The position numbers were made by a program, and so were the translations under genes. The notes under the pieces were generated by a model, which did not search any database, was not told the origin of the DNA, and saw only the letters and a program-made list of their open reading frames with translations. This document shows, in pieces, positions 1 through 64,000 of a DNA stretch of 64,000 nucleotides. Origin of the DNA: an uncultured delta proteobacterium. Lineage in GTDB: Bacteria > Myxococcota_A > Polyangia > Fen-1088. Position 1 is the first letter of the stretch. The number at the start of each line of letters is the position of its first letter. Location of the stretch: the NCBI GenBank assembly GCA_963796685.1, contig CAWCMR010000013.1:1-64000 (forward strand). The letters are read 5' to 3'.

Positions 1-23
1 ACGCGAGAACTGGGGAACGAAAA

Positions 24-752
24 ATGAACGAGCTTGGCCCTACAGCGAGAGAGATGGTGGAGACGCACAGAAATAAGGTGCTGGCCCGCGCCGATTGGGA
101 GCGCATCAAGCAGAAGCTGATGCTGCGGGTGGCGACCCTGGGGGCGACAACGGCGGCGACTGGCACGGCGATGGGCATGTCCCGGGCCTCCAAGATTGCT
201 TTGGTGGCGCTCGGGGTAACGGCGGTGGTGGGGGCCGGAACGTTTTCCATGTGGGCGTTGCGCGGGCGAGCGCCCGCGGCGTGACTTCGCCGACCCAGTT
301 TTCCTGCCCTCGCTCCCGAGACCATCAAGCCGGCGCAAGAGGCATCGCCCGAGGATTCTTTTCTTCCTGCCGATTCGGCCGGTGCTGGACGCATCGAGCA
401 CGTGAAGAAGGCCAGCAAGCGTCCCGCCGTGGCCGCGGCCACCCCAAGCCCTGCCGCGGTCCCGGCTGCTCCCCTGAATCCGGAGCCAGAGCTGCGTGTG
501 TTGCGTGAGGCACGAGAGGACTTGCGTGCGGACCGCTCCGAGAGTGCGTACCGGCGCCTCGACGACTACGGTCGCCAGCATAGCGGGGAATGCTGGCGCA
601 AGAGCGGCGAGCGTGTCGCCATCGCGCTTTGCGAGTGGAAGCCTGGTCCGAGGCGCAAACCCGTGCAGCCGATTTCCTGCGGACTTCCCCCGATCTCCCT
701 GGCCAAACAGGTGCGTTCGGCGTGCGACATGATCAGCAAGCCGCCGCGATAG
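24..752 (+). pseudogene. Anti-sigma-factor-like membrane protein (myxobacterial type, TM helix plus C-terminal TPR-like helices), broken across reading frames
   Basis: N-terminal ORF 24..284 has a TM helix. The C-terminal segments ELRVLREAREDLR / MLAQERR / AIALC / EAQTRAADFLRTSP / QVRSAC alternate between frames. The start overlaps the stop of an upstream gene (ATGA at 24-27). The frameshifts may be sequencing errors. Confidence 0.5.
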
Positions 753-764
753 ACAAAGCCAACG

Positions 765-2204
765 GTGCTGGTAATTCGGAGCATGGCCGGGAAGCCCAGG
801 CGATTGGTCGCAAGCGGATTCGCGCGCCTGGGGGCCGTCGTGGTCTTGCTCGGGGGTACCGGCGACCGCGTGGTCATCGGCGCGCAGATGTGTCCCGACG
901 TCTCTGGCGGACCGCCCGGAGTCGAGCCCTTGCCCAGCCCCAAGCAAGTCGCGCTTCAGCGGTTTGAGCTCACGGCTTATCTTCATTTCGGTCTGGCCAC
1001 CTACGACTCAGGCACGACGCCTCCGGCCTCCTCATTCAATCCGACCAGCTTCGACGCCAAAGAATGGGTGGCCGAGCTCAAGAACGCGGGTTTCCGCCAG
1101 GCGGTTCTCGTGGCCAAGCACGAGAACGGGTTCTGCCTTTGGCCAACGGCCACCACCGATTATTCGGTGAAGAGCAGCCCTTGGAAAAATGGGCAAGGGG
1201 ACGTAGTGAAGGAATTCACGGATGCGGCGCGCGCGGCAGGGATGCGTGCGGGACTTTACCTGTCGCCCGTGGACCACTATTTCCCGAGCACGAGCGCCGC
1301 CTACGAGCCCTATCTGCGCAACCAGCTGACCGAGCTTCTATCGAACTACGGCCCCATTTTCGAGATCAAATTCCCCGGCGATAACGCGCCGGCCACGGTG
1401 GACTGGGCGGGCATCGCACAACTTGCCCATGAATTGCAGCCCGACACGCTGGTTTGGATAGGTCCCGAGATCGCCACGACAGGATCCGACTCTCGCTACG
1501 CCGGCATTCGCGGGACGCGCGCCACGTCGAGCGTGGCCGACGTTCCCAATGGCGGTCCGACAAACGTATGGTACCCGGCGGAAGTCGAGGTTCCCGATCG
1601 TCCCAACAATCAGTGGTTCTGGAGCTCCACCATCGCAGAGATCTCCCTGAGCCAACTGCAATCGATCTACTTCACGTCGGTCGGCATGAACACGACCCTG
1701 GTATTCAACGTGCCGCCTTCACCCACTGGCCAGTTCGACACGCAGGAGGTTCAATTGTTACGAGATTTCGGGGACTGGTACGCCTCGCTCTACCGGACGA
1801 ACCTGGTGCACGCGCAACCGATCACCGCCGACAGCACCTGGGCCAGTCCGGGTTTCGATGCGGCCAAGGCCGTGGACGACGACATTTGCACCAGCTGGGC
1901 GGCAGCCAGCGGGGCGACCTCGGGTCGGCTGGAGGTGACGCCGCGTTCGCCGGTGACGTTCACGGTCATCAGCTTGCGAGAGCCCATCGAACGGGGCGAG
2001 CGGGTCACCGCCTACCACATCGAAATTAGGCAAAACGGGACCTGGGACCGGGCCCCGATGGATGCGTCGGGGGTGACGATCGCTGGCTCGGTCGTCGGTC
2101 AGCGCCAGCTCTGGCAGGTCAACCCAACCACCGTAGACGCCATAGCCTTGGTGATCGACGCCGCCAGGGGCGAGCCCGCCATCGCGGAGCTCGGTCTGTA
2201 TTAA
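765..2204 (+). CDS. GH29 alpha-L-fucosidase-like protein with C-terminal F5/8 (CBM32-like) domain; catalytic motifs degenerate
   Basis: Motifs HFGL, FNPTSFDAKEW, AKHENGFCLWPT, YSVKSSPWKNGQGDVVKEF, ELLSNYGPIFEI, WYPAEVEV, YFTSVGMN, AVDDDICTSW. Start is uncertain. Confidence 0.85.
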   Translation: MLVIRSMAGKPRRLVASGFARLGAVVVLLGGTGDRVVIGAQMCPDVSGGPPGVEPLPSPKQVALQRFELTAYLHFGLATYDSGTTPPASSFNPTSFDAKEWVAELKNAGFRQAVLVAKHENGFCLWPTATTDYSVKSSPWKNGQGDVVKEFTDAARAAGMRAGLYLSPVDHYFPSTSAAYEPYLRNQLTELLSNYGPIFEIKFPGDNAPATVDWAGIAQLAHELQPDTLVWIGPEIATTGSDSRYAGIRGTRATSSVADVPNGGPTNVWYPAEVEVPDRPNNQWFWSSTIAEISLSQLQSIYFTSVGMNTTLVFNVPPSPTGQFDTQEVQLLRDFGDWYASLYRTNLVHAQPITADSTWASPGFDAAKAVDDDICTSWAAASGATSGRLEVTPRSPVTFTVISLREPIERGERVTAYHIEIRQNGTWDRAPMDASGVTIAGSVVGQRQLWQVNPTTVDAIALVIDAARGEPAIAELGLY

Positions 2205-2251
2205 ACCCGTACCTGACCAACGAATCTCTGGCAGGCCGGGAACTAAAGGGC

Positions 2252-4873
2252 ATGGCGCACAGGACGAAGCACTTTCTGCTCTTCATCATCCTCGGTGGTC
2301 TTGTGGCTTTTCCGATCGCCGGTTGTGGGAAGGGAAATGGTACTGCTGGCACGGGCGGAACGCAGTCCACATCCAGCTCGCGCGGCGGTCAATCTGGTTC
2401 GGGCGGAACAGCGGGTTCAGGAAGTACCAGCAACAGCGGTGGAATATCAGGCAGTGGCGGCTTGTCCAGCGTCGGCGGCTCCAGTGCGACGGGCGGCTCG
2501 TCCGTGGGTGGCTCCGCCGCAACGGGTGGCTCGTCCGAGGTTGGCGGCACAACCGGGAAGGGAGGCTCCAGCACGGGCGGCACCGCAGGGAAAGGCGGAG
2601 GCGCTGGCGGAGCTTCGACGGGCGGTGGCGCGGGGGCAGGCGGCACATCAAGCGATCGCGCGGGCAGTGGGGGGACCGCTGGCGGCGGCTCAGGAGCGCC
2701 ATCCGGTGGTCAGCCTGGCAGCGGCGGGTCGTCGGGCACCGGCGGAGCCCTATCCGCTGGTCCTCGCCTGATCCAGAACTTCAACCAATCTTGGAAGTTC
2801 AAACGAGCCGATGTCACGGGTGCGGAGGCAACCGCCTTCGATGACTCTTCGTGGGGCAACGTGGGTCTCCCCCATTCGTTCAATCTGCCCAACTTTCTGT
2901 CGACGAAGTTCTACGTCGGCTACGGCTGGTATAGGAAACACTTCACGGTCCCGGCGTCCTGGTCGAGCAAGAGCGTAGCCATCGAGTTCCAGGCCGCCTT
3001 CGACCAAGCGCAGATCTACGTCAACGGCAAGCAGGTCGGCCAACACATCGGCGGCTACAATGGGTTTTCGATCGATATCACCTCGGCCATCCAGACCGGT
3101 GACAACGTCGTGGCGGTTCGTTTGAACAACAACTGGAATGCACAAATCCCGCCCATCACGGGCGATCACATCTTCTACGGCGGCCTGTATCGAGACGTGA
3201 ATGTCGTTGTCACTGACCCGTTGCACGTCACCTGGTACGGCACCTGGGTCACGACGCCCACGCTGGCGACAAATTCTGGCTCCTCTAGCACCGTAGAGAT
3301 CAAGACGGAAGTGCAGAACAACCGCTCGGCCGCGGTTAACGCCACGCTGAAGACCGACATCGTGGACAATACCGGCAAGGTGATCACCACCATTTCGTCG
3401 CCACAGCAGATCGCCGCGGGTGCGACGGTGACCTTCGATCAGACGACGCCCGCCATCAGCAGCCCCTCGCTGTGGCACCCCGACCATCCGACGATGTACA
3501 TGGCGCTTTCCTACCTTTCCGACGGCACTGGGAACGTGGACAACTTCACGACGCCGTTCGGGTTCCGCTGGTTCACCTGGTCGGGGTCGCAGGGCTTCTC
3601 GCTGAACGGCTCACACTATTGGATCCAGGGCGCGAATGTGCATCAGGACCACGCGGGCTGGGCCAATGGCGTGGCCGACTCGGCGCTGTACCGTGACGTC
3701 AAGATGGTCAAGGACGCGGGACTGAACTTCATTCGTGGTTCGCACTATCCCAAAGCACCGGCTTTTGCAGATGCCTGCGACCAACTCGGCGTCTTGCTCT
3801 GGTCGGAGAACTGTTTCTGGGGCGGCTTCGGTGGCGGTCCGGGGGGATGGTCCTATAGCGGTTCCTACCCGAGCACCTCCGCCGACTTCGACGGGTACGA
3901 CACCAACGTTCTCGCCAGCCTGACGGACATGATCCGCATCCACCGCAATCACCCCAGCATCATCGCGTGGAGCATGGGCAACGAGGACTTCTTCAATGGC
4001 GGCGGCCCCACAGACAGGGTGATCGCGCTGCTCAAGAAGGAGGTCGCCTTGACCCACCAGCTCGATCCAGCACCGACGGGACGGCCCGCGGCCATCGGAG
4101 GCGCCCAGTCCAAAATCGGCGGCACGGAACCCGACACACTTGGCGATGTGGCCGGCTTCAACGGCGACGGCACGGGCTACGACAACCCTGGCATGCCCAA
4201 TCTGGTGTCGGAATACGGCAGCACCGTGAATGTGGCTCGGCCGGGCGCCTACGATCCCGGCTGGGGAAATCTGACGGTAACAAACGGCATGCCTGCCCAA
4301 CCAGCGTGGCGCAGCGGAGCGTCCAAGTGGTGCATGTTCGATTATTCCAGCCAAATGGGTGCTACGTACATGACCACGGGTATTGTCGACAACTTCCGCA
4401 TTCCGAAGCGAGCGTACTACTGGTACCGAAACGCCTATGCGAAGGTGGCGCCGCCGACGTGGCCGACCTCGGGCACCGCCGCCGGGCTGAAGCTGACCGC
4501 GAGCACGACGACGCTTTCGGCGGTGGATGGCACCCAGGACGCGTGGCTGCTGGTCACCGTCGTGGACGCGAGCGGCAAGGCGATCAGCAACAATGTGACG
4601 GTGACACTCACGGTAACGTCGGGGCCGGGCGAGTTCCCGACTGGGCCGAGCATCACGTTTACCCCAGGGACCGCCAAGCCGGCGAGCGATATCGCCATTC
4701 TCGACGGTCAAGCCGCTACCGAGTTTCGGACGTACTACTCGGGCACCAGTGTCATCACGGCCAGCTCGCCGGGCCTGACCTCCGACACAGTGACCATCAC
4801 GTCGCAGGGCAGCCCTGCGTTCGTGGAGGGTCAAACCCCGCCTGCGGACACGCGGCCGTACACAGGCCAGTAG
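2252..4873 (+). CDS. GH2 beta-galactosidase/beta-glucuronidase-family lipoprotein with Gly/Ser/Thr linker
   Basis: Lipobox IAGC, long G/S/T linker, GYGWYRKHF, GGLYRDV, GANVHQDH, IRGSHYP, RNHPSIIAWSMGNE, VSEYG. Confidence 0.9.
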   Translation: MAHRTKHFLLFIILGGLVAFPIAGCGKGNGTAGTGGTQSTSSSRGGQSGSGGTAGSGSTSNSGGISGSGGLSSVGGSSATGGSSVGGSAATGGSSEVGGTTGKGGSSTGGTAGKGGGAGGASTGGGAGAGGTSSDRAGSGGTAGGGSGAPSGGQPGSGGSSGTGGALSAGPRLIQNFNQSWKFKRADVTGAEATAFDDSSWGNVGLPHSFNLPNFLSTKFYVGYGWYRKHFTVPASWSSKSVAIEFQAAFDQAQIYVNGKQVGQHIGGYNGFSIDITSAIQTGDNVVAVRLNNNWNAQIPPITGDHIFYGGLYRDVNVVVTDPLHVTWYGTWVTTPTLATNSGSSSTVEIKTEVQNNRSAAVNATLKTDIVDNTGKVITTISSPQQIAAGATVTFDQTTPAISSPSLWHPDHPTMYMALSYLSDGTGNVDNFTTPFGFRWFTWSGSQGFSLNGSHYWIQGANVHQDHAGWANGVADSALYRDVKMVKDAGLNFIRGSHYPKAPAFADACDQLGVLLWSENCFWGGFGGGPGGWSYSGSYPSTSADFDGYDTNVLASLTDMIRIHRNHPSIIAWSMGNEDFFNGGGPTDRVIALLKKEVALTHQLDPAPTGRPAAIGGAQSKIGGTEPDTLGDVAGFNGDGTGYDNPGMPNLVSEYGSTVNVARPGAYDPGWGNLTVTNGMPAQPAWRSGASKWCMFDYSSQMGATYMTTGIVDNFRIPKRAYYWYRNAYAKVAPPTWPTSGTAAGLKLTASTTTLSAVDGTQDAWLLVTVVDASGKAISNNVTVTLTVTSGPGEFPTGPSITFTPGTAKPASDIAILDGQAATEFRTYYSGTSVITASSPGLTSDTVTITSQGSPAFVEGQTPPADTRPYTGQ

Positions 4874-5334
4874 TGCCGCGCCAGCTCCTGGGCAGTACGC
4901 TCCGAACTCAGCGATGGCGGAGACGTTCCTTGCAAAGTCAAGAGCGCTTGCTGCCCTGAAAGTATCGTCGGCTTGCCGTCACTAGCTTGGAGACAACACA
5001 CTTTGTGTCCCGGGTGAACGCACCAACGGGGAAGAAGCGGCGATGACCAATCAGGTCGAGGAATGGTCGTCCGGTCCTGGAAGGTCGACTTGCAACCCGT
5101 CTTCGCTGGCGGAGGCCTGGTGCAGAGCGCAGCAGTCGGCGTGAAAGCCACGGTCAGAAACTCCGACCAGCGTGCCCTGGGCGTGGTCGGGGACCGGTCA
5201 ACGAACTCGTCGAATTCGCCGTCTCGATGCCGACGCCTCGCAGGGTGGTGCGGAAGTGGTGCGGGAGCCTTCGAACGACAACTGCGACCAGGGTGGCTCT
5301 ACCGAAAACCCTACGCAGAATCAGTAGTTATCTG

Positions 5335-5406
5335 TGGGCGTTGCAGGGATTGAACCTGCGGCTTCCACCGTGTGAAGGTGGCACTCTTCCGCTGAGTTAA
5401 ACGCCC
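5335..5406 (-). tRNA. tRNA-Val (anticodon CAC)
   Basis: Minus strand GGGCGTT-TA-ACTC-AGCGGAA-GAGT-G-CCACC-TTCACAC-GGTGG-AAGCC-GCAGG-TTCAATC-CCTGC-AACGCCC-A forms a full cloverleaf. CCA is not encoded. Confidence 0.95.
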
Positions 5407-5497
5407 GGAAGTCCTTTGCAGATAATCGCAAACCGTGCGGCTGTCAATGGCGCAATCGCGTTCTCAGGGGCGGAAGGAGGTCCGTCGCCGCGCGCCG

Positions 5498-7110
<1,613 letters not shown>

Positions 7111-7227
7111 GGGATTCGATGGTGAAGCGACTGCCTAGTGGCTGGAACTATAATCCATACCTTCTGACATTTCAGGTACCCCGTCAAGCAAGCGGGCGCT
7201 CTCCATAATCCCGGGGTAGCTGCAGAA

Positions 7228-7296
<69 letters not shown>

Positions 7297-7427
7297 TAAG
7301 CCGTCTACGTCCACGACCACCCGTCATCGCTCCGATTGGGTGCGTGCATCTGTCGTGGAAAGGTGTCCCTTGGCGCGGGATTGGGGTGTTCACGTGTTGC
7401 AAGAGTTAGACACGGCAAGCATGGGAA

Positions 7428-8272
7428 TCAGCCAAACAGAACCGACCGGCGCGCGGCCAAAAGCTCGGCGATCATGTGATCCAGCTTGCTACGCACGGTC
7501 TCAGCCATCTCCAGGTTCTCTTCCTTGTGCTCTTCTGCCGTCGAGCCGAAAGGCGGAAACACGATGGGCGTGCCGATCTTGATGCTCCACTTGGTGGGAA
7601 CCGGCAACAGACCGAGCGGGCCCAGCAGGGGGAACGTCGGCGTGATGGGGATGTAGGGCAGGCCGAGAGGTGCGGCGATGCGCGTGAGCTTGGCCAGCAC
7701 CGGATGGGTTTCCTCCGCGCCCACGATGGCCGCGGGAATGATCGGCACCTGGGCGGTGCGCGCCAGGCGCACGAAGCCCCCGCGACCGAAATGGGTCAGG
7801 CGATAGCGCTCGCGGTAGAGCTTGCCCACGCCGCGCAGCCCCTCGGGAAACACGCCGATGAGCTGGCCCGTCTTGCACAGGGCCAGGGCGTTTTGCATGG
7901 AAGCGCGCACGCCGCCGATGCGCGCCACCACCGGGCGCATCCACGACGACTGGAAGGCGAAGCTGGCCACGAGGGGGCGCAGGGGACGTGCCGCGGGATG
8001 GTGGCGGTGCGTGGCGTGGATCAGCATGGCGCCGTCGTAGGGCAGGCCGCCCGAATGGTTGGCCACCAGCAACGCCGCGCCCTCGGCGGGCACGTTTTCC
8101 AGGCCGGTCACGCGGATGCGGAAGTACCGCGACCACAGGAATTCCAGGACCGGGGCGGTCTTGCTCAGGAACTCCGGGTCGAACCCGAAGTCGGGCAGGG
8201 TGGCGGGATCGGGAATCCGCTCGCGCATGGTCGCGGCCAGGGCGGCGAACGCCGCTTTGGTTGCCGGATCGA

Positions 8273-8276
<4 letters not shown>
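7428..8276 (-). CDS. Lysophospholipid/glycerol acyltransferase (PlsC family)
   Basis: NHSGGLPYD (HX4D motif), FPEG, VPIIPAAIVG. Start MIDPAT overlaps the alaS stop (ATGA). Confidence 0.85.
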
Positions 8277-10948
<2,672 letters not shown>

Positions 10949-10991
10949 TGGGCGCGCAGATTAGCGCCAGCCGCGTCGCCAGTCGACTGAT

Positions 10992-12058
10992 ATGGGAACC
11001 CTGAGAGGGTTCCCAAACCCTCCCGCGCTCTGGCTCCGCCGGGCAAAGCCCGGCTACGCCAACGCGATCATGGGAACCGTGGGAGGGTTCCCAAACCCTC
11101 GGCCCCTACCCGCCACCCACCACCCCGCTCGCTGCGCTCGGCCTCGCGCGCTCTGGCGGAGGCGCGAGGGGCGCGCGCGAAGGGCGCGAGGGGGAGGGCG
11201 TGGAGGTGTAGGTCCCGAAGCACCGACGAAGTCGGTGGGCAAAGCCCGGCTACGCCAACGCGATCATGGGAACCGTGGGAGGGTTCCCAAACCCTCGGCC
11301 CCTACCCGCCACCCACCACCCCGCTCGCTGCGCTCGGCCTCGCGCGCTCTGGCGGAGGCGCGAGGGGCGCGCGCGAAGGGCGCGAGGGGGAGGGCGTGGA
11401 GGTGTAGGTCCCGAAGCACCGACGAAGTCGGTGGGCAAAGCCCGGCTACGCCAACGCGATCATGGGAACCGTGGGAGGGTTCCCAAACCCTCGGCCCCTA
11501 CCCGCCACCCACCACCCCGCTCGCTGCGCTCGGCCTCGCGCGCTCTGGCGGAGGCGCGAGGGGCGCGCGCGAAGGGCGCGAGGGGGAGGGCGTGGAGGTG
11601 TAGGTCCCGAAGCACCGACGAAGTCGGTGGGCAAAGCCCGGCTACGCCAACGCAATCATGGGAACCGTGGGAGGGTTCCCAAACCCTCGGCCCCTACCCG
11701 CCACCCACCACCCCGCTCGCTGCGCTCGGCCTCGCGCGCTCTGGCGGAGGCGCGAGGGGCGCGCGCGAAGGGCGCGAGGGGGAGGGCGTGGAGGTGTAGG
11801 TCCCGAAGCACCGACGAAGTCGGTGGGCAAAGCCCGGCTACGCCAACGCAATCATGGGAACCGTGGGAGGGTTCCCAAACCCTCGGCCCCTACCCGCCAC
11901 CCACCACCCCGCTCGCTGCGCTCGGCCTCGCGCGCTCTGGCGGAGGCGCGAGGGGCGCGCGCGAAGGGCGCGAGGGGGAGGGCGTGGAGGTGTAGGTCCC
12001 GAAGCACCGACGAAGTCGGTGGGCAAAGCCCGGCTACGCCAACGCAATCATGGGAACC
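10992..12058. repeat. Tandem array of five 196-bp units plus a 78-bp shortened lead unit and a partial end
   Basis: Units start at 11070, 11266, 11462, 11658, 11854 and a partial at 12050. They are near-identical and contain several hairpins. Confidence 0.97.
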
Positions 12059-12071
12059 CCACCTGAAAACA

Positions 12072-12135
12072 CCTCGCCCCGCGTAGCGGAGCGAAGCGGG
12101 GAGAGGTCGCCGAGCGCAGCGAGGCGGGTGAGGGG
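12072..12135. repeat. REP-like palindromic element (CCTCGCCCCGC...GCGGGGAGAGG...GGTGAGGGG family)
   Basis: Nested hairpins with GCGTAGC/GCGAAGC/GCGCAGC loops; related copies at 27319-27450. Confidence 0.75.
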
Positions 12136-12138
12136 CAG

Positions 12139-14250
12139 TCACGTTTCCTGGCCGGTCGTGATCGGTGCGGCGCGATTCTCGGCCCCCAGGCCGACGCGGA
12201 TGGGTAACACGGCCATGGGCAAGCCCTTCCAGTGGAGGCGCCTTTCGATTTGGTACGCGGTTTCGTTGTGCAGGATGCGTTGCCACCAGGTTTCGCGCTT
12301 CCAGATGAGCTTGCCCGCGAAGAAGGCGGAGCGATGAAATTCCGCGGCCAAGGTCGTGCACAGCGCGGTGGCTTCCTTGACGGCATCGAGTCCGGCGGAC
12401 ATGCGCGACGAGGCGTGCCAGCCCAGCCCGCGTGCGAGCTTGACGTACTTTTCAAGGGACTCGCGCGTTCGCTGTTGCAGCCGGTCGATTTCCTCGGAAC
12501 CCTTGAAGGTCCCCGAATCCAGCACGGCCACGGAGACGAAGACGATGTTCTTGAAATAGCCGGCGTAGCTGCGTTGGATGGAGAGCAGCGAGTGGATGCC
12601 GATGCCGCCGTAGCTGCCCACCATGAGCACCGCGGTCGGCTCGCGCGGGTCGGGCTCGGCGCCCAGTCCCTCCATCTCGCCCAGGTCGCCCAGCTCCTCG
12701 TCCAGCCTGCGCAACTGATGTGCCACGTGCCGGTAGTGCAGCTCGATGTACAGACATAGGCCGATGATGCAGGTGGTGACCGCGAGGGTGACCCAAGCGC
12801 CCTGGGAGAACTTCTGGACCACGGTGAAGATGAGGATGCCGACGCACAGCACGAGCGCCACGCCGTGCAACGAGAATTGGCGCTTCCAGTGCTGCACCCG
12901 CTTGCTGCGCTGCCACCAGAAACGGGCCATGCCAAGCTGTGACAGCGAGAAGGTGATGAACACGTTGATGGCGTACATCACGACGAGGGTATCGAGGTTC
13001 CCGCCGGTCCCGATGAGCAGAATCAGGGCCGCAGACCCGAGAATGATGACCCCGTTGGCGGTGGTGAGGCGGTCGGACAGCGTCGCGAATCGGTGCGGCA
13101 GCCACGAGTCCACCGCCATGTTGGACATCACGCGTGGCCCGTCGATGAAACCGGCCTGGGCCGCCACCAGCAGCAGGGCGCCCTCCGAGGCCAGCACCAA
13201 GAGCACGAAGGCCTTGCCGACCGGCACCCCGAGCGGACGCCACTGGCCCGCGAAGGCCTCGACGAGAATTCCGTTCAGCGTCTTGCCCTCTGCCGGCTGG
13301 GCGTTGAAGAGCAAGTAGCAGAGCAGGATCCCCGACGACGTGATGGCCAGCGAGAGGGCCATGTACAGCATGGTCCGCTTGCCGGTATGCACGCGCGGCT
13401 CGCGCATGATCTGCAAGCCATTCGACACCGCCTCGATGCCGGTGTAGGTGCCGCTGCCGCGCGCGAAGGCGGCGATGAAGATCATGAACAGCCCCCACAC
13501 GCCGACGGTCGAGACGCCACGATGGAGCCCGGTGGTCACCTCGCCGGCGACGTTGCCGAAGCGCGCGTAGTGGCTGATCACGCCTCCGCCTATCAGGACC
13601 GCGTGGCTGACCAGAAAGAGCAGGAACACCGGCAGCAGGGCGGTGACGGATTCTTTGACACCGCGCAGGTTGAGCAGAACGAGCCCCATGATGGCCGCAA
13701 TCTCGACGAAGAGCTTGAAGTGGTGAAATCCGAGGGGGAGCATGTTGAAGATGGCGTCCGCTCCCGACGCGATGGAGACGGAGATCGTGAGCACGTAATC
13801 GACCAGGAGGGCGCTGCCCGAGACCACCCCGGCATGGCGGCCAAGCAGCTTCGTGGCCACGACGTAGCCGCCGCCGCCCGAGGGAAAGTGCTCGATGATT
13901 TTGCTGTAGGAAACCGACAGGATCATGACCGTGATGCCCGTGGCGAGCGCCAGAAACACGGCCAGGAAGGTGTAGTTCCCCTGTTCTCTCAGGGCGCGAA
14001 AGCACTCGTCGGGGCCGTAGGCCGAGGACGAAAGTCCGTCCGCGCCAAGCCCAACCCAGGCCAAGAAGGCAACGAGAGAAATGTTGTGGAAGATCCCGGG
14101 GTCTCGGAAATCCTTGGGCCGTCCCTGCAGGACGTTCCACATCCGCTCCAAGAACGATGGGCTATCCAGTGCCGTCAGCTTGGTGCTACTACTGTCGTCC
14201 TCCGACGCGCTGGGTTCAACCTTCGCGGTGGGACTGCTTTGATCGGACAT
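12139..14250 (-). CDS. kimA: KimA/YdaO-type potassium transporter (APC/KUP superfamily)
   Basis: DGLSSSAYG, SGGGGY, DYVLT and GIEAVSNG match KimA motifs; about 12 TM helices plus a cytoplasmic C-terminal domain; c-di-AMP riboswitch upstream. Confidence 0.8.
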   Translation of the reverse strand: MSDQSSPTAKVEPSASEDDSSSTKLTALDSPSFLERMWNVLQGRPKDFRDPGIFHNISLVAFLAWVGLGADGLSSSAYGPDECFRALREQGNYTFLAVFLALATGITVMILSVSYSKIIEHFPSGGGGYVVATKLLGRHAGVVSGSALLVDYVLTISVSIASGADAIFNMLPLGFHHFKLFVEIAAIMGLVLLNLRGVKESVTALLPVFLLFLVSHAVLIGGGVISHYARFGNVAGEVTTGLHRGVSTVGVWGLFMIFIAAFARGSGTYTGIEAVSNGLQIMREPRVHTGKRTMLYMALSLAITSSGILLCYLLFNAQPAEGKTLNGILVEAFAGQWRPLGVPVGKAFVLLVLASEGALLLVAAQAGFIDGPRVMSNMAVDSWLPHRFATLSDRLTTANGVIILGSAALILLIGTGGNLDTLVVMYAINVFITFSLSQLGMARFWWQRSKRVQHWKRQFSLHGVALVLCVGILIFTVVQKFSQGAWVTLAVTTCIIGLCLYIELHYRHVAHQLRRLDEELGDLGEMEGLGAEPDPREPTAVLMVGSYGGIGIHSLLSIQRSYAGYFKNIVFVSVAVLDSGTFKGSEEIDRLQQRTRESLEKYVKLARGLGWHASSRMSAGLDAVKEATALCTTLAAEFHRSAFFAGKLIWKRETWWQRILHNETAYQIERRLHWKGLPMAVLPIRVGLGAENRAAPITTGQET

Positions 14251-14289
14251 TGGCCGGACTCCTTCTTGCGGCCGTGACCTCTGTCGGAC

Positions 14290-14405
14290 CGCCTGCCTAC
14301 GGGGTTAGCTGACGGGCTCGGAGAGAGGAGCACTCCGGTGCAAAAGCACTTAGCCCCAATATCTGTTGGGTCCCCCGCTCGATGTTCTCAGCGATTCGGC
14401 ATTGA
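14290..14405 (-). ncRNA. c-di-AMP (ydaO/yuaA) riboswitch
   Basis: Minus strand reads GCCGAATC...GAGCGGGGGACCCA...TGGGGCTAA...CCGAGCCCGTCAGCTAACCCCGTAGGC, the conserved blocks of the ydaO-yuaA motif, in the 5' leader of the kimA homologue. Confidence 0.9.
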
Positions 14406-14538
14406 GGGCGATCTACGACCAGGGATCCGGAAAGTCAAGGTAGGGGCTGGCGGCGTGTTTTCAGGCCAGGGGGGCCAATGACTTGTCCGCTTCACCGCGC
14501 CCGGGTTCTGATAATGTGTCGCCCGGAAGGGAAAGCTC

Positions 14539-15042
14539 ATGGCAACGATCACGCTCAAGGGGAACCCCATCAATACCTCCGGCAATCTGCCGCAAGTGGG
14601 CAGCCAGGCGCCGGACTTCAAGCTGGTCGGCGAGGACCTGCAGGATGTCTCGCTGGCCAACTTCAAGGGCAAGAAGAAGGTCCTCAACATCGTGCCCAGC
14701 CTGGACACGTCGGTGTGCGCCACCTCGGCGCGCAAGTTCAACGAGCGGGCGAAGGAGCTCCCGAACGCCGCCATCCTGATCGTCTCGGCGGATCTTCCCT
14801 TCGCCTCCGAGCGCTTCCGCAGCAACGAGGGCCTGACCGAAATCGTGACCCTCTCGATGATGCGTTCGCGAGATTTTGCCCGCGACTACGGCGTGCTCAT
14901 CACCACCGGGCCGCTGGCCGGCATCTGTGCTCGCGCCGTAGTGGTTCTCGACGAGAGCAACAAGGTCGTGTACACCGAGCTGGTTTCCGAAATCGCCCGC
15001 GAGCCGAACTACGAAGCGGTCCTGGCTGCGCTCAAACCATAG
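14539..15042 (+). CDS. tpx: Thiol peroxidase (atypical 2-Cys peroxiredoxin)
   Basis: [33 protein letters not shown]. Confidence 0.95.
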
Positions 15043-15050
15043 GTTGCCTC

Positions 15051-16019
15051 ATGAAAAGCAAACCTCTCTTCGTCTATCTCTCCATTCTTGGTGCCGGGTG
15101 TGGCGGCGGCGGCTCGAACCCCGACACGGGGGTCAGCGAGGCTGCCGCCAGCGCGGTGGAGGCCGCCGGTGCTACCGAGGCTGCCGGCACGGAGGACGGG
15201 GGGGGCGCGCCTTCCCCGTACTGCACATCGAAGTCGGCCTTGGCCAGCGTGACGGATCTCTCGGGCACATGGGTCATGCGCGTCGTGGGCTCACAGCACG
15301 TGACGGCGATCGGGACGAATCTCTATCCCAAGAGCGTCTTCTACATCGTGACCACAATCTCCCAGTCTGGCACCGGGATCACCGCCGACGGCCACTACTG
15401 CGATCGCACCGAGATCGACGCGCCGGGTACCTTGGTGCCGGTCATCATCCCTGACAAGTGGGCGCACACGGAGAAGCCTATCCACCGAACCGGAAGCTTC
15501 GTACCGGGGAGCGACGGGGTGTCGGTCTTGAGTTTCCCGGACAAGACCGAGGTCGCTGGCGCCGTGCTCGCCTCGGACACCGATCCCCTGCCTACCGATC
15601 CCTTGGATCCGCGTGTGATCGACGAGGACAACGACGGTTATCCGGGAATCACGGTCAAGCTGGGTGGCATCGCTCCTGGCAGCCTCTACTCCGTGCAGAA
15701 ACAGATCACCTCCGTGGTGGCGGTGCCCGTCGCCCCGGACAGGCTCGAAGGGGCGCTGACCTTCACCTCGTCTCAGGTCGTGCTGGACAGCAATCCAACG
15801 ACCCTGGCCACGCTCTACGCTCAGTCCACCACACTGCCTGACCTCACGGCCTGCGCCAGCACCTTCGCCATGGTCAGGGTTGGCGGCCTGCCCGCTGTCG
15901 ACGGTGGCGCTATCGACGCCTCCGCCATGGATGCGGGGGATATCGACGGCGGCGGGACGGGTAATAGCGCTGTCAGCTGCGCATGGGTGCGCGCCAACGA
16001 AGCGGTGCTGTTTCCGTAG
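15051..16019 (+). CDS. Hypothetical lipoprotein
   Basis: MKSKPLFVYLSILGAGC lipobox; DEDNDGYPG Ca-binding-like motif; DGG/DAG-rich tail. Confidence 0.7.
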   Translation: MKSKPLFVYLSILGAGCGGGGSNPDTGVSEAAASAVEAAGATEAAGTEDGGGAPSPYCTSKSALASVTDLSGTWVMRVVGSQHVTAIGTNLYPKSVFYIVTTISQSGTGITADGHYCDRTEIDAPGTLVPVIIPDKWAHTEKPIHRTGSFVPGSDGVSVLSFPDKTEVAGAVLASDTDPLPTDPLDPRVIDEDNDGYPGITVKLGGIAPGSLYSVQKQITSVVAVPVAPDRLEGALTFTSSQVVLDSNPTTLATLYAQSTTLPDLTACASTFAMVRVGGLPAVDGGAIDASAMDAGDIDGGGTGNSAVSCAWVRANEAVLFP

Positions 16020-16180
16020 GAGGCTGGTGTCAAACGGCTCCCGTCGCTTGGCGGGCTGCGGGCCCCGCCCGCTTCGTTGCTCGTCGGTTCAATACGTCCA
16101 GTATTCGCCCTCCTCGCGCCTCGCGGACGGGGCTCCTCGCTCCGCCAGAGTTCGGTCCGCCATTTAACACCAGCCTCCTA
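16017..16180. mobile_element. MITE family A, copy 1 (about 160 bp, terminal inverted repeats)
   Basis: TIRs TAGGAGGCTGGTGTCAAACGG / CCATTTAACACCAGCCTCCTA; inverted near-identical copy at 37980-38140. Confidence 0.85.
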
Positions 16181-17665
16181 GCGCGCGATCCTGAACGTGG
16201 CGCCGGCGCCGACCATGTATCCCGTGCTCTTCCAGCCGGGGTAGCCGGGGTTGTTGGTTTGCAATCCCGCGGCGCCAGCGGCGGGTAGCCCTGTCTGGCT
16301 ATCTGTGGCGTCGTCGGGATACTCATCCAGCACAGGATGGGCGGCGTTCGGATCCTTGGTCACTTCGCGTGGCAGGAGATACGCCCCGAAGAGGGTGACG
16401 CCGGCTTCGAGCTCGCGGCCGAAAAACTTCACCGGGCCTTCGATGCCCGCGCTGGCCACCAGGCGCGCGTTGTCGACGTAGTTGGTGCGCCCGGTCTGGT
16501 CGGGTACGGGCGAGGGAACGTAGCCGAGGTCGGCCGTGACGTGCCTGTCGCGCCAGAGGAAGCCGCCGCCGACCGCCACACTGACCGTGTTGTTCCACGT
16601 GTCGAGTGGGTGGTCGCCCTGGCGATCGGTGTATTGCGACCAGCGTTCGCCGAGGAGCTGTATGCCAATCTCCCAAGGCGCGCGGCCATCGGGCAGGCGC
16701 TGACCGGTGTAGCTTCCGCCCAGGGCGATGCGGAGTGGCTCGTCCCCCTGCGAGATGGTGTAGACCTGCTGCACGGAATTCTGTCCGGGCGGGTACGTAT
16801 AGTTCCAGAAGCGCAGATCGTTTTGGCCCTGGGTCGTGTTGGCGAAGGGCATGTGCAGGGTCGCGATCACCGAGCTGCGCGCGTTCGGGTGCAGGGTCGC
16901 GGCGAAGTATGGCTTGAACTTGCTATTGGTGTGGATATCCGGCGAGAGAAAGACGTGGCTCTGATCGGAACCGTTCGGGACATACACCGTCACCTTGGAC
17001 TCGGTGTAGATGGCCACGTCGATGCCGGCGCCCAGGGAAATCCAATCGCTGAGCTGCGAGCCGAGCGCGAACGTGACGCTGGAGACGTTGAGTCGGTCGC
17101 CGAGAAGCTCGGGGTGCAGTTGGTTGGAGAAGAACTGTTCGTGCTCGTCGGCGAAGAAGCCGTTCTGGTCCAGGAATGCCCGCACCGGAAGGAAGGCGTA
17201 GAAGCCGAAGACCAGGGCCTTGCCGGCCAGCGGGCGGACCAGTCCGATGGAGGCGTAGATGACGTCGTCATCCGCTTCGGTGTTGGAACGCGGATTCGCC
17301 AGATCCGCGGTGGCCAGCGGGCGTTCGAGGTGGAGTGACGGATCGGTCGAGAAGGTGGACGTATAGATGGAAGAAGGCACGTCGACGCCGGGAGGACGTG
17401 CTTTCAGGCGGATGCTGCTCTGGCTCGCCAGCCCGAAGAACCCGGCTTCCAGCTTTGGCGTCGCCTCGGGCAGCAGCGATGGGTTGAAGTAGGTCGTGGC
17501 CGAGCTGTGTGAAAGGACGCGCGCCATGATCTGGTGGCCGCCCATGGTGGCGCCGATGATCTCCAGGGTGCTCGATGCCCGGGCGGCAGCGGGCGCCAGC
17601 GCGGTCAGGGCCAGGCCACAGCAAAGCGCCAAGGCACGTCGCGGTAGATGCAGCGTTCGATGCAT
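16178..17665 (-). CDS. Outer-membrane beta-barrel protein, FadL/OmpP1-like
   Basis: Signal peptide (AARA), SATTYFNPSLL N-terminal plug motif, SPVPDQTGRTNYVD, C-terminal beta strand. Confidence 0.65.
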   Translation of the reverse strand: MHRTLHLPRRALALCCGLALTALAPAAARASSTLEIIGATMGGHQIMARVLSHSSATTYFNPSLLPEATPKLEAGFFGLASQSSIRLKARPPGVDVPSSIYTSTFSTDPSLHLERPLATADLANPRSNTEADDDVIYASIGLVRPLAGKALVFGFYAFLPVRAFLDQNGFFADEHEQFFSNQLHPELLGDRLNVSSVTFALGSQLSDWISLGAGIDVAIYTESKVTVYVPNGSDQSHVFLSPDIHTNSKFKPYFAATLHPNARSSVIATLHMPFANTTQGQNDLRFWNYTYPPGQNSVQQVYTISQGDEPLRIALGGSYTGQRLPDGRAPWEIGIQLLGERWSQYTDRQGDHPLDTWNNTVSVAVGGGFLWRDRHVTADLGYVPSPVPDQTGRTNYVDNARLVASAGIEGPVKFFGRELEAGVTLFGAYLLPREVTKDPNAAHPVLDEYPDDATDSQTGLPAAGAAGLQTNNPGYPGWKSTGYMVGAGATFRIAR

Positions 17666-17731
17666 GCGCGCATGATGCCACGAGCGTCGCCAATAGACGA
17701 AGGGGGCGGGATGGGGATAGTCTCGGCCATC

Positions 17732-18901
17732 GTGATTTACCGACGCTTCGGCAGGACCAACCTAGCGCTTCCCGTCTTTTCCCTGGGAGGCATGCGCTAC
17801 CAGGAATCGTGGACCCGCGGCGTGGAGACCTCGGACGCCAGCCAGAAGAACCTGGAGGCGACCCTCGACCGCGCCCTGGAGCTCGGCATCACCCACGTCG
17901 AGACCGCGCGTGGGTATGGCACCAGCGAGGCCCAGCTCGGCCCGGCCTTGGCGCGTCACCGCCGGGATCGCTTCGTGCTGCAGACCAAGCTTCGTCCCTC
18001 GCCGAATGTGAAGGAATTCGAGGCGCAGCTCGAAGAATCCTTCCAGCTGCTCAAGATCGACTACCTGGATCTGTTTGCCATGCATGGCGTGAACGACAAG
18101 GATTCGGTCGACTGGTCGCTCGCGCCGGACGGCTGCCTGGAGGTCGTCGAGCGCTGGCGCAAACAAGGGCGCATTCGCCACATCGGGTTCTCCACGCATG
18201 CGCCGCAGCCGCTGATCCTGCGCATGATCGAATCGGGCCGCTTCGACTATATCAACCTTCACTACTACTACCTGTTCCAGGACAACCTGGCGGTCCTCCG
18301 GGAGGCCCGACGCCGTGACCTGGGCGTCTTCATCATCAGTCCGTCGGACAAGGGGGGGCGCCTGTATCGTGCCTCGGCCCGTCTGCGCGCTCTGTGCGAG
18401 CCGCTCTCGCCCATGGTGTTCAACGATTTGTGGTGCCTGTCCGATACCGGCCTCCACACCCTGTCGCTGGGCGCGGCCAGGCCGTCTGACTTCGACGAGC
18501 ACCTCGAGGTGCTGCCGCTGCTGGCCGATCCCGCGCCGATCCTGCAACCCGTCGCCAGCCGTTTGGAGGCTGCCTACCGCCAAGCCCTGGGCGATGATTT
18601 CGCGCGGCGCTGGTTCGAGGGCCTGCGCGAATGGAACGAGCTGCCGGGCAAGATCAACGTGCGGCGCATTTTGTGGCTGCGCAACCTGGTGCTGGCCTAC
18701 GACCTGCTCGACTTCGCGCAAGAGCGCTACATGTCGATGAGCCCCGACGACATCTGGGTGCCCGGCGCGCGCGCAGCCGACTTCGGCGACGCCGCGATGA
18801 GCGCGGCGCTCCCCGAGTCGCCGTTCCGCGACCAGATCCCCGGCATGCTGCGCGAGGCACACAAGATGCTCTTCAATCCCAGGGTTCGCCCGCAACCGTA
18901 G
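17732..18901 (+). CDS. Aldo/keto reductase
   Basis: (V)IYRRFGRT, GITHVETARGYGTSE, LQTK, DYLDLFAMHG, GRIRHIGFSTH. Start may be 17711. Confidence 0.88.
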   Translation: MIYRRFGRTNLALPVFSLGGMRYQESWTRGVETSDASQKNLEATLDRALELGITHVETARGYGTSEAQLGPALARHRRDRFVLQTKLRPSPNVKEFEAQLEESFQLLKIDYLDLFAMHGVNDKDSVDWSLAPDGCLEVVERWRKQGRIRHIGFSTHAPQPLILRMIESGRFDYINLHYYYLFQDNLAVLREARRRDLGVFIISPSDKGGRLYRASARLRALCEPLSPMVFNDLWCLSDTGLHTLSLGAARPSDFDEHLEVLPLLADPAPILQPVASRLEAAYRQALGDDFARRWFEGLREWNELPGKINVRRILWLRNLVLAYDLLDFAQERYMSMSPDDIWVPGARAADFGDAAMSAALPESPFRDQIPGMLREAHKMLFNPRVRPQP

Positions 18902-18968
18902 GGGCGGGTTTCAAACCCTGCACGTGGACGGCCGCAACCGTAGGGGCGGGTTTCAAACCCGCCCCTAC
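18898..18968. repeat. GTAG-type REP doublet (GTAGGGGCGGGTTTCAAACCC[GCCCCTAC])
   Basis: Two copies between convergent genes; the palindrome supplies both TAG stop codons. Confidence 0.85.
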
Positions 18969-20257
18969 ACGTGGACGCGAATCAGCGAGCGCACCCCGAC
19001 CACCACCGGTAGCGCACGGATGCCCGCGACCGACCGTTGGAGATCCGCTTCGGCGACCTCGTGGGTGAAGATGACCAGCTCGACGGATTCGCCGGTGGCC
19101 TCTTTCTGCGTGACCGCGCTGATGCTGACGCCGCAGTCGCCGAAGACCTTGGTGATGGAGGCGAGCACGCCGGGCTGATCCTTGACGTCGAGGCGCAGGT
19201 AGAACTGGGTCTTGACCTCGCCCATGGGAACCACGGCTTTCTTCAGCGAGCCGAAGTTCATGCGCGGGCTGGTCCCGCCTTGGGCCTGGTGCATGGCCAG
19301 GTCGATGATGTCGCCCACGATGGCTGACGCAGTCGGCAGCTCGCCGGCGCCACGGCCGTAGAACATCACGTCGCCCACGAAGTTGCCGCGCGCAAACACG
19401 GCGTTGAACGAGTCGTTCACCGCGGCCAAGGGATGGCGCTTGGAGACCATGACGGGATGGACGCGCAGCTCGACCCGGTTGTCGTCGTGGGCCACGCCGA
19501 TGGCGAGCAGCTTGATGACGAACCCGGAGCTCTTGGCGATGGCGATGTCGCCCGCGGTGACGCCGCGGATGCCCTCGGTGTGGATCTCGCGGTAGTCGAA
19601 ATGGCTGTCGAAGGCCATGGAGGCCAGGATGGACAGCTTGTAAGCCGCATCGTGGCCATCCACGTCGGCGGTCGGGTCGGCCTCGGCATACCCCAGCCGC
19701 TGGGCCTCGCGCAGGACGTCGGCGAACTCGGCACCCTCGCGGTACATCTTGGTCAGAATGAAGTTGGTGGTCCCGTTGACGATGCCGAGCACCATCTCGA
19801 AGCGGTTGGCTGCCAGGGACTGACCAAACGCGTTGATCACCGGGATGCCGCCGCACGTGCTGGCTTCGAAGTGCAGGGTCACGTTGTGCTTGCGCGCCAG
19901 GGCGAAGAGCTCGGGACCCTTCTTGGCGATGAGCTCCTTGTTGGCCGTGACCACGTGCTTGCCCGCCGCCAGAGCAGTTTCGATGAACGACTGCGCAGGC
20001 CTCGTGCCCCCGATGACCTCGACCACCACGTCGATGTCGGGGTCGCCGAGCACGGCCTTGGCATCATCGGTAAGCATCGCGTCGGGCAAGCCGGTCGAGG
20101 CGCGCTTGGCCGGATCCAGATCCGCGGCTTTGCACAGCTCGACAATGACGCCCGTCTTGCGTTGGAGGTGCTCTTTTTGGGACATGAGCAGCTTGACGAC
20201 GCCGCCGCCGACAGTGCCGCAACCGATGACTCCGACCCCGAGGTGTGCGCTGGCCAT
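18965..20257 (-). CDS. hom: Homoserine dehydrogenase with ACT domain
   Basis: GCGTVGGG, VVTANK, GIVNGTTNFIL, GYAEADPTADVDGHDAAYK, GRGAG, DQPGVLA. Confidence 0.95.
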   Translation of the reverse strand: MASAHLGVGVIGCGTVGGGVVKLLMSQKEHLQRKTGVIVELCKAADLDPAKRASTGLPDAMLTDDAKAVLGDPDIDVVVEVIGGTRPAQSFIETALAAGKHVVTANKELIAKKGPELFALARKHNVTLHFEASTCGGIPVINAFGQSLAANRFEMVLGIVNGTTNFILTKMYREGAEFADVLREAQRLGYAEADPTADVDGHDAAYKLSILASMAFDSHFDYREIHTEGIRGVTAGDIAIAKSSGFVIKLLAIGVAHDDNRVELRVHPVMVSKRHPLAAVNDSFNAVFARGNFVGDVMFYGRGAGELPTASAIVGDIIDLAMHQAQGGTSPRMNFGSLKKAVVPMGEVKTQFYLRLDVKDQPGVLASITKVFGDCGVSISAVTQKEATGESVELVIFTHEVAEADLQRSVAGIRALPVVVGVRSLIRVHV

Positions 20258-20457
20258 GCTGGTTCTCCTAGGTGGATATTCGTTGGCCCGAGCGCTGCTT
20301 CGGGCGCTCGACCGGGGGCAAGACCTATCGCCCTTTTGCTCCAAGTTCAACCGTCGAAGTGGAAGGCTCGCCCTAGCTGCTGCGCGGGGCTGCCGGCGAT
20401 TGCGCTGGAAACTGGGCCGTGCTAAGAACGTGAAACATCATAAGGCACACCCGAACG

Positions 20458-20486
20458 AGGGCGGGCCCCCAAGCCCGCCTTTTTTT
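20458..20486 (+). promoter_or_regulatory. rimP leader hairpin (terminator-like attenuator)
   Basis: AGGGCGGGC-CCCCAA-GCCCGCCTT followed by a T run immediately before the rimP ATG; a hairpin at this position is widely conserved ahead of rimP-nusA. Confidence 0.7.
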
Positions 20487-21133
20487 ATGTCCAACGTTTC
20501 CCCCGAAAGCAAAACGACCCCGCCCGGTACGCAAGGAATGCGCAAGGAAATCGACGATCTCTGGAGGTTGATCGAGCCCCCCATCGAAGGGGCGGGCCTG
20601 GAGCTTGTCGAGTTGCAGTGGAACCGGGAGGCCGAGGGGTGGGTGATGCGCGTGTTCATCGACCGTCCGGCGGGGCCCAAGGTGCCTGGGGCGGAAGAGG
20701 GCGGCGAGTCGGTTTTCGAGCCCCTGTTCGTCAGCCACGAGGATTGCGAGCGGGTCAGCCGCGACCTCTCCGCCACGCTCGACGTCGCGGATTGCATCCA
20801 CCACGCCTACCGGTTGGAGGTGAGCTCGCCCGGCATCGACCGGCCGCTGCGCCGCGAACGTGATTTCGCCCGCTTCGCTGGGCAAGAAGCGAAGATTCGA
20901 ATGATAGACCCGGTGGAGGGGCGACGGAACTTTTCCGGCGTTCTCGCTGGCGCCTCGGAGGGACGGGTGCAGATCGATTGCGAGGGCAGGTCGTACCAAC
21001 TGCCTCTCGACCTCATCGTGCGTGCCAACCTGGTTCCCGACTGGGACGCCGAATTTCGCCGGTCAGCAGGGGAGGGCCCAGCGGTTCCCAAAGGCCGCGG
21101 TAGTGGGTCCCAATCGACACCGAGGAGTGCGTC

Positions 21134-21137
<4 letters not shown>
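20487..21137 (+). CDS. rimP: Ribosome maturation factor RimP
   Basis: [27 protein letters not shown]; first gene of the nusA operon. Confidence 0.93.
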
Positions 21138-22531
<1,394 letters not shown>

Positions 22532-22546
22532 CGGAAGAACCGAACC

Positions 22547-22855
22547 ATGCGCAAACCACCTGGGCGGACGTGCATCGGATGTCGCGCGGTTTGTCCGGCG
22601 TCCGAGTTGGTTCGTCTCATTGCCCCCGACGGCCAGGTGCGGCCGGCCCGTCGTGGTTCGGGCCAGATCGTAGACGAGTCGACCGGCAAACGAGGTCGAG
22701 GCGCCTGGGTCCATGCGCGTTGTCTGCCGGCCGCGCTCAAGGCCATGGGCAAGGCGTTTCGCCGGCAGGTCGAGATTCCGAAGGTAGATACTCTTTTGGC
22801 CCAGATGCATGTCGCATCGGGGCGGTCGATCGACGCGCAGGGTGATTCACGATGA
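22547..22855 (+). CDS. ylxR: YlxR/RnpM (DUF448) RNA-binding protein
   Basis: RTCIGCR, ELVRL, GRGAWV; located between nusA and infB. Confidence 0.85.
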
Positions 22856-25608
22856 TTGGAAGCGGATTTGATCGAAGAGATCCCGGTACCGATGGGGCCG
22901 GCGGCGCCGGCGCGAAAGTGCGTGTGTACGAGTTGGCCAAAGAATGCAATCTGGCCCCCAAGGACTTGGTGGCGAAGATTCGCGCTCTGGGCGTCGACGT
23001 GGCCAATCACATGTCCAACCTCGATGCGTCCGACGCCGAGCGCATCCGTCGCTCGATCGAGCGCGAACGCCAGGAATCGCTCGTCGAGACGCGCTTGAAC
23101 GACACGGTCATTCGGCGGCGCTCGCGCCTGCCGGGCGGCGCGGTGACGCGCCCCCAGCCCGTCACGGAGGCCGCGAAACCGGCGGTGGACACTCGCAAAG
23201 CGCCACCCGTCGAGGCACCTGCGCACGAGGCGCGGGTCGTGTATGCGGTTCCCGAGCCTACGCCCCCGCCTGTCATGGTCGAGCTGCCGCCTCCGGTCGT
23301 GGCCCACTCGGCGCCCGTGCCCGAGACCGCCGAGCCGGCGACCGCGCCGGCTCCCGCCCCCTCGGTGGAACCGCCGGTTCCCGAGCCCGTGATTTCGGTC
23401 GCGGCGCCCGAGCCTCCCCCGGTGGAGGCACAAGCGAGCGCACCCGCACCGGCACCGGCCCCCGAGCCGGAGCCCGCCGTGACGCCGCCGCCGGTTCAGG
23501 AAAGCAGGCCGGCTCCCGCGCAGGCACCGGTCATCAAGATCCCCCAGCCGGTCGTCACCGGCTCCGCAGCCACCGGCCAGTTCATCCAGCTGCCGGGCAT
23601 GCCGGGCCGGGATGGCACGATTCCCAAGATCGAAATCAAGGATCGCGACGAGGAGTTGCGCAGGCTGGGGCGGAGCGGGTTGGTTTCGCGCGGACCTGGC
23701 GGCCGGGATTGGCGCCAGCCGGGAGCTCCGGGGCAGCGACCTGGCGGACCGCCACGCAAGCGGGTCGCCGCGGCCGGCAAGAAGACCAAGCAGACCCAAA
23801 TCACCACGCCCGCCGAGCACAAGCGTGTGATCCGCATGGGCGAGAACATCGCGGTGTCGGATCTCGCGCAGAAGATGGGCGTGAAGGGCAACGAGGTCAT
23901 CAAGAAGCTTTGGGCGCTCGGCATGATGGGCGTGAACATCAACCAGAGCGTGGATCAGGACACGGCGACGCTCATCGCCAACGAGTTCGGCTACCAGATC
24001 GAGTCGACGGCCTTCCGCGAGGACGAGATCATTTCCGAGGGCCAGGTCGACAGCCCCGAGGATTTGGTGCCGCGCGCGCCCGTCATCACGGTCATGGGCC
24101 ACGTCGATCATGGCAAGACCTCGCTGCTCGACGCCATCCGCAAGGCCAACGTGGCCGCGGGAGAGGCGGGCGGCATCACCCAGCACATCGGCGCGTACAG
24201 GGTCCATACCCCGACGGGCGATGTCGTGTTCCTGGACACCCCGGGGCACGAGGCGTTCACCGCCATGCGCGCGCGCGGCGCCCAGATGACCGACATCGTG
24301 GTCATCGTCGTCGCCGCCGAGGAAGGCCCGATGCCTCAGACCATCGAGGCCATCAAGCACGCCCAGGCTGCCGAGGTGCCCATTCTCGTCGCCATCAACA
24401 AGATCGACAAGCCCGGCGCCAATCCCGCCGCGATCCGTAGCAAGTTGATGGAATACGGTCTGGTGGCCGAGGATCTGGGCGGCGAGACCATCTACGTCGA
24501 GGTGTCGGCCAAGACCAAGGTCGGCGTCGACAAGCTGCTCAAGATGCTGGCGCTGCAAGCCGAGGTGCTCGAGCTCAAGGCCAATCCCAACAAGCCGGCG
24601 CGTGGCAACGTGGTCGAGGCTCGCCTCGATCGCTCGCGCGGGGCCATCGCCACGGTGCTGGTCAAGGAAGGCACGTTGCGCCTGGGCGACCTGGTGGTCG
24701 CGGGCGAGGCCTACGGCAAGCTGCGCGCCATGCTGGGCGACAAGGGCCAGATCATCACCGAGGCGGGACCGTCGACGCCCGTCGAGCTGCTCGGTCTCGA
24801 AGGCGTGCCCGACGCGGGCGAACTGTTCAACGTCGTGGCCGACGAGAAGTCCGCCAAGTCGCTGGTCGAGCACCGCCGCGAGCTGCGCAAGCGCAAAGAG
24901 GCGAGCGCCAACACGCGCGTGTCGCTGGAGAACATCCTCGATCGCATCAAGGAAGGCGCAGTCAAGGAAGTTCGCATCGTGCTCAAGGCCGACGTGCAGG
25001 GCTCGGTCGAAGCCATCGCCAACGCGCTTCGCAACCTGTCCACGCCGACCGTCGGTGTCAGCGTGATCCAGTCGGGCGTGGGCGGTATCACCGAGTCCGA
25101 CGTAACCCTGGCCAAGGCCTCGTCGGCCATCGTCATCGGCTTCAACGTGCGCCCGGCGGGCAAGTCGCGCGCTCTCGCCGATCAAGAGGGCGTGGACATC
25201 AAGCTGTACCAGATCATCTACGACGCCATCGACGACGTGAAGAAGGCCATGGTCGGCATGTTGTCGCCGGTCATGCGCGAGAAGACCCTGGGCAAGGCCG
25301 AGGTACGCCAGGTGTTCCACATCGCCAAGGCCGGCACCGTCGCCGGCTGCACGGTCGTGGACGGCAAGATCACGCGCAAGGCCCAGGTTCGCCTGGTGCG
25401 CGATTCGGTCGTGGTCTTCACCGGGAAGCTCTCGTCCTTGCGCCGATTCAAGGAAGACGCCAGCGAGGTCACGCACGGCTATGAGTGCGGCATCACCATC
25501 GAGGGCTACGGCGACCTGAAGGAAAAGGACATCATCGAGGCCTTCGAGATCGAAACCACCGCCGCCGTGCTCGATGCGGCCATCACCGACAAGTCCGGCC
25601 GGCGCTAG
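22852..25608 (+). CDS. infB: Translation initiation factor IF-2
   Basis: [41 protein letters not shown]. Confidence 0.98.
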
Positions 25609-25635
25609 CCCGCGTCGACCCGGCGCCGCATCGTC

Positions 25636-25959
25636 ATGACCGTGGGCATCGCGCGCCTGACCCTGTTTCTTCCCGAGGTTCACTCGCTCAAGGAAAAGCG
25701 GATGGTGCTTCGTCGGGTCAAGGATCGGGCGCAGCACAAGTTCAACCTGGCCATCGCCGAGGTGGGCGAAAACGACCTGTGGCAGCGCGCGCTCTTGGGC
25801 ATGGCCGTGGTGGGCAGCGGCCGGCGCTTCGTGGAATCGGCGCTGGACGAGGTGGTGAGGTTCGTGCGCGCCGAGGCCGAGGTCACCGATGTGGAGCGCG
25901 AGATCCAAACCTTCGGCGACAGCTTGGGCACGAATGATTTAGGATTTACCCCACGATGA
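25636..25959 (+). CDS. ylxP: DUF503 (YlxP) protein
   Basis: HSLKEKR, KFNLAIAEV..NDLWQRA. Confidence 0.88.
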   Translation: MTVGIARLTLFLPEVHSLKEKRMVLRRVKDRAQHKFNLAIAEVGENDLWQRALLGMAVVGSGRRFVESALDEVVRFVRAEAEVTDVEREIQTFGDSLGTNDLGFTPR

Positions 25960-26327
25960 CTCAGCGAACAGAACGCGTGGCCGGCGAGGTTCGGGAAATC
26001 CTCGGCGAGATCGTGGTGCGCCAGGAGATCAAGGATCCGCGCGTGCGCATCGCCGGCATCATCACCTTCACGCACGTGCGCATGTCCGGCGATCTGCGCC
26101 AGGCCAGGGCCTTCTTCACCGTTCACGGCATGGACGATGAAAGCCTGGAACGCGTGCGCCAGGGCCTGACCAGTGCCGCTCCCTTCATGCGCCGGCGCAT
26201 CGCCGAGCGATTGCGTCTCAAGAACACGCCCGCACTCGCCTTCGAGGTGGACAAGGTGTTCGAGCAAGAGGCCCATATCGACGCGCTCCTTCGCGAAGTG
26301 GGCGCCGGCCAGAAGAAACCCGATTGA
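25956..26327 (+). CDS. rbfA: Ribosome-binding factor A
   Basis: RTERVA, IKDPR, SGDLRQA, LKNTPALAF; operon context. Confidence 0.93.
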   Translation: MTQRTERVAGEVREILGEIVVRQEIKDPRVRIAGIITFTHVRMSGDLRQARAFFTVHGMDDESLERVRQGLTSAAPFMRRRIAERLRLKNTPALAFEVDKVFEQEAHIDALLREVGAGQKKPD

Positions 26328-27244
26328 GTCTGTTCGTCGTCGACAAGCCGAGCGGCCCGAGCTCGTTCACCGTGGTGAAGCGGGTGCGGGCGCTGCTGGG
26401 TAGGCGGGGAGAGAAGGTCGGGCATGGCGGGACGCTGGATCCCTTCGCCAGCGGGGTGCTGCCCATGTGCATCGGCGAGGGCACCAAGGTCCTCGCCTTC
26501 CTGCTCGACGCGGACAAATCCTACGAGGCCGTGGTCCGGTTCGGGGTGGAAACCGACACCCTCGATGTCACCGGCAAGGTTCTTGCCGAGCGTCCGGTGG
26601 GGGATTTGTCGGCGTCCCTGGTCGAGGCCGCGCTCGTCGGTCTTCGCGGCCCCATCGAGCAGGTGCCTCCGATGTACTCAGCCCTCAAGCGCGCGGGTCG
26701 TCCGCTGTACGCCTACGCGCGTGCCGGCGAGACCGTGGACCGAGCCGCGCGGAAAGTGACGATCCACGAGCTGGAGCTGGTTGCGTTCAAGGCTCCCGAC
26801 CGCGCCTGCTTGCGCATTCGCTGCTCCAAGGGAACGTACATCCGCTCGCTGGCAGCGGACTTGGGCACGCGGCTGGGCGTGGGCGCGCACCTCGCGGAGC
26901 TGCGCCGAACCGCCTCGGGCCCGTTCCGCATCGAGCAGGCCGTCACGCTCGAAGACCTGGCTGCGCGCGTGGCCGATGGCCGGCCGCTGCCGTCGCTGTC
27001 CCTGCTCGAGGCCCTGGCGCACCTGCCGCGGGTGAAGGTGGACGAGGCCCAGGCCCTGGTGCTCGTGCGCGGCCAACGCATGAACTGGGAAGTTCTCGAC
27101 GGCGGACTCGACTTGAACGGGCCTGCTTGTGCCGTGCTCGACGGCGAGGCCGGTCCATCGCTGATCGCCGTGGTCGCCCGGAATCCCGACGGCACGGTGA
27201 AGATCCTGCGCGGCTTCCAGCCAACCCCACCGCCGACACCCTGA
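26324..27244 (+). CDS. truB: tRNA pseudouridine(55) synthase
   Basis: DKPSG, KVGHGGTLDPFASGVL, QVPPMYSALK, CSKGTYIRSLA. Confidence 0.96.
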   Translation: MSLFVVDKPSGPSSFTVVKRVRALLGRRGEKVGHGGTLDPFASGVLPMCIGEGTKVLAFLLDADKSYEAVVRFGVETDTLDVTGKVLAERPVGDLSASLVEAALVGLRGPIEQVPPMYSALKRAGRPLYAYARAGETVDRAARKVTIHELELVAFKAPDRACLRIRCSKGTYIRSLAADLGTRLGVGAHLAELRRTASGPFRIEQAVTLEDLAARVADGRPLPSLSLLEALAHLPRVKVDEAQALVLVRGQRMNWEVLDGGLDLNGPACAVLDGEAGPSLIAVVARNPDGTVKILRGFQPTPPPTP

Positions 27245-27318
27245 ACAGGGGCGCCTCGGCCTGAAGGCGGCCCTGAGCCCGGACGCTGTTTTGTGGGGGC
27301 CGCGCAGCGGCCCTATCG

Positions 27319-27450
27319 CCTCGCCCCGCGGCACGCGGGGAGAGGCCGACGCGCGAAGCGCGGCCGGTGAGGGGAAGAGAAGCCGCGCCGACCTCGGACC
27401 CCTCACCCGCCGCCGCGGACGTCGGCGGCCTCTCCTCGACGGGGAGAGGC
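27319..27450. repeat. Inverted pair of REP-like elements between convergent truB and NUDIX genes
   Basis: CCTCGCCCCGC..GCGGGGAGAGG..GGTGAGGGG followed by the inverted CCCTCACCC..CCTCTCC..GGGGAGAGG; same family as 12072-12135. Confidence 0.75.
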
Positions 27451-27497
27451 GCGGATCTCGGCCACTGCCCACACCTTGAAAGGGCCAGCCCCGAGGG

Positions 27498-28022
27498 CTA
27501 TCCCCAGCGCTCGTGGATGAAGTAAAGGCCGGCGAACACCTTGGCGGCGATGGCGTGCCCCTTTCGCTCCTGCTCGCCCAGCCAGGCGCGCGCCCCGTCC
27601 ATCGGCACTTCGTGCACGACGATGTTCTCGTTGTCGACGCCCCCGCCGGGGCCGACGCGATCGAGGTTCCAGGCCAGCACGAAGTGCACGAATTCGTTCG
27701 CCATGCCGGGCGAGGTGGCGGTGGTGGCCACGAGCTCCAGGTCTTTCGCCGCATAGCCGGTCTCCTCGATCAGCTCGCGGCGCGCGGCGACCACGGCGTC
27801 CTCGTCTTCGTGGCCGGCTTCGTCGCCCATCAGGCCGGCCGGAAACTCGATGGCCCGGCGGCCAAGCGGGGCGCGCAACTGCTCCACGAAGACGAGGTGG
27901 CGTTCGCGGGTCAGGGGCACGATGGTCACCACGCCCCTGGAATTGGGCCGCTCGACGAAGGACCACCCGTCGCGCTCGATCATGCGCAGGTATCGGGACT
28001 CGGCGACGATGCGATCGACCAT
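27498..28022 (-). CDS. NUDIX hydrolase (ADP-ribose pyrophosphatase-like)
   Basis: EFPAGL...AARRELIEETGY Nudix box, SPG. Confidence 0.9.
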   Translation of the reverse strand: MVDRIVAESRYLRMIERDGWSFVERPNSRGVVTIVPLTRERHLVFVEQLRAPLGRRAIEFPAGLMGDEAGHEDEDAVVAARRELIEETGYAAKDLELVATTATSPGMANEFVHFVLAWNLDRVGPGGGVDNENIVVHEVPMDGARAWLGEQERKGHAIAAKVFAGLYFIHERWG

Positions 28023-28046
28023 CGGATGTGGCCTTGCGAGTGGCCG

Positions 28047-28943
28047 CTAGCGGCCCAGCTCTTCGTCGATCCAGTCGCGAAAGCTGGCGATCTCGAGCGG
28101 ATCTTCGTACTTGCGCCCGTTGATGTAGATGCTGGGCGTGGCCATCACCCCAAGGTCGTTGCCCTCGGATTTGTCGGCCTGCACGCGGTTCTTGACCGCG
28201 TCCGACTCGAGATCGGCCCTCCAGCGCGCGACGTCCAACCCGACCTCCTTGGCGGCTTTCTCGAGCACCGCAGGAGTCAGGTTGTCCGAATTCTCCCAGA
28301 CCTTCTCGCAAAAGGGCCAGAACTTGCCCTGCTTCTGCGCGGCGACGGCGGCCTCGGCGGCCAGCCGGGCGTTGGCGTGCGAGCTGAGCGGGAAGTGCTT
28401 GAAGTAGATCTTGACGTCCCGGGGATACTCCTCGACCACTTGCCGCATCAGCGTCTGGGCGTGCTTGCAATGGGGGCACTCGTAGTCGACGAACTCAACC
28501 ACCGTGACGCGGGCGGACGGGCTGCCTTTGAAGGGCGCCGTCGTCACGTCGATGGACGCATGTCGGGGCGTGCGGAAGCGTTGCTCCAGCTTCTCGCTGA
28601 TTTCGGAGTCCGTGAATCCTGAATCGACCAGGTGCGCGACGTAGCGAACGGCATAGAACGAGGCCCGGCAGGCGCTGTCGTGCTTGAGCGAATAAATCAG
28701 GCTCTGGCCCTTGCCGCAGGCCGAGGATTCGTGGTTGACCACCCGGAAGAAGACCTTGCGCTCGAAGTCGTCGAGCTTGCTGATATCGATGCCCGGAGGG
28801 GGCGAGTTGTCGTCCCCCGTCTGAGAGCCGCCCTTGTCCGCGGCCTGGGCCGCCTGCGTCCGCGGGTACGCGTCCAGACCCAAGCAGGCTGCGCCGATCG
28901 CGGCCACCGTGAGGAGCCACCGTCGTCTTCGTGAGGGGTGCAT
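28047..28943 (-). CDS. Exported DsbA/thioredoxin-family protein
   Basis: Signal peptide, EFVDYECPHC, HFPL, GVMATPS (cis-Pro loop); extra N-terminal domain with two Cys. Confidence 0.85.
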   Translation of the reverse strand: MHPSRRRRWLLTVAAIGAACLGLDAYPRTQAAQAADKGGSQTGDDNSPPPGIDISKLDDFERKVFFRVVNHESSACGKGQSLIYSLKHDSACRASFYAVRYVAHLVDSGFTDSEISEKLEQRFRTPRHASIDVTTAPFKGSPSARVTVVEFVDYECPHCKHAQTLMRQVVEEYPRDVKIYFKHFPLSSHANARLAAEAAVAAQKQGKFWPFCEKVWENSDNLTPAVLEKAAKEVGLDVARWRADLESDAVKNRVQADKSEGNDLGVMATPSIYINGRKYEDPLEIASFRDWIDEELGR

Positions 28944-29056
28944 CGGAAGAGAGATTAGAAACCCGGAGGCCGTTAGTCAAACCCGTGGGCTCAACTCCTC
29001 ATTTGACGTTCCGACCTCGACCGGACAGTATGTAGGCCGTCGCACGGACAGTCAGC

Positions 29057-29458
29057 ATGGGCTCGGATTACATCGCAGTCACTCTGGTATTTTTGGTAGG
29101 CCTGGGCGTCGCTTTGCAGTTTCTGGCGCTCGCCAAATTCATAGGCGAACGCAGGCCAAGCGCGGCCAAGGACATCACCTACGAGGCCGGCTCGGACCCG
29201 GTGGGCGATCCCCGTGCGCGCTTCCCGGTCCGCTTCTACCCCCTGGCCATCCTCTTCGTGGTTTTCGACATCGAGGCGGCGTTTTTCTATCCCTGGGCGG
29301 TGAACTACCGCGAGCTTTCCTGCACCGGCGCGCTACACGGGGGCGTGTGCACGGCTGGCGTTTCCTTCCTCGGGTTCGGGGCCGCCTTGGCGTTCATGGC
29401 CGTGCTCCTCGTCGCTCTCATCTATGCGTGGCGCAAGGGCGTCATCGGCTGGGGCTAG
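29057..29458 (+). CDS. nuoA: NADH-quinone oxidoreductase subunit A
   Basis: YEAG, FYPLAILFVVFDIE, YPWA, YAWRKG. Confidence 0.93.
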   Translation: MGSDYIAVTLVFLVGLGVALQFLALAKFIGERRPSAAKDITYEAGSDPVGDPRARFPVRFYPLAILFVVFDIEAAFFYPWAVNYRELSCTGALHGGVCTAGVSFLGFGAALAFMAVLLVALIYAWRKGVIGWG

Positions 29459-29462
29459 CATC

Positions 29463-29993
<531 letters not shown>

Positions 29994-29997
29994 CACC

Positions 29998-30489
29998 ATG
30001 GCCAAGATCGTTCTCGACAGACTGGCCGAGCGCTTCACTGGCGGCGAAATTCTGGAGACCGGCTCGCAGCACGGTAACGAGTGGGCGCGCGTGGCACCCG
30101 CCGCGTGGCGGCAGGTGGCGGAGTTCCTGCGTGACGATCCGGCGCTGCAGCTGAACATGTTCGTGGATCTGACGTGCGTGGACCGCATGCCCGGTGAGCC
30201 GCGCTTCGACGTGGTTCTGCACCTCTATTCCATCGAGAAGAAGCATCGCGTGCGTCTGCTTGCCGGCGTGCCGGAAGAGCTGGCCGTCATCGACACGCTG
30301 GTTCCGCTGTGGCCCGGCGCCAATTGGTTCGAGCGCGAGGCCTTCGATATGTACGGGGTGCGTTTCGAGGGACACCCGGATCTGCGACGCATCCTGATGT
30401 ACCCGGAATTCCAGGGGTACCCCTTGCGCAAGGACTACCCCAAAGAGAAACGGCAGCCGCTCATGCGCCGTCTTCCGGGGAGCGTGTAA
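29998..30489 (+). CDS. nuoC: NADH-quinone oxidoreductase subunit C
   Basis: ANWFEREAFDMYG..FEGHPDLRRILM..PLRKDYP. Confidence 0.96.
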   Translation: MAKIVLDRLAERFTGGEILETGSQHGNEWARVAPAAWRQVAEFLRDDPALQLNMFVDLTCVDRMPGEPRFDVVLHLYSIEKKHRVRLLAGVPEELAVIDTLVPLWPGANWFEREAFDMYGVRFEGHPDLRRILMYPEFQGYPLRKDYPKEKRQPLMRRLPGSV

Positions 30490-30491
30490 CC

Positions 30492-31763
<1,272 letters not shown>

Positions 31764-33338
31764 ATGGCAGCTGAAACTTCCCCACCAGCCGAAACCGTAA
31801 CCGTTCTCATCGACGGCAAGGAACACAAGTTCCCGAAGGGCACCAACCTTCTCGAGGCCTGCCAGTCGGTGGGGGCCAAGATCCCCTTCTTCTGCTACCA
31901 CCCCGGGCTGTCGTCGCCCGCGGTGTGCCGCCAGTGCCTGGTGGATATCAAGGGCGCGCCCAAGCCGGTGCCGTCCTGTTACACCACGGTCGCCGACAAG
32001 ATGGAGGTGACGACCAATTCGCCCAAGGTGCTGGACATCCGGCGGCAGATGCTCGAGTTCACGCTGCTCAACCACCCCATCGACTGTCCCATCTGCGACA
32101 AGGCCGGCGAGTGCAGCCTGCAGCGCCACTACTTCGACTGGGACGGCATGCTTGCGCGCAACGAGGGCGACAAGGTGCGCAAGGCCAAGGTCGTCGATGT
32201 CGGCAAGCACATCATCCTCGATCAGGAACGCTGCATCCTGTGCACCCGCTGCATCCGCGTGTGCGACGAAGTCGCCAAATCGTCGGATCTGACCATGGCC
32301 TTCCGAGGCAGCCACCAGATCCTCACCACCGCGCCCGGGCACCGACTGGACAATCCGTACTCGCTCAACACCGTGGACGTCTGTCCGGTGGGCGCGCTCA
32401 CGGCCAAGGATTTTCGCTTCTCGCGCCGCGCGTGGGAGTTGTTCTCGACCCCGTCCGTGTGTCCGGGGTGCGCCACGGGCTGCAATATCGAAATCCACGC
32501 TTCACAAAACAAGATCCGTCGCCTGGTGCCGCGCGAGAATCCCGCGGTGAACAAGCACTGGATGTGCGATGAGGGGCGCTTCGAGTACAAGGCCGTGCAC
32601 GACCATCGCGTATTGCTTCCGTCGGCGGGGGGCCGCAGGGTGACGTTCGATGCGGCGCTGGCCGAAGCCGCGGGTTTGCTTGGTAACGACATCGTGCGCT
32701 CCCCCGGCAGCGTCGGCGTCGTGTTTTCGTCCCAGGCCACCAACGAGGACCTCCACGCGCTGCTGCGCCTGGCCCTCGATGGCCTGAAGATCGATCGCGT
32801 GTACGGCGGTGGGCGCCCCATCGGTGGGTCCGACACCATCTTGGTGAGCGCGGACAAGAATCCCAACACCACGGGACTTGAACGAATGGTGCCGCCGCCC
32901 ATCCGGACGCTCAAAGATCTGACCTTGGATCTGGCGACGGGCGCGCTGACCACGGTGCTTGTGCTGGGGAACGAGGCCCTGATCGTTCCCCCCACCACGC
33001 CTGTCGCACTGATCGTCTTGGCTTCGCACAAGGGCCCCCTGGTCGACGCCGCCAGCGTGGTGCTGCCCATCGCGACCTGGGCCGAGGTGGACGGTTCGTT
33101 CACCAACAAGGATGGCCGGGTTCAGCGCATTCACGCCGCGCTCCCGTGCACCGGCGAGGTGGTCCCGGGCTGGCGCGTGCTGGCCCTTCTCGGTAGCATG
33201 CTGGGCATCCATCTGGCCTACACGTCTGCCGGCGAGGTCTTCTCCGAGGCCGCGAATCGCCATGCCTTCATGAAGGGCGCGACCTTCGGGTCGCCGTGCC
33301 CGCCCGTTCAACTGCGCTTCGGCGAATCGAGAGGCTAG
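31764..33338 (+). CDS. nuoG: NADH-quinone oxidoreductase subunit G (shortened)
   Basis: IPFFCYHP..CRQC, NHPIDCPICDKAGEC, RCILCTRCIR, CPVGAL, CPGCATGC..WMCDEGR. Confidence 0.9.
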   Translation: MAAETSPPAETVTVLIDGKEHKFPKGTNLLEACQSVGAKIPFFCYHPGLSSPAVCRQCLVDIKGAPKPVPSCYTTVADKMEVTTNSPKVLDIRRQMLEFTLLNHPIDCPICDKAGECSLQRHYFDWDGMLARNEGDKVRKAKVVDVGKHIILDQERCILCTRCIRVCDEVAKSSDLTMAFRGSHQILTTAPGHRLDNPYSLNTVDVCPVGALTAKDFRFSRRAWELFSTPSVCPGCATGCNIEIHASQNKIRRLVPRENPAVNKHWMCDEGRFEYKAVHDHRVLLPSAGGRRVTFDAALAEAAGLLGNDIVRSPGSVGVVFSSQATNEDLHALLRLALDGLKIDRVYGGGRPIGGSDTILVSADKNPNTTGLERMVPPPIRTLKDLTLDLATGALTTVLVLGNEALIVPPTTPVALIVLASHKGPLVDAASVVLPIATWAEVDGSFTNKDGRVQRIHAALPCTGEVVPGWRVLALLGSMLGIHLAYTSAGEVFSEAANRHAFMKGATFGSPCPPVQLRFGESRG

Positions 33339-33350
33339 GCGAGGACGAAA

Positions 33351-34490
33351 ATGTCGGACAGTATCTACAATTTCTTCGCGCATATCCTGCCCTACGACTC
33401 GGCGGGTTTCAGAGCCGTGGCGGCTTTGGCCAAAAGCGTGTTCTTCATTCTACTCTTCACCATGCCCCTGGCCGGGATCCTGACCTGGATGGAGCGCCGG
33501 CAGTCGGCCATGATGCAAGATCGCGTGGGCCCCAACCGCGCCAACATCGGACCCTTCACCTTGTGGGGCATTCCGCACTTCGTGGCCGATGCCCTGAAGA
33601 TGATCTTCAAAGAGGACTTCGTTCCGCCCGAGTCGAACAAGTTCCTCTTCGCGCTGGCACCTATTCTGTCCGTGGCGCCGGTGCTCATCGCCAGCGCCAT
33701 CATTCCTTTCGGCGCGCCCCTGTGCTACGGCCACATGACCGAGATCGTGGCGCCGGGCACGTGCGTGGCACCCATCGAATTGCAGGCCGTTCGCCTCGAT
33801 GTTGGTCTGTTGTTCTACTTCGCCATCGCCTCGCTGGCCATCTATGGCGCCGCGCTGGCCGGCTGGGCCTCGCACAACAAATGGGCACTGATGGGCGGCA
33901 TGCGCGCTTCGTCGCAGATGATGTCCTACGAGATCACCATGGGCATGGCGGTGATGGCCATGTTTCTCGTCTACGGTACGCTGGAGCCGGGTGCCATGGT
34001 GAACGCCCAGGGCGATTGGCCCTGGCAGTGGGGCATCGTCGGCGTTCCACAGGCTATCGCCTTCGTTCTCTTCCTTGCCTCGGCCATCGCCGAGAGCAAG
34101 CGCACGCCGTTCGACATTCCCGAGGGCGAATCGGAGATCGTCGGCTATTTCGTCGAGTACTCGGGTATGCGTTTCGGCATGTTCTATCTGGGGGAGTTCG
34201 TCGAAGTCATCACCAGCAGCGCGCTCATGGTGACCGTGTTCTTCGGTGGCTGGCGCTTCCCGGGTGCCGCCGTGCTGACCGCCGCCCTTCCCAATGCGCT
34301 GTTCGTGCTGGTCAGCGTTCTCGTGTGGTCCTTGAAGGTGTTCTTGTTCTGCGCCTTCCAATTGCTGATTCGTTGGTCGCTGCCGCGCTTACGCGCCGAT
34401 CAGCTCTTGCGCCTGGGTTGGCAGCGCCTGCTGCCCATCTCCATCGCCAACGTGGTTCTGGCCGCGGGATGGATCCTCTGGCGCAGGTAG
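33351..34490 (+). CDS. nuoH: NADH-quinone oxidoreductase subunit H
   Basis: MQDRVGPNR, ADALKMIFKE, AESKRTPFDIPEGESE, EYSG, RWSLPRLRADQL. Confidence 0.96.
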   Translation: MSDSIYNFFAHILPYDSAGFRAVAALAKSVFFILLFTMPLAGILTWMERRQSAMMQDRVGPNRANIGPFTLWGIPHFVADALKMIFKEDFVPPESNKFLFALAPILSVAPVLIASAIIPFGAPLCYGHMTEIVAPGTCVAPIELQAVRLDVGLLFYFAIASLAIYGAALAGWASHNKWALMGGMRASSQMMSYEITMGMAVMAMFLVYGTLEPGAMVNAQGDWPWQWGIVGVPQAIAFVLFLASAIAESKRTPFDIPEGESEIVGYFVEYSGMRFGMFYLGEFVEVITSSALMVTVFFGGWRFPGAAVLTAALPNALFVLVSVLVWSLKVFLFCAFQLLIRWSLPRLRADQLLRLGWQRLLPISIANVVLAAGWILWRR

Positions 34491-34501
34491 AAGCGAGGAG
34501 C

Positions 34502-35065
34502 ATGGCAACCACGGTCAAAATAGTCGAGCGGCCCGCCGGAATCCGGCGCAAGACCTATCTCATCGCCATCCTGGAGGGGCTGTGGGTCACCTTCCGCCAC
34601 CTCATGAAGAACTGGGTGGGCAACATCCTCGGCCTGCGCGCGAAGACCGACATCGCGACGCTGTCCTACCCCGAGGAGAAGAAGGCCTATCCCGCACGCA
34701 ACCGCGGCCTGCACCGCTTGATGAAGCGCGAAGACGGGCAAGTCCGCTGCGTGGCTTGCATGATGTGCCCGACGGTGTGCCCCGCCCATTGCATCACCAT
34801 CGTGCCCGAGGAATCCCCCGACGGTGGCATCGAGAAGCGCCCGCGCATCTTCGAGATCGACGAGCTTCGCTGCGTGGTGTGCGGCCTATGCGTCGAGGCT
34901 TGCCCGTGCGACGCCATTCGCATGGACACCAAGGTGCACGCCTGGCCGACCATTCGCCGGGCCGACGCCATCTTGGACAAAGAGGCGCTGCTCTCGCGCG
35001 GCGACCAATCGATCGCGACCCAGGGTGGCGTGGGCGAATTCTGGCGCGAAAAGGTCAAGACGTAG
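34502..35065 (+). CDS. nuoI: NADH-quinone oxidoreductase subunit I
   Basis: YPEE, RGLH, CVACMMCPTVCP, CVVCGLCVEACP (two 4Fe-4S motifs). Confidence 0.95.
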   Translation: MATTVKIVERPAGIRRKTYLIAILEGLWVTFRHLMKNWVGNILGLRAKTDIATLSYPEEKKAYPARNRGLHRLMKREDGQVRCVACMMCPTVCPAHCITIVPEESPDGGIEKRPRIFEIDELRCVVCGLCVEACPCDAIRMDTKVHAWPTIRRADAILDKEALLSRGDQSIATQGGVGEFWREKVKT

Positions 35066-35426
35066 CGCGCGGCCTGGCCGCGTTTCCCATGCTTCTTGGT
35101 CGCCCAAGGCGCTGCCAGCAGGCCGCTGGCGCACGGCGCCACAGGAACATCCTTCCTTTTTTTGCGAACAACGAGACGGAATTCGACGCCTCGTCCCCCT
35201 ACCCAGTAGGGTGTTTTCTTTCGCCAATGAGCAAGTGTATGCAATTGACTACTATTACCTACTCAATGGAGACCACACGCCGGATCCGAAGATCTCGAAA
35301 TCAGTATTGAGCGCCCGTGGTTGTCGGGATCTGTTGGCCACAGGTGGAGGGCAATTTCATGGACCAATTCTCGCGCGTCGTGCGACTGCTCTATGTGCAG
35401 CTGTACCGAGCAGGAGGAGCGAACCG

Positions 35427-36677
35427 ATGACAACGCGGCAAGCGACAAGGACCCTGTTGCCGGTTATGATGCTAGCCGCAGGCCTTTGGGGGTGCAGCAA
35501 CTCGCTCTCAGGCGGCGGTGGTTCAGGCGGTGCCCCTGGCATGGGCGGATCTACCTCGGACGGGACCACCGGTGTGGGTGGCGCAGGCGACAATGGCGGC
35601 GGGGGTGGCTCCTCCGCCTCGGGAGGTTCACGCGCCACGGGTGGTACGACTGCTGGCGGGGGTGGCTCCTCCGCCTCGGGAGGTTCACGCGCCACGGGTG
35701 GTACGCAGGGAAAGGGCGGGGCGTCTAGCCAAACCGGTGGCAGCGCAGCCGGCGGGGCGAGCAGCGGGAAGGGCGGCGCGAGCGCGGGGACTGGAGGTGC
35801 CGGAAGCGGTGGCACAGGAGCCGGCGGCGCGAAGGTCGACGCTGCAGAAATCAGCCAAGGCGGTGCGTCGGGCGGAGACTGCACGGTCGGGACGTGGCCG
35901 ACAGCCGATCCTTCGGCCGCCGGGCCGTTCCCGACGGTCACCGAAAACAACGTCGGTCCGGTCGCGGGCGCGGGTGTCGACGGTGGCGCCCCACCGCAGT
36001 TCACCCTCTTCCGGCCCAAGGACCTGGCGCAGGGGGGGCTCTGCCATCCGCTGATCACCTGGGGCAATGGAACGGGCGCTACCCCGAGCATGTACAAGGT
36101 CCTTCTCAATAACCTGGCCTCGCATGGGTTCGTCGTGATTGGATCGAACAGCCCGAACGTCGCCCAAGGGAATCCGGCACCGATGATCGTGGGCGTGACA
36201 TGGGTGTTGCAGCAGAACGATGACCCGACGAGCGAGCTGTACCACCGCATCGACACGACCCACATCGGTGCGACCGGTCACTCGCAGGGTGCCATGGCCA
36301 CCAGCCAGGCGGCTACCGACAGCCACATCACGACCAGTGTGCCGATTTGCGGAGCGATGACCGAGAAGAACCTGCATGGACCGGCCATGTTCTTTTGCGG
36401 TGGACAAGACACGCTCGTGGGGTGCAGCGGTGCACAGAACGCCCTCACCGCGGTGACCACCCTACCGGCCATGTTTGCGGAGTACGTGACCGCCGATCAT
36501 GGCTCTTGGATGAGCTTTACCGGCAACAAGCCAAGCCCCGTCGAGACCGCAATCACGGCCTGGATGCGCGTCCACCTCATGGGCGATGATTCGCTCCGGT
36601 CGTGGTTCTACGGGGCATCGTGCAAACTGTGCACGGACAGCGCCTGGATCATTACACAGAAAAATATGGACCAGTAA
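35427..36677 (+). CDS. Lipoprotein alpha/beta hydrolase (cutinase/chlorophyllase/polyester-hydrolase-like) with G/S/T linker
   Basis: RBS AGGAGG; lipobox LWGC; WGNGTG, ASHGFVV, GHSQG nucleophile elbow, GGQD, ADH. Confidence 0.8.
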   Translation: MTTRQATRTLLPVMMLAAGLWGCSNSLSGGGGSGGAPGMGGSTSDGTTGVGGAGDNGGGGGSSASGGSRATGGTTAGGGGSSASGGSRATGGTQGKGGASSQTGGSAAGGASSGKGGASAGTGGAGSGGTGAGGAKVDAAEISQGGASGGDCTVGTWPTADPSAAGPFPTVTENNVGPVAGAGVDGGAPPQFTLFRPKDLAQGGLCHPLITWGNGTGATPSMYKVLLNNLASHGFVVIGSNSPNVAQGNPAPMIVGVTWVLQQNDDPTSELYHRIDTTHIGATGHSQGAMATSQAATDSHITTSVPICGAMTEKNLHGPAMFFCGGQDTLVGCSGAQNALTAVTTLPAMFAEYVTADHGSWMSFTGNKPSPVETAITAWMRVHLMGDDSLRSWFYGASCKLCTDSAWIITQKNMDQ

Positions 36678-36717
36678 GTTCCTCGTCGTTTCGCACCTGA
36701 TGAGCAAAGGAGTACCC

Positions 36718-37914
36718 ATGACATCGTCGTCCGTTCCTCGCGGCTTTTCGCCGTTGACTTCTGTTCTTGCGCCAGCGCTGGCCATCTTGCTCGCAACTGG
36801 CTGCTCCAGTGGAGGGGGAGTCGCCGCGGGCGAGGGTGGCAGCTCTTCAGGCGGAACTACCACTTCAGGTGGAACCACGGGCAATGGCGGCTCCACTTCC
36901 AAAGGCGGGACAACTGGTACGGGCGGTACGTCCGCCACCGGCGGCACGACCTCGACCGGTGGCACGACCACCATGGGCGGGACCACCGGTAGTGGTGGCA
37001 CCAGCGAAAAAGGGGGAACCACCGGCACTGGTGGCACGACCGCGACCGGCGGAACCACCGGCTCTGGCGGCTCCGCTGGCAGGGATGCCGGCTCCGGCAG
37101 CGGCGGCACCGGAAAGGGGGGGACCATTGGTAGCGGCGGCGGCGCCGGCAGTGGTGGCCTTCCTGGCAGGGATGGTGGCCCTGGAAGTGGCGGCGCGCCT
37201 GGCAGCGGCGGTGCCACCTCGGACGGCGGCACAAGCACGGTAACGATCGATTGCACGGCCATCCCTGCAATGCCGAGCGGCGGTACATCGCACCAGGCGA
37301 ACAGCCAGGGCGGTTCGGGCAACCTCGCCTGGCAGATCTGGTCGAATCAAACCTCGGGAACCATCACCACCTTCAGCACTCCCGCATTCACTGCAAATTG
37401 GAACAATTCGGGAGACTACCTGGCCCGCCTCGGCCAGGAATGGGGGAACAACGGCAAGACCTATGACAAGTACGGAACGATCACGGCACAATTCGCCTAC
37501 ACGAAGACGGGAAGCGGCGGCGGCTTCTCCTACATAGGAATCTATGGGTGGTCGTCGAACCCGTGTGTCGAATGGTACATCCTCGATGACTCGTTCAACA
37601 CGATGCCATTCAATCCCTATAACTCAAGCCAAAAGGGAACTGCTACCATCGATGGCGAAAGCTACAAGCTCTTCTCGAACTCCACCAACGGTACCGGCGG
37701 ATCGAGATGCAACGCCTCGAGTTGGATGCAGTTCTGGAGCGTTCGGCAGAAGGCTCGCCAGTGCGGAGTCATTACCATTTCCGATCACTTCAAGGCGTGG
37801 GACGCCGCGGGCATGAAACTGGGGAACCTGATGGAAGCCAAGATTCTCGTGGAAACAGGGGGCGGCAGTGGGAGCGCCAATTTCCCGATCGCTAACGTGA
37901 CGACGACCCAATAA
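36718..37914 (+). CDS. GH11 endo-1,4-beta-xylanase lipoprotein with G/S/T linker
   Basis: Lipobox ATGC; YIGIYGW..NPCVEWYI, QFWSVRQ, ISDHFKAW, ILVE..GGSGSA. Confidence 0.88.
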   Translation: MTSSSVPRGFSPLTSVLAPALAILLATGCSSGGGVAAGEGGSSSGGTTTSGGTTGNGGSTSKGGTTGTGGTSATGGTTSTGGTTTMGGTTGSGGTSEKGGTTGTGGTTATGGTTGSGGSAGRDAGSGSGGTGKGGTIGSGGGAGSGGLPGRDGGPGSGGAPGSGGATSDGGTSTVTIDCTAIPAMPSGGTSHQANSQGGSGNLAWQIWSNQTSGTITTFSTPAFTANWNNSGDYLARLGQEWGNNGKTYDKYGTITAQFAYTKTGSGGGFSYIGIYGWSSNPCVEWYILDDSFNTMPFNPYNSSQKGTATIDGESYKLFSNSTNGTGGSRCNASSWMQFWSVRQKARQCGVITISDHFKAWDAAGMKLGNLMEAKILVETGGGSGSANFPIANVTTTQ

Positions 37915-37979
37915 GCCCTGTCCCGCTTCGAGCGGTATGCCGTAGCTCCAAAGCCGGGGGCGAACCGTGTTCGCCCCAA

Positions 37980-38140
37980 GGAGACTGGTGTCAAACGGCG
38001 GACCGAGTCCTGGCGGAGCGAGGAGCCCTGGCCGCGAGGCGCGAGGAGGGCGAATACTGGACGTATTCAACCGACGAGCAACGAAGCGGACGGGGCCCGC
38101 AGCCCGCCAAGCGACGGGAGCCGTTTGACACAGCCTCCTA
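37980..38140. mobile_element. MITE family A, copy 2 (inverted relative to 16017-16180)
   Basis: GGAGACTGGTGTCAAACGG ... CCGTTTGACACAGCCTCCTA; the interior is the reverse complement of copy 1. Confidence 0.85.
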
Positions 38141-38384
38141 GAGCACCGAACGGTTTGAAACCTGAGCAATTTCCGGATTCTAACCACAGAGGACACAGAG
38201 AACACTGAGACGGATGAGAAATGAAGGGTTCGGATCGAGATCCGGAAACCCTTCATTCTCTGGGCCTCTGTGCCCTCTGTGTTCTCTGTGGTGAAAAAGG
38301 GCTTGTGCGTGCTCTGCACGGCGGCCTCGGCAGCGCCAGGCAATCCCTTGGATTCAGGAGGAATTCAACCCGTTCGGTGCTCTA
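38139..38384. mobile_element. MITE family B with nested ACCACAGAG.ACACAGAG palindrome
   Basis: 21-bp TIRs with one mismatch, TAGAGCACCGAACGGTTTGAA / TTCAACCCGTTCGGTGCTCTA; internal palindrome at 38183-38292. Confidence 0.8.
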
Positions 38385-40802
38385 CGGGCTCGTCGGCAGC
38401 TTGCGCACGTAGAGCCTGAGCGACTCGCGCAGGAGGGGGCGATGGAAGAGACCGTCGACCTCGGCGGGCAGGTCGCGATTGCACCGCGTGTCCACCACCA
38501 AGAACGCAGCTTGTTGCAATGCCTGCGACAGGTCTCCGATGGGTGATTCCGGCGATGCCCAGGGTCTATCGGGATCGGGAATGACCAGACTGCCGAGCGA
38601 GTAGATCCCCTCGGCGTATGGCCCTTGGCAGGTCAGCATGACCACCCGGTCGCGCAGCCCGGGTGGCGGTGGCGTGGCTGGCATGCGAGCGATGGTGTAC
38701 TGGCCGATGGAGACGGGGGTCACGGTGTAGTTGAGGGCGAAGCCCAGGAACGCCAGATCGCTGGCCAGCGAATTCCAGCCCGTGACGTGGTCGGTTTCCC
38801 AAAGCAGGTGCGTGACGCCCAGGCTGGCAAGCTGGCCATAGATCGCCGCTGGCGACCGGAGCGCGGCATAGCTGAAGCGGCTCTGCCACTGATCGTCGAC
38901 CACGCGCACCCCGAGCCCGAGCTGAAGTTGGATCTCGTGCACCAGCACGACAGCATCCTTCGGCAGGGTCTCGCCGATCTCGCCCATTGCGCCATAGGGC
39001 CGCAGACGATGCTCGGTGCGCAGGAAGCCCGAGGCCAGGAAATTGGAATCGATGCGCAGAGGCGAGTCGTACGCGATGTTGTGCGTGGGAAGGAACGGGA
39101 CGTCGCCGCCCCAGATCATCTGCACCGCCACCAGGACCACCACCAGCGCGCGCACCACGAGGTTGCGGCGACGCCAGATCAAGATGAGCGCGGCAGCAGT
39201 GGTCGCGGCCATGATGGGCAGCCAGGCTTGCAGGTAGCGGTCCTGGTGGTTGGTGAGATACCAGAACACGATGGCGACCATTACGCCGATGCAGGCCAGC
39301 CACAGCCGAACGCCCGCGCGTACGAAAGGCAAGCACAGCAGGGTCAAGGTGAAGAGCGAGCCGAAGACCGGAACGTCGTGGTGGAACGACCACCAATCGT
39401 TGGGCTTGAACGAGAAGGTGAGGGTGGCCAGGAGCGCATCCTTCACCCCTTGCCAGCCCGGGCTGGGCGGGGCCTGGAAGGACATGAACACGCGCAAGGC
39501 CGCGGGTGAATCCGCCGTCCAGGGATGCACATGGAGCCAGCGGTAAAGCACCGGATAAAGCGGGTCGCCATACCAGATCCAATTCGTCAGCCAGTGGGGC
39601 GCGCTCAGCGCCAGGGCTGTCGCGCCGCAGGCGAGCACGGTTCCGAGCACCGGTTGGCGCCGCCCGCGAAGACACCGGATGGCCAGCCACCCGGCCCGGA
39701 CGACGAAGAGACAGGCCGGGAACACGAGCACGGCCCAAGCCGAATACTTCGACATTTCGACGGCCGCGGCCAAGGCTCCGAACAGGATGCCGTCGCGAAC
39801 CGACCACGACGTCCACACCCGGACCAACGCCAGCACCAGGGGGATGCACCACAGCGCCGCCATGTGGTCGGCGCCCGCGTGCAGGTTTCCGTCATAGAGG
39901 AAAATCCCCGGGAATAGAAAAATCGCGACCCAGGTCTTGCGGCCGGACGCGCCCGGAATCAAGGCTCGAACCAGGGCCGGGATGCTGGCGATGGTGGCGA
40001 GAAAGACCGCCAGCTCGAGGTGGGCGCACAGCTCCAGCTTCTGGAACAGCAGGCCGCCGGGGAGCAGAAAAGCCCAGGTGTAGACCAGGCTTGCCGAGTG
40101 TGGGTACGCCGCCAGCCACCAGCCCTCGGGCGAGGGTCGCACGGCACCCTCCAGGGCGTACTGCTGCGCGATGGGCAGGTGGTACCAGCGCGCGTCCCAA
40201 CTGAACGGGGCCGGTGAAAGGACCTGGAAGTACAGCAGGCCGATGGCGCCCGCACCAAACACGATGAGCGCGAGATCGGTGAAGGTCTGCGCCCGAACCA
40301 GTCCGCGCCAGCCGCGAACGACCCGGCGCAACTGCCCGAGCCCGGACAGCAAGAAGGCGAGCGGCAGCAAGGCGAACACGACGCCGTTCAGGGCTCCCGC
40401 CAGCCCGAGAAGAAAGATCGCCAGTTGAAACGCGAGCACCCCGACGGGGAAGGCGAGAACGAGATCGGCCGGGCTCTGGCAGGGAAGTCGCACGAGGCGC
40501 GACGAGATGAAACATCCCGCCGAAGCGCAACTGGCCGCCCACAGGCTGGCCAGACCGCCAACCAGTAGGTAGTGCCAGAACAGCCAGTTCTGGATCGGGT
40601 AGTGCTGGTGCACCACTCCAAGGAAGATCGCGATGGCCGCGACCAGCGCAAGAGCGAGAAGAACCGTCGAGATTCGCTCCTTCCATGAACGGTTGAGAGA
40701 CGCAGGCGTCTCTTGGGAAGCCTCGCGAAGAGGCTCCCCGTTGGTCGATGGGCTGGTCATGGCGGCGCCATCATGCCCTGACGTGCTGGAGCGCAACAAC
40801 AT
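38382..40802 (-). CDS. Multi-pass membrane protein, probable GT-C (PMT/ArnT-like) glycosyltransferase
   Basis: Many TM helices; WDARWYHLP, KYS, GDPLYP and RYL motifs typical of GT-C folds. Start may be 40760. Confidence 0.6.
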   Translation of the reverse strand: MLLRSSTSGHDGAAMTSPSTNGEPLREASQETPASLNRSWKERISTVLLALALVAAIAIFLGVVHQHYPIQNWLFWHYLLVGGLASLWAASCASAGCFISSRLVRLPCQSPADLVLAFPVGVLAFQLAIFLLGLAGALNGVVFALLPLAFLLSGLGQLRRVVRGWRGLVRAQTFTDLALIVFGAGAIGLLYFQVLSPAPFSWDARWYHLPIAQQYALEGAVRPSPEGWWLAAYPHSASLVYTWAFLLPGGLLFQKLELCAHLELAVFLATIASIPALVRALIPGASGRKTWVAIFLFPGIFLYDGNLHAGADHMAALWCIPLVLALVRVWTSWSVRDGILFGALAAAVEMSKYSAWAVLVFPACLFVVRAGWLAIRCLRGRRQPVLGTVLACGATALALSAPHWLTNWIWYGDPLYPVLYRWLHVHPWTADSPAALRVFMSFQAPPSPGWQGVKDALLATLTFSFKPNDWWSFHHDVPVFGSLFTLTLLCLPFVRAGVRLWLACIGVMVAIVFWYLTNHQDRYLQAWLPIMAATTAAALILIWRRRNLVVRALVVVLVAVQMIWGGDVPFLPTHNIAYDSPLRIDSNFLASGFLRTEHRLRPYGAMGEIGETLPKDAVVLVHEIQLQLGLGVRVVDDQWQSRFSYAALRSPAAIYGQLASLGVTHLLWETDHVTGWNSLASDLAFLGFALNYTVTPVSIGQYTIARMPATPPPPGLRDRVVMLTCQGPYAEGIYSLGSLVIPDPDRPWASPESPIGDLSQALQQAAFLVVDTRCNRDLPAEVDGLFHRPLLRESLRLYVRKLPTSP

Positions 40803-41273
40803 CTAGTTCAGCTTCGAGAGCATCGCGCGAAGCGTGGAGACATGCCCGCGATCCGCGGCCATCATGGCGGCGAGCAACTGCTTACACTGCGGATGGGTGA
40901 AGACCAGGATCTGGTCGGCGTGCAGGGTATGCATCGATTCCTCGAAATCGATGGCGGCCACCAGCGCCTCGCGTACCGACGGTGGGTGCAGCCGGTATTC
41001 CTCGATGGTGGTCTCGACGGCCCGGCGAACGCGCTCCAGGGCCGAGGCATCGACCAAGCTGGCGGAAACCGTGTCCGACATGGTGTCGATGAGCAGCGAG
41101 AACTGCGCCGCGTGGTTCATCTCCTCGCGCGCGGTCTTCTTCCACAGTTGCGCCACGACTGCGTCATGGGTGTGCAAGCTGGCCAGCTCCTCGTAGAGTC
41201 CGGCCACCGCGAGCTCGACGGATCGGCAAGCCGTCAGCACCCGATAAACTTCCTGGGCAACTTCAGACGGCAT
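40803..41273 (-). CDS. Ferritin-like/rubrerythrin-family protein
   Basis: E..LY, EEMNH, FEE, DRGH di-iron-like helical motifs. Confidence 0.65.
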   Translation of the reverse strand: MPSEVAQEVYRVLTACRSVELAVAGLYEELASLHTHDAVVAQLWKKTAREEMNHAAQFSLLIDTMSDTVSASLVDASALERVRRAVETTIEEYRLHPPSVREALVAAIDFEESMHTLHADQILVFTHPQCKQLLAAMMAADRGHVSTLRAMLSKLN

Positions 41274-41413
41274 GCGCGGAAAAACCTAGCAGAAGAGGAT
41301 GGCTCTAAGGAAGCCAGGAATGGGTACTATGGCCGTTGGGAGGCAATGACGCGCGGAGGATCTTGGGTCGATATTCGGCGCAAGCGTTTGGGGCGCGGTA
41401 CCATCCCCACTCC

Positions 41414-42760
41414 ATGCAAGAGCAGTCTGAAATCGCGCGCCGCCTTTCGCCACGAGCGCACGCGTTGACCCTGGAAATCGTGGCCGAGGCGCGCGCCGAG
41501 TGGGGCTTCGCCACGGACATTCTGGCCCGTGCCTTTCGCGAACGACGCGATCTGGCCAGCAGCGACCGGCGCATGGTGGCCGAAGCCGTCTATGGCCTTC
41601 TGCGCTGGGAGCGGCTGCTCGAGGCCATCGTCGAGGAAATGCTGTCGTCGTCGCGCGGGCGGCGCGAGGCGATCTCGGAAATGGCGCGGCAGGAGTTGAA
41701 GCTGCTGGTGTACGAGCTGCGCAACGGCATTCCGGCCGAGGCGGTCCAAGCCGACGTGCGCAGACTGGCGGGCCGCGAGTTGAACTTGGACAAGGCCACT
41801 GCCGAGAACGCCGGCCTGGCGGGCCGCGAAGGCGTGGATCGCGAGGCCATACGCGTGTCGTTCCCCACCTGGCTGTTTCAACGCTTCATCGATAGCCATG
41901 GTGAAACTGGGGCAACCACGCTGGCCACGGCGATGAACACGCGGGCGCCGATGTGCGTGCGCGCCAATACCGTGAAGGCAACGCGTGACGAGCTCGTCGT
42001 CCGCCTGGCCGAGGAAAGGATCGTGGCGCAGCCGACGCGGCTGTCCCCGGTCGGGCTTTGCCTCGAGACCCGCGTGAACGCCTTCGGCCTGACCGCGTTT
42101 CGCGAGGGCCTTTTCGAGGTCATGGACGAAGGAAGTCAGCTCGTGGCCGAGGCCGTGGCGCCGCCGCCGCGCAGCCGCGTGGTCGACGCCTGCGCAGGGG
42201 CAGGGGGCAAGACCTTGGCGCTGGCGGCTATGCTCGCCAACCAGGGCCGCATCCTGGCCCTCGACACCAGCGGCAAGAAGCTGGAAGAGCTGCGGCGGCG
42301 GGCACGGCGCGCCGGGATCTCCAACCTGGCCGCGCGCGAGGTCGGCGGCCCCGCGTTGCCGGCCGAGGCCAAGCTGGGCGCCTGGGATCGGGTGCTGGTC
42401 GACGCGCCCTGCTCGGGCCTGGGAACCCTGCGCAGAAACCCCGAGGCGCGCTGGCGGCTCACGCCCAAGGCCGTGGATGCCTATCCCGCGGATCAGCTTG
42501 CCCTGCTGATTGCCTACGCGCCCTTGGTGGCCGTCGGTGGTCGCTTGATCTATGCCACCTGCTCGGTGCTGCGCGAAGAGAACGACGCCGTGGTCGAGCG
42601 CTTTCTGCGCGAGCGATCGGATTTCGTGGTCATGCCCATCAAGGAGATCTGGGGCAAGGCGCGCGCAACGGAACTGGGCGACGAGACCTTCCTGCGCCTG
42701 CTCCCGCACGTGCACGACACCGACGGCTTCTTCGCCGCGGTCTTGCGACGCAAAGACTAA
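41414..42760 (+). CDS. RsmB/NOP-family RNA m5C methyltransferase
   Basis: DEGSQL, DACAGAGGK, VDAPCSG, YATCS, TDGFF. Confidence 0.9.
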   Translation: MQEQSEIARRLSPRAHALTLEIVAEARAEWGFATDILARAFRERRDLASSDRRMVAEAVYGLLRWERLLEAIVEEMLSSSRGRREAISEMARQELKLLVYELRNGIPAEAVQADVRRLAGRELNLDKATAENAGLAGREGVDREAIRVSFPTWLFQRFIDSHGETGATTLATAMNTRAPMCVRANTVKATRDELVVRLAEERIVAQPTRLSPVGLCLETRVNAFGLTAFREGLFEVMDEGSQLVAEAVAPPPRSRVVDACAGAGGKTLALAAMLANQGRILALDTSGKKLEELRRRARRAGISNLAAREVGGPALPAEAKLGAWDRVLVDAPCSGLGTLRRNPEARWRLTPKAVDAYPADQLALLIAYAPLVAVGGRLIYATCSVLREENDAVVERFLRERSDFVVMPIKEIWGKARATELGDETFLRLLPHVHDTDGFFAAVLRRKD

Positions 42761-42769
42761 GGCTGTGTC

Positions 42770-43303
42770 TCACTCGTCGCCGGAGGCGGCAAGGAGCTGG
42801 GTCAAGTTGCGGGTGGTGGTGAAGGTCCTGGGCTTCATGCGGTCGATGTAGAGGGTCCCGTCCAGGTGGTCGATCTCGTGCTGCAGAATGCGCGCGTACC
42901 AGCCGCTGGCTTCGATCTTCACGGGCGCTCCATGGTGATCGAGGGCGTCGACGGTCACCGCCTCGGCCCGGGGCACCAGGGCCTGGAAGCCATCGATGCT
43001 GAGGCAGCCCTCGTAGTGCTCGACGAGCCCCGGTCCGAGCGTGAGCTGCGGGTTGACGAGGACGTGAAAGGGGACCGGCGCGCGCTCCTTTTCAGGTACC
43101 TGGGCAATATCCTCGATGACCGCGAGTCGCAGCGGTAGGCCGACCTGCGGTGCGGCCAAGCCCACGCCGGGCGCCTCGCGCATGGTCTCGCGCATCCAGG
43201 CGATGAGTTGCTGGATCTCCACGCTCTTCACCTCGTCGGGGGTGAGCGGTTGCGTGCCACTGCGGAGCACGGGAGCGCCGACTTGGACGATCTTGAGAAG
43301 CAT
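42770..43303 (-). CDS. def: Peptide deformylase
   Basis: GVGLAAPQ, EGCLS, QHEIDHLDG. Confidence 0.96.
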   Translation of the reverse strand: MLLKIVQVGAPVLRSGTQPLTPDEVKSVEIQQLIAWMRETMREAPGVGLAAPQVGLPLRLAVIEDIAQVPEKERAPVPFHVLVNPQLTLGPGLVEHYEGCLSIDGFQALVPRAEAVTVDALDHHGAPVKIEASGWYARILQHEIDHLDGTLYIDRMKPRTFTTTRNLTQLLAASGDE

Positions 43304-43425
43304 AGACAAAGTATGCCCTTGACCGTCTCGGCGCGGAAATGGAATCACGGCCGTCGCCGCGTCGCAAGCGCTTGCTCCGATCCCCTCAGCGGGGCGGCGC
43401 GGTTCCGTCGTGTTACCATGATGGG

Positions 43426-44754
43426 ATGCAACCCTGCCGAGGTCCTCTGCGCGCCTTTCCGGTACGTGCTGGATTCGCCGAGATCGCGCAAGTCGTCGTC
43501 GTCGGCAGCCTGCTGTTGTTCGCGTCGCTCTCCGGGTGCTCCTCGACGGCGCGAGAGCCGGCCACGGCAGAGGACTCGGGAACCGCCGTCGGGATGAAGG
43601 ATGTGAGCGCGCCTGCCGAAGCGATCGATGGCCCCGCTGATCTGACCGGGCGATCCGACACGACCAGCGACGCCCTGGATCGCGCTGGACGCAGCGACAC
43701 GGGAAGCGATGGGCATGGCGACGACGGGACGACCGTGGACCTGGCACCTCTCTCCTGCCCTGCCAGCGCGACCGGCAATACGCCGCTCGGGACCGACGCG
43801 CCTCCTGCACACTGGAAAGTCACGGACGCGCTCACCTTCCTCGGCGTCGGGGGGACGGGAAGCTACGACCGCGTCGTCGACATGGCTCCTGGAAACTGGC
43901 CGCCTCCGTGCAGCGACGCCAACGCCTGCGTCAAGGCGAGCAAGTCCGTGTCCGGGCCCTTGGTTCCCTTCGACGAGGAGATGACCATGGTCTTCTCGGG
44001 TCCCATCGAGCTCTACGACATCGCTGTCTACGCGCCTGACGGCAGCGGGTACGCGCGCGTCTCGTATTGGAATCGCTGCGCGTCCGACAACCTGGTCTTC
44101 ATGAACAACCTCGGTGGCGGCAGTGTCAGCGGGGGGTGGACGGTGTGCGGCGGCAACAGCCAGTCCTACGCCTCGGCGGACGGCACCGCGGCCGCGCCAT
44201 CACCAACCCAGTTTGCCGGCTCGCTGGCCGACGGCATCGGCGTCAATGTGATGAGCGCCAGCCTGTGCCAGGGCACCGGCGACGGCAGCGAGTGCGGCTT
44301 CTACCGAGATGTGGGCTTACATGGATTCAAGGGCTCCGCCGACGGCAGCAAGCTCTTCGCGGTCAAGATGCGCATGCCGGTCGGCACGGTTACGCCGGCT
44401 TATTGGATCCTGCCGGCCCAGGTGGTGCGAACGGCCCAGTACGGGTGCAACTGCCGTGGCATGGGCGGTGCCGGTGGCTGCGGCGAGCTCGATGTCGCCG
44501 AGGTGCTTTCGTCCGACGACCCCATGGCGGCCACGTCGACCATCTATTCGTTCAAGTCGGTGCGCAACGGGAACGGCTCCACGTTCCAGCGCCCGGCCCT
44601 TGCCAGTGCCACCTTCGTCGTGATCTTCGACGGCGTGGTCGGCAGCATTTCGCTGCGGCGGCTGGACGCGAGCGCCTTCGACTTTGGCCCGGCAATCGCC
44701 GCCTCGGTCGTGGCGGCATGGCAGGCAAATCAGGGCGTTGCTTCGCAGATGTGA
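43426..44754 (+). CDS. Lipoprotein homologous to fungal TOS1/YJL171C (DUF2403+DUF2401), putative circularly permuted GH16-like beta-1,3-glucanase
   Basis: Lipobox LSGC; GPLVPFDEEMTMVFSGP, VFMNNLGG, GNSQSYASADG, CGFYR, HGF, PAYWIL..VRTAQYG..CNC, GCGELDVAEVL (ExDxxE). Confidence 0.75.
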   Translation: MQPCRGPLRAFPVRAGFAEIAQVVVVGSLLLFASLSGCSSTAREPATAEDSGTAVGMKDVSAPAEAIDGPADLTGRSDTTSDALDRAGRSDTGSDGHGDDGTTVDLAPLSCPASATGNTPLGTDAPPAHWKVTDALTFLGVGGTGSYDRVVDMAPGNWPPPCSDANACVKASKSVSGPLVPFDEEMTMVFSGPIELYDIAVYAPDGSGYARVSYWNRCASDNLVFMNNLGGGSVSGGWTVCGGNSQSYASADGTAAAPSPTQFAGSLADGIGVNVMSASLCQGTGDGSECGFYRDVGLHGFKGSADGSKLFAVKMRMPVGTVTPAYWILPAQVVRTAQYGCNCRGMGGAGGCGELDVAEVLSSDDPMAATSTIYSFKSVRNGNGSTFQRPALASATFVVIFDGVVGSISLRRLDASAFDFGPAIAASVVAAWQANQGVASQM

Positions 44755-44765
44755 GGAGGCCGTTC

Positions 44766-45941
44766 ATGATGAAAGTCCACGCGCGAGGGCTGTTCCGGGT
44801 GCTGCTCGGGCTCGCCACGGCATGCGGTTCGGGCGGCGGCAAGAGCAGCGCCGTGCATGACGGCGCCATGTCTGGCGATCTCGGCCCCGACCTCTTGCAA
44901 AGCTCCGGCGGTTCGCCAGGTACCGGCGGCGAAGCGGGTTCTGGTGGCGGGCCAGGCACCGGCGGCAAGCTCGGCACGGGCGGCGTGGTGGGCAGCGGCG
45001 GCGGAGCCGGCGCCACCGCCGGCGCGGGCGGGACCGCGCCGCCGCCGGGATTCTGGGACGCAGGCTCGATACCGACCGCCAAGAACGTGATGATGTTCGT
45101 CTTTCTCAACCGCACCAACGGCAAGTACGCCGACAGCGAGGTCTACTGGAGCTTCAAGAGCGGTTCGATTTCCGAGCTCCATTCCATTGCCGAGCAGGCG
45201 AGCTACGACATGCCCGCCAATTCCTCGGGTCGGATGTACTTCTACTTGTGCGCCAAGAGCGATGCGACCTGCGCCAGCGACCCGAGCAAGAGCCAGTACT
45301 TCGACTTCATCGAGCACACCATCGGCCCGACCCAATACAACGGCAACACCACGCGGGTCGATGCCTTCGGCATCAAGATCGCCATGCGCCTGCATTGCGC
45401 CGACGGGTTCGACGACGCCGTCGGCGAAGACTACGCAACCTTCTCGGAAGATCGCGCGGCGACCTTCCAGCGTTTCATCGACGCCGTTCCCGATGCGTTC
45501 AAGCCGCTCGCGCAAGCCCCCCACGCTCCCTATCGCATCGTCGAACCCGGCGCGGACGGATTCAAGACCGGCGGTGCGTATGCCAATTACTACGATTCCT
45601 TCGTCGATTCCTTGTGGGCGGCCAACGGCCTGACGGTCGCCAAACCCGGCCCGAACGGCAGCGGGCTGGGATCGTATCCGGATCTTTCGGCCGCCATCTT
45701 CCGCCACGTCGGCAACCTCGCCGGAACCTTCGACCCGAGCGGCAAGCTGCTCGACAAGACGCTCTGGAAGGACAGCTCGACCTTCTATCAAACCGCCCCC
45801 GCCGACTACTACGCCAGGTTCTGGCACGACAATGCCCTCGGAGGGCGCGCGTATGGCTTCTCCTACGACGATGTCGGCAGTTATTCGAGCTACATGTCGC
45901 ACGCCAACCCGCAATACATGCTGGTTGCGATCGGCTGGTAG
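44766..45941 (+). CDS. GH64 beta-1,3-glucanase lipoprotein with G/S/T linker
   Basis: RBS GAGGAGG; lipobox ATAC; SGRMYF, FDFIEHT, NTTRVDAFG, FYQTAPADYYARFWH, AYGFSYDDV. Confidence 0.85.
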   Translation: MMKVHARGLFRVLLGLATACGSGGGKSSAVHDGAMSGDLGPDLLQSSGGSPGTGGEAGSGGGPGTGGKLGTGGVVGSGGGAGATAGAGGTAPPPGFWDAGSIPTAKNVMMFVFLNRTNGKYADSEVYWSFKSGSISELHSIAEQASYDMPANSSGRMYFYLCAKSDATCASDPSKSQYFDFIEHTIGPTQYNGNTTRVDAFGIKIAMRLHCADGFDDAVGEDYATFSEDRAATFQRFIDAVPDAFKPLAQAPHAPYRIVEPGADGFKTGGAYANYYDSFVDSLWAANGLTVAKPGPNGSGLGSYPDLSAAIFRHVGNLAGTFDPSGKLLDKTLWKDSSTFYQTAPADYYARFWHDNALGGRAYGFSYDDVGSYSSYMSHANPQYMLVAIGW

Positions 45942-46261
45942 ATCGCCGCGCCTGGCACGCTCCCTGCAAAAGCGGGAGACATGAGGTCGATCGGCTGCTG
46001 GCCCGTGTTCACCAACCGCAAGATTCGCTTGGCCGTGGGCCATCTTTTCGTATTTCTCGTCGCGGTGTGCGCAAGCGGCGCGGTGGCGGGTGATGACTTT
46101 TCGACACCGGCTGCCACCGAGGCCGATCCGTCTCCCCCCAATGGCTATCTCTCGCTCGGCGTGGGCGACACGTCCATCCGGCCCACGGCGACCGCCAGTC
46201 TCTCGGCGGACTGGGCGCACGTGCTCTTGGGCGTGCGCGCGAGCAGGACCACCTCCTTCTC

Positions 46262-46317
46262 CCTCGATGCCCTTCGAGACGCTGGTTCGGGACCTGAAGC
46301 GTCGTGGCAAGCTGTAG
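46262..46317 (+). pseudogene. C-terminal remnant of a CopG/RHH-type antitoxin
   Basis: PSMPFETLVRDLKRRGKL* overlaps the RelE start, the usual layout for the antitoxin tail. Upstream DNA encodes an unrelated signal-peptide fragment. Confidence 0.55.
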
Positions 46318-46561
46318 GATCGAAGTCAAGAGGTCCGCCGCCAAGGAGGTCGCCGGGCTCCCGAAGGCGGACTGCCAACGCGTCGTCGCAAAGCTCCAGG
46401 CTCTTGCGGACGAGCCGCGGCCGCATGGCTGCGAGAAGCTGACCGGCGACGAGAAATGCCGCGTACGACAGGGTAACTACCGGATCCTCTACGAAATCGA
46501 CGACGATGCCAGAACGATCACCATCGTGAAGGTCGGGAACCGCAAAGAGGTCTATCGCTGA
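46304..46561 (+). CDS. RelE/ParE-family toxin
   Basis: SAAKE, LADEPRPHGCEKLTG, RVRQGNYRILYEI, VKVGNRKEVYR. Confidence 0.88.
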   Translation: MASCRIEVKRSAAKEVAGLPKADCQRVVAKLQALADEPRPHGCEKLTGDEKCRVRQGNYRILYEIDDDARTITIVKVGNRKEVYR

Positions 46562-46573
46562 CGGAGCGGGTCT

Positions 46574-46677
46574 GCCCAACGGCTTGCCGTTAAGCTGCAG
46601 CCCGCCGCCGAGTCGGCCTGTCGATTCTACACCGATCTTCCGGCGGTGGGATTGACAGCTGCAACGGGATGTTAGGC
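46574..46677 (-). mobile_element. Integron attC site 1
   Basis: Minus strand R'' GCCTAAC ... imperfect palindrome ... R' GTTGGGC; contains the stop codon of the upstream cassette gene. Confidence 0.8.
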
Positions 46678-47046
46678 GCCACCTGAAAGGACGTGCTTCT
46701 TGAGTCCGTTGAGTTCCTCGATGATCCGAGAGACCTTCTGGGGAACCTGCCACTCCATGCCGAATCGTTGGAGTTCCGCTCTTAGGTATCGAACGTCAAC
46801 CGCGTCACCAAGTCTCTCCACCGCGCGGATCGCCGCCTCGAAAAGGGCTGGATGCTCGGCGAGTACTTCTGGTTCGACTCCAATCCAAACGCCCGGTCCC
46901 TGCCATTCCCATTGCCGTATGCTTTGGGCCAGTGCCCGTAGCCCCAGATCCATCGCACCCAGGATTAGAAAGTGCCTCACGAGTTCGACATCCCCATCTC
47001 GCATCGCGAGAACAGACGATCCGTTCGTGAAAAGATGATGTCCCAT
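46672..47046 (-). CDS. Hypothetical gene-cassette protein
   Basis: ORF exactly fills the space between two attC sites; its TAA lies within R''. Confidence 0.7.
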   Translation of the reverse strand: MGHHLFTNGSSVLAMRDGDVELVRHFLILGAMDLGLRALAQSIRQWEWQGPGVWIGVEPEVLAEHPALFEAAIRAVERLGDAVDVRYLRAELQRFGMEWQVPQKVSRIIEELNGLKKHVLSGGA

Positions 47047-47052
47047 GTGAGC

Positions 47053-47123
47053 GCCTAACGGCTTGCCGTTAAGCGGTGGGCGGCCTTCTGCGGCCGACCA
47101 TCCGCTTCAAAGGCTTGTTAGCC
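47053..47123 (-). mobile_element. Integron attC site 2
   Basis: Minus strand R'' GGCTAAC ... R' GTTAGGC, 71-bp imperfect palindrome. Confidence 0.85.
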
Positions 47124-47446
47124 GCCGACAAACCCGGGTGCACGCCCGTGACAATGATCTTCTTGTCGCCAAAGGCCGCGACAATTTCTAGCCGTCCTCC
47201 GATGGCAGAAAGATATCGCTGCAGAGTGGAAATCTGGCAATCGTCGAAACGTTCCCGACCCTCAAGCCGGGAGACGTCGGCCTGGTCCATCTGAGCGACG
47301 TCGGTAACATCAACCTGCGTCTTTCCCGCTGCTTCGCGGAGAGTTCGCAGTGTCAGATGAACCCCCCGTTGGGCGCGCAAGCCTCGACCGAGAACCCGTA
47401 TAGGGTCCTCATCCAGCTCAATCTTCCGCTTGGTTGCGTGGCTCAT
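47069..47446 (-). CDS. XRE-type HTH protein, probable antitoxin
   Basis: LRTLREAAGKTQ..MDQADVSRLE..STLQRYLSAIGGRLEI; overlaps the stop of the upstream toxin gene. Confidence 0.8.
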   Translation of the reverse strand: MSHATKRKIELDEDPIRVLGRGLRAQRGVHLTLRTLREAAGKTQVDVTDVAQMDQADVSRLEGRERFDDCQISTLQRYLSAIGGRLEIVAAFGDKKIIVTGVHPGLSAANKPLKRMVGRRRPPTA

Positions 47447-47732
47447 GTCTCTCCTCCAGTTTCATAAACTTCTCGTTCGCCTCCGGTCGTCGGACGGGCA
47501 CTGATGATCCGGTCACGTGCCCCGCGTTCGACGTGAACGACGTACAGCAAGCGTTCGCGTAGCGATGTCCCGATGACCACCAGCCGGCCGATTCCTGACC
47601 CATCATCAAGATAGACCGCGTACGGATCGGCAAAACCGTCGCGGCTTCGGGGAACGACACGCCGTGCTTCGCAAGATTCGACGCAGCCTTGGCCGAGTCC
47701 CATTCAAAGTCGCCATCGAACACCGTTGGCAT
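47443..47732 (-). CDS. BrnT-family (DUF497) toxin, frameshift near 47635
   Basis: FEWDSAKAASNLAKHGVSFPEAATV, then a shift at a T4 run into ADP...RIISAR. Confidence 0.8.
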
Positions 47733-47742
47733 CGCATTCACA

Positions 47743-47771
47743 AGTATGGGATACAACCCATAGTGAGTCAA
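47743..47771 (-). promoter_or_regulatory. Sigma70-type promoter with palindromic operator for the TA cassette
   Basis: TTGACT-17 bp-CATACT with a TATGGG-N6-CCCATA inverted repeat overlapping the spacer and -10 box. Confidence 0.7.
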
Positions 47772-47794
47772 GCAACTTGCAGGATCGTTCGCGC

Positions 47795-47865
47795 GGCGAA
47801 CGCTTTGCCGTTCAGCTGCGGGCGGCCGTCCGCGGCCGACTGACAGCTGCAACGGCATGTTATCC
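47795..47865 (-). mobile_element. Integron attC site 3
   Basis: Minus strand R'' GGATAAC ... R' GTTCGCC, 71 bp, related to sites 1 and 2. Confidence 0.8.
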
Positions 47866-48177
47866 GGCAACCCTCCCCATTCCTGACGTGCTGTCGGATT
47901 GGTAGGAGACGAGCTTGGGTGGTCCCGCGAAGAATTCCCGGACAAGGGACACAACCTCAAGAGCCGAGCCACCTGATTCATACGCCTCAGCGGCAGCGCG
48001 CGTTTCCCAAATGGTCACAGCCATGAACGGGTCGCCGTCAACCTCGGGAACCAACAAAAGACACGCTACGTTTCCAGGGCAGGCTCGCACCTTGGGAACG
48101 GCCAACTCGTTGTATGTCTTCTTCAGGCGATCGACTCCGCCCGGCTTGACTGCAAACGAACCCACTCTGATCCACAT
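47860..48177 (-). CDS. ABM (antibiotic biosynthesis monooxygenase)-domain cassette protein
   Basis: Ferredoxin-like pattern VKPG..PG..VTIWETRAAAEAY; TAA lies within R'' of attC 3. Confidence 0.75.
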   Translation of the reverse strand: MWIRVGSFAVKPGGVDRLKKTYNELAVPKVRACPGNVACLLLVPEVDGDPFMAVTIWETRAAAEAYESGGSALEVVSLVREFFAGPPKLVSYQSDSTSGMGRVAG

Positions 48178-48358
48178 GAGACTGCTCCCTTCCCTCTGGC
48201 AGTTTGTACCTGTTGTCCGGACAAAACTACCGAATTCCCTCGATTTCGCGTGGTTGGCGGTCGCGCTGGGCGCCTTGGGGCCTCGTGGCTGCTTCGTAAG
48301 CAGGATTCCGTCCGCGCGCGGGCGCTGCGTTTTAGCGACCGAGAGGGCCTTCGACTAT

Positions 48359-50236
48359 CTACGCCGGTCGATCGGGCGCCGCGGGGATGGTGAACCAGAA
48401 GGTGGCGCCGTGGCCGGGCTCGCTGTGCACGCCGATGCGGCCGCCGTGGGCTTGCACGATTCCGCGCGCGATGAAGAGACCGAGGCCGGCGCCGCCGGCG
48501 GGGCGGCCGGGGACGTGGAAGAACTTTTCGAAGAGGGCGTCCTGGTGCTCGACGGGAATGCCGGGGCCTTGGTCGGAAACTTCAAAGCGGAGCTGGCTCT
48601 CGCTGTTGGCGGGTTCGGGGACGGGGCCTTCCGGGGCGGCCTCGGCCAGGGCGCGCACCACGATTTCGCTACCGGCCGGCGCGTAGCGAAGGGCATTGCT
48701 GATGAGATTGGTGAAGACCAGTTGCAGGCGATCCGGATCGGCGAAGGCCTCGGCCAGGCCGGGAAGGACCTCGGAACGCAGGGTGATCTGCTGCCCCTTT
48801 GCCGCTAGGCTGTGAACGTCGATGGCCAGATCCACGAGGGACTGCGGTTCGACCCGGCGCTTGTGCAGGTCGATGCCGCCCGACTCCAGACGCGAGAGGT
48901 TGAGCAAGTCGTCGACGATGGTCTGCAATCGCTCGCAATCGTCGCGCGCCGCGAACAGCAAGTCCGCTTGTTTGGCGGTCAGCGGTCCGACCGCTTCTTC
49001 CGTACAAAGATGAATGGCCATGCGCAACGAGGTGAGGGGGGTGCGGAACTCATGGGCCACGGTGGCCACCAGGTTGTTCTTCAGCTCGTCGAAGCGGAAG
49101 AGTCGGGTGATGTCCTGGAGCACGACGGAAGTACCGGCGACGCTGCCGTTCTCGGCGTAGATGGGCGTTGCGCGTGGCAGGTAGATCCGCTCGTTGTCCG
49201 GGGCCGGGACACGCAAGGCCTCTTCGAAGCCCTTGGGGTTGTAAGCGCCGCGCCCGCCCAGGACATGGGCGCGCAGTCGGTCGAGCAACGATCGCACGCC
49301 GGGATCGACATTCTCGAACGAAGAGCTCCCGCGTTCCTCGGGATCGATGCTCAGGACGGTGCGGGCGGCCTCGTTCGTGCCTTGCACGTTGCCGGCCGCG
49401 TCCAGCATCAGCACCGGGTCGGGCAGGCTGTCGATGGCGGCCTGGGACGCCTGCTGCGCCTGCAGCAGCTCGCCGAGAGAGCTTCTGCGGTAGCGCTCGA
49501 GGTGATCGGCCATGGTGTTGAACTCCTGAGCGAGCTGGGCGATGTCGTCCTCGCCCTGCACGCGGGCGCGCGCTTGCAGGTCGCCCTGGCCGAAGCGCCG
49601 TACGGCCGCCGACACGACGCCGAGCGGCCGTAGAAGGCGGGCGGTCAGGCTGACCGAGGCCAGGAGGCCCAGGATCGAGGCCAGAAGCACCGCCATGGTG
49701 AGAATTCGTTCGAAGCGGGCCGCGCGCTGTTCGGTGCGCTGGCCTTTGCGAACCACGGCATCTTGATTGATGTTCAGAATCTCGTCGGCCGCCTGTTTGA
49801 CCTTGGCAAACGCCGGATCGAGGGAAGCGAAGCAGAGCGCGCGTTTGACGTCCGGGTCGGGTGCGGCGTGAAACTGAACCAGCGCACGCTTGAAGTCGTT
49901 CCAACGCTCTTGCAGTTTGGCAACGGCATCGGTTTCCCCTGGCTCGGTGATGTTCTGCGCCTCGACGGTGAGCTCGCGCTCGAACATCTCCAGGTCGCCC
50001 GGTTGCGGGCGCGGCGCTCGGGGTTCCCCCAAGAGCTCGTGGATGGCGGAGTCGTGGATGCGCTCGACGCTCTCCTTCATGCGCTGGGCTGCTAGCACGC
50101 TGCGGTAGTTGTCCTTCCAAATGTGCCCGGGTTGCCGGGCCAGCAAGGAGGCCACCATGCCCGAGACCACGCCCACCGAGGCCAGGGCCACGAGCAGCGG
50201 GGCCATGGTCAGCATGAGCTTACTTCGAAAGGTCAT
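48359..50236 (-). CDS. Membrane sensor histidine kinase (four-helix sensor, HAMP, PAS, HisKA, HATPase), Kdp-associated
   Basis: NYRSVLAAQRM, HEFRTPLTS, NLISNALRY, DQGPGI, GAGLGL; start overlaps the stop of the KdpD-N gene. Confidence 0.9.
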   Translation of the reverse strand: MTFRSKLMLTMAPLLVALASVGVVSGMVASLLARQPGHIWKDNYRSVLAAQRMKESVERIHDSAIHELLGEPRAPRPQPGDLEMFERELTVEAQNITEPGETDAVAKLQERWNDFKRALVQFHAAPDPDVKRALCFASLDPAFAKVKQAADEILNINQDAVVRKGQRTEQRAARFERILTMAVLLASILGLLASVSLTARLLRPLGVVSAAVRRFGQGDLQARARVQGEDDIAQLAQEFNTMADHLERYRRSSLGELLQAQQASQAAIDSLPDPVLMLDAAGNVQGTNEAARTVLSIDPEERGSSSFENVDPGVRSLLDRLRAHVLGGRGAYNPKGFEEALRVPAPDNERIYLPRATPIYAENGSVAGTSVVLQDITRLFRFDELKNNLVATVAHEFRTPLTSLRMAIHLCTEEAVGPLTAKQADLLFAARDDCERLQTIVDDLLNLSRLESGGIDLHKRRVEPQSLVDLAIDVHSLAAKGQQITLRSEVLPGLAEAFADPDRLQLVFTNLISNALRYAPAGSEIVVRALAEAAPEGPVPEPANSESQLRFEVSDQGPGIPVEHQDALFEKFFHVPGRPAGGAGLGLFIARGIVQAHGGRIGVHSEPGHGATFWFTIPAAPDRPA

Positions 50237-51399
50237 GCGGTCACCTCGTCTTCCAGCGAGACGATGTGGATGTCGAACTGAGAGGCTTCGCGAACCAGAC
50301 GCAGCGGAATCGAACGTCCGAGCAGCTGCTTCCACCACGCCTGTTGCGAGCGGCCGACGATGATGTGCCCGACGTTGTGGGAACGGGCGAAGTCGATGAT
50401 GGCCTCCACCGGATCCTTGCTCTTGACACGGACAGGCTCGGCACCCAGCTCCTTGGCCTTGTCGATGTTGGCGAACAGATGGCGTTGCAGCTCGGCGTCG
50501 ATGTGATCGGGCGATTCGCCTGGCGTCTCGACGAAGACGACGAACCAGTCGGTGTTGAATCGACCCGCCATGCGCGAGCCCCGGCGCACCAGCATGGGCG
50601 TTCGCGGAGATCCCGAGGACACGCACACCATGACCCGACTGCGCGTGGCAGAGGCGTGGCCCCCGCTGGCGTCGCCCGCCACGGGCCGGATCACGGCCGC
50701 GGAGCGTTCGATGCTTTCGGCCACTTCGCGCAGGGCCAGCTCGCGCAGATGGGCCAGGTTCTGCTCCTTGAAGAAGTGTTCCAGCGCCCAGGGGATACGA
50801 TCGGTCGGGTAGATCTTGCCCGCGCGCAAGCGTTCTTGCAGATCTTCGACCGTGAGATCGAGGTTGACCACCTGATCGGCCTGCTTGAGGAAACTGTCGG
50901 GGATGGTTTCGCGCACCACCACGCCGGTGACCCGCTCGACCAGGTCGTTGAGACTCTCCAGGTGCTGGACGTTGAAGGCACCGATGACGTTGATGCCGGC
51001 ATCGATGAGCTCGAGCACGTCGAGATAGCGGCGCTTGTTGCGGCTGTCGGGCGGATTGGTGTGCGCAAGCTCGTCGACCAGGGCGACCTCCGGCTTGCGC
51101 TTGAGGATCTCGTTCAGGCTCATCTCCTGAACGACGACCCCGCGGTATTCCACCTGGCGCAAGGGCACGCTTTCCAACCCGTCGACCAGCACCGCGGTCT
51201 CCGCGCGGCCGTGGGTTTCAATGAATCCGATGACCACGTCCACGCCGCGCTTCTTGAGGGCGTGCGCCTCTTCGAGCATGCGGTAGGTCTTGCCCACCCC
51301 GGCGGCGAAGCCGATGTAGAGCTTGAGCCGGCCGCGCTTGCTCTTTTGAACCAGCTCGAGGAAATCCTCGGCGCGCGGGCGCATGTTGGGGGTGGTCAT
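50233..51399 (-). CDS. kdpD: Stand-alone KdpD N-terminal domain plus USP domain (no TM or kinase domain)
   Basis: GRLKLYIGFAAGVGKTYRML, ETHGRAET, VDELAHTN, NVQHLESLND, LRELALR, then a USP-like domain. Confidence 0.9.
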   Translation of the reverse strand: MTTPNMRPRAEDFLELVQKSKRGRLKLYIGFAAGVGKTYRMLEEAHALKKRGVDVVIGFIETHGRAETAVLVDGLESVPLRQVEYRGVVVQEMSLNEILKRKPEVALVDELAHTNPPDSRNKRRYLDVLELIDAGINVIGAFNVQHLESLNDLVERVTGVVVRETIPDSFLKQADQVVNLDLTVEDLQERLRAGKIYPTDRIPWALEHFFKEQNLAHLRELALREVAESIERSAAVIRPVAGDASGGHASATRSRVMVCVSSGSPRTPMLVRRGSRMAGRFNTDWFVVFVETPGESPDHIDAELQRHLFANIDKAKELGAEPVRVKSKDPVEAIIDFARSHNVGHIIVGRSQQAWWKQLLGRSIPLRLVREASQFDIHIVSLEDEVTA

Positions 51400-51646
51400 G
51401 ATGCGGCGTGGTTTGCGATCTTCAGGTCTTCACCCTGGGCGAAGCAAGCATTACGCCAAACCGTAGGTGTCAAGGGTAGGGCGTCGCCATGAAATTCCGC
51501 CCCAAAATGGGGTGGCGCTTGTCGGGTCGCGTTTGACGGGGCAAGAGAAATGCATTTTACAACCTTCGGCCTCGCACGTGTTTCTCTTTGCAACCCGTGG
51601 CGCGCCGGCAGGGCCGCGATCGTTCGCGAGGGCGGCGCGGATGGCT

Positions 51647-51663
51647 TTGGCACAGGCCATGCT
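51647..51663 (+). promoter_or_regulatory. Sigma54 (-24/-12) promoter of the kdp operon
   Basis: TTGGCACAGGCCATGCT gives exact GG-N10-GC spacing, about 20 bp before the first ATG. Confidence 0.75.
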
Positions 51664-51682
51664 GCATGGGCAGGTGAACACC

Positions 51683-51766
51683 ATGAAAGATTTGCTCTTC
51701 ACCCTCATCACCATCGGTTTCTTCGCCGGCGCTTGGCTCTACGCCAAGGCCTGCGAGAAGCTTTGA
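51683..51766 (+). CDS. 27-aa hydrophobic peptide upstream of kdpF
   Basis: MKDLLFTLITIGFFAGAWLYAKACEKL with an AGGTG RBS; single TM helix. Confidence 0.7.
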   Translation: MKDLLFTLITIGFFAGAWLYAKACEKL

Positions 51767-51787
51767 CGTTTCGGCTAGGAGAACATC

Positions 51788-51877
51788 ATGAGTCTCGATT
51801 ATGCGCTGGGCGGCCTGCTTGCAGTCGCTCTTGCCGTGTACCTGGTCTACGCGCTCGTCAAACCGGAGCGTTTCTAA
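51788..51877 (+). CDS. kdpF: K+-transporting ATPase subunit F
   Basis: MSLDYALGGLLAVALAVYLVYALVKPERF; RBS AGGAG. Confidence 0.92.
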   Translation: MSLDYALGGLLAVALAVYLVYALVKPERF

Positions 51878-51885
51878 GGAGTCCC

Positions 51886-53607
51886 ATGACCGCGAATGGA
51901 TGGCTACAAATTGCATTCTTCCTGCTCGTGATCCTCGCGCTCACCAAGCCGCTCGGGCTCTATCTTTACCGCGTCTTCGAGGGGGAAGAGCGGCCCTTCG
52001 CACGCACCCTCGGCAGGGTCGAGCGCTTCCTTCTTCGCCTGTGTGGACTCGAGCAGCCGGCGGCGCAGAGCTGGAAGGAATACACGGCCGCGCTGCTCAT
52101 GTTCAGCGTGCTCGGCGTGCTGGTGACGTACTTCATGCAGCGCCTGCAGCATGTGCTGCCGCTGAACCCCGAAAAGCTCGCCCCACCGGCGGAACATCTG
52201 GCCTTCAACACGGCGGTCAGCTTCACCACCAACACCAACTGGCAGGCCTATTCGGGCGAATCGACGATGAGCTACCTGACCCAGATGGCGGGCCTGGCCT
52301 GGCACAACTTCACCTCGGCCGCCGCGGGGCTCGGTGTGGCTTTGGCTTTGGCACGCGGGCTGACCCGCAAGGCGAGTGAGAAGGACGAACATGGGCTGGG
52401 CAATTTCTGGGCGGATCTGATTCGCTCCATCGTCTACGTGCTTCTGCCCATCAGCGTGATCTTCACGTTGATCTTGGTGTCCCAGGGTGTGGTGCAAAAC
52501 TTCGCCCCCTATCTGCACATCAAGACCCTGGAAGGCGCGACTCAGGTGATTCCGCTCGGCCCCGTCGCGTCGCAGGAAGTGATCAAGGAGTTGGGCACGA
52601 ACGGCGGCGGCTTCTTCAACGCCAACAGCGCGCACCCCTTCGAGAATCCAACACCGTTCACCAATTTCATCGAAATGGTTCTGCTCCTCTGTATCCCGGC
52701 GGCGCTGACCTACACCTTCGGTCGTATGGCCGGGAACCAGAAGCAGGGCTGGGTGCTGCTCGCGGCCATGACGGTCCTGTTGATGGCGGGTATCACGACG
52801 GCCTATGCCTCGGAAGCTCATCCGAGCGCAGCGCTGTCCGCGTTCCCGATCGGCCACGGGCTGGGGAACATGGAAGGAAAGGAGGCCCGCTTCGGCGTGG
52901 CGAATTCGGCTCTGTGGGCGACCATCACCTCTGGCACGTCGTGCGGCGCCGTCAATTCCATGCACGACAGCTTCAATCCGCTGGGCGGCCTGGTCCCGCT
53001 CGTCAATATCGAGCTCGGCGAGGTGGTCTTCGGCGGGGTGGGTGCAGGCCTGTTCGGCATGCTGGTATTCGTGCTGCTGTCGGTGTTCATCGCGGGACTC
53101 ATGGTTGGGCGCACGCCCGAGTACCTGGGCAAGAAGATCGAAGCCAGGGAGATGAAGCTGGCCATGCTCTACATCCTCATCTTTCCGCTCATTATCCTGG
53201 GATTCTCGGGGTGGGCTTCGGTCGCGGGCTATGGCACCTCGTCGCTCAACAACGCGGGGCCGCACGGGCTGTCCGAAATTCTGTATGCCTATTCCAGCGG
53301 GGCAGGGAACAACGGCTCCGCCTTTGCCGGGCTCAACGCGAATACGCCGTGGTGGAACACCTCGCTCGGCATCACCATGCTGTTCGGTCGCTTCTTCATG
53401 ATGATCCCGGTCATGGCCATCGCGGGCTCCATGCGCGGCAAGCGCACCGTACCCGCCGGTCCGGGAACCTTCCCCACCCATGGCCTCTTGTTCTCGGGAC
53501 TTCTGGTCTCGGTCATCCTGATTGTCGGTGCCTTGACCTTCTTCCCCGCACTTTCGCTAGGACCGGTGGCTGAGCACTTCGTGGCCGCCGCCGGAAAGGT
53601 GTTCTGA
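51886..53607 (+). CDS. kdpA: K+-transporting ATPase subunit A
   Basis: [60 protein letters not shown]. Confidence 0.98.
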
Positions 53608-55661
53608 TGCGTCCGCAAGCTCAAGCCATCGCCCTGCTCGACCGCAGCATTCTCAAGGAAGCCGGCAAGGAAAGCCTGCGCAAGCTCTCGCCCGCCAAGG
53701 TCATCCGCAACCCGGTGATGTTCGTAGTCGAGATCGGCAGCGTCCTGACTACGCTCATCGCTATTCGTGATGCTTTCGCGCCCACGGCCCAGTCTGCCCC
53801 GCTGTGGTTCACCATCAGCATCTCTCTGTGGCTGTGGTTCACGGTGGTCTTCGCCAATCTGGCCGAGGCCGTGGCCGAGGGGCGCGGCAAGGCCCAGGCC
53901 GCCAGTCTGCGCAAGATGCGCACGCAAACGACGGCTCGTCGTCTGAAGTCCGCCAAGGGTCCCGAGGAGAGCGTGCCGGCCGATTCGCTGCGCACCGGGG
54001 ATCTCGTGGTCGTCGACGCCGGCGAGCTGGTTCCGGGCGATGGCGAGGTCATCGAAGGCGTGGCCTCCGTCGACGAGTCGGCCATCACCGGTGAATCGGC
54101 GCCGGTCATCCGCGAAAGTGGCGGCGATCGTTCGGCCGTGACGGGCGGGACGCGCGTGCTCTCCGACCACATCATCGTCAAGATCACCTCGGATCCCGGG
54201 CAAACCTTTCTCGACCGCATGATTGCCCTGGTCGAGGGCGCCAGCCGCCAGAAGACGCCCAACGAGATCGCGCTGCACATTCTGCTCGTGGGCATGACCA
54301 TCGTCTTTCTGCTCGCCTGCGTGACCCTGGTGCCGCTGGCGGCCTATTCCTCGATTCGGCTTTCGGCCACCGTCATCGTCGCGCTTCTGGTCTGTCTCAT
54401 CCCCACCACCATCGGCGGGTTGCTTTCGGCCATCGGCATCGCGGGCATGGATCGCCTGATTCGCAAGAACGTCATCGCCATGAGCGGACGGGCCATCGAG
54501 GCGGCCGGGGACGTCGACACCTTGCTGCTCGACAAGACCGGCACCATCACGCTCGGCAACCGCATGGCGAGCGAATTCATACCCGTGGGCGGCGGCACGG
54601 TCGATGCCCTCGCCGACGCGGCCCAGCTCGCCAGCCTGGCAGACGAAACGCCGGAGGGCCGGTCCATCGTCGTGCTGGCCAAGGAGAAGTTCAACCTGCG
54701 CGGGCGCAACGTGGAGCAATTGGGAGCCGAGTTCGTCAAGTTCTCGGCCCTGACCCGCATGAGCGGCTGCGACCTGGATGGGCGCAAGATCCGCAAGGGC
54801 GCGGTCGACGCCATCAAGTCGTGGGTGGAATCCATGGGCGGCGAGGTCCCGGCGGCCCTGACGGAGATCGCGCAGAAGATCGCCGATCAGGGTGCCACGC
54901 CCTTGGCGGTGGCCGAAGGCAAGCACGTGCTCGGCGTCGTGCGCCTGAACGACGTGGTCAAGGGCGGCATCAAAGAGCGCTTCGAGCGCTTCCGCGCCAT
55001 GGGCATTCGCACTGTCATGATCACGGGCGACAATCCGCGCACCGCGGCCGCCATCGCCAAGGAGGCCGGCGTCGACGATTTTCTGGCCGAAGCCACCCCC
55101 GAGGCCAAGATGCGCCTCATCAAGACCGAGCAGGCCAAAGGCAAGCTGGTGGCCATGACCGGCGACGGCACCAACGATGCGCCGGCGCTGGCCCAGGCCG
55201 ACGTGGGGGTGGCCATGAACAGCGGCACCCAGGCGGCCAAGGAAGCCGGCAACATGATCGACCTCGAATCGAACCCGACCAAGCTCTTGGAAGTGGTCGA
55301 GGTCGGCAAACAACTGCTCATGACCCGCGGCGCGCTCACGACCTTCTCCATCGCCAACGACGTGGCCAAGTACTTCGCCATCCTGCCCGCCATGTTCATG
55401 GGCGCGTTTCCCGAGATCGCGCCGCTGAACGTGATGGGCCTTGCGTCACCGTCGAGCGCCATTCTTTCGGCGGTCATCTTCAACGCCATCATCATCGTGC
55501 TGCTCATCCCGCTCGCCCTGCGTGGGGTGAAGTACCGGCCGCTCGGCGCTGCGGCCCTCTTCCGCCGCTCCATGCTCATCTACGGCTTGGGCGGCATCGT
55601 GGCCCCGTTCATCGGTATCAAGCTCGTCGATCTGGCGCTCAAGGCGCTGCATCTCGTCTGA
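53607..55661 (+). CDS. kdpB: K+-transporting ATPase subunit B
   Basis: [38 protein letters not shown]. Confidence 0.98.
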
Positions 55662-55672
55662 GGAGCCTAGTC

Positions 55673-56287
55673 ATGAAGACCTTCGTCATCGCTCTGCGTG
55701 CAACCCTTCTAACCGTGGTGCTGACCGGGATTCTCTATCCCCTGGGAATGACCGCGCTGGCACAAGTGCTGTTCCCGAGCGCCGCCAACGGCAGCCTGGC
55801 CAAGGATGAAAACGGCAAGGTGGTCGGCTCGCGCCTGTTGGGACAGACCTTCGCCAATCCGGCGTACTTCCAGCCGCGGCCCTCGGCCGCGGGCAACGGG
55901 TACGATCCGCTGGCCTCCGGCGGCTCGAACTTCGGCCCGACCTCGGCCAAGCTGCGCGAGCGGGTTCAAGCCGACATCGCACGCCTGCACAAGGACAATC
56001 CTGCTGCCACCGGCGATATTCCAATCGAGCTCGTCACCGCATCGGGCAGCGGCCTGGATCCCCACCTCAGTCCCGCGGCGGCCAGGTGGCAGGTCCCGCG
56101 CGTGGCGCACGCCCGCGGGGTCAGCGTTGCGCGCGTCACGGCGGCGCTCGATGAGGCCATCTCGGGTCGCGACCTTGGATTCCTCGGCGAGCCCACGGTC
56201 AACGTGCTGGAGCTCAACCTGGCAATCGATCGACAATTCGGTCAACCTTCGAGTATCCCCGCGAACGCGGCGGCCGTAGCGAACTGA
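55673..56287 (+). CDS. kdpC: K+-transporting ATPase subunit C
   Basis: ANGSL, GSRLLGQ, YFQPRPSA, SGGSN, VTASGSGLDPHLS, VNVLELN. Confidence 0.97.
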   Translation: MKTFVIALRATLLTVVLTGILYPLGMTALAQVLFPSAANGSLAKDENGKVVGSRLLGQTFANPAYFQPRPSAAGNGYDPLASGGSNFGPTSAKLRERVQADIARLHKDNPAATGDIPIELVTASGSGLDPHLSPAAARWQVPRVAHARGVSVARVTAALDEAISGRDLGFLGEPTVNVLELNLAIDRQFGQPSSIPANAAAVAN

Positions 56288-56315
56288 CGCGTCCGCGCGG
56301 ACGAGGGAGGGCGCG

Positions 56316-57164
56316 ATGATCAAGCAAATGCTCGTTTGCCTCGAGGGCTCGCCGAGCTCGGAAGCGACGATAGGGACGGCCATCGGGATCGCCGTCGAGC
56401 GCAAGGCAAGTCTCTCGGGAATCGCCATCGTCGACGAGCCGGATATCCGCGCGGGTGCGGCCACGGGCATCGGCGGATCGAGCTTCAAGCACGAACGCGA
56501 CCTTTCCCTGCTTGCCGATGCCCGACATCGCGCCGACGCGTGGCTGGCGACGTTCGAGGGCCGTTGCAAGAAGGCGGGCGTGCCGGTGCGTACGCTCGAG
56601 GTCGTCGGACGACCGGGCGCGGTGATCCTTGCCGAGATGGAGCGTCACGACCTGACCCTGATGGGGCGCGACGCGAACTTCCGCTTCGAGACCAACAGCG
56701 AGGATCGCGCCACGCGGGAGCAGATCCTGCGCCATGCGAGCCATCCGATTCTTCTCGTGCCTGAAAGCGTGTCCGATTCGAAGCCCGCGCTCGGGGCAAC
56801 CGCGGTCGTTGCGTACGACGCAGGCGTGGCCGCCACGCGGGCCCTGACCAGCTTTGTCGCAAGCGGGTTGGCCGAGTCGCGCACCATCCATGTCGCCTCG
56901 GTCGGCGAAGATGGCGACAAGGCGTGGGAGATGGCCGAGCGGGGCGCCGAGGTCTTGCGCACCCTGGGCGTTCAAGCCAAGGTCCACAGCATCGTATCGG
57001 CCCTCGAGAACGCCGAGGCCCTGGTCGACTTCGTGGGTGAGATCGGCGCCAGCCTGGTCGTCATGGGCGCCTTTGCGCGGTCGCGGTTGGCCGAGCTGTT
57101 TTCGAGATCGGTCACGCGCGCCCTGGCCGAGCACAGTCCCGTGCCGCTCTACATGCAGCACTGA
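56316..57164 (+). CDS. Tandem universal stress protein
   Basis: Two USP domains (LVCLEGS..., VAYDAG..., LVVMGAF). Confidence 0.88.
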   Translation: MIKQMLVCLEGSPSSEATIGTAIGIAVERKASLSGIAIVDEPDIRAGAATGIGGSSFKHERDLSLLADARHRADAWLATFEGRCKKAGVPVRTLEVVGRPGAVILAEMERHDLTLMGRDANFRFETNSEDRATREQILRHASHPILLVPESVSDSKPALGATAVVAYDAGVAATRALTSFVASGLAESRTIHVASVGEDGDKAWEMAERGAEVLRTLGVQAKVHSIVSALENAEALVDFVGEIGASLVVMGAFARSRLAELFSRSVTRALAEHSPVPLYMQH

Positions 57165-57180
57165 TGCCTGAGGGCGCGAC

Positions 57181-58527
<1,347 letters not shown>

Positions 58528-58683
58528 GCCGCTATTCTAGCCCACCGCCGTCCCGGCCGTGACAGCTTCGCCGCAATTCTTGCCCACCGTGCAGGTTGCA
58601 AGGGGCAGGCGCTTGCATCCTGCGGATTGCACGGAAGCCCTGGCCGAAATCGCGTCCGGGCGTCCTGCCGCCCGCGGTGAAAG

Positions 58684-58698
58684 TGGCACGCGGCATGC
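58684..58698 (+). promoter_or_regulatory. Putative sigma54 promoter
   Basis: TGGCACGCGGCATGC (GG-N10-GC), very similar to the kdp promoter; TGCA-rich motifs upstream. Confidence 0.6.
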
Positions 58699-58716
58699 GT
58701 CTTCACAGGGCTTGTC

Positions 58717-59088
58717 ATGCCACGCCGATTGGAATTGGTCGGAGACTCCCGCGAGTCGGAAATGCGGGACGAACGATCCCGTCTTGGCAGGCTGCCGGCC
58801 TGGGTGAAGTGGACCGCGCTCGCGGTTGTGGTCGTGGGGACGATCCTCGCGTTCATCTACAGCGGCGGTGCCGAGCGCCGGGCCATTCAAGAGATGCCGG
58901 CCCGCGAGCGCCAGGCATTGTTCGCGCGCACGGTGCAAAACCTCCGCTCGGTTTGCTCGGAGCCCGAGGATGCCATGCGTGGCTTCTGCCGCGAGCAGGC
59001 TCAGCTGGCACTGGAATTCCGGGAGTGCGACACCTCGTGCCAGGCGTTGGCCGCCCGTCAGCTGTCGCGCGTGCAGTTGCCCCGTTGA
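58717..59088 (+). CDS. Small single-TM protein with four Cys in the C-terminal domain
   Basis: TM WTALAVVVVGTILAFIY; C..C..C.C pattern. Start may be 58762. Confidence 0.65.
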   Translation: MPRRLELVGDSRESEMRDERSRLGRLPAWVKWTALAVVVVGTILAFIYSGGAERRAIQEMPARERQALFARTVQNLRSVCSEPEDAMRGFCREQAQLALEFRECDTSCQALAARQLSRVQLPR

Positions 59089-59221
59089 TGGTCAGCCCAC
59101 ATTAAGGTTGCACGAGAGAGGCCAAACACGTCAGCATAGCGACGTCTCCGCAACACCTGTTCCGTCGAGAAAGTCAAAGATGTCGCACTCCCGGGCTGGC
59201 TCTTCACCCCGCATGCCCCGC

Positions 59222-61723
59222 ATGCGGACCCCTGGTCTTCTGTTCGTCTCCATCCTGAGCATCGGCAGCATCGGCAGCACCGCCTTGACGAGCTGCCGGC
59301 CAAGGGATGTCAGCGTGGCCGACAACAGCGGTGGAACGGGGGGCGGAAATGGCGGCATGGGCGTCGGCGGGGCGGCCGGGGGCGGAGGGGCAGGGGGCGA
59401 CGGCGGCACGAGCCGCGGCGGCGCGACCGGCGGCGCTGGGGCAGGGGGTGGTGGCACCGGCGGCGGTGGAATGGTCGGCAGCGGCGGCACGACCGACGGT
59501 GGCGCGACCGGTGGCGGCAGCGGTTCTGGCGACGCCGGCGATGCCGCTGCCCCGAGCGATGCCGGCCTGGTCGGAAACCCGCTGGTCATCAACCAGGTCA
59601 TGACGTGCGACACCCCGCCGCTGGCGGTCCCCACCCAGCACATCGAAGCGGAGTGCGCCTTCGGCCCGTCCACGGGGGCTTGCAAGGGCACCACGGGCGG
59701 ACAGCAGGGAACCCAGACGGAAAATGACGGAACCGACGTCGGGTTCATCGAAGGTGGCGACGAGCTTTGGTACGACGGCATCGTCATGGATGGGGCCAAC
59801 ACGCTCACCCTTCACTACGCCAAGGGTGTGGATGGAGGCAGCATCGAGGTTCGGCTGGACAGCGCCAACGGTACGCTGCTTGGAACCTTCTCGCCGGTTT
59901 CCACCGGATCGTGGACCACCTGGCAGGATGGCCAGGTCGCGCTCGCCGCCGCGACCGGCAGCCACACCCTCTATCTGGTCGCGACCGGCTCGACGGCCGG
60001 TGTTCTCAACCTGGATTGGCTCGAGCTCTCCGGCTCCTCCGCATCCGCCGCCGGCGCCCCCTTGTTTCATTTGAACCACCTGGGCTTCGATACCCTGGGC
60101 CCGAAGCACGCCGTGGTCGAAGGGCCCGCCAACCTGGACCGCTTCTTCATCGTCGATTCGAATCGCACCGCTGTCTGGTGCGGAGCGCTCACCGCCATCG
60201 CCTTTGGCGCCTGGGGCCGCAGCAACTCCTTCTATTCCATCGACTTCACCGACCTGACCCGGCCCGGGAGCTATCGCTTGCAAGTGGGCAACGCGATGTC
60301 GGACGCCTTCGACATCGGCGACAGCCATCTGTTCGCCACGACCTTCGCCGGCATTCTCGGCTATTTCAAGGCTTCCCGCGCCGACGACCCCGACGTGTGG
60401 GCGGCCGATGCCAGCGTACCCTTCGTCGGCGGCGGGACGCCCGCCGATGTCCGTGGCGGCTGGTACGATGCCTCGGGCGACATCTCGAAGTACCTCACCC
60501 ACCTGAGCTACGCCAATTTTCTGAACCCGCAGCAGATCCCCCTCGTCGCCTGGGCGCTGGCCTGGGTCTACGACCAGGGTGGCAGCACGCTCGCGGCCAG
60601 CGGCTCGGCGCCCGCGTTGCAGGCCGAGGCACTGTGGGGCGCGGACTACCTCGTACGCGTGCTCGATCCCGCGGGCTACTTCTACACCAATGTTTTCGAT
60701 GGCTGGTCGGGCAACGTCGGCCAACGGCAGATCTGCGCCATCGTGGGACAATCCGGCGCCGAGACCGCCGATTACCAGTCGGCCCTGCGCGAAGGCGGCG
60801 GCATGAGCATCGCCGCTCTGGCGCGGGCGGCGCGCTGGAGCGTGGACGGCAGCTTCACCAGCGCGCAATACCTGGCCGGCGCCAAGCTGGCCTTCGACAC
60901 CTTGAACAACAACGGCGGCAAGTACGACGACGACGGCAAGGAGAACGTCATCGACGACTACACCGGGCTGCTCGCCGCCAGCGAGCTCTACGCCACCACG
61001 CAAGATGCGGCCTATGCGCAGGCGGCCCGCGCGCGCGCCACGTCGCTTGTCGCCCGCTTGGGTGCGGACGGTTACTTCATCGCCGATGGCGCGACCCGCC
61101 CCTTCTGGCATGAGTCCGACGCCGGGCTGCCCGTCGTGGCGCTTGCCCGTTACGTCCAGGTAGAGACCGACACCGGCAAGCGCGACCTCGCCAAGCAGGC
61201 CATCCAGAAGCACCTCGATTACTTGCTCGCCGTCACCGGCGCGGTGGCCAATCCCTTCGGCTACGCTCGTCAACCCATCGCCGCGGGCACGTCCAGCTTC
61301 TTCATTCCGCACGACAACGAATCCGGCTATTGGTGGCAGGGGGAAAACGCGCGCCTGGCCTCGCTGTCCGCGGCGGCTCTCTTCGGGGCGAAGGTCTTGG
61401 GAACGTCGGGAACGCGGTATCTCGACCTCTTGCGCTTCGCCGGCGACCAGCTCGATTGGATTCTCGGCGCCAACCCCTACGACATCTGCTTTCTCGACGG
61501 GTTCGGCAGGAACAATCCGCCCGCCTATTGCGCCTCGAAGCCCCAGGCCGGCACCCTCGTCGGCGGCATCGCCAACGGCATCACCGGCAGCAATGCGGAT
61601 GGCAGCGGTATCCAGTGGTTGAGCGGGCCCGCCGGCTCGTGCAGCGACGACTGGCGCTGGGTCGAGCAGTGGCTTCCGCACGCGGCCTGGTTCCTGGTCG
61701 CCACCGCCGCACTGGCGCAGTGA
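59222..61723 (+). CDS. CBM6-GH9 lipoprotein resembling exo-beta-D-glucosaminidase (chitobiase-type GH9)
   Basis: Lipobox LTSC, G-rich linker, CBM6 (IEAE, VGFIEGGD, IEVRLDS, TGSWTTW, NLDW), GGWYDASGDISKYLTHLSYANFLNPQQIP, ENVIDDY, YWWQGENARLASL, WRWVEQWLPH. Confidence 0.85.
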   Translation: MRTPGLLFVSILSIGSIGSTALTSCRPRDVSVADNSGGTGGGNGGMGVGGAAGGGGAGGDGGTSRGGATGGAGAGGGGTGGGGMVGSGGTTDGGATGGGSGSGDAGDAAAPSDAGLVGNPLVINQVMTCDTPPLAVPTQHIEAECAFGPSTGACKGTTGGQQGTQTENDGTDVGFIEGGDELWYDGIVMDGANTLTLHYAKGVDGGSIEVRLDSANGTLLGTFSPVSTGSWTTWQDGQVALAAATGSHTLYLVATGSTAGVLNLDWLELSGSSASAAGAPLFHLNHLGFDTLGPKHAVVEGPANLDRFFIVDSNRTAVWCGALTAIAFGAWGRSNSFYSIDFTDLTRPGSYRLQVGNAMSDAFDIGDSHLFATTFAGILGYFKASRADDPDVWAADASVPFVGGGTPADVRGGWYDASGDISKYLTHLSYANFLNPQQIPLVAWALAWVYDQGGSTLAASGSAPALQAEALWGADYLVRVLDPAGYFYTNVFDGWSGNVGQRQICAIVGQSGAETADYQSALREGGGMSIAALARAARWSVDGSFTSAQYLAGAKLAFDTLNNNGGKYDDDGKENVIDDYTGLLAASELYATTQDAAYAQAARARATSLVARLGADGYFIADGATRPFWHESDAGLPVVALARYVQVETDTGKRDLAKQAIQKHLDYLLAVTGAVANPFGYARQPIAAGTSSFFIPHDNESGYWWQGENARLASLSAAALFGAKVLGTSGTRYLDLLRFAGDQLDWILGANPYDICFLDGFGRNNPPAYCASKPQAGTLVGGIANGITGSNADGSGIQWLSGPAGSCSDDWRWVEQWLPHAAWFLVATAALAQ

Positions 61724-61924
61724 CGTGCCAGATCGGGCCCCTGTTTGGTCGCACGGCGGCATGCGGATGAAAAGGGTCCTCTTTTATTGACGAATCCAAG
61801 ATCCCGCGGGCACAAACGGAACAAAGCAATAAAAGCAAGGCAATCGGACGTCCTTGCCTTGCTCGAATGCTTTCACCTTTGGAATGTTCGAACGAGATTC
61901 ACCACGAAGCGGGGGATACAAGTC

Positions 61925-62500
61925 ATGAGGAAATTGTTGTCGATTTGCATGTTGGCCGCCCCGGTCGCCTTCCTCGGAATCGCCGGTTGCTCATCCAGCG
62001 GCGGCGGCCTTCCCGAGGGCACGGGCGGCAAGAGCGGCAGTGGCGGTTCTGCAGGTTCGGTCGGAACCACGAGTACTGGCGGTACGATGCACACAGGCGG
62101 TTCTTCAGGCGCAGGTGGCGCCGTCAGCACCGGCGGGATGAAGGGCAGCGGCGGGACACCCGGCACGCCACCCGGCATGGGCGGGATGCCAGGCATGGGC
62201 GGGATGCCAGGCATGGGCGGGATGCCAGGCATGGGCGGCACCACCATGACGAATCCGCGTCCCGACGGTGGCTTTACCATCCCAGACGGCGGTTTCATGC
62301 GTCCGGATGGCGGCGGCTTCACGCGCCCGGATGGCGGCGGCTTCACGCGCCCGGACGGCGGCGGCTTCACGCGCCCGGATGGTGGCGGCATTATGCGCCC
62401 GGACGGCGGCGGCTTCACGCGCCCGGATGGTGGTCGCACAAGACCAGATGGTGGCGGGTTCATGCGTCCAGAGGCCGGCGGTGGCTTTGGCCGTGGCTAG
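61925..62500 (+). CDS. Low-complexity repeat lipoprotein (PGMGG x4, PDGG x9)
   Basis: Lipobox IAGC; 18-nt and about 24-nt tandem repeats; no folded domain recognised. Confidence 0.75.
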   Translation: MRKLLSICMLAAPVAFLGIAGCSSSGGGLPEGTGGKSGSGGSAGSVGTTSTGGTMHTGGSSGAGGAVSTGGMKGSGGTPGTPPGMGGMPGMGGMPGMGGMPGMGGTTMTNPRPDGGFTIPDGGFMRPDGGGFTRPDGGGFTRPDGGGFTRPDGGGIMRPDGGGFTRPDGGRTRPDGGGFMRPEAGGGFGRG

Positions 62501-62676
62501 CTGCTAGTCGATTCCACTCCAGGGAAGCAAAGATCCGGGTGGGCGCAGAGCCTGCCCGGATTTCTAAGTGTGGTTAGGGGCACCAGCCGCTGGGGGCTGG
62601 CCGCCCGGCGAACGGCCGCGAACCCACAACCTGCGAAAGCAGGCGAACGCGGGGCGGGCAGGCTAGAATGCCGGCC

Positions 62677-63033
62677 ATGCACGAGCTGTCGATTGCCTCG
62701 GCGATCCTGGATCGCGCGAAAGCCGCGTCCGAACAGAACGGCGGGGCGCGCGTGACCAAGGTCGGTCTGCGCATCGGCGCGATCTCGGGCGTGGAGACGG
62801 ACGCGCTCACCTTCGGCATCGAGGCCCTGAGCAAGGACACGCCGTTGCAAGGAGTCATCGTCGAGATCGAGTTCTGCAAGCGCAGGCAGCGCTGCACGGC
62901 CTGCGCCACCGAGTTCGAGCCCGAAGGCTTCTCGACGACCTGTCCCACCTGCCGGGGCGACGAAAGCGTCTGCATCGCGGGCAAGGAGCTCGATGTGATG
63001 TTCTACGAGCTGGAGGATCTACCATGCGCGTAG
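62677..63033 (+). CDS. hypA: Hydrogenase maturation nickel metallochaperone HypA
   Basis: MHELSIA, CTAC, CPTC, GKEL. Confidence 0.95.
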   Translation: MHELSIASAILDRAKAASEQNGGARVTKVGLRIGAISGVETDALTFGIEALSKDTPLQGVIVEIEFCKRRQRCTACATEFEPEGFSTTCPTCRGDESVCIAGKELDVMFYELEDLPCA

Positions 63034-63683
63034 ACGTGGAAGAAAAGGTCCTGAGCGAGAACGACAAGCTGGCGCTGGGGCTGCGCGAGCGCTTTCGCGA
63101 GCACAAGGTGTTCTGCGTGAATCTCATCAGCGCGCCCGGGTCGGGCAAGACCGCGCTGCTCGAGCGCACGCTCGAAGCCTTGCCCAAGACCGCCAGGGTC
63201 GCGCTACTGACCGGCGATCTGCAAACCGAAAACGACGCCCGTCGCCTGGCCAAGGCCGGTTTCCCGGTCAAGCAGATCACCACCGGCGACACCTGCCACC
63301 TCGACGCCAGCATGATCATCAGGGCGCTCGCCGACTGGGAGCTCGACGCCATCGACATCCTCTTCGTCGAGAACGTCGGCAATCTCGTGTGCCCGACCAG
63401 CTACGACCTGGGCGAGCACGCCAAGATCGTCCTGCTCAGCGTGACCGAGGGCGAGGACAAGCCGCTCAAATACCCGTCCATCTTCGCCGCCGCCGAGTTG
63501 TGCATCATCAACAAGATCGATCTTCTGCCCTACGTGCCGTTCAATCTCGGCCAAGCCGTCGCGAACGCGCGCCAGGTTCATCCCGGCATGGAGGTGGTGG
63601 AAACGAGCTGTACGAAGGTGCAGGGGGTAGACGCGTGGCTCGACTGGATCGAGCGACGGCGCAAGCAGGCGATGCAAGGCTGA
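63024..63683 (+). CDS. hypB: Hydrogenase nickel incorporation GTPase HypB
   Basis: SAPGSGKT, CHLDA, ENVGNLVCP, EGEDKPLKYP, NKIDL. Confidence 0.96.
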   Translation: MRVDVEEKVLSENDKLALGLRERFREHKVFCVNLISAPGSGKTALLERTLEALPKTARVALLTGDLQTENDARRLAKAGFPVKQITTGDTCHLDASMIIRALADWELDAIDILFVENVGNLVCPTSYDLGEHAKIVLLSVTEGEDKPLKYPSIFAAAELCIINKIDLLPYVPFNLGQAVANARQVHPGMEVVETSCTKVQGVDAWLDWIERRRKQAMQG

Positions 63684-63702
63684 AGACGAAAGGAGCTGGA
63701 CC

Positions 63703-64000
63703 ATGGCGCGAACACAGAAGACGGCTCTGGTGACCGGCGCGTCGGCCGGGATCGGGCGCGAGCTGGCGCGGATTGCAGCCACGGACGGTCATGATCTGGT
63801 GCTGGTGGCGCGACGACGCGATCGATTGGAAGCGCTGGCCGCCGAGCTGACGACAGCTCACGGCGTACACGTCACGGTCATCGACGCCGATCTCTCGGAC
63901 CGCGCCACGCCCGCGACCATCGCCGAGCGCCTTCGCAACGAGAACAAGCCCGTCGATTTCCTGATCAACAACGCCGGCTTCGGCAACTGCGGCCTGTTCG
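63703..64000 (+). CDS. Short-chain dehydrogenase/reductase (partial, runs off the window)
   Basis: MARTQKTALVTGASAGIG, LVARR, LINNAGFG. Confidence 0.9.
   Translation, partial: MARTQKTALVTGASAGIGRELARIAATDGHDLVLVARRRDRLEALAAELTTAHGVHVTVIDADLSDRATPATIAERLRNENKPVDFLINNAGFGNCGLF

Follow-up and report, generated by a model that had tools for sequence, protein, structure and literature searches.

Two adjacent genes, here termed gene A and gene B, pair a bacterial homologue of the mostly eukaryotic Tos1/YJL171C family with a GH64 beta-1,3-glucanase-family protein in a 64,000-nucleotide stretch of Myxococcota DNA (the window, by which the whole of that stretch is meant). On balance, the two genes are likely to form a two-gene, probably co-transcribed module whose two products are exported as lipoproteins and would have extracytoplasmic beta-1,3-glucan as their predicted substrate. 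An antifungal role for the pair, which the initial annotation proposed, is plausible.

Organization of the Gene Pair

Gene A (P0001) extends on the forward strand from an ATG at 43426 to a TGA at 44752-44754 and encodes 442 amino acids, and gene B (P0002) extends on the same strand from an ATG at 44766 to a stop codon at 45939-45941 and encodes 391 amino acids. The features of the pair are as follows.

43426..44754, forward strand: gene A, Tos1/YJL171C-family lipoprotein (P0001), from the open reading frame, its translation and Pfam; homologues begin with the same M-Q
43426..43539, forward strand: gene A signal peptide with lipobox LSGC (Cys38), read by inspection of the sequence
43540..43746, forward strand: gene A Asp/Thr/Ser/Gly-rich low-complexity linker, residues 39-107, a presumed tether, from the sequence
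43828..44037, forward strand: Tos1_N domain (PF10290), residues 135-204, from Pfam
44047..44721, forward strand: Tos1_C domain (PF10287), residues 208-432, GH16-like beta-sandwich, from Pfam, the AF2 model and structural matches
44485..44502, forward strand: ExDxxE motif, E354-L-D356-V-A-E359, predicted catalytic site, from conservation and hhalign
44755..44765, forward strand: 11-bp spacer between genes A and B, with GGAGG at 44755-44759, 6 nt upstream of the gene B ATG
44766..45941, forward strand: gene B, GH64 beta-1,3-glucanase-family lipoprotein (P0002), from PF16483 (5.6e-30) and matches to PDB sequences and in Foldseek
44766..45050, forward strand: gene B signal peptide, its lipobox ATAC (Cys20) and, over residues 21-95, a Gly-rich linker, by sequence inspection
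45312..45362, forward strand: GH64 catalytic segment, E183 to D199 (FIEHT...TTRVD), from alignment conservation

These coordinates and the GGAGG agree with the initial description of adjacent, co-oriented lipoprotein genes separated by 11 bp with a ribosome-binding site before the second, and no terminator-like site was found between them. The pair lies within a strain-variable island and is flanked by housekeeping genes (rsmB and def) and toxin-antitoxin cassettes; no glucan synthase or development gene adjoins it. The genome, an incomplete bin with a completeness of 88.6% and 6.5% contamination, also contains a second copy, which is decayed and lacks a 148-bp part of the gene A linker. A DNA profile derived from 26 attC-type copies in this genome located three attC-type sites downstream of the pair (46573-47866). 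Mobility as an integron gene cassette was considered and rejected, for the pair abuts these three sites, yet none detectable bounds it; the same 26-copy profile found no attC flanking the pair, its second copy or any related pair-carrying locus.

Judged from sequence, both genes encode lipoproteins with a lipobox cysteine. That of gene A recurs in every one of the 18 homologues aligned, among which the linker differs in length and sequence, and gene B homologues carry LAAACSSGGG-type lipoboxes. Each protein would thereby possess a flexible low-complexity linker behind a lipid-modified cysteine, an arrangement that probably places both on the outer membrane, the cell surface or vesicles.

The Tos1-Like Protein

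The proposed assignment of gene A to the Tos1/YJL171C family was borne out by profile searches, in which its product matched PF10290 (57.4 bits, 1.9e-15) and PF10287 (155.7 bits, 1.9e-45), both well above the curated Pfam cut-off of 27 bits that applies alike to these two models and to PF16483. The domains follow the Tos1 order, N-then-C (residues 135-204 and 208-432), each above its gathering score; no NCBIfam model matched the product of either gene. The five family motifs listed in the initial annotation are present and in order (GPLVPFDEEMTMVFSGP, GNSQSYASADG, CGFYR, PAYWILPAQVVRTAQYG and GCGELDVAEVL), with a spacing slightly different from that written for two of the five patterns. The GH16-type ExDxxE is intact, as had been claimed, in the form E354-L-D356-V-A-E359; of 84 family sequences from bacteria and eukaryotes, all have E354 and E359 and at least 90% have D356. 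Besides the lipobox cysteine, 10 cysteines are invariant among gene A homologues.

The relation to GH16, for which an AlphaFold and Foldseek comparison had been suggested, is a matter of fold. The AF2 model of the gene A protein (pLDDT 94.8, pTM 0.93) had no Foldseek match in the PDB at E <= 0.001; VIA-align, by contrast, returned GH16 enzymes as its best matches (12 of the 13 top rows, Z 6.0-7.7, the top four 7.0-7.7), over 133-160 aligned residues at an rmsd of 3.1-4.5, although Z values below 8 lie, according to the tool, in a range common among unrelated beta-sandwiches, and the match is thus a moderate one. Lectin-type beta-sandwiches also match the model (1ofs, Z 6.0; ERGIC-53, 1r1z and 8jp4, 5.7). 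Direct membership of GH16 was not found at the sequence level, since Pfam places gene A in PF10287 and not in a GH16 model, and phmmer of P0001 against PDB sequences returned nothing at E <= 1, hence no solved GH16. Profile comparison of the bacterial Tos1-like family with an ordinary GH16 by hhalign gave a probability of 90.7 (E 1.3e-6) and paired CGELDVAEVL with CGEVDIMEIL and PAYWILP with PAFWLLG; a weak PF10287 match to an ordinary GH16 gene was also recorded (L006, 28.2 bits). Native GH16 chains cover only residues ~97 to 335 of the gene A model and the engineered circular permutant 1ajo covers 16-270, ranges that fit a permuted strand order. As modelled, the gene A protein resembles a GH16-related beta-sandwich with a different strand order in which the ExDxxE nucleophile/acid-base motif is kept. 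With GH16 laminarinases and other beta-1,3-glucan enzymes (5jvv, 4bow, 7wwc and 3dgt) it would share the beta-jelly-roll fold and the placement of ExDxxE on the strand after a W-P-A-x-W-type strand, and it differs from them in having a further domain at the N-terminus and numerous disulfide cysteines.

The GH64 Protein

The identification of gene B as GH64 proved correct on several grounds. Its product matches PF16483 (105.2 bits, 5.6e-30; cut-off 27 bits) and the sequences of solved GH64 enzymes (9vp9, 4e-42; 5h9x, 4.5e-38), and the top six Foldseek matches of its model are all GH64 (5h9x, 1.5e-18, TM 0.67 normalised to the query), followed by thaumatins at ranks 7-19 (probability 0.95-0.99). 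The catalytic Glu and Asp are both preserved, as E183 and D199, in all 34 sequences aligned, and they match their counterparts in 9vp9 and 5h9x. Relative to LPHase Glu154/Thr156/Thr167/Asp170 (PMC4758615), gene B shares the 16-residue spacing and a Thr at +2 and +13, a mapping drawn from spacing and flanking Thr residues and not from direct alignment.

Like the laminaripentaose-producing GH64 beta-1,3-glucanases (LPHase, 3gd0; PbBgl64A, 5h9x; 9vp9), gene B has the characteristic fold, the FxE...TTRVD segment and a C-terminal Y-G-F-x-Y-D-D motif region; unlike them, it carries a lipoprotein signal and a Gly-rich linker and is devoid of a CBM. Its catalytic domain, at ~296 residues, is roughly 90 residues below that of 9vp9 because two regions are shortened. 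Gene B would accordingly encode a compact, catalytically intact GH64 endo-beta-1,3-glucanase. The subfamily is abundant in Polyangia. GH64 lipoproteins of the gene B type are very common in general, with 1442 matches at E <= 0.001 among 8000 scored, named examples from Polyangia included.

Relation to Known Proteins

A 2010 paper in Cell Cycle reportedly predicted glucanase activity for the Tos1 family. Our literature search, which most subscription journals lay outside, found neither a demonstrated glucanase activity of any Tos1-family member nor a paper on bacterial Tos1 homologues. Yeast Tos1 and YJL171C share with gene A the same two Pfam domains in the same order, the cysteine pattern and ExDxxE, set in gene A within a predicted GH16-like fold. 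Gene A differs in being bacterial, with a lipoprotein signal and an Asp/Thr/Ser-rich linker, whereas the fungal proteins have a signal peptide of eukaryotic type, are glycosylated in Ser/Thr-rich regions and are linked to the wall or through GPI. Yeast members are wall-bound via an alkali-sensitive or GPI linkage (PMC11657238); gene A instead encodes a lipoprotein-type precursor.

An architectural parallel is found in oomycetes, where the secreted elicitor proteins OPEL of Phytophthora parasitica and I06 of Pythium insidiosum each join a domain of GH64-TLP/thaumatin-like type to a Gly-rich stretch and to a Tos1-like domain (PMC7219551; PMC4915311). Recombinant OPEL of P. parasitica was inactive on laminarin and beta-1,3-glucan (review, PMC4915311), laminarin and Avicel plates were not cleared by Py. 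insidiosum I06 (PMC7219551), and mutation of the motif in OPEL abolished elicitor activity (PMC4915311; PMC7219551). These proteins and the A/B pair have in common an ExDxxE Tos1-like domain that is combined with Gly-rich sequence and with a member of the GH64/thaumatin-like superfamily. OPEL, however, is a single polypeptide in which the thaumatin-like domain comes first, then the Gly-rich stretch and then the Tos1-like GH domain, whereas the window's pair comprises two genes, with the Tos1-like gene usually first and a full GH64 with catalytic residues as its partner. The pair is thus an analogue of the OPEL architecture and not a member of it. BLASTP of P0002 against the OPEL-like protein (P0155) found no similarity, and the parallel therefore rests on fold superfamily, not sequence.

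Among myxobacteria, GluM of Corallococcus is an antifungal outer-membrane beta-1,6-glucanase. The idea put forward for the A/B pair is similar, that is, a cell-surface glucanase used by myxobacteria against fungal walls, but GluM and the pair belong to different protein families and differ in bond specificity, and the predatory role of the pair is a proposal.

Distribution and Genomic Linkage

The Tos1 family had been described as known mainly from fungi, a view that requires revision, as named members also come from oomycetes, brown and green algae, an amoebozoan and a parabasalid. The named bacterial Tos1-like homologues are all from Myxococcota, the culturable carriers Cystobacter fuscus, Archangium and Melittangium among them, and bacterial members already stand in public databases under the label 'DUF2403 domain-containing lipoprotein'. 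Tos1-like genes are rare, occurring in three of the 89 genomes of the window's order and missing from 76 genomes outside its genus. Within the genus (13 genomes), three carry both the Tos1-like and the GH64 families and the other 10 carry neither; five other genera of the window's family have GH64 without a Tos1-like gene.

In two family trees, both obtained by quick searches with no outgroup, the bacterial homologues cluster together amid eukaryotic sequences. These trees do not establish strict bacterial monophyly: the alga-labelled Chlorokybus sequence (P0129) falls inside the bacterial clade in both trees and that of Ostreobium (P0133) in one. Gene A is 34-39% identical to two named ascomycete Tos1 representatives, which belong to a separate major clade of the tree, and is closer to named oomycete Tos1 domains (36-46% identity).

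Conservation of the GH64 pairing, proposed at the outset as a check, holds for close relatives and not in general. GH64 adjoins all six other loci of at least 73% identity (L011, L032 and L044-L047), in either gene order, and outside the window's close clade the pairing occurs in one other clade only. Overall, GH64 lies beside the Tos1-like gene at 3/23 genome loci and on 6/62 metagenome contigs; it is absent within about 6 kb at 20 of the 23 genome loci, and neither GH64 nor GH128 occurs at 53 of the 62 metagenome loci, many of those contigs being short. An operon conserved over all bacterial homologues was rejected, given that 45 neighbour ORFs at 20 loci are mutually unrelated and include one glycoside hydrolase by Pfam; most bacterial Tos1-like homologues have no glucanase neighbour. 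GH128-type genes (PF11790) adjoin Tos1-like genes in L028 and L033 and are also present at L047, L078, L079, L080 and L092 (tblastn), and the GH128-adjoining loci represent at least four subclades of the tree. In two brown-algal proteins, PF11790 is fused to Tos1_N and Tos1_C.

The expectation that genomic context would tie Tos1 to glucan is upheld as regards linkage to beta-1,3-glucanases, though not through GH64 alone, in view of the GH128 neighbours and of the GH128-Tos1 and thaumatin-like-Tos1 fusions. GH64 and GH128 adjacency, together with the GH128-Tos1 and OPEL fusions, supports a common beta-1,3-glucan substrate. Prediction of a complex between the Tos1 domain and the GH64 domain scored 0.00 where 0.32 was the mark ('no answer'), which is not evidence either way.

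Proposed Function

In the mechanism that we favour, the gene A protein would cleave or transglycosylate beta-glucan chains and so complement GH64 on insoluble, branched wall glucan, the likeliest use being the breakdown of fungal or oomycete walls or remains, for predation or feeding. The same biochemistry could instead serve scavenging, in which no prey is killed and carbon is drawn from free or dead beta-1,3-glucan such as that of fungal remains, laminarin from algae, callose or curdlan from bacteria; this reading is possible but on the unlikely side. The locus, with its rsmB, def and toxin-antitoxin neighbours, bears no sign of killing, and both the great number of GH64 lipoproteins of the gene B type and the occurrence of GH64 in other genera of the family that have no Tos1-like gene fit scavenging; a lipid anchor on long linkers, however, would suit contact-dependent action over free secretion. 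The patchy, accessory spread of the Tos1-like genes within the order suits scavenging and attack equally, and the two readings are not exclusive. A role of the pair in development, where it would remodel the spore coat, the matrix or the surface polysaccharide of the cell itself, in parallel to the wall remodelling assumed for yeast Tos1, can draw on two sources in which yeast family members are wall-bound and grouped with glucan-remodelling enzymes (PMC4664879; PMC11657238). Such a role is nevertheless very improbable for genes that are accessory, being missing from 10 of the genus's 13 species and from all 76 of the order's remaining genomes, that sit in a strain-variable island with a decayed second copy, and that adjoin neither a glucan synthase nor a development gene.

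A different question is whether gene A is a beta-1,3-glucanase at all, for it might encode a carbohydrate-binding or targeting subunit, or act on beta-1,6-glucan, mixed-linkage glucan or glucan-protein links. The two recombinant Tos1-domain proteins without laminarinase activity, and the OPEL motif mutant that lost elicitor activity, would agree with this (PMC4915311; PMC7219551), as would the repeated position of the Tos1 domain beside or attached to a complete glucanase (GH64 or GH128) or a thaumatin-like domain, in the fashion of an accessory module, and the lectin-type folds among the structural matches. It would be surprising, however, for a pure binder to preserve, in bacteria and eukaryotes alike, an ExDxxE triad pattern that can be aligned to the GH16 motif, and the negative assays employed cell-free or refolded proteins from a family rich in conserved cysteines; we regard it as unlikely that gene A is something other than a beta-1,3-glucanase.

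Returning to glucan-active lipoproteins, a bolder version of the favoured mechanism would hold that Myxococcota acquired a eukaryotic Tos1 wall-remodelling enzyme and turned it into a lipid-anchored weapon, working obligately with GH64 or GH128 against the walls of fungal or oomycete prey. This version is doubtful. If it is true, the Tos1 domain would be a general beta-1,3-glucanase helper whose activity escapes standard laminarin assays, for example debranching, the cutting of glucan-protein or glucan-chitin links, or transglycosylation, and the bacterial pair would offer the first simple system for detecting it.

Outlook

Yeast walls and secretomes are rich in Tos1/YJL171C-family proteins, and in oomycetes the elicitor OPEL owes its active part to the same family. 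A bacterial branch tied repeatedly to two unrelated beta-1,3-glucanase families provides independent genomic evidence on its substrate, and the bacterial pair offers small, unglycosylated proteins with which Tos1 can be tested, alone or with a natural partner, and which could help to settle Tos1 function. The A/B pair is also an added candidate among the enzymes that myxobacteria may use on fungal and oomycete walls, and presents a clean setting in which to study gene flow between predatory bacteria and eukaryotes.

Architecture and family assignments of the gene pair

The observation as a whole proved real, and Pfam supported the family assignments of both proteins, the Tos1/YJL171C-family product of gene A (P0001) and the GH64 product of gene B (P0002). 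The adjacent lipoprotein genes with a ribosome-binding site before the second, as described in the initial annotation, were borne out by the following features.

43426-44754, + strand: gene A, open frame of 442 codons, stop TGA at 44752-44754
44755-44759, + strand: GGAGG, between the gene A stop and the gene B ATG
44766-45941, + strand: gene B, from ATG at 44766, 391 codons

No terminator-like site was found between the two genes. Both N-termini carry a hydrophobic signal and a lipobox-type cysteine (LSGC, Cys38, in A; ATAC, Cys20, in B), followed by a low-complexity linker, that of A rich in Asp, Thr and Ser and that of B rich in Gly. We infer the location of the proteins, co-transcription of the pair and the target organism.

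In P0001, Pfam recognises the N- and C-terminal Tos1/YJL171C domains (PF10290, 1.9e-15, residues 135-204; PF10287, 1.9e-45, residues 208-432), which confirms the proposed DUF2401/DUF2403 membership, and the five family motifs are all there in the order claimed, although the spacing is slightly off in two. No NCBIfam model matched P0001 or P0002, and no solved structure similar to P0001 by sequence was found. GH16 is the best structural match, though a moderate one. An AlphaFold model computed from 84 family sequences for P0001 residues 108-442 was confident (pLDDT 94.8, pTM 0.93). With it, Foldseek gave zero matches at E <= 0.001; GH16 enzymes accounted for 12 of the 13 top rows in an exhaustive VIA-align search, with 133-160 residues aligned at rmsd 3.1-4.5; the best Z scores (5jvv, 7.7; 4bow, 7.1; 7wwc and 3dgt, 7.0) are moderate; according to a warning in the tool, values under 8 can reflect a common arrangement. 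On the model, native GH16 chains cover residues ~97 to 335 and the engineered circular permutant 1ajo covers 16-270, spans that agree with the permuted order predicted in the literature. Independently, a profile of 18 bacterial homologues matched an ordinary GH16 gene, L006 (probability 90.7, E 1.3e-6), aligning PAYWILP over PAFWLLG and CGELDVAEVL over CGEVDIMEIL, and across 84 bacterial and eukaryotic sequences both glutamates of ExDxxE are invariant and the aspartate is conserved in at least 90%. The Pfam Tos1_C model itself weakly matches ordinary bacterial GH16 genes (e.g., L006:1030-2094 in the related genome G195, 28.2 bits against a cut-off of 27), so automated counts of bacterial 'Tos1' proteins can include plain GH16 enzymes.

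Gene B was confirmed as GH64 by Pfam (PF16483, 5.6e-30), by sequence matches to solved GH64 structures (9vp9, 4e-42; 5h9x, 4.5e-38; the laminaripentaose-producing glucanase LPHase, 3gd0, 5.3e-7) and by Foldseek, in which the P0002 model (pLDDT 84.3) gave six matches at E <= 0.001, all GH64 (best 5h9x, 1.5e-18), with thaumatin-like proteins next (ranks 7-19, probability 0.95-0.99). The GH64 domain is ~90 residues shorter than 9vp9. E183 and D199, which lie 16 residues apart and are invariant in 34/34 aligned sequences, correspond to Glu154/Asp170, the catalytic residues of LPHase (PMC4758615), as judged from the distance between them and the Thr residues on their flanks.

Genomic setting

The pair lies downstream of rsmB and def and is followed by ParE-, HTH/BrnT- and ABM-type small genes and then a histidine kinase. 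At the same site in the congener G401, the kinase region begins ~138 bp after rsmB and the segment corresponding to window ~42760-48358 (def, the pair, toxin-antitoxin cassettes and the ABM-domain gene) is missing, while the congener G410 carries a different ~23-kb stretch there; the pair thus sits in a variable island. Three integron attC-type repeats separate small cassettes (ParE; an ORF without known family; an HTH/BrnT pair), each with RYYYAAC ... GTTRRRY cores and a strong hairpin.

46573-46678, + strand: attC-type repeat
47053-47124, + strand: attC-type repeat
47795-47866, + strand: attC-type repeat

The window's genome holds ~80 attC-type sites, arranged in arrays, together with three integron integrases that exceed the TIGR02249 cut-off (contig positions C9:33503-34444, C22:232551-233489 and C6:1518-2459); no attC-like site bounding the pair was found, in the window or at other loci. 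Large attC-type arrays also occur in G401 and G410. The cassette occurs a second time at L001 (C22:186987-190661, minus strand), where similarity to the window is confined to 43406-45946, in three blocks of 86%, 93% and 99% identity. Missing from this copy are 148 bp of the gene A linker, a loss that shifts the signal peptide into another reading frame, and ~747 bp of the GH64 gene. It represents either a paralogue in decay or a fragment of a co-binned strain. Elsewhere in the window, beside a rubrerythrin-like gene, 38382-40802 (minus strand) encodes a large multi-pass membrane protein of 806 aa for which Pfam gave no match at E <= 0.001.

Distribution and phylogeny

Among 1.84 billion cluster representatives scanned exhaustively with HMMER, only 360 relatives reached E <= 0.001; of 30 representatives looked up, the 16 with an organism name were all eukaryotes. 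Named eukaryotic carriers comprise ascomycetes, one basidiomycete, seven oomycetes, two brown algae, two green-lineage algae, one amoebozoan and Tritrichomonas. A word-indexed search listed 273 matches; the few that are named, from Polyangiaceae, Cystobacter fuscus and Melittangium boletus, already bear the NCBI name 'DUF2403 domain-containing lipoprotein'. When one genome for each prokaryotic species was scanned by pattern, 23 loci came back, all titled as Myxococcota-type organisms or unspecific (delta)proteobacterial bins. Carriage is rare: 3/89 genomes of the window's order have the gene, all three in one genus of 19, and 400 other genomes sampled evenly from the phylum gave two weak matches only, the one inspected being an ordinary GH16.

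Two quick, unrooted maximum-likelihood trees were computed (82 and 83 rows). In both, every Myxococcota row falls into a single clade (SH-aLRT 98), which lies amid branches of oomycetes, algae, Amoebozoa and basidiomycetes, apart from the ascomycete Tos1 clade. Alga-labelled sequences fall within the bacterial clade (Chlorokybus in both trees, Ostreobium in one). Transfer of the family between domains, in one direction or the other and once or more often, is likely. The records concerned, P0129 (Chlorokybus atmophyticus) and P0133 (Ostreobium quekettii), branch beside or within the Myxococcota sequences and may represent genuine algal genes, transferred genes or contaminating bacterial DNA in the assemblies; the P0129 N-terminus ends in a lipobox-like FASC.

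Linkage to GH64 and GH128

Within the window's genus, both genes occur in the same 3/13 genomes and neither in the other 10, and both congeners among the three carriers have the pair. The proposed conservation of the GH64 pairing holds among close relatives, where GH64 adjoins in 6/6 distinct loci at >=73% identity (GH64 first in two, L045 and L046), but not overall, GH64 lying within the flank at only 3/23 genome loci (L011, L032, L033) and 6/62 metagenome loci (L044, L045, L046, L047, L078, L082). The remaining homologues are in unrelated contexts (one glycoside hydrolase among 45 neighbouring ORFs at 20 loci).

A second partner is PF11790 (Glyco_hydro_cc), the GH128 beta-1,3-glucanase family. 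Such a gene adjoins the Tos1-like gene in L028, and tblastn with the L028 protein found GH128-type sequence beside it in L047, L078, L079, L080 and L092 (L079 and L080 apparently duplicates of one contig); on the bacterial tree, the GH128-type neighbours are spread across four or more subclades. At L033:5758-10767, in a 'Myxococcales bacterium' bin, four lipoprotein genes stand in a row (Tos1-like, RCC1-repeat protein, GH64, GH128-type); their products have similar signal peptides and Gly/Thr/Ser linkers. The row at L078 is Tos1-like, GH64, GH128-type.

Two brown-algal proteins join PF11790, Tos1_N and Tos1_C in a single chain, and the secreted oomycete elicitors OPEL (Phytophthora parasitica) and I06 (Pythium insidiosum) are described as combining a GH64-TLP/thaumatin-like domain, a Gly-rich stretch and a Tos1-like domain (PMC7219551; PMC4915311). 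The same two partner folds thus recur in bacterial neighbours and eukaryotic fusions. We regard this recurrence as the strongest evidence at hand for a substrate shared by the Tos1 domain and beta-1,3-glucanases. The brown-algal proteins (P0132 and P0134, from Discosporangium and Nemacystus) also carry a PAN domain, with WSC domains in one, and other oomycete relatives have PAN, ricin-type lectin or DUF7492 domains ahead of the Tos1 domains.

Activity and outlook

Recombinant OPEL is reported to have no laminarinase activity, and its elicitor activity to be abolished by motif mutation (PMC4915311); I06 made in a cell-free system is reported to have given no clearing on laminarin or Avicel plates (PMC7219551). 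Tos1 activity is still listed as predicted in yeast reviews (PMC11657238), and a literature search, with many subscription journals outside its reach, found no paper on bacterial Tos1 members or demonstrated Tos1 activity; the bacterial branch is annotated already, yet unstudied. The pair most likely forms a module that degrades beta-1,3-glucan outside the cell, for which an antifungal role is a reasonable candidate. What makes the finding valuable is that Tos1 is repeatedly linked to GH64 and GH128, and that the bacterial pair offers a tractable system for testing the glucanase activity predicted in 2010.
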